Of a stretch of DNA of 64,000 bases, positions 1-64,000 are shown piece after piece. Source of the DNA: Octopus sinensis (taxonomy: Eukaryota); the NCBI RefSeq assembly GCF_006345805.1, contig NC_043016.1, positions 17,546,001 through 17,610,000 of the forward strand. Direction: 5' to 3'. Position 1 is the stretch's first letter. Every line of letters begins with the position of its first letter. A program made the position numbers and the translations under genes. The notes below the pieces were generated by a model. The model ran no database searches. It was not told the DNA's origin and saw only the letters and a program-made list of their open reading frames with translations.

Positions 1-11572: not shown

Positions 11573-12999
11573 GCTCATTGATGTTTCAGAGATAACTTAG
11601 CAGTTTTCGACTCTTTCTTGACCATCATATTCTATGGATCTCATCTTAGTTTCTGAATGCCTCACTTCTTCCATCTTGTCTCTTCGGTACACCTACGCTC
11701 CCTTGCACGTCGGCATGTTAACACATACATACCTATACAAACGGTCTTGCGGATACACACATACCCACACGTATGTATTCCTTACACATGTATACTCACA
11801 TTTATATCACTATTTACCCACCACATTGTGTCTTTAACAAACACATACAACTTCCCCTACCGCTTATCTTCCTTTACTTTCCAATTTTCTTTCAAATAAC
11901 GTATTTTTAGGGCTTTATATTTGTTTTTTTTAAAATTCGACCTTTGTTGGGTATGGATTGAACATGAATATTAGAATATTAGGTTATATTGGATAAAAGA
12001 AATGCTTTGAAAACGAGATATAATCTGCCTACTCCGTTATATTGTTTTACACCATGTACTTCCCAAAAATATCTTTTTTCTTTACGCTTCGTCAGTCAGT
12101 TCCAGCTTTAATCCATTCAAAACAACAATTTCTTTTCTGCGGACTTTATCAAATTCATATCACAGTTATCACCTCTCCGCTCTGCGTCTTTTGCCAGCTT
12201 TTGTTTTTACAGTCAAACCTCTCCGGACATTTACCTGCGTTTTGTATTTTTAAAAATCTTTTTCTTTGACTTCGTTTCTCTTTACAGAGCTCAAACACTT
12301 TCTTTATGTCTCTTATTATAGTTCAAATCAGTATGAGCCTCGGGGGTCTATAAAAGATTCAATTGTTAAAATTTATCTGCTATAAACTGGTTGTACTTCC
12401 ACAATACACAAAATACTTTAATAGTTTTTAAACACAATTCCTAATAATATCTAATTATGAAAATATGAAATGATTTTTTTGGAAATCGAATAACTAGGGA
12501 GGTCTATCTGAATAAAATATCAATCAAAGGGATTCATGGTGAAAAATGGTCGAGAAACACTAGCCTAACCACGTTCTTTGTTTAAACATGGATCTGCATA
12601 TAAATCCACCACGCCTTCCAAGTTCCTCTTACTTTCCGATTTTTTAAACAATTTTTTCCCCATTTATATAAAAAATATATCGTAGATTCAATCGAACCGT
12701 TTTGAAGTTAATCGACTTTCTTGATATTCTGTTATTTAACCTTGGAAATATTTAACAAAATATAAGAAAATAATTCTAAATTGAGTATTAGTTAAGAATG
12801 TGGTCTACCATATTATCGAAGACGTGAAATGAGAAGAAAATATGGAACTGAAAAGGAACCCTTATAGAAAGACAGCGTGTTCCCCCCTTTATGGATATGA
12901 TATATAATGCCTTCTTTTAGGTTTTAAGGAAGTTTACCACTTGCAAGGAAACTCTGGAAAAGTATCTGAAGTGGTTTTGCTAAAGCTTGTTTACAAGAC

Positions 13000-13190
<191 letters not shown>

Positions 13191-13932
13191 CAGCTAAGAT
13201 TTTACTATAAATGATAGAATGTTAGACAATCCCCACCCTGCGAAGAAAACCTTACACTTATTTATCACTTAATAGACGACTGCAGTTTCGCTTACATAGC
13301 AAAACGACTAATCAAATAAATTTGGTTTAAACTTTCTAAAGTTATCCAACACAACGGCAAAAAAAGAATAATTAATATGGATACAAATTCTATTTCCTCT
13401 ATCCATTAATAAAAGAGAAAGCAAAATGTATTTTCACTAATATTTTTACGAAGTGGTGGAAATGCTTCCTTGGAGAACCTTTGTTTTCACTTATTTTACT
13501 ACATTTGCCAGTCATTCATCCTTAACAGGAAAGAGGTATTATATAAATATTAGAAAATGTTATGCTTCGAGTTCTGTTTGCGTCGAGCCTCTCTAGCAAA
13601 TCGAACGTTCTCCGTTGACTTAAAAATAAATCGTGGTACTTATGTGTCTCAGGACCGTATGTCAGTAATAAAGGGAACTAAAAAGGAAGTTGTTTTATCG
13701 CAAAACTTCCGCTCTGTCATTTCATTGAAATCAATGAAAACCTGGAGCGCTATATTTCATCTTCATTGCTAATAATATATCAAAATTTGACAGCAAATAC
13801 GTTGACAATATACAGTTTTCGTAAACCATCGTGAGCCAAACATATTTTTGTAAATAAGTAATTCAAAAGTCGTTGCAATATATATTCAAATGTAATATAA
13901 ATATATAAGAATATTACTGTTAGTAATAGGTA

Positions 13933-14340
13933 CAGGAGTGGCTGTGTGGTAAGTAGCTTGTTTACCAACCACATGGTTCCGGGTTCAGTCCCACCGCGTG
14001 GCACCTTGGGCAAGTGCCTTCTACTATAGCCTCGGGCCGACCAACGCCTTGTGAGTGGATTTGGTAGACGGAAACTGAAAGAAGCCCGTCGTATATAGTA
14101 TATATATATAATATATATATATGCGTGTGTGGTGTGTTTGTGTGTCTGTGTTTGTCCCCCTTGACAACCGATGCTGGGTGTTATGTCCCCGTTACTTAGC
14201 GGTTCGGCAAAAGAGACCGATAGAATAAGTACTGGGCTAAAAAAGAATAAGTCCCGGGGTCGAGTTGCTCGATTAAAGGCGGTGCTCCAGCATGGCCACA
14301 GTCAAATGACTGAAACAAGTAAAAGAGTAAAGAAAAGAGA
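13933..14340 (+). mobile_element. SINE family A, full length
   Basis: tRNA-like head ggagtggctgtgtggtaag...ggttccgggttcagtccc, conserved body and tail. Confidence 0.9.
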
Positions 14341-14487
14341 GTTAATAATTTACAATAATTTGAGTGACTAGCGTGCGTAACAGAACCACAAAGGGAAAAT
14401 TATCAATTTATAATGAAGGGTACTATTTGTAACAGCATCATGCTAAAGATGGTTGAAGCGGGCATGTTTTTGACCCTGATCCAGTAT

Positions 14488-14547
14488 TACTCACTGACGA
14501 GAACAAAGTGATCATTCACAAAGTTCGAAATCACTGTGCTATGGGTA
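14488..14547 (+). ncRNA. Type I hammerhead ribozyme motif
   Basis: TACTCA-CTGACGA-GAAC[18-nt loop]GTTC-GAAA-TCACTGTGC-T-A-TGGGTA: helix I 6 bp, helix II GAAC/GTTC, helix III with one mismatch. Confidence 0.62.
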
Positions 14548-14719
14548 TGTCTGATTTTCATTGTCGATTTCTTTCGTCTATGGTACAGGGTCTTAAAATT
14601 TTACTGCTCGTCCACTTGATTTAGCCCTTGTGCACAAGTGAAAACTGTGGTTTTAAGTCGTTTTGACTGCCATCTTTAGCATGTTGGGGCTACTACTAGT
14701 AGCCAAATATAATTTGTAT

Positions 14720-15115
14720 CAGGAGTGGCTGTGTGGTAAGTAGCTTGCTAACCAACCACATGGTTTCGGGTTCAGGCTCACTGCGTGGCATCTTGGGCAA
14801 GTGTCTTCTGCTATAGCCCCGGGCCGACCAATGCCTTGTGAGTGGATTTGGTAGACAGAAACTGAAAGAAGCCTGTCGTATATATGTATATATATATTGT
14901 ATGTGTGTGTGCTTGTGTGTTCCTGTATTTGTTCCCCTAGCATTGCTTGACAACCGATGCTGGTGTGTTACGTCCCCGTCACTTAGCGGTTCGGCAAAAA
15001 GAGATCGATAGAATAAGTACTGGGCTTACAAAGAATAAGTCTCGGGGTCGATTTGCTCGACTAAAGGCGGTGCTCCAGTATGGCAGCAGTCAAATGACTG
15101 GAACAAGTTAAAGAA
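14720..15115 (+). mobile_element. SINE family A, full length
   Basis: Same head, body and tail as the 13933 copy. Confidence 0.9.
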
Positions 15116-15377
15116 GTATATTACAATCCGTTATATTTCATGTTACTATGTGATATGTATGCACGTCAGTGTATGCGTCTGTTTGTGTATATGCGAGTGT
15201 GTATGACCGAACGCAAGAGCAGTTGTATGTAAGCGGATAATAATTAAGTAATTACATCGTCCATATTGACAGATATTGGTTGTGGATATACATTAATTTG
15301 ATTTTCTTAGTCAACGCCAAAAATTCGTTCGTGAGTAAAACGTTCAGTTCTATATTTAAGAGATGAGGAATTATGTA

Positions 15378-15554
15378 CATTATTTACATTTGACGGATAT
15401 TTGTCCTCATCTTGTTTGTTGTTAACACAACGTTTCTGCAGTTATACACTCCAGCCTTCATCAGGTGTCCTGGGGAAATTTCGCACCTGGGTTTTCGTTC
15501 CTAAGGTATTTTTCGATGTTGTTATATTATTATATTATTATTATATTATTATTA

Positions 15555-15588
<34 letters not shown>

Positions 15589-15881
15589 TCAGGTCACTGC
15601 CTGGAATCGAACTCGGAATCTTGGGGTTAGTAGCCCCACTCTTAACACTACGCCATATGCTCACGGGCATATGGCGTAGTGGTTAATAATAATAATAACA
15701 CACAACAAAACAACAATAATAATAATAATAACAACAACAACATCGAAAAATACCTTAGGAATGAGAACCCAGGTTCGAAATTTCCCCAAGATACCTGATG
15801 AAGGCTGGAGGGTATATCAGCCGAAACGTTGAGTTAACAACAAACAAGATGAGGACAAATATCCGTCAAATGTAAATGATG
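15378..15881. mobile_element. ~500-bp head-to-head palindromic non-autonomous element: tRNA-like head, (TAA)n linkers, hammerhead motif in each arm
   Basis: 15378-15525 is the reverse complement of ~15735-15881. Central hairpin actacgccatatgc-tcacgg-gcatatggcgtagt. CTGATGA...GAAAC at 15464-15432 (-) and 15795-15827 (+). Confidence 0.8.
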
Positions 15882-16031
15882 GAAATAGAGTAAAACGCTG
15901 TTGCTGTTTAGGCTCATTACCGATCGACTAATTCAGTGGCGCTCATCTACTTGTTTCCTATGCATCCATTTGGTTCCTATTTTATTCATGGGGGCTCCCG
16001 TAGCCATTCAGCATTTAAAAAATCCTATTAC

Positions 16032-16440
16032 ACAGGAGTGTGTTAAGTAGCTTGCTTCCCAACCACATGGTTCTGGGTTCAGTCCCACTATGTGGCACCT
16101 TGGGCAAGTGTCTTCTACAATAGCCTTGGGCCGACAAAGGCCTTGTGAGTGGATTTGGTAGAGGGAAACTGAAAGAAGCCCGTCATATGTATGATATATA
16201 TATATGTTTCTGTGTCTGTATTTGTCTCCCCACCATCCCTTGACAACTGATGTTAGTGTGTTTACGTCCCCGTAACTTAGCTGTTCGGTAAGAGAAACCG
16301 ATAGAATAAGTCCTAGGCTTACAAAGAATAAGACCTGGGGTCGATTTGTTCGACTAAAGGCGCTGATCCAGCATGGCCACAGTCAAATGACTGAAACAAA
16401 CAAGCAAAAAAGAATAAATAAAAAAAGAATAAAGGAATAT
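16032..16440 (+). mobile_element. SINE family A, full length
   Basis: Same family as the 13933 and 14720 copies. Confidence 0.88.
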
Positions 16441-17002
16441 TTTATGTTTAATTATTATTAATTACTGTATTTAAAAAATTGCTGAAAAATTTTGTGGAAG
16501 TTTAACCGATTAATTGGAGATAAATTTTAACAACAAACTCTTCTGAGGACCCAGAAGGGCCATATGGACCCAGGTTGAAAACCACTGGACTAAACCTATT
16601 ATTAACGACTTTCCAGCCGTGACATCTCAGATCTTCTCTCAGGCATTATATACTCTCGAATACTTTCACCTATGTATCCTTTTCTAAACATTGTACAATG
16701 TTCTTTGTCGGACGACATTTTCTTGCTATTTCTAACACATCCAACGACCACGTGGAAGATCCTGTGTTTACTCGACAATAAAATGTCTTTCTAAATGCTC
16801 GAGATATGTAGATAGAAATTTAAATTGGGTTCAGCACTTCTTGAACTAAAGAAACAATAAAAACGATTAGTCGAAAACAGGTGCCATAAAAAAATACTTA
16901 TTGAAATTGTTTTTAATATGAAGAAATAATGAAAAAAAATTATATGCAAAATAACTGATAAGTGTATACACCGCTCCCTCTCTCTATATATACATACGTA
17001 GA

Positions 17003-17085
<83 letters not shown>

Positions 17086-17372
17086 CTGTCTGTCTGTCTA
17101 TCAATTAATATATACAGATCCATCAACCATGATATATGTGTGTATGTGTGTATGTGTGTGTGTGTGTGGGTGTGTGGGTGTGTGTGTGTGGTGTGGTGTG
17201 TGTGTGTGTGTCTAATCACTTAATAAGCAGGGGCATCATCTTTCTGAGTCATTGAGTCTCAGTTTTATTGTTATTTCCTGTTAAGTAGCCAATCACTCTG
17301 ATTTCTTAATTCCTGTTACGCACTTTTGCAGTAAGAGACAAGAGAGGAGAGCGAGGAGAAAGAGGACGAGAG

Positions 17373-17413
<41 letters not shown>

Positions 17414-18451
17414 GGGAGGGAGGGAGGGAGGAGGAGAGAGAGAGTCAGAAGATGTGAAAGAGATTACATCGCTAGTGCTTCGGTTTGTATTTGATGAGGA
17501 ACTTGACTTCCGCATGAATAAAACTCATGCTTTTGTTTTTTGCTGATTCTTTTAACACGTTGACGCCGACCAAGTAGATTTAAACTCAAAAGTATTCTAG
17601 CCATGACCATCCTTTTGTATCGGCAGTCAGGTGTAGGGCTCATAGCCCTTTATAGAACCTCAGAGACTGCTTGGAAGAAGGTAGGAAGTTATCCTATAAT
17701 CAGACACCTAGCCCCATATACTTGCAACAGTATGGTTTCCATTTCAGACACCCACGAACAAGTACTATTGTTAAACCAGGCGATGGAAAAAAATTACCAA
17801 CTATACGTGATTGTCACGGCTGGATTTCACTTCAGAATGTAAAAAGTGGGAGCGAATACTGCAAGGTATGGTGATCGACGATGTAATGATTCTGCAAGCC
17901 AATCATCCTAGATTGGAACTTTCCTCAGAAGAATGAATGGGAAAATTAACCCCTTGGGATTTTAGCTGAGTTCTAAAGAGGTTGGAATAGATATCACAAG
18001 GCATTCGCCCGATGCTGTAACAACTTGCAATTTACTACCAGAATGTAAAATAGTAACGACCAAAGAGAACTTTCAGGAAGCAAAATCCACAGATCAATGT
18101 GAGGGAATATCAAAGGAAATACATACAAGATTCACAGAGATATGTTGGACAATGATTCAGCTGGGAGAAAAGGTTTCCTCTGTGGTTTATGTATGCCGAG
18201 AACAGCTTTATCAATATCAAAACGCTCTTCATTTTGTTAAACCCCAATATTGAAAAGATCATTTAATAAGTATTTTTCAACCCGATAAGAAGAAGTTACA
18301 AAGCATTTATTCTGGTATTATGCCATTTCTAGAATCCCACCACCTTGTATCATACTACCATTTTCATATTCCTAAGCACAGTAAAATGTTATTACTATTA
18401 AAAAAAAAAAGAAAGAAGCTTTATATTACAGCTCATAGTTATTTTACTTAC

Positions 18452-18704
18452 CAAGGATTGCAATCACTTCGTCGTCTTGAATAACTTCAAGAGATCCAGT
18501 GACCACAAAACATAATGAGTCTAAACTTTCTCCTTGATGATAGATGAGATCACCCGGTGCACTATGAGTCATCGTGAAATGCATGGCTAGAGCTCGCAGA
18601 CAGCCGTCGCTTGCCAATCGGAAAGCCGGATGTTCGCAAAAGACTTTCCGATTCAAATGAACACAGATGTCGGCTTTCATATCTTTTGGGCAATAATTCA
18701 ATAC
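18452..18704 (-). CDS. eag: Eag exon: C-linker/CNBHD ([22 protein letters not shown]...[13 protein letters not shown])
   Basis: Near-identical to Eag-family [18 protein letters not shown] and [17 protein letters not shown]. Acceptor cattAG at 18706-18705, donor GTaagt at 18451. 253 nt, continues GIDANK in phase 0. Confidence 0.97.
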
Positions 18705-19336
18705 CTAATGAATAGAACGAAACAATTCATTTGGGAGCTTTTGGCAAACTCTATAAAAGTTTAATCATGAATAAATCATAGTTTATGATATCATGTAGAA
18801 AAAACATATTCGACGCTGGCACAGAAAACGATTTAGAGATTGGAGCATTTAATATAGAGAATTCCTTCGGGATTCTTAATAGTATAAAAACTATTGCGAT
18901 ATGGTTTCCAAAAGCAATACTTATAAAGGTAACAATGATGCAAATTGATAGCAAGCAAATAATAATATAGTGTGCATTAATGAAATAGTGAAAGATTAAA
19001 TGGAAGCTATATATTTTATATAGAATCATATTCACTCAAACATCTTTAAATATTTATTCGTATGGTTATAGAGAAACTGTCGTAATTACAGAGACAGCTT
19101 ATGTATTTAACACAAAAATAAGAACACGAGCTATTGTTTAGAATAACCGAAATTTTGGAAATAATCCATTATCGTTGAAAGCTGGTGCGAAGTTAATTGT
19201 TATACAATCTCTATGCAAACGCACATTACACGCGCACGTGCACACGCACAGTCGGCGCGCGTGCGTGTATAGACAGATGTATAATCTATTTATAATATTT
19301 AGATGTATATATATGTATATATATGTATATATATAT

Positions 19337-19423
<87 letters not shown>

Positions 19424-22400
19424 TATATAATATATATATATATATCTTATTATAATATATATATATAATATATTATTATAATATATATATAATACACAAA
19501 CACACACATGTATAGATTACAAACATATTTAGAAACTGAGACTTCGCAAATCACTACTCCCAAATTCGATCTTCGGATAATTGTGAAACTGTAATACGCA
19601 TATGGTAGAGAGATTTGTATTTGATGGCAAGAATTAAGCAGACAAAGGAATTTTATTGTTGTTCAATAGGACCGTATTTGTTTACTTACTAGGTGTGTGG
19701 TAGAATTGCTTGTTGAAAAAAACAAAATGAAGAATTGGTATAAATAGGAATACGTAAAAAAAGATATAAAGAAATACATACGAACACGCACGCACAAACC
19801 TATATATATATAGATATATAGATACATACACACACATTCACACACACACATATATACATATAAACATATACACAAATAAATTTTTTTTAAATGCTGTAAG
19901 GAGAGCTATCTATTGAAGAGAAATATCCAAATATATAAAAATGAAAAGATTCCAACGATTCATTCCAAGTGAATTTGATATAGAGATAATTATGCAGGCA
20001 AGGAAATAGGTTTTGCTTTTGATAACCTCACCTTGGGGATAAAAATGGAGAGAATTATTTGCTGTGTCTATACATTCGACAGAATTATGTAAATTATCGG
20101 AGTTTGGTCATTATGTATAGAAGATTTCTTACCTTGCAAGGTCTTCATAGAGACGCAATACAATCGGTAATGAATCGTACAGATTTAGGAAGATGTCAAA
20201 AACATTTTAGTTTAATAATCGTTACTCATATTAACATAATTTCTTGAATATCACTTTAAATTTTGATATAAATACTGATGAAAAGTTTATTTATGAACAT
20301 AAGAATTCTAGCCAGTCATAGACTGTTCTACGAAGTACAATCTCTATCTTTCTTACCTTCTGATGATGTTACCTTCATTAATGTTTCTCATTATTATAAA
20401 AAGGTTCTTCGACAAAGTGGGTCTTTCAAATGAAATGCAACTTGCTATCTACTTTTATGTTTTTAAGCGTGAAAATAGACCGGGAAATATTTTCAGGTAT
20501 AATCCGAATTTTAGTTTAAAAGTAAAAAGAAATTTCTTCAAAGATTTTAAAATCTTAATTTCTCTTCTTTTTCTGAAGAATAGTATATAAGATCTTAAGT
20601 AGAAATTCGATTATGGGTAATTATAGCTCTTTTGCAATAAAAGTTTCTGATAATAATAATTCGGTCTATTTCCTTATCTGTAACTGTATTGCTCCAGACA
20701 GTTATCCTCTGCTTTTCGAATCCTTTGATTAGTGTCTTAAAGTATATTTAGACAATGGCAATGCAGTTTCATCGAAAATAATTTCAACAATGTTATTTTT
20801 TTCAGTATATCTATTCTTTCAAATATTCAGGTAAAACAATTATAACATATTTATTCAAGTATTCTTGTTTTTTAAAGAAAAATATGTTCCATTACGTTCA
20901 AAATCAATTGGAATATAGTACAAAACGGTTTACTTATTATAAATGGACGGCTCCTCTTGCTTGCAGTTGGGGAGTAAATGCTGCTGCAGTGAAAAGTCTT
21001 TCATCTTATTTCAAGACTCGCGTGGTTTAAATAAAAGTTCCGAAATGAAAGACTTTGCCGACATAGTCCGTGATATTCTGCATTTAGATTATATATATCC
21101 CAACAGGTTATGTTAAGGACATTTTGCTTTGGACAAAGGAATCACTTCGACGCCATTTTAGTTTATTGTCTCACTTGGTTCTATATGTTTTTATGCATTT
21201 TTATTTTTATATTTCTGAGTTATATTTCTTGGGCAGTTAGCATTAGTTGAACACTAACATTTTAAAATTAATTTTCTTTACAATCACTTTTGTACACACA
21301 CATAAAAGTGATTTAAAAAAAGAACAAATTTAAAAACTTTAGTGTTTAATTAATGTTAACTGCCCAAGAGATATAACTCAGAAATATAAAAATAAAAAAC
21401 ATAAAAACATAGTAGCATATTACATAATCATCCAAAAATTAGAAACCAGGAATTCGGAGTAACTATTTGTGACTTTAATCTCGAAATAAAATAACTCTTC
21501 CTTAACATTAAGTGCATTTTTTTCTTCCTCTTGTTCGCATTTTAATGTTTACTGAAATACATGTATATACGTACACACATGTACGTATATATATTTATGC
21601 ACAGAAGCACATATATTTATATATGTATCAAACAATTTTTCTTCAAAATACATTAAATTTTTTTAAATACTACTACTGTTAATCATACTTGGGAACCTCT
21701 TTCAAAGCCTTTTTTTTTCATTCACATCGACTCTAGAAAATGTCGCAGTCTGCTGTTTAATTCAGTGAGACTTATTTACAAGACTGTTAATTTGTAGGTA
21801 ATAAAAAGAACTCAACATAAACCATAAACATCACGGTTTTCAGTGTAAAAGCAAAGCACACTCACACATACACGTATACACGAAGGCAAATATTCGGTAG
21901 GTTACGGCACAGTTTCCATTTACTAAGTTTCATTCCCTACGCATTAGTCAAGTCGAGGCCAAAGCAGAAAACACATGCCAGATATGCCACTCATTTGAAT
22001 AAAACTTGGATCCACGTGGTCTCAAATCGAGCTATTTAATTACACAGCCGTGTCTGTGCCTATACATATATACATTTATACATATATACAAACATAGAAG
22101 AGAATATCTGTAGACAACTGCTTCGAAACCTTCAGCTTCTATGTCCAGACTATGAATTCATATTCATACCAATAATAATTGGAGCACTGGGCTTTTTTTA
22201 GTAAATGCTTAAAGGAGAATCTGGATAAACTGAGATTTTCAGAAAGAGAAATCGACCGGCTGATTCGTATATAACAAGAGAAATCTGTGAGTGGAACAGT
22301 AAAAATATGCAAGACTTTTCTCAAGTTCCAAATGTGAATTTGTCTATGTTAACTATAACCCAAAGATGGAGCTTTGTACCTTTGTTGGAAGCTGGCTCTC

Positions 22401-22443
22401 TCTTCAGCGGAAGATTTATAATAAATAAAAAATAGAAGAGACA

Positions 22444-22591
22444 TACAATGCGCTTCGCTGGTTACAATGCGCTTCGCTGGTTACAATGCGCTTCGCTGGT
22501 TACAATGCGCTTCGCTGGTTACAATGCGCTTCGCTGGTTACAATGCGCTTCGCTGGTTACAATGCGCTTCGCTGGTTACAATGCGCTTCGC
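22444..22591. repeat. Perfect 19-bp minisatellite (TACAATGCGCTTCGCTGGT), 7 full units plus 15 nt
   Basis: Units start at 22444, 22463, 22482, 22501, 22520, 22539, 22558, 22577; no variants. Confidence 0.97.
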
Positions 22592-22691
22592 ATCGTTTTA
22601 GCTTTCGATTGAAAAGCCACCCTGCTTGCTTGGGTAGCAAGGCTAACCTCAGCCTTGATCGGAAGGCTACTCTATTGCAGAATTGCCTATT

Positions 22692-22925
22692 AAGGCGGCG
22701 AGCTGGAAGAAACGTTAGCACGCCGGGTGAAATGCCTAGCGGTATTTCGTCTGTCTTTATGTTCTGAGTTCAAATTCCGCCGAGGTCGACTTTGCATTTC
22801 ATCCTTTCGAGGTCGATTAAATAAGTACCAGTTACGCACTGGGGTCGATGTTATTGACTTAATCCCTTTGTCTGTCCTTGTTTGTCCCTTCTGTGTGTAG
22901 CCCCTTGTAAGTAGTAAAGAAATAA
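22692..22925 (+). mobile_element. SINE family B, full length
   Basis: aaggcggcgagctgg...gagttcaaattccgccgaggtcgactttgc...aaagaaataaga. Confidence 0.88.
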
Positions 22926-23473
22926 GAATTGCCCATTTACTGCTGAGTGGACGGGGCGGGGTGCAACGTGAAATGAAATGTTTTACTCAAGAACACAATA
23001 CGCTGCTCTGTCCAGGAACCGAACCCTAACCAGCAGGCCACGCACCTTCACGTAGTGATAGTACCGCCATTTTGCTTTGAAACGTAAGCTTACTTTACTC
23101 CTACATTCTGTTTTCTGTACTCTGTTGTATCTGATTTTATCAGATTCATCTCTTGTAGTTTGTTGCTTCCATTTACATAATATGTGATCTTGACGAGAGT
23201 ATAGCATATCCTAACCCTTGGGAATGAGAGTGAGATAGCTTGATAAGCCATGAGTCGTTGTACGCATGTGCATGAATATCGTCTGTATATGTATGCGTAT
23301 GAATATGCATGTGTGTGTGTGCGTATCTAAGCACACACACACACACACGCACATACGCACACACATACATTTACGGAAATAATGATATAGATTGATTTGG
23401 TCACTTACACAACATAATGAACTACCATTTATGAAATTACTATTTTGATAAAAATATTTTGTGTGAGAATGTG

Positions 23474-23521
<48 letters not shown>

Positions 23522-23594
23522 TAAAGTTATATGTATGCACGTATCTGAGAATATTCATATGAGGTGTGTTTGTGTGCATAGTCAGAGCCGTTAT

Positions 23595-23820
23595 CAATGG
23601 TTTGCGAATAACATTTCTTATTTCTTTATTGCCCACAAGGGGCTAAACATAGAGGGGACCAAGAGATCAAGTCGATTACACCGACCCCAGTGCGTAACTG
23701 GTACTTAATTTATCGACCCCGAAAGGATGAAAGGCAAAGTCGGCCTCAGCGGAATTCGAACTCAGAACGTGACGGCAGACGAAACACCGCTAAGCATTTC
23801 GCCCGGTGCGCCAACGCAAT
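23595..23820 (-). mobile_element. SINE family B, full length
   Basis: Reverse complement of the 22692 copy. Confidence 0.85.
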
Positions 23821-24102
23821 ATCCCTGCTAACTGCTGTCGGGGCGGAGATGGCAATGTGCCGGTGCGATCTCCGTGAGTGAGAGTGGCTGTTCCAGCACG
23901 TCTCCCTCGCTATCCTCCAGGGGCAACGCCTTTTCATTTTCTCCGCTGCGGGCCATGAGAAATGTTTCTGTCTTGTGAGAGGCAAAATTCTCAGTTATTA
24001 AAAATTTTGAAAACAAAACATGCTTACTCTCTGTCTGTCTGTCTGTTTGTCTGTCTATTTGTCTGTCTGTCCGTGTGCCTGCCTACCTTTCTACCTGCCT
24101 GC

Positions 24103-24137
<35 letters not shown>

Positions 24138-24146
24138 ACTCTCTCG

Positions 24147-24180
<34 letters not shown>

Positions 24181-24246
24181 GTATATTTGTCTATCTGTCT
24201 GTCCGTCTGCCTGCCTACCTGTCTACCTGCATGCCTGCCTGCCTGC

Positions 24247-24280
<34 letters not shown>

Positions 24281-24459
24281 GTCCGTCTGTCTGTCTGTTT
24301 GTCTGTCTATCAATTATTTTTGTTTGCATTTTAAACAATTATAGTTGCTAAACTGTGAGCCGTATGGTGACCGCCAGCTCATCGAATTTTCCTTTGATTT
24401 CAATATGGACGAAGTGTATGACGTACGACTATTAGTGAACTCTCTTTTTCACACAGACG

Positions 24460-24652
24460 CATACATACATACATACATACATATATACATACATACATAC
24501 ATACATACATACATACATACATACATACATACATACATACATACATACTTACATACATACATACATACATACATTCATACATACTTACATACATACATAC
24601 ATACACACATACATACATACATACATACATACATACATACATTCATACATAC

Positions 24653-24683
<31 letters not shown>

Positions 24684-24700
24684 CATACATTCATACATAC

Positions 24701-24731
<31 letters not shown>

Positions 24732-24792
24732 CATACATACATTCATACATACTTACATACATACATACATACATTCATACATACTTACATAC

Positions 24793-24823
<31 letters not shown>

Positions 24824-24836
24824 CATTCATACATAC

Positions 24837-24867
<31 letters not shown>

Positions 24868-25035
24868 CACATACATACATACATACATACATACTTACAT
24901 ACATACATACATTCATACATACTTACATGCATACATACATACATACATACATACATACATACATACATACATACTTACATACATACATACATTCATACAT
25001 ACTTACATACATACATACATACATATATACATACA

Positions 25036-25069
<34 letters not shown>

Positions 25070-25075
25070 CATTGT
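24460..25075. repeat. (TACA)n microsatellite, ~610 bp, with recurring cattcatacatactta variants
   Basis: Direct reading. Confidence 0.96.
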
Positions 25076-25156
25076 TCAGTATCTACGCGTTGATTAAAAT
25101 TTAATTTTCTAGTTGATCTACGATGCCTTGTTTGTTTACATCGGACGTGATTTATG

Positions 25157-25223
<67 letters not shown>

Positions 25224-25225
<2 letters not shown>

Positions 25226-25375
25226 GACAGGTTTCCGTCAACTAAATCCACGCACAAAGCTTTTGGTCAACCCGAGGATATAGTAGAAGACACCTTCCCA
25301 AGGTGCCACTCAGTGGGATTGAACCCGGATCCATGTGGTTGAAAAGCAAGCTCTTTACCCAACAGCCACGCATGC
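25224..25375 (-). mobile_element. SINE family A, 5' half
   Basis: gtgccactcagtgggattgaacccggatccatgtgg...acagccac. Confidence 0.75.
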
Positions 25376-25559
25376 GCTTGTTCACCTTTTGTCATCTATA
25401 CTTCCTGTATATACCCTCGAAGCTTACTAATTACCTAGACATGGATCGTACCTACCTACACACACGCACACAAAACACACATACATGTATGCATATATAT
25501 ATATAGAATTGTATCTATCTATCTATCTATCTATCTGTCCGTCTGTCTGTCTGTCTATC

Positions 25560-25805
25560 TATATCACGTGAGCGACCAGACTATCAGATGTTTTTACACA
25601 TCGCTGCTCACAATGTGCCTTGCATCGTTTTATCCTTTGAATTAAACCCCTGGCTAGGCGAGCAGGCCAACATTCCACCTACCACCCCAATCGAAAGGGT
25701 AACTGGAGCTCAAGAACACAACGCGCCGCCCATCCTGGGATTCGAACCTTCACCCAAGCGATCGTGAGTGTAACAGCCTAATCAGTAGGCCACGCTTCTT
25801 CACGT
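25560..25805 (-). mobile_element. SINE family D
   Basis: tRNA-like gggattcgaacc...gtaggccacgc head plus body shared with 22444-23045. Confidence 0.6.
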
Positions 25806-25986
25806 GCGCGCACACACAGACACAGATACACACACACACACACACACACAGACATGCGATTTAAACCTTAAATTGCAGCACAATTGACTGGTATTTAGGA
25901 CTCCATATATATTCTAGTTCATGTTATTGTAGCATTTGATACACACAAACACACGTACACACTCACACAGACACATACACACACAG

Positions 25987-26017
<31 letters not shown>

Positions 26018-27945
26018 CAGACACACAGACACACAGACACACAGACACACAGAGACACACACGGACACACACAGACATACACACACACACACAGTACACA
26101 GTATGTTGAGTAGAAAAACATATAGTAAATTACTTCGAATAAACTATTACTAGTTTCACAAAATGTTGGTGGTCGAGAAACGAAAGTTATAAACGTTATT
26201 GTGTCGTCAAATTATTCACTTTATTCTCACAACAGCATATAGAAAAAACTTTAATAAATCAAGAGGCAGTTTACAAAATGATAAATCGCACTAAATTATT
26301 TATAGGACGTTACTGAAATCAATGCCTTGTCGAAAAGTAGTGTGAGGAAAATATATTGCCTACAATTGCTTCATGTGGGTAGTTGATCTAATTCTTATTT
26401 CTGGCTAACGAATGTATATACAACAGAAATACCTGCCGTTAATGAATTAAAGAGATCATAAGATTAACATGGATTAACACAGATTAAACAAAGAGGAAAA
26501 TAATGCTAGCAACGTATTTGTTGTAGTTGTTGCTTACCCTCAAGTCAGCATTGATAGAAAAGACCTACCTATTATCAAAGACATTCCATCCGTGACTATC
26601 AAGTAAGATTATACTGGTCAGTGTCCTTTTTGTAAAGACGGATGTGATGTGAGAAAATTTCTCCATTTCAACGACTGTGTAGTGACTTCCACTCATGGAT
26701 CTACACACACACACAAACACACCACACACAACCCCCCCCCCACACACACACACATACGCACGTCAATATATAATTTTAAAATTTGGTGTATCAATGTAGT
26801 TTTCCAAACTGAATCTCAGGAGATATTTCACTTTTACCAGTATTTTTAAAAAATATGTTATAGCGGTTTAAAGTTTGATAATTTTCACCCAATCAAGAAA
26901 CAGGATTTGGAAGCTGTCATTTTGTGCGTGACGTGTTTTGATATGAAACTGTAAATAGATCAAACTGCTTTACGCATGACATAAAACCCATTATATCTTT
27001 TTTTTTTTTTTTGGGAATTTCAGAAAAATTTTGCAAATTTGTATCGTACACTCTGGAATTCAAGTGATTATGCAAAAACCAGAAAAAAAAATTAGGTGTG
27101 CGTGATTTAAGACCTATTTGGCTGTGAGTTTTAGCACATCTCTCGGCCAGAATACAGGCACAAGAATGAACACAAGCAGCAAAGCACAGCATCGATGCAC
27201 ATGCTTTTGCTTAGAATATATTTGTCAATACGTGCTATCTGGCAGACAAAAGAGTCCTCATGTTTGCTTTGTTACTATGGAAACAGGCACGAATGTATCG
27301 GCGGCTTACTGTTGGCTAACATAACACCAAATTTTTTAACTTTAAAAGCTGATAACTTTTTATTTGATTTGTTGCGAAAATGAATTTCAAAGCAGTGATT
27401 AGCATGTAAAACCATATCATTACACCGAATATGAAATTAATTCGAGCAGAAATTGAAGAGATTGAAAATTGGCCGCCGAACAGAAAATATCCCACTGGCA
27501 CGGTGCCACGCTGTGTGTCTGAACCTGGAACCATGTGATTGGGAAGCAAGGTTAGTACCACGTGTATATGTAGGTATATATATGACATTATAATATAAAC
27601 ACATGCACGTGTCGCGTACTCTGTTCCACTTAACTGAAAAAAATATTTTGATAAAATATTTATATATAATATTTAAACAAAATTAACCGAAAATATCGTT
27701 GAATCCATAAATTTTAACGAAGACTGAATTCGTGAAAACTGAAATGCACCCACATACCAACCCCTATACGCAAACACATACAGAGACAGACACGTACTCT
27801 CTCTTACACAGACACATACACACACATGCACAGAAGTAAACCAATAAGTTTAAGAAACTTCAATAGAAACTGGGTGACGAGAAAAAATAGAGGATCAAAT
27901 GTTTATTTTTGTTTACTCATGTGTGCATAGACGTATGTATGCATG

Positions 27946-28246
27946 TGAAGGCGCGTGGTTCAGTTGCTAAGGTATTAGATTCGTGAGTTCAATTCCAGGC
28001 GACGTTGTATACTTGAGCAAGACACTTTATTTCACATTGCTACTCCAGTCCACTCAGCTGGCAAAAATGAATTGTACCGGTAATTCAAAAGGGTCTAGCC
28101 TTGTCACACTCAGTGTCATGCCGAATCTCCCTGAGAAGTATGTGAAGGGTTATGTGTGTCTCAGAAGTACTCAGCCACTTACACGTTAATTTCCAGAGCA
28201 AGCTGTTCCGTTGATCGTGTCAGCTGGGGCCCTCGTCATCGTAACC
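27946..28246 (+). mobile_element. tRNA-derived SINE family C
   Basis: gaaggcgcgtgg...gtgagttcaattcc...ccttgtcacactc...ctcagccactt...gctgttccgttgatc; matches 33751-34095. Confidence 0.8.
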
Positions 28247-28317
28247 TTTTATATATGTACACACACTGATCTATACGTGCACACACCTGTAAGCACACAC
28301 ACATACACACACTTGTA

Positions 28318-28350
<33 letters not shown>

Positions 28351-28438
28351 GCACACACAAGCATATGCATTTTCCTCGAAAATGTTCGCTCTTTTGAACC
28401 TATCATACTAATAAACTGGCGAAATATTAAATTGTATA

Positions 28439-28469
<31 letters not shown>

Positions 28470-30261
28470 CTAAGTTTATGTTTATATGTGTGTGTGAGTG
28501 TTGGCTTTGATATGGCAGCTAATATTAATTATGTAACACACTACAATAAAAATTATGTAACACACTACAAAGCCTATGAATTAATTCCATACAGGAAATC
28601 ATTTCCTGTATTACATTACGCGAATTTGAGGTTTATGACTTGTGCAGAAAACCTATTTATCTAAGACATAAATGATTGTGGCTTTGACCAATTTTCGTCT
28701 CTCGTCGGCTTTGATGCAGTCAGAACCACGCCTTCTCTTTTAATTTAAGCTGTTTATATATCAGTTAATATTCAGAACACATCGTCTAATGGAGTAGAAT
28801 TGGCAATTAGTGTATAAGGGACATTTAGCAACTCACCATAGGGAATATGAACTAATTATTACCATATATTAAATTCTATATAATTAATTGTTTCTAGTCT
28901 GGATTTAAAATAATATGCATATTTTAACTAAATTTGCCTTCTTAAAATAAAGCTGGACATAAACTTTTTTTTATATATAATAAATTAATTTTTTGCCGTA
29001 TGGTTTGTAACAAAATCTTCCTTAGGCATACACAAAGACGAGCATACTCTCATGCATGCACGTCACGTCTATTATTGATTCCTAATATTGGAACAAAGCT
29101 TCTATTTTGATTGAGTTCAATATATCAACTTCACTACTAGATAGCTACTTTATCTTATTAACCATTCACATCCTTCTGGGATCGTAGAAATAAATATCAG
29201 AGAAACACTTGCTTATAACCAAATGGAATTTCCCCGATGGGGTCGTCATTTATTGAAATAGATCCGCCATTAGCTATATTACATAATAATTATATTTGCA
29301 AGGAGCTGAAGAGAGTCAGTTTGTCCCTACCTGCCGTAGTTATGTTTGCGTCCCTTCCACAACCGGAAGCCTTGTGCTTCTACGTAGATCTTTATCGGCA
29401 AATTTTTTGTTGTATTTTTGTAATTTCACAACTTTATTGGTATATCTTAAACGTAGTCTATAAATTCTTGTGAGGCTAGTATACCAGAAATAAACCTCCA
29501 AATGTAGTGTACACTAAAGAAAACTTTGGTGTCTAAATTTAACATAAACTTACTTATTGATAATTATCAATATAAGTGAGCAAGTAGGATTCCACTGGTG
29601 GTGGTCGGAATATGCAAATGCAGACATCATAAAATATAGTTAATGATAACACCACCATCCTGCATAAGATTATACTCACACCAAAAAATAACTGAAAAGA
29701 AACTGATAAAATAAATTCAAAATTACAAACAACCGAAGTGAGCCAACAAAATGGCTCCATATGGTTGTTTATTTGTTAGAAATACCAGTAAAAAAATGCC
29801 CCGAAATTAAAAGATGGGACGATCTCACTGGATGACTGTAGTCCTAGATATAATATGCTTGAAGAAAGCGAAGATGTTAGGATCATGGCTGGAATGCTTT
29901 TGGTCATAGGCCTACTCGGAAAGGGTTGATAAGGAGTTAAAAAACGTCCACGGACGTGAATATTGTCTTCAATATAACTTACACGCCATAAACGCGGTGA
30001 GCGGGCAGAAACGTTCTTTACTTTCTGAGCTTAAATTCCACCCTGTTCGACTTTACCGTTTTCATGCTTTCGCAGTTGAGCACTGGGGTCGATGTAACCG
30101 AGTTACCCTCAAGCTTGCTGGCTTTGTGCCAAAATTTGAAACCAATATTTACATCTGTATGTTTCGATCTCCCTGTATATAAAGTGTGAAATCAAATAAT
30201 TTTTTTTCACCTTCCAATGAGGAGAAGAATTGAAATATCGGTGAACGTACATTATATTTTA

Positions 30262-30437
30262 CTTGTTTTACTTATTGTATTACTTATTGGACTACGGCCA
30301 TGCTGTTTGGTCAGTGAAATCGACCTCAGTTCTTATTCTTTGAGCCTCGTACTTAAACAATCGGTGAACAAATTGACAACGGTTGTCAAGCTGTTCTGGT
30401 GAGCAAATATAAACTCAGACACACACACACACATGCA

Positions 30438-30477
<40 letters not shown>

Positions 30478-30590
30478 CACATACGCACGCACGCAAACAC
30501 ACACATATACTACGTTTTTTTTTAGTTTCCGTTCACCATATCAACTCACAAGGCTTTGGTTGGCCCAGAGCGACAGGAAAAGACAAACTT
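30262..30590 (-). mobile_element. SINE family A, degraded
   Basis: actcacaaggctttggttggccc and cggttgtcaagc...ggtgagcaaa motifs. Confidence 0.65.
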
Positions 30591-31461
30591 TCGGAAAAAT
30601 CAGCGTTAAACTAGTCAACACGACACATTTATTTTTTCCAAGTATACATGTGCAAAGAAGAATTGCTAACTAAATACATCTCTATCTGTCTGTCTGTCTG
30701 CCTGTCTGTCTGTCTGCCTGTCTGCATGTATGCATGTATGTGTGTGTATGAATGTAAGCGTGTATGTGTATGTATGTATGTATGTATGTATGTATGTATG
30801 CATGTATATAAGAAAGTTTTATGTATGTATGCATGCTTGTTTGCACGTATTCATGTGTGTTTATATATATATAAAGCTATAAATGACGAGAGAAATAGTT
30901 TGATGAAATTTATTTAACTGTAAGTAAATTCAATATCACAACAAATTGTTCCGTAACTTAAAGCATGTAAAGATAGTTTATTTTATGATATTTAATAATA
31001 AACAAATTACTTACATTAGTCATATTATTCCATACTAATTTTATCATTAATGTCTTCCATAACTTTTAACTTTCTATTCAAATATTGATTTTGCATTTTT
31101 GAAAAGTTACGCCAAGACTTTAGTATTTAACAAAGATTTTTCTTTCACCTGAGTGTGCAGCTGAGTTTCTGCATTGTTTTAAACGATTTTTTGCATTAAT
31201 GAAGACCTGTAATTTATTTATTATTAATTATATTAAAATACATTACCTTTACATGTTTTAAGTTACGAAACAATTTGTTAAGATATTTGAATTGTTTATA
31301 GTTAGATAATTTCATCATACTATTTCTCTCGTCATAACTGTATACACTCCTTATCTTTTTCTCTTGTGTCGTACTCTATATTCTATGCTTTGTATAATGA
31401 TACAATTAGGAGCTTTCTAATGAGTACCAGAGGATTATTTGAATCCATATATTGTGACTTA

Positions 31462-31500
<39 letters not shown>

Positions 31501-31611
31501 AGATGTATATTGTGTGTGCATATATATATATAAATATATTGTGGAAGCCGCTTATTACAATCATGGATAATATTATCAAACAATTATTGCTGTCGGTATC
31601 AGTGGGTCCCC

Positions 31612-31800
31612 ATAAAACGGCGAGCTGGCAGAATCGTTAGCACGCTGGACAAATGCTTTGGGGCACTGCTTCCGCCTTTGTGTTGTGAGTTCAAATATCG
31701 CCGAGGACAACTTTGCCTTCCATTCATTCGGGGTCGACAAAATTAGTACCAGTTGAGCTTTGGAGTTGATGTAATCGACTTACCGCCTCTCCAAAAACTT
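31612..31800 (+). mobile_element. SINE family B
   Basis: ggcgagctggcagaatcgttagcacg...gagttcaaat...ggggtcgac. Confidence 0.78.
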
Positions 31801-32789
31801 GCTGACCTTTTTGTTTATATCAGAAACCACTTTTAGTGAGTTCCAAACACGTTCAAATTATTATAATCTCTCCGTAATATTTTCAGTCGGTTCTTGTAAT
31901 CTAAAGGGATCTGTCCTAAAATTATCACAATTACCCTCTTCCACACACACACACGCGCGCGCACAGCACACACACACACACACACACGTATTTATGTATG
32001 TATATGTAGAGTAAGAGGGAGATAGACAGAGAGAGAAATTGATAGATACAGGCGTGCATAAATATGTAGATCGGTAGACAGACTTTTTTATGTCAAGGTT
32101 CAATAGGTAGACAGTAATCGGATGATATTGAACAATGCAGAGAAATCTCAGTAATTAATACACAATTTGTACATCTGCTAGGCGAACATAATGAAGCTAA
32201 ATCGATAATTAGGTTTAAATAAAATACAACTATGATATATAACGATTACATGTTATAGAAGCAAAGTTAAAACGTGAAGATCGATGACCACTGTCTGGGC
32301 GGGACTAAGGACTGAATTTGACTCTAAGGTGGTATCACATTCATTCACTTATAATACCCGTTTAATAGTTTTGAGTTAGAATGGTATAATTGGAAACATT
32401 ACTTAATTCCATCCCTGTTTCATTACCAATTTTGTCTTACTCATCCACCAGAAATTGAAAGAATAAATATTAGTTATGTATGATTCCTCTTTTCACCTGC
32501 ATTTGTGTGGCCCTATAACCAATGTCAAACATTATTCGAAATGCGGTGAATACAGTAAAGTTCTGAAAGGGACTAAAATCGAATCTACCCCCACCACTTT
32601 CCTCATCACAAATGAGTGAATTTAGGACTAATCAGAGGTAATTTTTTTTTATTCGAATTGGAAGGAGAGTTAGAACTTCGGAGGAAATGATTTACGGGTG
32701 GAGTTACCGGTTAAAGACGTCCTTGTTGACTCCAGGACAATTCAAGTTTACAGTGAGCTCTAAATCTGCAGCAGCAGTAACGTCAATAA

Positions 32790-32803
32790 CAACAACAGCA
32801 GAA

Positions 32804-32886
<83 letters not shown>

Positions 32887-32975
32887 ACGACTACTACTAC
32901 TACTTCTACTACTACTACTACTGCTACTACTACTACTACTACTACTACAACAACAACTACTACTACTCCTACTAC
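32790..32975. repeat. (ACT)n microsatellite
   Basis: Direct reading. Confidence 0.93.
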
Positions 32976-33487
32976 TAGGGAGGTGTTGGAATGAAAGAAC
33001 AAAGATGGAAATGAGCTTGCCAATATAAGCCGACACAACCTCACATCTTTTCAAGCATAAACGCTCATATGACGCTTCGCGAACATTTCCTTTCCCTAAA
33101 CACTGGTGGCCATGTTGTAAGAACAGCAAGAAAGAAATCCATTTTACAAATAATCTATATCCAGCATCAAGATCTTCCATAATAGTGATTTAACAAGATT
33201 ATCGGATCGTAGACTCGCAGATCCATACATCTAATACATCTACAGCTACATACATTATATTTTATACATATATACATATATATATATACATATATATATG
33301 TATATATACATATGTATATATATATGTAATATATACTATATATATATATATATATATATATATCGTGTGTGTGTGTGTATATATATAATAATATATATAA
33401 ATAATGTAATATATAATATATAGGTATATATATGTGATATATATATATTATATTGTATAAAAATGTAATATTATATGTATATATGTA

Positions 33488-33528
<41 letters not shown>

Positions 33529-33617
33529 TATACATATATATATGTATATAATATATGTATATATAATATATATTATATATATATATATATATATAATATA
33601 TATATATGTATATATAT

Positions 33618-33656
<39 letters not shown>

Positions 33657-33668
33657 TCTATATATATA

Positions 33669-33713
<45 letters not shown>

Positions 33714-33750
33714 GACACACACACACACACACACACACACAATATATATA

Positions 33751-34095
33751 TGATGCTCGTGGCTTAGTGGTTAGGGTATTCGAGGGTATTCGGTTCACGA
33801 TCGTAAAGTCGTGAGTTCTATTCCCTGCGGCGTGTTGTGTCCTTGTATAACATTTTGTGACATTTTATTCCACGTTGCTTCAGTTCACTCAGCTAGCAAA
33901 GATGAGTTGTACCTGTTCTCCAAAGGGTCAGCCTTGTCACATTCTGTGTCACGCTGAAACTCCCTGAACACTACGTTAGGGGTACACGTGTCTGCGGAGT
34001 GCTCAGTCACTTGAACAATAATTTCACGAGCAGACTGTTCCGTTGATTGATCGGGTCAACTAGAACAGTCATCGCCGTAAGCGACGGAGTGCCAG
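33751..34095 (+). mobile_element. SINE family C, full length
   Basis: gctcgtggcttagtggttagg (A box)...gtgagttctattccc (B box); body matches 27946. Confidence 0.82.
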
Positions 34096-34209
34096 GTGTG
34101 CATATATACGCACGAACACATCTGTATATATATTTTTGTCAATAAGGGATAAGTTATTGACACTAACAGAAACTATACGTATATATATATATATATATAT
34201 ATGTATATA

Positions 34210-35398
34210 CAGGGGTTGGACAAAATAAGGGAAACCCCTAGCATCATAGCATCATAAGTTTGAAATATCCATAAAACTGTCAAAAGCTTCTTTATTTTTA
34301 TGTTTTTTGATTTATTATTTGCGTTGCTTAATAGGTTTTGCTAAATTTGCTGTTTCTTTTCAGATACTACCAGAAGAAGAAAATTAAAATTTATTAAAAT
34401 GACAAATCTATCAGACTTTCAAAGAGGTGAAATTGTTGGTGCTGGTATGGCAGGGCGTTAGCATAACGAAAATAGCCGAAATGTTTGGTGTAGGAAGAAG
34501 TTCTGTCTCGAAAGTAATGATAGCTTTTAAGAGGAGGAAAAACCTCCTCGTCGAAACAAAACTCTGGAAGAAAACCAAAACTTTCAGATAGGGACCATCA
34601 GATTCTTACATGAATTGTAAGAAAGGATCACAAAAGCTGGATTTCATGGGAAGGCTGCAATCAGAAACCTACTACCTTCAAAAACAAACGTTACAAAGCG
34701 TTTAGAGTGGAGTAAAAACCTACAGAATTGGTCCCTAGAGCAGTGGAAGAATGTTATTTTCTCGGACAAGTCATCCTTTACCTTATTTCCGACCACCGGC
34801 CGAGTATGTGTGGAGACAGACAAAAGAAGCATTTGATCCAGACTGCCTTTTTCTAAATGTTAAACATGGAGAAGGATCTGTGATGAACTGGGGGGGGGGG
34901 TTATATCTTGGAAATCCGCCGGCCCAATGGTTTCCCTGCATAGTATAATTAATAGTCAAGAGCATTTAAGCATTTTATCTGATCAAATTCATCCTATGTT
35001 TGCAGAACTGTTTCCGGAGGGAAACACAATCTTTCAGGAATATAAGGCACCAATTCACACAGCTGAAGTTGTTACTGAGTTGCACGGGGAACATTCTAGT
35101 GAAGTTGAACACCTTATCTGGCCACCACAGTCCCCAGACCTCAATATTATTGAACATTTATGGTGCATTTTAGAAAAACAAGTAAGGGATCGATATCCTC
35201 CACCCTCATCACTACAAGGACTGGAGACTGTTTTAGCTGAAGAATGGACAAAAATTCCTTTGGAAACAATTCAAACTTTATACGAGTCCATATTCGCAGA
35301 ATCCAAGCTGTTATTACTGCCAAAGGTGGTCCCTACCCCCATATTAAAATAAGTTTGTTGAAATTTTAAGGTATATCCACTATTTCGTCCAACTCCTG
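34210..35398 (+). mobile_element. Tc1-like DNA transposon, decayed, DD36E spacing
   Basis: TA target then TIR CAGGGGTTGGACAAAATA; right TIR ...tcgtccaactcctg. Transposase remnants FSDKS, HGEGSVM, APIHTA, WPPQSPDLNIIEHLW. Confidence 0.92.
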
Positions 35399-35420
35399 CA
35401 TACATACATACATACATACA

Positions 35421-35454
<34 letters not shown>

Positions 35455-35499
35455 CATATTATATATTATATATATATTATATATATATATATATATATA

Positions 35500-35539
<40 letters not shown>

Positions 35540-35860
35540 GGCGGTGCTTGCCCAGCATGGCCACAGCTCAAGAGCTGAAAATTGGAAAACATAAACATAA
35601 ACATATATTATATATATATATATAGTTAATCCAAACATGAAAATAAAGAAAACACAACGCGAGGATGGTGGAACATGTATATATATATATACAAATGAGA
35701 TAGGGGTTGTAAATGCAACCCTCCATGGGATAAATATATCCAATATACTGCTAGTGAAGTACCCAACAAAGTTAATACATAAATGTTAAGGATTGCGATG
35801 GTAATCAATTCATTACTGTATTATATGGGCAAAGTTAAAATGATTTACCACAAATTACTA

Positions 35861-35939
35861 ATACAAGATAAGAAAATGGAGAAATACATCTAAATCAAAT
35901 ATTGATATTTGATTAGATGTATTTCTCCATTTCTTATCT

Positions 35940-35944
<5 letters not shown>
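35861..35944. repeat. Palindrome, 42/40-bp arms, 2-nt loop
   Basis: atacaagataagaaaatggagaaatacatctaaatcaaatat-tg-atatttgattagatgtatttctccatttcttatcttgtat. Confidence 0.9.
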
Positions 35945-35982
<38 letters not shown>

Positions 35983-36307
35983 TTGGGAAGTCGGTGTTTG
36001 GGATATGTGTAAACATTATGATGTACACACAAACTAATCCAAAATTTTCTTTCCCATTATCAATAAAGTTTTCTAATTTTGATTCGAAATAATAGATATT
36101 AAACTGTAAACCAAGAAAAATAATATTTCTGGTAGAAATGGTTCTTACTGAATATTTAAGTAATTTTAAATAATTAACAACCTTAAGATGATTTCAGAAG
36201 AGAGATAGAGAGAGGGAGAGAGAGAAAGAGAGAGAGAAAGAGGTAGGAAAGAAAGTAAGAAGAGAGAGAATAAAAGTTACTAACGACAATATTTTCTTTT
36301 CTGTTAA

Positions 36308-36500
36308 AAGGCGGAGATTTTAGCAAAATCGTTAGCGCGCCAGACAAAATGCTTATCGGCATTTAGTCGTTCAGAGTTCAAATTCCACCGATGTCGATTT
36401 TGCTTTTCATCCTTTCGGGATTGATAAAATAAGTATCAGTTGAACACTGGGGTCGTCGTAATGGACCTAATCCTACTCCTGAAATTGTTGGCCTTGTGCG
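36308..36500 (+). mobile_element. SINE family B, degraded
   Basis: aggcggaga...aatcgttagcgcgcc...gagttcaaattccaccg...tcatcctttcggg. Confidence 0.72.
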
Positions 36501-37762
36501 AAATCGGAAGTGTTTGTTTAGGCCCGTGACACATATATAAGATACCTAATGATGATCGGAAATCAAAGTGATAATAAAAAATTTTTCTCTCTGAAAACGA
36601 CTTTAATAAACTGAAAGTTATCTTAATAATAAGTTATATCGAATATTTAGTAATTTAAAATGTGATATTTTTTGTATCATCCTAATCAAATTTCCAATCA
36701 TAATTATAATAATTCTAAATCATAGAACAAAATAGGTATTGTATGATTTATCTTTTCGATTATGTAGATTAACTACGAACTTACAGATCTATTACAGATT
36801 CTTACAGATTTAATCGAAAATTAAATACTTTTGTTTGAAGTTAGACTTGCAATGCTTGATTCACTGTTCCAGATGTCATTACGCAAGAAAATGATAACAT
36901 CCCCCCCCCCAAATCTTCTATAAGTTTCTTTCAAACCATCATGCCAATTACTCCAAAAGTTTGACAAGAAGTGATGACGATGTTCAAAGAGTCAAACATC
37001 ACTTATTTATGAAAACTACAAAGTTCTAAAAAAATTTGGTGTGTGTGTGCAATAGGCGTTTGAAGCTGTCATTAAAAGGTGGATAAGTTAAGCGGATTGT
37101 TTTCAATTAACAATGAACATAATACTATTTATATAAAGACAGATTCTCTGCGTAATGACTGGGCCTACTAGAAATAGAGCAGATCCTACTGTTTTAAAAG
37201 AAAAAGTACAGATTGGACAATATAATTCCAGGCAGACTATGCCTGAAATAAAGGCAGGGAGATTACGACAAATCAACAACACAAAGTCAAGTTAGTTGGA
37301 ATAACAATATGGTTAAATTCATATAGTGCAATAGTTGTTTTATAGTTGCTGTGTAGCTCACACCAATTTTAATCTAACATACCTATAATCAAAGACATTC
37401 TATCCGTGACTATCTCGTCTCGCCTTTGGGGGTTATGTTGTATATCCTTTCCTTTTGGAAATTGATTAAGCGTGATTAGCGGGAACTGATGAAGCGGTTG
37501 CATAGAACTTTCGCTAGATCCACAAAAAAGAACATAATAGCATCGTTGTTATTTTGTTGTTTAGCCACAAGTCAGCCCTGAATGAGATTTATGATCAAAG
37601 ACATTCCAATATCACCGTTCTAGGACGAGATTATACAGTGTGTCCCTCGTTTTCCAGACGGTAGTTATTTTGGAGTTAGTAGCAACATACACAAATATGC
37701 CCATAAAGACAAAAGACAGTGTAGTTTTTGTCATGTATTATATATATATATATATAATATAT

Positions 37763-37900
<138 letters not shown>

Positions 37901-39659
37901 ACTATATATATATATTTCTATCTGCCTGTCTATCTATATCTATCTATATATGTATATTCTTTTAATAACAGAGCATGGATATATTATATAGTTTGTTTAA
38001 TATCATATTTATTGCATAGATTTAAGCTATTTCTGAGGCGAATTCATGATACGTTTTTCATACCCAGTTGAAGTAATATTATTTCATATATGTTACCAAA
38101 GTCAGTGGAAAAACGTTGAATGTCATAACTTATTCCCCGCCTTTTTTAATAAACCCGCGTTGTTTATTTATAAGAAATCGATAAAACTATGTTGTGAAGC
38201 CTGATAGTTTGTATCTGTTTTATGTTAGAAGTGAATAGAGTTTACCCACAATGTCAAGGAAGTGCTGGAATATAACATTATATTTATGAGATGGTTAAAA
38301 GCTGATGTTGATTAACAAAGGTTGAGATTCTGGTAAATATGATTGGCGTCAATATAAGTATTTAATAAAATACTTAAAACCAATATAGATAAAAATGTAT
38401 TTTAAAACAATTTTTATGACAGATGTAAAGATTCAACATTAAAGGTACGGCCTTTTGGTAAATCAAAGTTCTATAAACAAATATTAGCGTGTTATATTTG
38501 GTCAAAGACCAAACAAGTGCTCCATAGTTCGTTATTATAATCAATATCTATTACATTATTCCTTAATTCAAAGGCAGCTATGAATCATATGCACTAAAGA
38601 ATCTTTGAAGTTTTCGGGATTTTTAATGACAATCCAAGGAGACCAACTTCCGAGTTATCTTTTTCGGTTTTTGAATTTGTTATTACAGGAAGACCTTAGA
38701 AATATGGAAATGGGGTGAGAAGGGTACAGGCTGTAGTGTAGAGAATTTAGATATCATTTTAGCAAGGAATGATTTATTTGCAATTTGGAAGCCAATGAGA
38801 TCTGGGTGAAGAATTTTTATATTTGTATCAGGATTTGCTGTTAGTGAGAAGCTGATATGGTTCCAGTGAGAACTGTTGGCAGAAAATGTTTTAATTTTCC
38901 GAATAGTTTAATGGATAAAAGCAATTTGAAAATGAAAGGGAAAACTATGAGAATATATTTAATGAATAAATTGAATTAATATAAGACATAAAAAAATCAG
39001 CCGTAGAAATGAATTTATATGTATGCGGACATATTCACTTCTCATTGTACTAAGTGTACAAATATTATTTGCAAATGTGTTGCATTTTAACTTATTAAAC
39101 TTTAAATTTACACGAACAATATTAGATAGAAAACAAAGTTATTAAAATAACACAGCATTAAATTTAATAACAAGCATTGTTTATCTTTTATACGAAGCAA
39201 ATATTCTTATAAACAGATAGATTTCTTTTCAATATCGACAAGGAGTTTAAATTACTTAATAGCATTTACCGTAATTGATATGATAACAATTATTGACCAC
39301 GTACTTAAAATTAACCGATTAACATTTCGAGATAAGCATTATCCACAAAGGTAAGATCAATACTGTTTCATTCAGAGAAGATGGAAATGATGTTCGCGGA
39401 CAGATAGACGTCCTTGCATCATCTAAGAACACTAAAGGATGTGAAATAGCTGTGATTTAGAAGGGATCCTAGTGGTTGATACAGATTTTCATGAACGTTA
39501 ATTTCATAACATGGACTTTATTTTCTTTTCATATGCATCATTGGTTACGTAAGCATATATATATTTGGGCTTATAAAGATTTTAAAAAAATCGGACCAAT
39601 TAATAAAAAGGACACTAGGGAATAATGTACTGCGATAAATAATAATTCTTTCTATTAAA

Positions 39660-39920
39660 GCAGTGGTTCCTAAACTTTTTTAGGGTGCTACCTCCTTGGT
39701 TCTAAGTTCACATTTCTAGTGCTCCCATCACTCACCATCACAAACATAAACCATTTTCTGCAACAAATTCAAAACAACAGTATTTCACAAATAAAACTTC
39801 ACTTAATTAACCCTATTTTTTTTTACATCCATTGCCCCGTTTTAGTCCCCCCCCCCATGATCGCAGCATTTTTCTTCGATGCCTCCTTGGATCTTTCCAT
39901 CGCCCCAGGGGTGCTAACAC
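39660..39920. mobile_element. Possible hAT-type MITE remnant
   Basis: cagtggttcctaaactttt resembles a hAT/Charlie TIR; the other end is not found. Confidence 0.35.
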
Positions 39921-42642
39921 TTCTTCGCTATCTTGTTCGATCTCGTTCTTCTCTGAAATCATCGTCAAGACTTCAAAACACTAACTTCCATCTAGTTCTC
40001 TCATTCCTTACCATTTCTTCACCACAGAAGCAGAGCCGGAAACGCTTGCAGTCTCCGTGTCTACATGATTCTCTGACAAACAATTCTCTGTCTTTTACTT
40101 GCATTCAGACTCAAACCTTTATCTTGGCATCACAGTATCTGCCTTATAAAATCATGCAGATGTTATCTGATGAAAGTATGTTGCCTCACACTATCCTAAC
40201 AAACCACATTCTGTACACACAGACTCTTTGATATTTTAATTTAGCAAATTTGGTCAGACTTCATTAAATACATACGGAGTATTTCTGGCAGCCAAATTGA
40301 CCTATTTGAGACTGATAGGAGAATGTCTAAGCCCATCTTTCGTGAATATCTTGCCACTTCTTTCAAGAAACAAAAGTTTTAAGTCCAATACTAAATCCAA
40401 AATTCATAGCAATATATATATAAGGAATATTGCTTGCCGGCATCACTTGAAAGATATGTTTATAGCACCATTTGAGAACTGTTAACCTATGGGCACAAGG
40501 CATACAAATCAACCATTAAGAGAAAATTAATGCCTTTGCCCACATCCTGACGCAGAGTCTCTTGAAAAACAAAAACTAAAACAATAACAAAAACCCTCCC
40601 CAAAACAAAAAAAGAACAACCTAAAAACAAAAACAAATGTTCTAAATACTTTCATTACAAATTAGCGGAAAACTATTAGAGTCTTGCTGTACCCTCTTAT
40701 CAGACAATATGACACTGTAAGCAACCCTGCAAATCAAACCGCCATATTTTCTGTCCATTTATTCTATAAATCAATTGCGTATTGAAATGATACTTTCTTC
40801 CCTAAACTTTTCAATTTTTTAATTTTTGCAAGAATCGACTGCAGCCTACAAAAGTTCCTAACAGATATATACAGAGAAGACTAATGTACTACAGCGAACA
40901 TTAGTGGTCTCCCTCCCGTAAGAATATCGATGGAATCATTGCTTTCCTTCCTGACATCAGCAACATTTTTGAAAATGAATAACAAACTTTTTAGTAAAGT
41001 TATCCGGTTCGATGACAACTTTACTTCATTTCATTTCTTTTATCGGAATTTTCATTTGAGACCCTTCACTCGCTGCGTGACTCCACGAAGCATTCTACGA
41101 CATACAGTTTATTATTTTTTGTGTACTTTCAGGGTACAATTAAGTCTTCTAAATTTTCCTTTGTTTTCATCAACGAACAGTCACACACACGCATATGAAG
41201 AAAATGTCATTCTTCAATTCTTGATGATGTTTTGTAGTCACATATTATATTTTGTAGCCATATAAACCATTAGCTTCACGTCAAACACATTATCAAGAAC
41301 TTAAACGAAATCCTTAATGAGATTACGATAAGCTGGTTTCAATAAACAGCAGCAGAAACACAGCTACTACAAACACATCGAGAAAATATATAATTCTTGG
41401 CCTTTTCTATTATTCATGGAAAATTCACAATCTCGGATTAACTTTCATAGTCAAAATTGCTTTTAAAGAAAATACCATCTTTCCAGAACCAGAAATTACA
41501 TCCTAGTAGAACAATATTTGAAGCTAAACTATGACTCAAAACTCATTAACCGATCACATGTCAACATAAAAGTTGTTACACACAAAGATTCCAGACAGAA
41601 ACCAAACTTGTTTAGTAAGAATAACTTCCTGGGAAACCTAATAATTAATGACAAACCTTTCGTGAATAACTGAAACACAGCTTAAAGTGATTTTAGAAGT
41701 TTATCTGCTTGCAATCCTCGTCTGTGAAAGTGATTTTAGAAGTTTATGTGCGTACAATCCTCGTCTGTGAAAATAACAATCCTATTTCCATTGACTTCAG
41801 TTCAGGGAGAGATCGGTGAATTCTCAGATTAAGTATAAGAATTAGTAAGGGTGCAAAAATTGTAAGATTCTTCAAATCTGTTTGAGATATAAAAAAAGAA
41901 GACGCTAAATACAGATTTCTGTATCATTGAGCGTCATCAGCTGCAAGTGTCCACTAATACTTACAGGCTAAGGCAAATTTAGCCTCCCCCCATAACAGTA
42001 GTTAGAAAATCATTGATTTCACAACCACACTGCCGCTGCCAGACCCTGTCCGTCTACTACTGAAATACTTTCGAGATGAATACTGCAGTTTTGTGATTTT
42101 CTACCGCATATACCTGTTAGGTTTGATATACATAATGTTATTTCGAATTAATACTGCCTTCGACGCAAATAACGGATTTTTACACAGCCCGCCGCCTGCT
42201 GGCGACATTCAGTTATGTAGACCTTAGCACGTGATTTGTACATTGTTTTATGGGTCTCCGACAAAAGAAAGAGAAAGTTGATCTCCGTGAAAATTGACTT
42301 AACACTTCAAGCGCCTGAACATACATCGTATGGCAATATTTCCGACACAGTAACGGTTCTGCCATGCACACATACACACACATATACACATATACGGCCA
42401 TACATACACACATCCATCCATACATACATACATTCATGCATGCATACATACACACACATATATGCATACATGCATACATACGTATATACAAATACATGGA
42501 TATATACATACATGCATACATACATGCATACATCCATACATGCATACATTCATGATATATACATGCATACGTAGACACACATGCATGCATACATACATAA
42601 TACCTACATAATACATGCATACATACATACATACATACATAC

Positions 42643-43160
42643 ATGGTGACTGCCCCCTCGTTATCGATTATGGCCATTGCACGAAGCTTAATCAATGTTA
42701 TCGTGCAATGCCTGTGCAAGAAGATTTTTTTAAAGTGAGGAAAGGCTGTGCACTGAGTCAATCCCACTCACTAAGCAACAGCTGCCATAATATTAAAAGA
42801 ACAAGTCAACATCATCGGTAACCACTGAGCCGCAGGTTTTATGTCGGAGTTATCCCAGTTACCTGAGTTGCCTTCTCCTAGAAGGATTCCCTAACAAAGG
42901 CTAGGAGTCCTTCACTCCCAATGGTTTAACAGCGCGATCGGGTATTCAGTCCGATTATTTCTATGTCCCCGCGCATGATACAGCCTTAAGACATTTATTG
43001 GATGGCCGTTGACTCTCAAGAGTTCCTCCGCCTTTTGACGGGCTTTGTTTTTCATCCCGCAGGGTGTCCAATAAACACCCTCCTCACCAAGCAAGCTTGG
43101 TGGGATTGCCGGTTTAGTCGCCGACGACCCGACCATGCAACAGGTTGTACTGGGTTACAT
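42643..43160 (-). mobile_element. Non-autonomous RTE derivative (RTE-like 5' region joined to RTE 3' end) with (ATGT)n tail
   Basis: Terminus aagcttcgtgcaatggccata...cgataacgagggggcag shared with the coding RTE 3' end at 43203-43260. ctaggagaagg..aactc motif typical of RTE 5' UTRs; no ORF between. Confidence 0.65.
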
Positions 43161-43202
43161 GTTATCAGTAGCACTCGAAAGTAACCTGACATAACATACA
43201 TT

Positions 43203-43982
43203 ATTATGGCTGCTCCCTCGTTATCGAGTATGACCATTGCACGAAGCTTAACTGTTACTGGTGCTGTTATCGAATGTGACTTTTTAGCCCAGCCAAAGAT
43301 CTACAATGTCTTGTACAAAATTGGCAACTAAAACCTTTACCGGTAATAGCCGGCTGTAGTTGTAATTGGGCTTCATGTACATTTGCATGTCGTTTAAGTC
43401 CTCCTGCTGAATTACACCCCCTTCCACATGCCTGACAGATATGATTAGTATGGTGTGTTACACCACCAATAGTGGCCAGGTTTGTCACTCATCTGTCTCG
43501 CTTTATGGCTACGAAGATGACTCTTGAGTCCAGCTTCACTGAGGCAGGGTCTTGCACAGACACTGCATATCAGCGTCATAGGAAGACCCTTCCCATATGG
43601 AAGTGTAACAGCGATGCCCTTCCTGACATCCCTCCTTACTTTCTCATGTGAAACTCGAGATTTCTCAAAAGTAGCTGTCCCCTCGTGCACAATCCTTCTC
43701 CACCTGCTACGCTCAATAGCTATGTCTTCCCATGTGTCAGGAGAGGTGCAAGCATCTCTTAAGGAAGCCTTCAGCAAGTACTTATACCTCTGTTTTGGTT
43801 TATGTGGAGGTTGTTCTCCTTTAGCTAACTCTCCATAAAAGAGTTGTTTTGGCATCCTTGAATCCTTCATCCTGACCAGATGACCACTCCATCTGAGCCT
43901 TTGCTTTAACACAAGAGCTTCTATTCTTTCACACCAAGAGCCTTCCAATATTTCAAGATCACTGATGCGGTCCTTCCACTTT
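43203..43982 (-). mobile_element. RTE-clade LINE 3' end with three C2H2-like zinc fingers
   Basis: LRWSGHLVRM..SRMPKQLFYGEL..G...KQRY, WEDIA..RSRWR; CSVC...HLRSH, CQAC...HANVH, CQFC...SHIR; one frameshift. Confidence 0.88.
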
Positions 43983-44014
43983 TGCATACATATATACATA
44001 GATACATACATATA

Positions 44015-44330
44015 AGGTGGCTGCCCCCTCGTTATCGAGTATGGCCATTGTACGAAGCTTAATCAATGTTGTTATCGTGCAATTCCTGTGCATGTTATCC
44101 CAGTTACCTGAGTTACCTTCTCCTAGGAGGATACTCTAACACATTTTGAATGCATTCTCTGATGCTTGCACTGCCTTAGGATTGACAGTCAATCTCAAGA
44201 AAACTGTTGTCATGCATCAACCTGCCCCTGGTAAGCAGTATAGTGTACCAAATATCTATGTGTATGGTAAACGGCTTGATGCAGTTGATCAGTTTGTCTA
44301 CCTGGGAAGCACTGTTAATAGATATAGCAA
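44015..44330. mobile_element. Deleted RTE derivative (44015-44140, -) abutting an inverted RTE RT fragment (44141-44328, +)
   Basis: Same 3' terminus as 42643 and 43203; plus-strand AFSDACTALGLTVNLKKTVVMHQP...DQFVYLGS. Confidence 0.78.
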
Positions 44331-44756
44331 ACATACATAGATGCATACATGCATACACGCATACTTACATATATGCATACATACATACATGCATAATACA
44401 TAGAGACATACATACAAGCATATATACATGCATGTATACATACATGCATACCATACATGCATGCATACATACCCACATGCATACATACATACATACATAA
44501 TACAAACATACATGCATATATATACACAGACATATATGCATGCATACATACACATATTGATGCATGCATTCATACACATATACACACAAGCATACATGCA
44601 TACATACATGTATACATCCGTATACACATACATACATATATACATACATATGTACATCCTTACTTACATACTTACATATGTATACATACGTACGCATACA
44701 TACATACATACATACATACATACATACATACATACATACATACATACATACATACA

Positions 44757-44806
<50 letters not shown>

Positions 44807-44950
44807 CCTACATATTACATACGTAGTACACACATATATGCATACTTACATGCACGCATTCATACATACATGTATGCATACGAACATGCTTATATACATG
44901 CATACGTACATACATACGCATACACATATGCATAAATACACACGAGCATA
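44330..44950. repeat. Degenerate (TACA)n/(TGCA) microsatellite
   Basis: Direct reading. Confidence 0.92.
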
Positions 44951-44954
44951 CATA

Positions 44955-45994
44955 CAGGGGTTGGACAAAACGATGGAAACACCTTAAAATTTCAAACAAA
45001 CTTATTTTAATATGGGGTAGGACCAGCTTTGGCAGTAATAACAGCTTGAATTCTACGACCTATGGACTCCTATGAAGTTTGAATTGTTTCCAAAGGAATT
45101 TTTGTCCATTCTTCAGCTAAAATAGTCTCCAGTTCTTGTAGTGATGAGGGTGGAGGATATCGACCCCTTACTTGTTTTTCTAAAATGCACCATAAATGTT
45201 CGATAATATTGAGGTCTGGGGACTGTGGTGGCCAGATAAGATGTTCAACTTCACTAGAATGTTCCTCGTGCCATTCAGTAACAACTTTGATTGTGTGAAT
45301 TGGTGCATTAACATAGGATAGATTTGATGAGATAGAATGCAAATGGTGACTCGTCCGAGGAAATAAAATTCTTCCACTGCTCTAGGGACGAATTCTGTAG
45401 GTTTTTACTCCTCTCCAAACGCTTTGCAACGTTTGTTTTTGAAGGTAGTGGGTTTCTGATTGTAGCCCTCCCATGAAATCCAGCTTTGGGCAGCTGCCGG
45501 CGAACAGTTTTTGTGAAAACTGGGTCCTCGAGGTGGTCATTAAGCTCTGCGGGAATTTTGGGAACTGTAATTTGTGATCCTTTCAAACTATTCGCGTAAG
45601 AATCTGACGGCCCCTATTTAAAAGCTTTGGTATTCTTCCGGAGTTTTGTTTCGACGAGAAGGGTTTTTCCCCTCATAAAAGCTGTCATTACTTTCGCAAC
45701 AGTACTTCTTGATACACCAAATATTTCGGCTGTTTTCATTACACTAGCGCCTGCCATACAAGCACCAACAATTTGACTTCTTTGAAAGTCCGATAGATCT
45801 GTCATTTTAATGAATTTTAATTACCTTTTTCTGATGATATCTGAAAAGAAGCAGCAATTTCAGCAAAACATATTAAGCAACACTAATAATAAGTAAAAAA
45901 AACATAAAAATAAACAAGCTTTTGATGGTTTTATGGATATTTCAAAATCATGATGCTATGATGCTAGGTGTCTTCATTTTTTGTTTAGCCCCTG
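44955..45994 (-). mobile_element. Second copy of the Tc1-like DD36E transposon, internally deleted, inverted relative to 34210
   Basis: TA-CAGGGGTTGGACAAAA...gcccctg-TA. Minus-strand MTDLSDFQRSQIVGA, SSDES, NAPIHT, WPPQSPDLNIIEHLW. Confidence 0.92.
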
Positions 45995-46504
45995 TATATA
46001 CGCACGTTGTGCATAACTACACATATACACAGTAACATACACACGCACATACGTATATACACGATAACGGAACAATTAATTACACGAAAAACGTCAGCTA
46101 TTCCTAACACCAACATCCTCTCACAAGCTAATCAATACCTTTTTTTTACTAATTTACTACAGATTAAATTTTCATGACTGACGTTTATCACTTTATTCAT
46201 CCAGTCGCTCAATAATATACTAATATTTATCACTTAACTCCTCAATCTAAATATTGGTTCGGTTATGCGTTCAGCTAAGAACGTATCATTTCCCCCCCCC
46301 CCCACACTAACCAACAATCAATTGTATTATTTGATGGTTGGCTATTTAGTTGTGTATCTCGACGTTCTGGGTAGAAATATAAGTGAGGTACATTATTCTT
46401 CCGAGTTAGAAAAACAATAAGTACCAGCTGAGCCATAGTTGTCGTTCTTAATCAGCCAAACTCATTCATCCCTTAGATTTCAGGTCTTCTGCTTGTTAGA
46501 AATC

Positions 46505-47690
46505 GATATTTAATTGTTCAATGTACTTTCAGGTTTTGCACATATAAATAAAATTCCATCCATCCATCCATCCATCCAGCCGTCGTTGCAGTATCGGCAC
46601 TTTGGGTCTACACCATTTTTCACCATATTGACTTCATAGTTTCGGGTCAATAAGCTCTGATCTTGGGCAGCCAAAATAAAGCCTTCACTCTCTGCCTTTA
46701 GCCCTGAGCTCCGTAGCCACTGACGGGTGTGCTTCTGGTGTACACCAGCTTGTTTACTACGGGTCACATATTTTCCATGCAGAGGTTTTTGTTCCCACCT
46801 ATCAGCCAATTGTTCAAACGCATTTTCCTTTTGCTATTGATTCAACCTTCTTTGCAACTACAGTTGCCGCACTTCCATCATGCTGTTCAATTTGAGTTTT
46901 ATGCATAAACTCATTAGCAAATTTTTTGCTCTCCTTCATAACAAAATGAAGCTTTTTACGACTCTCGCGGTTTTCAAAGAGTTTTAGCATCCAGTCGTTA
47001 GATGTTTCGAGATATTTAGCCAGTCCAATTGTGTTGGTTTTCTAGGAGATTTCAAATTTGACCATGCCTCGGGTAGATAAAGACGAACTGCATCTGCCTT
47101 TGGGTGGTGCATCTTATTACAAATCAGCAGCTTGCAGATTTTACTGTCAATCTTCCTTATTTCGCTCATATTCCAGTTCAACACATTGAAACTGTAAATA
47201 ATAACCGGAACTGCTAAGGAATTTATTGCTAATACCTTTGTTACGTGCCTTTAACTCGGATTTTAGGACTGCTCGAACTCTCCTGTAACACTTGCATGCT
47301 GAATGCCAGAGCCCTCATTTATTCCGAGGTATTTGTAAGCGTGTTCCTGCTCGAGTTAATTTATAACTGTGTCAACATTTAACGCCACTGAATGTGAGGT
47401 CTTCAACTCCTCTTTCTGGAAAGTGGCCTTCGGACATTTATGAAGATCTAATTCCCTCTCGATGCCATCACTGAATGCTTTCACAGTACGTGGTAGTCCT
47501 TCAAGCTAATTATTGCCCTTGCCATAGAGTTTTAAGTCGTCCATATAAAATAGATGACTTATTTTCTTGTCGCCAATTTTATGTCCATACCCTTTCACTT
47601 GTAAGGGGCATTAGGGTTATGCATAAAATTAAAGGTGAAAGTGAGTCACCCTGGAAAATGCCGCAGTTGATAGTCATAGTTTTGTGGTCA

Positions 47691-47692
<2 letters not shown>
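46505..47692 (-). mobile_element. R4/Dong-like non-LTR retrotransposon fragment (RT to zinc knuckle)
   Basis: GIFQGDSLSP, HLFYMDDLKLY, YKYLGI, AINSLAVPV, KPLHGKY, ESEGFILAAQDQSLLTRNY, CRYC; stops and frameshifts. Confidence 0.82.
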
Positions 47693-47760
<68 letters not shown>

Positions 47761-47792
47761 GAGTGAGAGAGCAACGCCGTTAAAAAATAACG

Positions 47793-47832
47793 TTCCCATG
47801 TCGGGAATCGAACCCGGGCCGCCTGGGTGAAA
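47793..47832 (-). pseudogene. 3' half of tRNA-Glu(TTC), truncated at the anticodon loop
   Basis: TTTCACCCAGGCGGCCCGGGTTCGATTCCCGACATGGGAA matches the tRNA-Glu 3' half; no CCA; T6 tract 6 nt downstream. Confidence 0.75.
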
Positions 47833-48099
47833 TAATAATATATTATAATGTATATATAATATATATACATATGTATATATAATATATATATATATTTAAT
47901 ATAATACATATTCCAGTACTTAATTCAACTGAATCTTAATTGTATTTTTTATGTGTGTGTGTGAGTGTGTGTGTATGTATATATTTATGTATATATATAT
48001 GTATAGATTTATGGATATATATATATGTGTGTATATAATTATGGATATATATATGTTTGTGTGTGTGTGTATGTATGTATGTATGGCTCGATATATATG

Positions 48100-48325
48100 C
48101 GGCGAGATGGCAGAATCGTTAGCACGCAGGCGAAATGCGTAGCCGTATTTCGTCTGTCGTTACGTTGCGAGTTCAAATTCCTCCGAGGTCGACTTTGCCT
48201 TTCATCCTTTCGGGGTCGATAAATTAAGTACCAGTTACGCACTGGGGTCGATGTAATCGACTTAATACCTATGTCAGTCCTTGTTTGTCTCCTCTATGTT
48301 TAGCCCCTTGTGGGTAGTAAAGAAA
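48100..48325 (+). mobile_element. SINE family B, full length
   Basis: Matches the 22692 copy. Confidence 0.88.
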
Positions 48326-48869
48326 TAGATATATGTGTGTGTATGTGTATATATAGTTTAGCACTGTATACAATAAGTTCATTATATTATTTGTATGTGA
48401 TGCTGGCTCCACATACGTAAGTGCATTTGTGGATTTTAAAAAACTATTTATTATATAAGCGGTGAGACTGAAAAGAGGACAATCGAAAACTGTAAAAAAG
48501 AAGACCTGAAGGAACGAGTGTGAACGCGTATACACACGGTCATGCGCAAACGCACACATATACACGTGCGCGCTTATGTACTCTGCTGACAAATGCATAA
48601 ATCATAAGACTGTTAAAAACAATGAACCGCAGAGACACTCCACACAAACTCACCATCGTATATACTCATGCATAACTCAGAGAGTATAAATACAATAACT
48701 AAAGTTTGAATGCAATGGCATAGACGTGAGATAAGGACGGCGTTTCATTGAGGAAATCATGGATCGGGATCAAAGAACTTTGATAAGCCAGTAGCGTGAT
48801 TGATCACTGGAACACTTAATCAAACAATCGATTACTTAAATAATGGCGAATAATAATCATAACAATAAT

Positions 48870-49195
48870 TCTTTTTACTTAAGGCACAGGAGACTAGTTG
48901 ATTACATCGACCCAAATGTTACGCTGGTACGTAATCAATCGATCTCTAAGGAGGAAAAGCAAAGTCGACCTCGACGTAATTTGAACCTAGAACGTAGTGA
49001 CGAGCGAAATACCTATTTCTTTACTACCCACAAGGGGCTAAATACAGAGAGGACAAAGAAGGACAGACAAACGGATTAAGTCTATTATATCGACCCCAGT
49101 GCGTAACTGGTACTTAATTTATCGACCCCGAAAGGATGAAAGGTAAAGTCGACCTCGGCGGAATTTGAACTCAGAACGTAGCGGCATCCGTTAAA
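48870..49195 (-). mobile_element. Two tandem SINE family B copies (48870-49010 degraded; 49013-49195 well preserved)
   Basis: Reverse complements of the family B body. Confidence 0.8.
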
Positions 49196-49565
49196 CATAC
49201 AAGTTTTTTTTTCATTCTCTCTTGGTTTATTTTCTCTTATTCCTTTCTGTTAAAGAGCGTAGGCTTGAAATGTAAAAGACTTTTCCATTTTCCTGAGCGT
49301 CAAACTAAAACACCTGTTTGTTGTTCATACACTTGTCTTTGTTTTTTGTTTTTATATAAACTGACATACATCCGTTCAGCTCAAGAATCTCGCAGACTCA
49401 CACCGTACTCATACACTTCTGTATATTGTGGTAATGGGAGTAGGGCAATTGGCGTCAGGGCAACGACGGTGAGGGTAGGTTGCAATTACTATTTACTTTG
49501 TATTTACTATTAAGCTTGGTCGTTTTTCTGTTAGATATCGGAATTTTACCACAACTTACATAAAT

Positions 49566-49605
<40 letters not shown>

Positions 49606-50086
49606 ATTTGGCTCAAAAGCAAATAGCAAGGCCATGTAGGGGGACATGGAGTTAAGTACAGGGTGGTGTTCATGTAAAGAGTTCAGGCCACTTGAGGTCC
49701 AGGGAGGCTTTGAACAAAGCGGTCGTCGGCATCTTCACCATCTCGTCTGGCAGATTGTTCCACGGATCCGCAACCCGGACGGAGAAAGCTCCTCTCCTTC
49801 GATTGACCCCGCAGCCGACGCTCTGGAGCAGGAGTGAAGAACAGCTCTTTCGAGGGGTTACACTTTCCGCTTATGATGTTGTGGGCGAGAATGAGATCAC
49901 CACGGCGGCGGCATTTTTCAAGAGAATAAAGGTCGAGCGTCCTCAGCCTTTCTTCGTAGGACAAATTTTTGAGATCATGAACCATGCGGGTAGCCAGCTT
50001 CTGGACTCTTTCGAGATGCTGTATGTCTTTGAGGAGATAAGGAGCCGGTCGCACCTGACTCAAAGAATGGAGTATAACTGGTAAGA
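49566..50086 (-). mobile_element. CR1/L2-group LINE 3' end with (TAAC)n tail
   Basis: APYLLKDIQHLERVQKLATRMV..LKNLSYEERL..LDLYSLE.RRRRGDLI; (GTTA)n at 49566-49605; GC-rich and little decayed. Confidence 0.9.
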
Positions 50087-50709
50087 GTATAGAGGATCAG
50101 CATGTTAAGTATAAACATAATGTCCAATTGGATAAGGCTGAATTAAAAGTTGTTTCGACACAGCAACATGTCGCAACGTTACGATAAATATAAGAACTCA
50201 TAACAGAAAAAGGAAAACGACCGATGTTTAATAGGGAATATAAGATAAATGGAAATGGCACCCACCACTGCAGGTGCAACCAACTCCGGACCTAAATAAA
50301 CTCCTCCTCCTCCTCCACTATATAGAGATATGGCTTTCACCGTGTACGTGTGCTTGAGTGTGTTGTATGCCTGTGACTGTGGATATGTGCCAGAATGTAT
50401 AAGTCCCTCGGTGCCAGTCAAGAACTGGAGTAGATGTGGCCAAACGTTCCCCATCAGTTTCTGGTTCTCAGCATGTATTAGGAAAGATTCCTATAAGCTC
50501 GAAAGGAAGTTAGTATATGTGTTTATAACACATCATACAGAAAAATTAGCTTCCACCGCACAAAAACCATCTGAAACCGGATATATATATTATGTATACT
50601 TTATCACTACTGTATCTGCATGGGTGGATACATATATATACACACACAACCTCACCACACAAGTGTATATATATATATATATATATAATCTATCTATTAT
50701 CTATCTATA

Positions 50710-50785
<76 letters not shown>

Positions 50786-50808
50786 GTCTATCTCTCTCTC
50801 TCTCTCTC

Positions 50809-50908
<100 letters not shown>

Positions 50909-50941
50909 TTTATATAGATAACACACACATAAGCAAGATGC

Positions 50942-51100
50942 TAGTTTGTCGGGCGGCTGCGGTTTTTAGACGTAAGAGAATATATTCTCGATGCTCTTGG
51001 TGTAAAACACCTGAAAGTACTTACTTTCAAGTGATTTACACCAAGAGCATCGAAAACATATTGTCTTAGATCTACAAAACCAGAGCTGTCCGACAAACTA
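50942..51100. repeat. ~160-bp imperfect palindrome (hairpin MITE-like)
   Basis: tagtttgtcgg/ccgacaaacta ends; perfect 19-bp inner stem 50988-51006/51035-51053. Confidence 0.82.
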
Positions 51101-51704
51101 AAAACACACTTCTTTATGTGTGTTCGATTTTGTTTATATATCAGCCAAACACAATTCATAATATTCCACTATACCAATGCACGGGAAAAAATACTCAGCC
51201 CAACAACGACTAAATAAAGAAGCTACATTTATTGAAAAATACAAACCAGAACTTAACATGAATATATAATGGTCTTCTGAAATAAAAAAAAAGCCAGCCA
51301 GAAAAAAAGAAAAAAATATTTACCACTCCTATTATATCCACTGATTATTCCTTTAGTTAAAAAATCATATTTACAGATTATATCATCTAAGCTATACGCT
51401 CCTCTATAACCGCAAAACTGTATCATACCTGCTTCTACACAAGAATAAATCAAAAACTTATGATTTAATAATATTCAGTCATGATTAGCGAAGCGAAACC
51501 GGTCGACTCTGTACATATTGTAATGGATTAAATAATCTTTATCGACACAAACAAGATTTATGTGCTCTTTCACTTTAAATCTTATATTACACACACACAC
51601 ACACGTATGTTTGAGAATCTGCATTTGTACGCACATATGTATGTGTGTATCTACGGATTCATACACATATGAATGCATATGTTCCAGTGACTATATGTGC
51701 GTAT

Positions 51705-52090
51705 CTTATGCTTGTTTCAGTCATTTGACTGCGGCCATGCTGGAGCACCGCCCTGAAGAAGTTTAGTCAAACAAATCGATTGCAGTGCTTATTTTTTTAA
51801 AGCATCGTACTTAATCTATCGGTGTCTTTTGCCGAAACGCTAAGTTGTAAAGCGGTGGTGGAGACAGACACAGACAGAAAGACACACACACACACACACA
51901 CATACACACACACACAAACATACGTGTATATATATATATATATATATACACATGAGACAGATTTCTTTCAGTTTCCGTCTACCAAATCCAACCGATTCAC
52001 AAGGTTTTGATCGGTCTGAGACCATAGTAGAAACACTTGCCGAAAGTGCCACGCAATGGTACTAAACCCTTCTTACCACACACCCACACC
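51705..52090 (-). mobile_element. SINE family A
   Basis: gcttgtttcagtcatttgactgcggccatgctggagcaccgcc...tttctttcagtttccgtctaccaaatcc. Confidence 0.8.
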
Positions 52091-52487
52091 TGCACATGTA
52101 TACATCATTTTCTAATAATGTATATATACGCTGTTAAATACTTTATGTAAACTTAAAAAGAAGTATTTCAACATTAAACTGAAGAAGTACTCAATACTTT
52201 CAGTACAGTACATTTATTAAAACTTAACAAAAAGAAGAGTAACAGGGACGTCGAAGTTTCGGTCTGCTAGTACTCGTCAGACAAAGGCTATAAACTTCCA
52301 AGTCATTATAACTCCTCTTGATGCACACACAGACATACACGTGTCACTGCCTTTCATTGTTTTCAAATGGAAATACGAAGTGACAAGATGGATCGTATGA
52401 GAGCACGCCCACACGATCACGAACACAAGCTCATATACACCCACAAACTTTGCGCACTATGACATTAAAGCTATGAAACAACAAAGC

Positions 52488-52985
52488 ACACTCACTCACA
52501 CACTCACTCACTCACTCACTCACTCACTCACTCACTCACTCACTCACTCACTCTCTCACTCACTCACTCACTCACTCACTCACTCACTCACTCACTCACT
52601 CTCTCACTCACTCACTCACTCACTCACTCTCTCACTCACTCACTCACTCACTCACTCACTCACTCACTCACTCACTCACTCACTCACTCACTCACTCACA
52701 CACTCACTCACTCACTCATTCACTCACTCACTTACTCACTCACTCACTCGCTCGCTCACTCACTCACTCACTCTCTTACTCACTCACTCACTCACTCACT
52801 CTCTCACTCTCTCACTCACTCACTCACTCACTCACTCACTCACTCTCTCACTCACTCTCTCACTCACTCACTCACTCACTTACTCACTCACTCACTCACT
52901 CACTCACTCACTCACTCTCTCACTCACTCACTCACTCTCTCACTCACTCACTCTCTCACTCACTCACTCACTCACTCACATACTC
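52488..52985. repeat. (CACT)n microsatellite, ~500 bp
   Basis: Direct reading. Confidence 0.96.
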
Positions 52986-54345
52986 ATTCGTTCACTGACA
53001 CACTCACTAACTTTAAGACCTATTATAGTTGGTCCAGCCTGTGAAACCCACCGACTAAGCAATTTTCTAGATATACTACTGAAACCTTTGCTGAAATACA
53101 TCAAAAGTTTCATTAGAGACAATTTAGACATGCTGGAGCACCTACCAAAAACAATTAATGAAAATGCAATATTGGTTTCTTTCCATGTTATTAATCTTTA
53201 CACCGAGATCCCACATGACTATGGAATAAAAAGCAATCAAATTCTGGTTGGAATCAAATTGCCGGAATGCATAAATCAGATCTTTATTATTGAATCTTTA
53301 AAATTTATACTTCAGAACAATTATTTCCTATTTGATGACGCATACTATCGTAAAAAATGCGGAATTGCGATGGGAACGAAAGCAGTCCCTGTTCTTGCGA
53401 ACCTGATAATGAGTTATTTTGAATTCACCATATATGAAATGTCACTTCAAAAATATGGTTATCCATTTCACCATTACATAAGAGAAAGCTGGAAAAGATA
53501 CTTGGATGACTGTTTTATCATTTGGAAAGAGACCATTGACAAACTTTTGGACTTCAAATCAACACTAAATGATATAAATAGTAACAATTCACAATGGAAT
53601 ATAACAAAGAACAGCTCCCATTTTTGGATATTATGATACATAAAAGTCAACAGCAAAATTATAACTGACATCTATCATAAACCAATGGACTCGAAATAAT
53701 ATCTCCTCTTTAGCTCATGCCACCCGAAACACATCAAAATAAATATCCCCTTTAATTTTTTAATTTGGCAAAAAGGATTTGCACAATAGTGTCTCGGGAC
53801 CTTCGTCTTCAAGACCTCAAAACACTTAAAGACAATATCCACCCTCACTTACAGACGAGGTAATTAAGCGTGTCAAGAAATTAGACATAAAAAACTAAGG
53901 ACAACAAAACATAGCACCACATTTCATCTCAAAACATTACTGTATATATCACCCTACAAATCTAGAAACAATGAGGCATACAACACTATTGTGCAAAATC
54001 TCCCTTTACTAACCAGAGACCCAAAAATGAACAACATCCTGAAAGCGCATAAAATCGTCACATGCAAAAAGCAACACAAATCGCTAAAGAGACTTCTAAC
54101 AAATGCGAAGCTTTACACAACAACCGTGAAACCAACGGTTAAAAATGTGGATGCCCAAACTGTGGAACCTACTTGAAGGCTTGGATTTCTTTTTCAAACG
54201 AGAGAGGTTCACAATTAAAACCAACGTCACTTGTGCCTCTGAGTACCTAATTTATGTAATAACCTGCTCGGGTTGTGGACATCACTATATAGGACAGACG
54301 AGTATGACGTTAAGACGGAGAACCACTCTACATAAAGAGCAGATC
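52985..54345 (+). mobile_element. Penelope-like element remnant: RT and GIY-YIG endonuclease
   Basis: LRPII..P...T..LS.FLD.LLKP, LVSFHVINLY (catalytic D to H), YFLFD..YY...GIAMG, RYLDD; IYVITCSGC...YIGQTS..LRRR..LHK. Confidence 0.9.
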
Positions 54346-54470
54346 CGGGTACGTGCGTGTGTGGAATGCTCAGCCACTTGCAAGTTAATTTTACGAGCAG
54401 GCTGTTCCATTGATTGGATTAACTGGAACACTCGTCGCCGCAACCGACAGAGAGCCAGTTAATAGCCCAA
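54345..54470 (+). mobile_element. SINE family C, 3' half inserted in the PLE
   Basis: gctcagccacttgcaagttaatttt..gagcaggctgttcc. Confidence 0.65.
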
Positions 54471-55404
54471 AGCGAAATGTATTTTAATAAGATTTATTAT
54501 CTTATTTCCACTTAGGTGAATTGCAACGTTATTAAAGTTTGTATTCAATTCGCATGCAGACCAAGTCTACAATTTTAGGGCAAAGTTTATTCAAAATTCA
54601 TTGTTGTTAAAACATTGAAAACTGAGTCAGCTGATAAGACCTCTTTGTAATGTTACTACGTAGGTTTGCATATTCTTCTCTATTGCTATTATGTCTCAAG
54701 GAGTGGTACTGCGTCTATATTATATGTTATTCGCAACTAGCAAATCGTTAAATAGTGCGTGTATCGCATAACACATCTGAGTTGGAATATATTGCAGCTG
54801 CATATTGCTAATGCATTTCTCTGCAATTATTAATTATGTATGTACCTCAAATGTTGCAGCTATAAATTGCGCGCGCATGAGTGTATGTGTGTGTGTATGC
54901 ATATGTGTGTGTGTATTTTTGTGTGTATATTTATGTTGTGTGCTGTTTTGTAATTATCAATTGCAGTCTTGCTCTGCGTGTTGTTCTAATGTTATCGTTA
55001 ATGGTGCTTGCAATCTAGGCAAGCGAAAAAAAGAAAAAAATAGAACACAGAAAAAATGTTATAGAAAAGGCCATGTTTTCAATAGGAGCAAGACTAAAAT
55101 TCAGCATCTCATCATCCCGTCATATATGAATCAGCGCCTCCGTCCAGTATTTTGACATGCAACCATATCTTTGCTTGAAGACCGATTTCTACTCACCGTT
55201 CACACACTCTGTTACCGAGAAACGCAGGGTATATTTATAGCGTTCTAGCTGTAATTTGTATGAGAAAATGACTCATTTTATACACCCTCCCCATCACTGA
55301 GCGCTGATTCTAACGTCAGATACCATTAACGTATACATATCAAAATGCACAAACGCACATACATACAGATTCATGCATACATACATAGTTACATACATAC
55401 AAAG

Positions 55405-55474
<70 letters not shown>

Positions 55475-56194
55475 TGTGTGTGTGTGTGTGTATAAAAAAA
55501 AATTGCGTGTGTGTGCGTGGTGCGTATGTTCCTTATAAATTCGAAAACTGAGTTGCCGATTTTGGCGTACGAGGTATCAAAAGATTCAATCATCTTTCGG
55601 CTACCAAATAAAGTATTTTTTACACAACAACTTGTTTTTTACTACAAAAATAACCTGGAACCGAGGGCGGGTCGCACAGTTTTGAGATCATTTTCGGGCA
55701 ATATTTGGATTTACTTCTAATTTACGTTGCCAATTTTAATGTTTTTTTTGTGTCAATAAGACAGAACAATGTAGAAGTGTCATGAGTGCATTTGTGATGC
55801 ACAAAACCCTATTTGTCGACGGATAATGAACAAAAAACATGCTTTTTTTGCATAATTATTGGCATATTTTCCATACCACCCACTTCCGCTTACCTTTCTT
55901 CGGATTTCTATATTTTCGATATAGGAAAATACGATTTTGCCCCCAAATCCTTTTTTCAAAATTCTAATTTCCACCCTCCCCACCCCAATTTCTTAATTCT
56001 TAACTTGTTTTCGAAATTTAAAAAAAAATCTACGTAGAAAAGTACAGAGATTACGAAACTGGGAATTTTTTTTTTTATTTTAATTTTTCTTAACGAAACA
56101 TTCAATGATCTTTCGACACCTAAAGGATTTTGGTATTAGTCTGGATTCCGACAGTGTTGGTAGCCCAGAACTTCTCTGTAAATCTCCAACCTCT

Positions 56195-56660
56195 ATATCC
56201 TACCAGGACCTCAAGGTAATAAAAAATTTTAGGGAATGATAAATAAAAACAATTACCATCTATCTTCTGGACCTTGATTTCAAGCTCTAAATTAGCAAAT
56301 AAAATAATTTGCTAGGCGCAGCTGTCTTCAACAGGTACGCCAAGATTAACATATAAATACGAGGCAATACAGTATATGTTTCGTGCTTACATGTTACAAC
56401 TTTTCAAATCCACCGCGCAAGCGCAATTTTTTATCGGCAGCAAATAAACTGTATTGCCTCGTATTTATATGTTAATCTTGTCGTATCTGTTGAAGAAAGT
56501 TCCGCCAAGCAAATTATTTTATTTGCTAAAAAAGTCTGAAACCATGGTCCAGGAGATAGATGGTAAATGTTTTTAGTTTTCATTCCCTTCGAAATTTATC
56601 CCTAATAGTGGTTTGGATTTTGGCTACTCCTTCTAGCGTGCCAGATGTCCTATTATTGTC
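56195..56660. mobile_element. MITE/foldback with ~200-bp imperfect TIRs
   Basis: gattaacatataaatacgaggcaatacagt occurs at ~56345-56374 and inverted at ~56449-56478; the arms extend outward. Confidence 0.72.
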
Positions 56661-56707
56661 ACCTCTTATGTGTTTAAATGTACACACACACACATATATA
56701 TATGTAG

Positions 56708-56739
<32 letters not shown>

Positions 56740-56859
56740 AGTAGGTGAATGAATTATCCTATGTTTATCGTCAGCATGGAAAATTCGTTTAACCGAAACC
56801 TGGGTAGCAAATTGACGTCATAAACACGGTTGAAGCGACCTGTCAAGGGTAGAAACTCC

Positions 56860-57690
56860 GGGTTCATGTGCAGAAATTTGTGTGTTGTGTATGAATAAAT
56901 GAAAGAATGGAGTCGAACGAAGATGTTAACAAAGTTCCTTTACTCTCGACATATGTTTCGAAGACAGCATGTTTTCATTCCAAAGGAATAAAGGGTGCAT
57001 TATGCAATCTTCTCATCAGGAAACAAAGGGAGCCCCTCTCGACAACAAGACAAACAAAAATTTCGATGATTGCCTCCATGGTAAACAAAGCGATAATGAG
57101 TGCTTTTTTTAAAAAACCGTTAGAAGAATTGACGTCAAAGTTAGATAGTAGGAAGAGAAGGGATAAAGAAATAATAGGTAGGGAACAAGTGGAGAGGGAA
57201 GGGTACGTTGATTGAAAGAATGTGCGAAGGCTTAGGAAAGAATTTCTCTATAGTAGTGGGGTGGACGTAAAGCTAATTGTTCAAACCACAGTGACTATCG
57301 TTATCATTTATATGAGTAGAAAGTGTGTTTCTGCCAGTGTTTACATTTGTATGATTTTTCTATGAGTGTGTTTACTAGGGGAACCTTAGAGAAAAGAATA
57401 TGGAATAGTTCAGAATTACAAATGTTACAAAATCTGCCCTTATCAAAAGGAAAGGATACAGACAGTATGAACCAATCTAACTTGAAAATTATATTGTTGT
57501 CTTTAAGACGCCAAACTAATTTACTTAGCCTTGAACTATGTCGTTTTTTACTATCCCTGAATGTTGAATAGTGGTTTGAAATTCTCTTGGATAACTGGGA
57601 AGTGGACGCTCCTATATAGAAGAAGACATCGGTACCGGAAGAAATTCTACACTGGTAAATAGAATTCTTAATCTTAGAATTACTAGACAA
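56860..57690 (-). mobile_element. PLE 3' end: GIY-YIG endonuclease remnant plus terminal repeat carrying the hammerhead
   Basis: IYQCRI...FYIGAS...LSKRISNHYSTF...SRLSKLVW.LK...C.IC..E.F.I; the hammerhead lies ~280-370 nt after the stop. Confidence 0.82.
56937..57029 (-). ncRNA. Type I hammerhead ribozyme, complete canonical core, GUC site (predicted cut 56948/56947)
   Basis: CCTTTGTTTC-CTGATGA-GAAGAT[long loop]GTCTTC-GAAA-CATATGT-C-GAGAGTAAAGG; all core nucleotides present, palindromic helix III ACATATGT. Confidence 0.85.
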
Positions 57691-57696
57691 AAATTT

Positions 57697-57871
57697 ATTC
57701 TGTTGGGGTTGTCCTCCGAGATCGAAACGAAGTTTTTATTGTTATGATTGTTGTTACTATTATTATTAGCGCTAACAACTACACTATTTCTATTAGCGCT
57801 AATAATAATAGTAACAACAATCATAACAATAAAAACTTCGTTTCGATCTCGGAGGACAACCCCAACAGAAT
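57697..57871. repeat. Perfect 79-bp inverted repeat, 17-nt spacer
   Basis: 57697-57775 is the exact reverse complement of 57793-57871. Confidence 0.97.
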
Positions 57872-58530
57872 TAAAGGAATACTTGTAGAATGTACCAGTG
57901 AAGATCTCAATAAAATGTAAGCACAACAGAACTGATATAATGTTTTGGAAGAGAAAAGAGAAACTGTGTACTGCTGTTGAAATTATCTGCCCAACGGATG
58001 TTAACATAAAGCTGAAGATCAGTGAAAAAGAGAACACCTATACTGAACTATTGAGAAATCTGCAGTTACTCAATCCAGATTATAAGTTCAAGTTTATACC
58101 TGTAATTCTTGGGGCCCTGAGATATGTAACACACTGCCTAAATACCAATCTTGAGAAATTAGGCTTCTCAAAACCAGAGAAAGCTAATTCGAAGACTAAA
58201 GATCCAATCCATCACTGGAACTGTAAAAATCTGTAGAACTTTCCAGAAGTTTATCATTTAAATATACATGAGTATGTCTAGATATGCAAATATATGAAGA
58301 ATAAGACATATTTAAAACAAAGCAAACAAATCTGCACGTATATATGCATGCATGCATACATACATACATACATACATACATACATACATACATACATACA
58401 TACATACCTACATACCTACATACATACATACAAAAATATCCTGTGTTTGATGTTGAAATTCCAATGAAGGAACCTTGGATCTTGGTTAGGAACCGGTTCT
58501 CTCTCTATTGGCAAGAAATCTTGAAATAAA
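57872..58530 (+). mobile_element. R4/Dong-like restriction-like endonuclease (RLE) 3' fragment with 3' UTR
   Basis: KHNRTDIMFW...C..VEI.CP.D.NI..K..EK..TY..L...L...YKFKFIPVILGAL. Confidence 0.72.
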
Positions 58531-58547
58531 CTGAATTATGACATACA

Positions 58548-58581
<34 letters not shown>

Positions 58582-58689
58582 CATACATACATATACAAAC
58601 ACACATTCATACATACACACATACATAAATGCATACACACATACATATATACACACATATATACATACATAGTACATACATATATGTTT

Positions 58690-59130
58690 GGGAATAAGTT
58701 TAGCATCCATACGGATGACGTGTCCTGCCCATCGCAATTGGTTGCTATTGAGAAGTTATTCAGTAGAACGAACTTCCTGTTTGGCTAAGAATGTCAGTAT
58801 TACGTGTGTTTAATTTCCCGCTTATGCTTAAGATGTGTCTCAGACATTTCGATGGATGCGTTCAAGTGTTTGGATATGGCAAACTTAAGTTGTCCAGGTT
58901 TCTGAGGAATACAGAAGAGATGAGAGGACAAAAGTATAGACCATAACTTTTGTCTCAGTTTTTATTTGGCGCTGTGGCTAAATTATGGATTCCTGTTGTT
59001 TGTGCAAAGGTATCTCAGTATCTGAATTTCCGCAAGTATTAACATAATTTCAAAGGTGTTCAAAGGATTGTACAGTCTTTAGTGATGTACCTTAATGGTT
59101 ATGTGAGAATTAGTTTTTACATTTCCCGGA
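58690..59130 (-). mobile_element. Decayed RTE LINE fragment
   Basis: CLRHILSI and RWAGHVIRM...IPK motifs; adjacent (TACA)n. Confidence 0.65.
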
Positions 59131-59499
59131 GAAGGTTGATGTGATACGACTATTTGTTTCAAATTTAATGTCAAATCACGCGCACACACATATACACACG
59201 CATACCTTCATACGTACACACATACATGCATAAAATCTCATTTTCGTTCACAAAAAGGACGAAAAGAGTGCTGAATATGTCGTAGAACATGTAAACAACA
59301 CTTCAAAAGGATTCAGGTACTTTGAGTTTCATGGTGTATTTGAAAATTTGTATACACTTAGCTCTCAGTTCTTAAACAAATCCTCAAGGTGTGTTCATTT
59401 GGCAAAATAATACACACACACACAAATATACATATATACATACATACATAATACGTACACACACACACACACACACAAACACACACATACACACACATA

Positions 59500-59815
59500 T
59501 ATAAGTGAAAAGGGTAAATTGAACTTGCCTTGAGGAGTGGAATATCTAACGTTTCGGATTCCGGATTCAATCCTTCGTCAGGGGGCAGAGGAAAAGAGAA
59601 GAAAAAGAGGAAAAAGTATACATCCTCTCAGCATGAAAACCTGACTGCAAGTGAGAAGATGTAAACCCTGTTTGACTTTTTCTCTTTTTCTTCTCGTTTT
59701 TTTTTCTGCCCCCTGACGAAGGATTGAATCCGAAACGTTGGATATTCCACTCCTCAAGGCAAGTTCACTTTTTTCTATATTTTTCAAGTCCCTTTCACTT
59801 TTTTTATATTTTATC
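59500..59815. mobile_element. Second head-to-head palindromic element with a hammerhead motif in each arm
   Basis: gaacttgccttgaggagtggaatatc..acgtttcggattc...cttcgtcaggggg is inverted to cccctgacgaaggattgaatccgaaacgttggatattccactcctcaaggcaagttc. CTGACGA at 59581-59575 (-) and 59713-59719 (+). Confidence 0.8.
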
Positions 59816-59842
59816 AAGTCTTGCGACGCAGAGCTACTGGAT

Positions 59843-59878
<36 letters not shown>

Positions 59879-60225
59879 ATATATATATATTATATATTAT
59901 ATATGTATATATAATATATATGTATATATATATGTGTGTGTGTGTGTGTGTATCTGTGCGTTTGTGTGTGTGTGTGATCTGTGCGTTTGTGCGTGATTTT
60001 TCCAACAAATCGGTAGATAGTTACTTCAAAGTTTGGACTATGTAACCGGTGGATAAATATTTATATGAAGTTGTTAGATAAATGTAGAATCTGTGACTAC
60101 ATGAATAAAAGGTTTATATAAAACTCTTTTATTTTCGTTATTTTTCCGGTTTTAAAATAATTGAAAACTTTTCGTAACAAAGAAAAATTTGTTTAAAAAG
60201 TGAACCCATAAGATTTATACTATAC

Positions 60226-60425
60226 CTTATTTGCATCAATCCCCTTACTGATGGCCCATGATGAAACTATGTAATCCATAACTCTCTCGCTAAGGCCTTC
60301 GGGTATGTCATGTATTTTCATGAATTCCCTGACGCTGTTAAGCATCTCATGATATCTTGCTGAATTAGCGTAGAACTGTTGAAATATTGTCGTCACATTA
60401 CTGAAGATTGTTGCATATAACAACG
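60226..60425 (-). CDS. eag: Eag K+ channel exon: end of S6 and C-linker ([67 protein letters not shown])
   Basis: Translation matches Eag/KCNH1 S6-C-linker motifs ([26 protein letters not shown]). Acceptor ttttccAG at 60427-60426, donor GTatag at 60225. 200 nt, phase 1 in, phase 0 out. Confidence 0.96.
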
Positions 60426-61133
60426 CTGGAAAACAGAGAAAAAACACATGATATTTATTTGGAATAATTCACTTCGTACACGCATTTAGAACTATAATTT
60501 CAACATCGACATTACTTTTAGATATTTTGAAAAAATATATATTTAATAAGCAATTTCAATAAAACATGAAAAAGAAATTTGGTAACATTTTGTTCTATAC
60601 TTCACCATTTCAAAATTTTGAATTGAAAAATAAACTTGCATTCTGTTCTGCACTTCTGTAAACCTTACAATATGTTATGAATATCAATTTATCGATTTAA
60701 TCTATTTTCTGTATTCATTTAACTTAAATTTTGTGATACAAATAACCCGTTCCGTGTCAACCTTGATTAACCATTTATTGTGTCTGTTCAGACGACACAC
60801 CCTTCTAATTCCAGCATGCTACCGTGTATTTTAAACACAAAATTCTAAAATTCGTCACTAGCTTCAGCTTTTATACATTCATTTTATTATTAATGAAGAT
60901 ATTCATCTACGATTAACAATTGGTAATACGATAATTTTCCATTGATTAAATCTGTGAGTTTTATTAGCAATTTTTCTGCCTAACAGCAATTCTTCTGCCT
61001 AAAAATCACAAATATAGGATAAATTTTCCCTCACTTATTCTGACTTAGAACTATACTGATATGAGGCATCCATCTATCCATCCATTAATGGATAGACACC
61101 TTTGTATGTCTGTCTACACACACACACACATTC

Positions 61134-61420
61134 TTTTGCCGAACCGCTAAGTGACGGGGATGTAAACACACCAGCATCGGTTGTCAAGCAATGCTAGGGG
61201 TGACAAACACAGACACACAAACACATATACACACACATATATATATATATACATATATACGACAGGCTTCTTTCAGTTTCCGTCTACCAAATCCACTCAC
61301 AAGGCATTGGTCGGCCCGGGGCTATAGCAGAAGACACTTGCCCAAGATGCCACGCAGTGGGACTGAACCCGGAACCATGTGGTTGGTTAGTAAGCTACTT
61401 ACCACACAGCCACTCCTGCG
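61134..61420 (-). mobile_element. SINE family A
   Basis: Reverse complement of the head and body of the 14720 copy. Confidence 0.88.
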
Positions 61421-61743
61421 CCTGTGTATATATGTGTATATATATGTGTATATGTACCCGCCCCACACGTACGTATACATATATGTTAGTATGAACGTGT
61501 GCACATATGCAGGTAGGTAGGTATGTTTGTAAGTATGTGTGTATATGTGTATGTATATATGTGTGTCTATGTATATATATATATTTATAAACATACATGT
61601 AAATATATATATGTTTATGCATCTAGCTACCTTCATTATTGTGTGTGTATATATATATGTATATGTGTGTGTGTATATATTATATATATATATATGTAAT
61701 ATATATATATATATAATATATATATATAATATATATATATATA

Positions 61744-61870
61744 TGAGTGGCTGTGTGGTAAGTAGCTTGCTTACCAACCACATGATTCTGGGTTCGTTCC
61801 CGCTAAGTGGCACCTTGGGCAAGTGTCTTCTACTATAGACCCGGGCCGATCAAGGCCTTGTGAGTGGATC
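61744..61870 (+). mobile_element. SINE family A, 5' part only
   Basis: gagtggctgtgtggtaagtagcttgcttaccaaccacatg...ggccttgtgagtggat. Confidence 0.85.
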
Positions 61871-62054
61871 TTATTCAAATTCTTACTATAAAACAGGTAA
61901 AATAATAAAAAAAAGTAGAAAGTTTGCACTATTTACTATGTGAATGTGTAACAGAAAATTGATAAGTATTTTTTTTTATCTCACGACATCATATCGCAGA
62001 ACAATATATAACAGCTTTTCTATATATTTAAGAATTCCCTAGCATTTTAAACAT

Positions 62055-62200
62055 TATTTACATTGGACGAGTATGTGTCCTCATCTTGTTTGTTGTTACT
62101 CGTTTCGGCTGATATACCCTCCAGCCTTCATCAGGTGTTTGGTTTCTCATTCCTAAGGTATTTTTGGCTGATGTTATCATCATCATCATCATCATCATCA

Positions 62201-62248
<48 letters not shown>

Positions 62249-62260
62249 TATTATTATTAT
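62055..62260 (-). mobile_element. Single arm of the 15378 hammerhead-bearing element
   Basis: tttacatt..gacg..tatgtgtcctcatcttgtttgttg...ccagccttcatcaggtg...cctaaggtatttt followed by (CAT)/(ATT)n; CTGATGA at 62134-62128 (-). Confidence 0.82.
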
Positions 62261-62261
62261 T

Positions 62262-62833
62262 GAGTGAGAGAGCAGTGCTTGCCATCAAAGTGACACTGGG
62301 GTAAAATATACGAAGCCCAATATACCCATCATGACTACCCGTCTGATAAGGGTACACCAGGCACATGCATCACAACCATATGTGCGCGACATGGTGATCT
62401 CATATCAAGATAAACAGCACATGACCTTGCAGGTGGGGCCCAGTTAGAATTTTCTTCAGGTTGAGTAGCCCATCCCGCTCAAAAGGTCTCTGAATAAGGG
62501 TTGTTTAAGGATGTTGAAAGAGACCACCCATGTTTCCAGAGTTGAACTATTCAAACCCCAAAGAATCCCTCTCAACACATGCTATGATGCTCCCCCACTA
62601 CTTCTGCTCGTGATCAGAGATGCACATATTGTCAGCACTAAGGGACATGCTTAACTGGTTAAGGTCAAACAACTGACAAGCAAATCTGTGGTATTGAGCA
62701 GAATATTTGCTGTGGCCTATCTTTTATACCAAGACAAAACAATGTACATGATAACACCTTCCAATCAGTTGGAATAATCAATTATTCCAACTGATTGGAA
62801 TGTACATGATAACACTTCCAATTAGTTAAGATC
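62262..62833. repeat. ~570-bp non-coding interspersed repeat embedded in (ATT)n
   Basis: Unique GC-balanced sequence with (ATT)n on both sides; its first 13 nt (gagtgagagagca) recur after (ATT)n at 47761. Confidence 0.6.
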
Positions 62834-62842
62834 TATTATTAC

Positions 62843-62883
<41 letters not shown>

Positions 62884-62907
62884 TATTATTATATTATATT
62901 ATTATTA

Positions 62908-62940
<33 letters not shown>

Positions 62941-63201
62941 CATTATTATTATCATTATTATTATCATTATTATTATTATTATTATTAATTTTATTATTAT
63001 TATTGTTGTTATTATTATTATTACTATTATTATAATCATTATTATTATTATTATTAATATTTTTTATATATTATTATTATTATTTATTATTATTATTATT
63101 ATCATTATTATTATTATTATTATTATAATATTTTATTATTATTATTGTTGTTGTTATATTATTATATTATTATTATCATTATTATTATTTATTAATATTT
63201 T

Positions 63202-63233
<32 letters not shown>

Positions 63234-63468
63234 CATTATTATTATTATTATTATTAATATTTCATTATTATTATTGTTGTTATATTATTATTACTATTAT
63301 TATAATCATTATTATTATTATTATTAATATTTTATTATTATATTATTATTATTATTATATTATTATTATTATCATTATTATTATTATTATTTATTAATAT
63401 TTTATTATTATTATTGTTGTTGTTATTATTATTATTATTATTATTATCATTATTATATTTTATTAATA

Positions 63469-63511
<43 letters not shown>

Positions 63512-64000
63512 TATTATTATTATTATATTAATATTTCATTATTATTATTGTTGTTATTATTATTATTATTATATTATCATCATTATTATCATTATTATTA
63601 TTAATATTTTATTATTATTATTATTATTATTTTATTATCATTATTATTATTATTATTATTAATATTTTATTATTATTATTGTTGTTATTATTATTATTAT
63701 TATATTATTATCATTATTATTATTATTATTATTAATATTTTATTATTATTATATTATTATTATTATATTATTATCATTATTATTATTATTATCATTATTA
63801 TTATTATATTATTATTAATATTTTATATTATTATTGTTATATTATATTATTATTAATATTTTATTATTATTATTGTTGTTATTATATTATTATATTATTA
63901 TTATTATTATCATATTTTATTATATTATTATTAATATTTTATTATTATTATTATTATATTATTATTAATATTTTATTATTATTATTATTATTATTATTAT
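62834..64000. repeat. Complex (ATT/TAT)n array, at least 1.17 kb, runs off the window end
   Basis: Direct reading; recurring attaatatttt, atc and gtt variants. Confidence 0.96.

Follow-up and report, generated by a model that had tools for sequence, protein, structure and literature searches.

Serine in place of the S6 glycine of an Eag-type potassium channel in Octopus sinensis and other sampled molluscs

The Eag-type (KCNH1/Kv10) potassium-channel gene of Octopus sinensis has a serine at the S6 position which is occupied by glycine in the Eag channels of other animals, and the same serine is present in all mollusc classes that were sampled. We consider it probable (about 0.85) that this residue is an old, inherited feature of molluscs, kept by selection in an ordinary Eag channel, and that the codon can be explained without RNA editing. 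The serine would be a genomically fixed substitution of single origin, acquired no later than the last common ancestor that unites gastropods, bivalves and cephalopods. The octopus protein represents natural variation in a channel that is already known, and no earlier description of serine at this "invariant" S6 glycine across the sampled mollusc classes was found.

The channel gene and its S6 exon

The window, which is the whole 64,000-nt stretch of DNA analysed here, contains, by unambiguous orthology of its encoded protein, the 3′ part of the Octopus sinensis/vulgaris gene for an Eag-type (KCNH1/Kv10) potassium channel. This gene is an ordinary member of the Eag/Kv10 group, and a RefSeq annotation of it already exists. 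Its features in the window are as follows:

60226–60425, minus strand: coding exon of the C-terminal half of S6 and the C-linker, 200 nt, ending in GIDANK
60400–60402, minus strand: serine codon AGT in S6 (I-F-S-N-V), read directly
60295–60297, minus strand: glycine codon GGC in IPEGLSERV of the C-linker, equivalent to human KCNH1 G504
18452–18704, minus strand: end of the C-linker and first part of the cyclic-nucleotide-binding homology domain, cNBHD (VLNYCPKDM...VIAIL-G), from tblastn and splice sites
7367–7563, minus strand: second part of the cNBHD, with LTYNLR, from tblastn and splice sites
2717–4153, minus strand: last coding exon, with the post-cNBHD region, a long low-complexity tail and a C-terminal coiled-coil-like segment; stop codon TAA at 2719–2717

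The splice sites of the S6 exon (60425–60226) are canonical by direct reading, with the acceptor ttttccag|CG at 60426/60425 and the donor AAG|gtatag at 60226/60225. The exon is entered in phase 1 and left in phase 0, and the first base of its initial alanine codon is supplied by the preceding exon, beyond the window. The intron that precedes ALLY has the same position in the mollusc relatives, as judged from exon comparison, while the intron on the 3′ side of the exon is about 41.5 kb long. The three further exons were located by tblastn with human KCNH1, which served as a probe only, and their splice sites (18704–18452, 7563–7367 and 4153–2717) were read directly from the DNA. A second, mutually exclusive S6 exon encoding glycine was searched for, and none was present within the 64-kb window.

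The spliced product of the window is 695 amino acids long and 100% identical to the O. sinensis protein XP_029648873.1. It is also 100% identical to an O. vulgaris model over 544 amino acids, and 99% identical to the KCNH1 isoforms of O. bimaculoides, from which it differs at seven residues. The Pfam cNMP_binding domain was detected in this product (E = 3.4e-12, 46.6 bits with a cut-off of 27.5). The Ion_trans and Ion_trans_2 domains are present in the RefSeq model of the gene, and both of them, together with PAS_9 and PAS, in the full-length model of O. bimaculoides, which has 99% identity to the window product where the two overlap. The PAS domain, voltage sensor and pore are encoded by exons further upstream, past position 64000, and are therefore absent from the window; in O. 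bimaculoides the gene is about 429 kb long. The best matches in the PDB were KCNH1 (323 bits) and KCNH5 (316 bits), as compared with about 204 bits for KCNH2. The octopus protein was the reciprocal best match of the vertebrate KCNH1/5 structures, and named Eag/KCNH1 orthologues from many phyla were among the matches of the homology searches.

The earlier note had described a serine in place of the conserved S6 glycine, and the reading of the DNA bears this out, because positions 60402, 60401 and 60400 give A-G-T in frame on the minus strand. The surrounding coding strand reads GCA ACA ATC TTC AGT AAT GTG ACG (A-T-I-F-S-N-V-T). The A at 60402 has C (60403) as its 5′ neighbour and G as its 3′ neighbour, which confirms the C-A-G context that had been pointed out. 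The site corresponds to S478 of O. bimaculoides, to G469 (962-amino acid isoform) or G496 (989-amino acid isoform) of human KCNH1, and to G657 of hERG. Six known variant positions served as a check on this numbering, and the proposed equivalence to the F656-G657 pair of hERG held in the alignment.

Several other features of the locus were recorded. An assembly gap of 100 N occupies 7817–7916; it is intronic and, read in the direction of the gene, precedes the exon 7563–7367 by about 250 nt. At 44074–44379, on the plus strand, an ORF fragment that resembles reverse transcriptase is degenerate and interrupted by an in-frame stop codon, and its match to Pfam RVT_1 (E = 0.005) does not reach the curated cut-off. 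It is probably a decayed LINE, which lies within the 41.5-kb intron in antisense to the gene. The S6 exon is flanked at 58300–59990 and 61180–61830 by dense TA/CA/TG microsatellites and by SINE-like copies (translated motif ...EPGTMWLVSKLLTTQPL...), and these give many of the 1016 inverted-repeat pairs. One SINE-like pair, formed by 61291–61415 and 61745–61869, has 125-nt arms that are 89% complementary and separated by 329 nt. It is intronic, about 0.9 kb upstream of the S6 exon and outside the exon itself, and could plausibly form intronic dsRNA, which is a substrate for hyper-editing. A near-perfect hairpin is formed by 57694–57775 and 57793–57874, with 82-nt arms, 99% complementarity and a 17-nt loop, in the large intron that follows the S6 exon.

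The same exon contains a second position with serine and glycine variants, the GGC codon at 60295–60297. This column is serine in O. bimaculoides, most molluscs, annelids and a nemertean, alanine in arthropods, and glycine in deuterostomes. Judged by sequence comparison, the glycine of the window reflects a genomic S-to-G change in the lineage leading to O. sinensis/vulgaris; the position is a variable one, and the change is separate from the S6 finding. This change could be either an edited A that became hard-wired to G, or a neutral change.

Serine in molluscs and glycine in other animals

The presence of glycine at this site elsewhere in Eag and KCNH channels had been stated in the earlier note for fly and human, and its conservation turned out to be stronger than was stated there. 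Glycine is present in all solved KCNH structures in the PDB. Among the best 120 full-length matches, 118 proteins contained S6, and these divided into 95 with glycine and 23 with serine. The glycine proteins, 58 with IFGNV and 37 with the arthropod-type IFGHV, account for all 95 non-mollusc Eag proteins among these matches, which come from nemerteans, annelids, a brachiopod, arthropods, echinoderms, hemichordates, amphioxus and vertebrates. The nearest outgroups, that is the nemerteans Lineus and Tubulanus, the annelids Owenia and Capitella, and the brachiopod Lingula, also carry glycine. The same residue was found in 146 of 146 KCNH-type alignments from a representative library at 50% identity. 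The only library cases with Ala, Ser, Thr or Tyr are not KCNH channels, as they were repeats of four-domain channels of about 2000 amino acids with 20–30% identity. An invariant glycine at this position is a non-curated feature, which does not define the family, and it is missing from the window and from all sampled molluscs. The serine leaves the gene inside the KCNH/Eag family because its orthology is unambiguous.

All 23 serine proteins among the best 120 matches read IFSNV. They comprise 21 named proteins from 21 mollusc species, a second Biomphalaria entry, and one unnamed metaclust entry. The named species belong to the following genera:

Cephalopod: Octopus
Gastropods: Haliotis, Littorina, Batillaria, Physella, Nucella, Biomphalaria, Pomacea, Gigantopelta, Patella, Lottia, Lymnaea
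Bivalves: Potamilus, Mizuhopecten, Mactra, Pinctada, Solemya, Mya, Mytilus, Dreissena, Tegillarca

Hence, the suggestion that a gate variant is fixed in the lineage is supported, but the lineage is the phylum Mollusca rather than the cephalopods, since serine was found in all sampled classes; the mollusc-wide statement covers octopus, gastropods and bivalves, with squid, cuttlefish and nautilus sequences outside the sample. The other mollusc Eag orthologues (Haliotis, Mizuhopecten, Biomphalaria, Lottia) share the S6 motif and the intron position with octopus, while they have A[NS]FAR where the octopus protein has ANSAR. When 18 molluscs were aligned with 19 other animals, five columns of the whole protein were diagnostic, and the serine/glycine column of S6 was the only one of them invariant on both sides.

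The four other columns that separate molluscs are at positions 164, 525, 550 and 573 of the human protein, which are 173, 534, 559 and 582 of O. bimaculoides. A column before the transmembrane core has T in molluscs and A/V elsewhere, and a column at the end of the C-linker has A/I/V in molluscs and Q/S/T elsewhere. The remaining two columns are in the cNBHD; one has C/L/M in molluscs and K/N/S in the others, and the second has T in molluscs and mixed residues in the others.

The codons of the serine were compared in genomic homologues of the exon with the same intron position, the taxa of which were inferred from amino acid identity to named proteins:

AGT: the octopus window
AGC: two gastropod-like exons
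TCC: one exon 100% identical to Mactra
TCC: another exon, matching Gigantopelta, Physella and Mya equally at 98.5%
TCA: two distinct pteriomorph-bivalve-like exons, with 100% amino acid identity to Mytilus and Tegillarca

A-to-I editing of TCN serine codons cannot yield glycine. The use of both AGY and TCN codons, while the serine itself stays, implies selection for serine, and the uneditable TCN codons in mollusc exons suggest that serine itself has been selected since the molluscan stem. The residue would thus have been retained from its origin onwards by selection for serine as such.

RNA editing and other explanations

The main rival explanation is that octopus ADAR edits the A at 60402 in some transcripts (AGU to IGU, read as Gly), giving a mix of serine and glycine channels which could be tuned, for example by temperature. 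AGT is one of the two serine codons convertible to glycine, its C-A-G context is permissive, and glycine evidently fits the fold in every other animal. Additionally, squid recoding favors the creation of glycine and of residues seen in other species (PMC4384741). The octopus site is similar to the A-to-I Ser-to-Gly sites of coleoids and insects (auto-editing S>G of insect Adar; K+ channels of squid and octopus) in having an AGY serine codon in a permissive context, and in being part of a coleoid neural ion-channel transcript. It is different from them in that neither evidence of G in RNA nor, within the window, a supporting duplex was found, and in that the unedited serine is deeply conserved within the phylum. 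The serine is ancestral for molluscs and in bivalves is held by uneditable TCN codons, which argues against editing as its explanation. Serine shared with non-editing molluscs, combined with unedited RNA, had been named in the earlier note as an observation that would refute its claim, and the first part of this, the shared serine, is indeed found in gastropod and bivalve sequences.

The RNA structure around the site gave no indication of an editing substrate. The local fold of 501 nt around the exon had a z-score of −0.9 and was no more stable than shuffled sequences. The best duplex partner of the 61 nt around the site in 45 kb of pre-mRNA reached −34.8 kcal/mol and was weaker than the best partners of shuffled targets, with a mean of −38.4 kcal/mol. 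A scan of the window for inverted repeats found none that touched the S6 exon, and the nearby pairs were intronic microsatellite or SINE sequences. Hence, the editing-complementary sequence that had been proposed for the flanking introns was sought in the window and did not emerge above chance. These scans covered the sequence of the window and not the exons and introns further upstream, and cephalopod editing sites can use weak structures.

The evolutionary class of such an edit also bears on its probability. An edit is restorative when it brings back the residue that was ancestral in the lineage (PMC8382921; framework of Jiang & Zhang and Shoshan et al.), while diversifying sites are less common than restorative ones and are edited more weakly (PMC8382921). 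Serine, and not glycine, is common to gastropods, bivalves and octopus. An S-to-G edit would be diversifying, because glycine is not ancestral within molluscs, and it would belong to the rarer and more weakly edited class. This suggests that, in a cephalopod, an "editable" AGT codon at a conserved glycine can be taken as evidence of recoding only if glycine is present in the outgroup molluscs. Transcript or site-table evidence for editing was not found: a query spanning the junctions of three exons retrieved no cephalopod protein derived from a transcript, as length-matched fragments of other phyla were favored, the supplements of Shoshan 2021 and Alon 2015 contained no KCNH/eag entries, and no literature joining octopus, RNA editing and KCNH1 was found. 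Matches to "eag" in cephalopod ADAR papers were rejected, as the matched text was "Eagle's medium".

Taken together, these data do not support the proposal of the earlier note that editing tunes the gate between serine and glycine, because the serine is shared with molluscs that lack extensive recoding, is partly encoded by the uneditable TCA and TCC codons, and is not accompanied by an outstanding duplex. Editing of some octopus transcripts is unlikely, and a functionally exploited switch in coleoids, in which ADAR would return a regulated fraction of Eag transcripts to the pan-metazoan glycine gate, is less likely still. If such a switch were real, neurons would have two gating variants of Eag at a position of human channelopathy, and the difference between the uneditable TCN codons of bivalves and the editable AGY codons in the sampled gastropod and cephalopod exons could be viewed as a pre-adaptation.

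It is still less probable that the gene is a divergent, subfunctionalized Eag paralogue specific to molluscs, with a canonical glycine-type Eag located elsewhere in mollusc genomes. Exon-sized ORFs with IFGNV...QQMYSTTGR do exist at 76–78% identity, but their QQMYS..G motif matches that of annelids (Capitella, Owenia). Moreover, serine was found in every named mollusc protein with S6 among the best 120 full-length matches, and these matches included no glycine-type mollusc Eag, although they extended to E ~1e-139, well below the annelid and nemertean Eag proteins. This result argues against a hidden canonical paralogue, as does the reciprocal best match of the octopus protein with the vertebrate KCNH1/5 structures. 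Finally, an assembly or sequencing error, or a private polymorphism, with glycine as the true octopus residue, would need only a one-base G-to-A difference (GGT to AGT), but it can be practically dismissed, since serine is present in two octopus species, that is in O. bimaculoides (residue 478), which is an independent species and assembly, and in the RefSeq model of O. sinensis, possibly derived from the same assembly as the window, and in 20 other mollusc species, and the neighboring mollusc-typical QQFYA motif is present as well.

Relation to known channels and gating

The octopus protein with its inherited serine was compared with the vertebrate Eag1/Kv10.1 (KCNH1) and Eag2/Kv10.2 (KCNH5) channels of known structure (5K7L, 6PBX, 8EOW, 7YID), to which it is about 75% identical from the pore to the cNBHD (E = 4.5e-96). 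The octopus and vertebrate channels are alike in S6, the C-linker, the cNBHD with its LTYNL sequence, the post-cNBHD region and the C-terminal coiled-coil-like segment. LTYNL(R) is the intrinsic-ligand motif of Eag channels. They also share the upper "hinge" glycine, located nine residues upstream of the serine, which is kept in the full-length models of O. bimaculoides and O. sinensis (MMICG-ALLY). The octopus channel differs from the vertebrate ones by the serine in place of G469/G496, by phenylalanine in place of methionine nine residues later (QQFY versus QQMY), and by its long, divergent C-terminal tail.

The octopus channel would work as an ordinary Eag channel, in which a small polar side chain replaces glycine in the inner-helix bundle, and molluscs have presumably co-adapted around the serine. 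In hERG/Kv11.1 the homologous G657 directly follows the drug-binding, pore-lining F656, and I-F-G takes the position of P-V-P in Shaker. We know of no natural serine at hERG G657. The G657C mutant of hERG conducts, with a V1/2 shift of −37 mV and faster activation and deactivation, which is consistent with G657A (PMC2571969). According to PMC3440756, which cites Hardman 2007, the S6 glycines are not needed as hinges in hERG. The serine is expected to be compatible with function and to shift gating, because small substitutions of hERG G657 work, although this analogy is drawn from a different KCNH subfamily, and hERG, unlike octopus Eag, has fast inactivation and slow deactivation and was studied with cysteine and alanine rather than serine. 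On the other hand, the bulky charged substitutions G469R/G496R/G496E in Eag1, which are recurrent variants of Temple-Baraitser and Zimmermann-Laband syndromes, give no homomeric current. The loss of homomeric current with charged residues indicates that the site is sensitive, and the serine may matter more than "subtly". By this reasoning from related channels, the serine would most likely alter the voltage dependence and the speed of gating without abolishing function. No literature was found on the function or electrophysiology of mollusc Eag or on its serine substitution.

The S6 glycine is a site of human neurodevelopmental disease (KCNH1 G496R/E), and it adjoins the drug-binding F656 of hERG. 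The candidate properties for which the serine may be relevant are voltage dependence, the speed of deactivation and the access of drugs. The phylum-wide serine, kept for roughly half a billion years, would thus be a natural experiment on the role of this glycine in channel biophysics.
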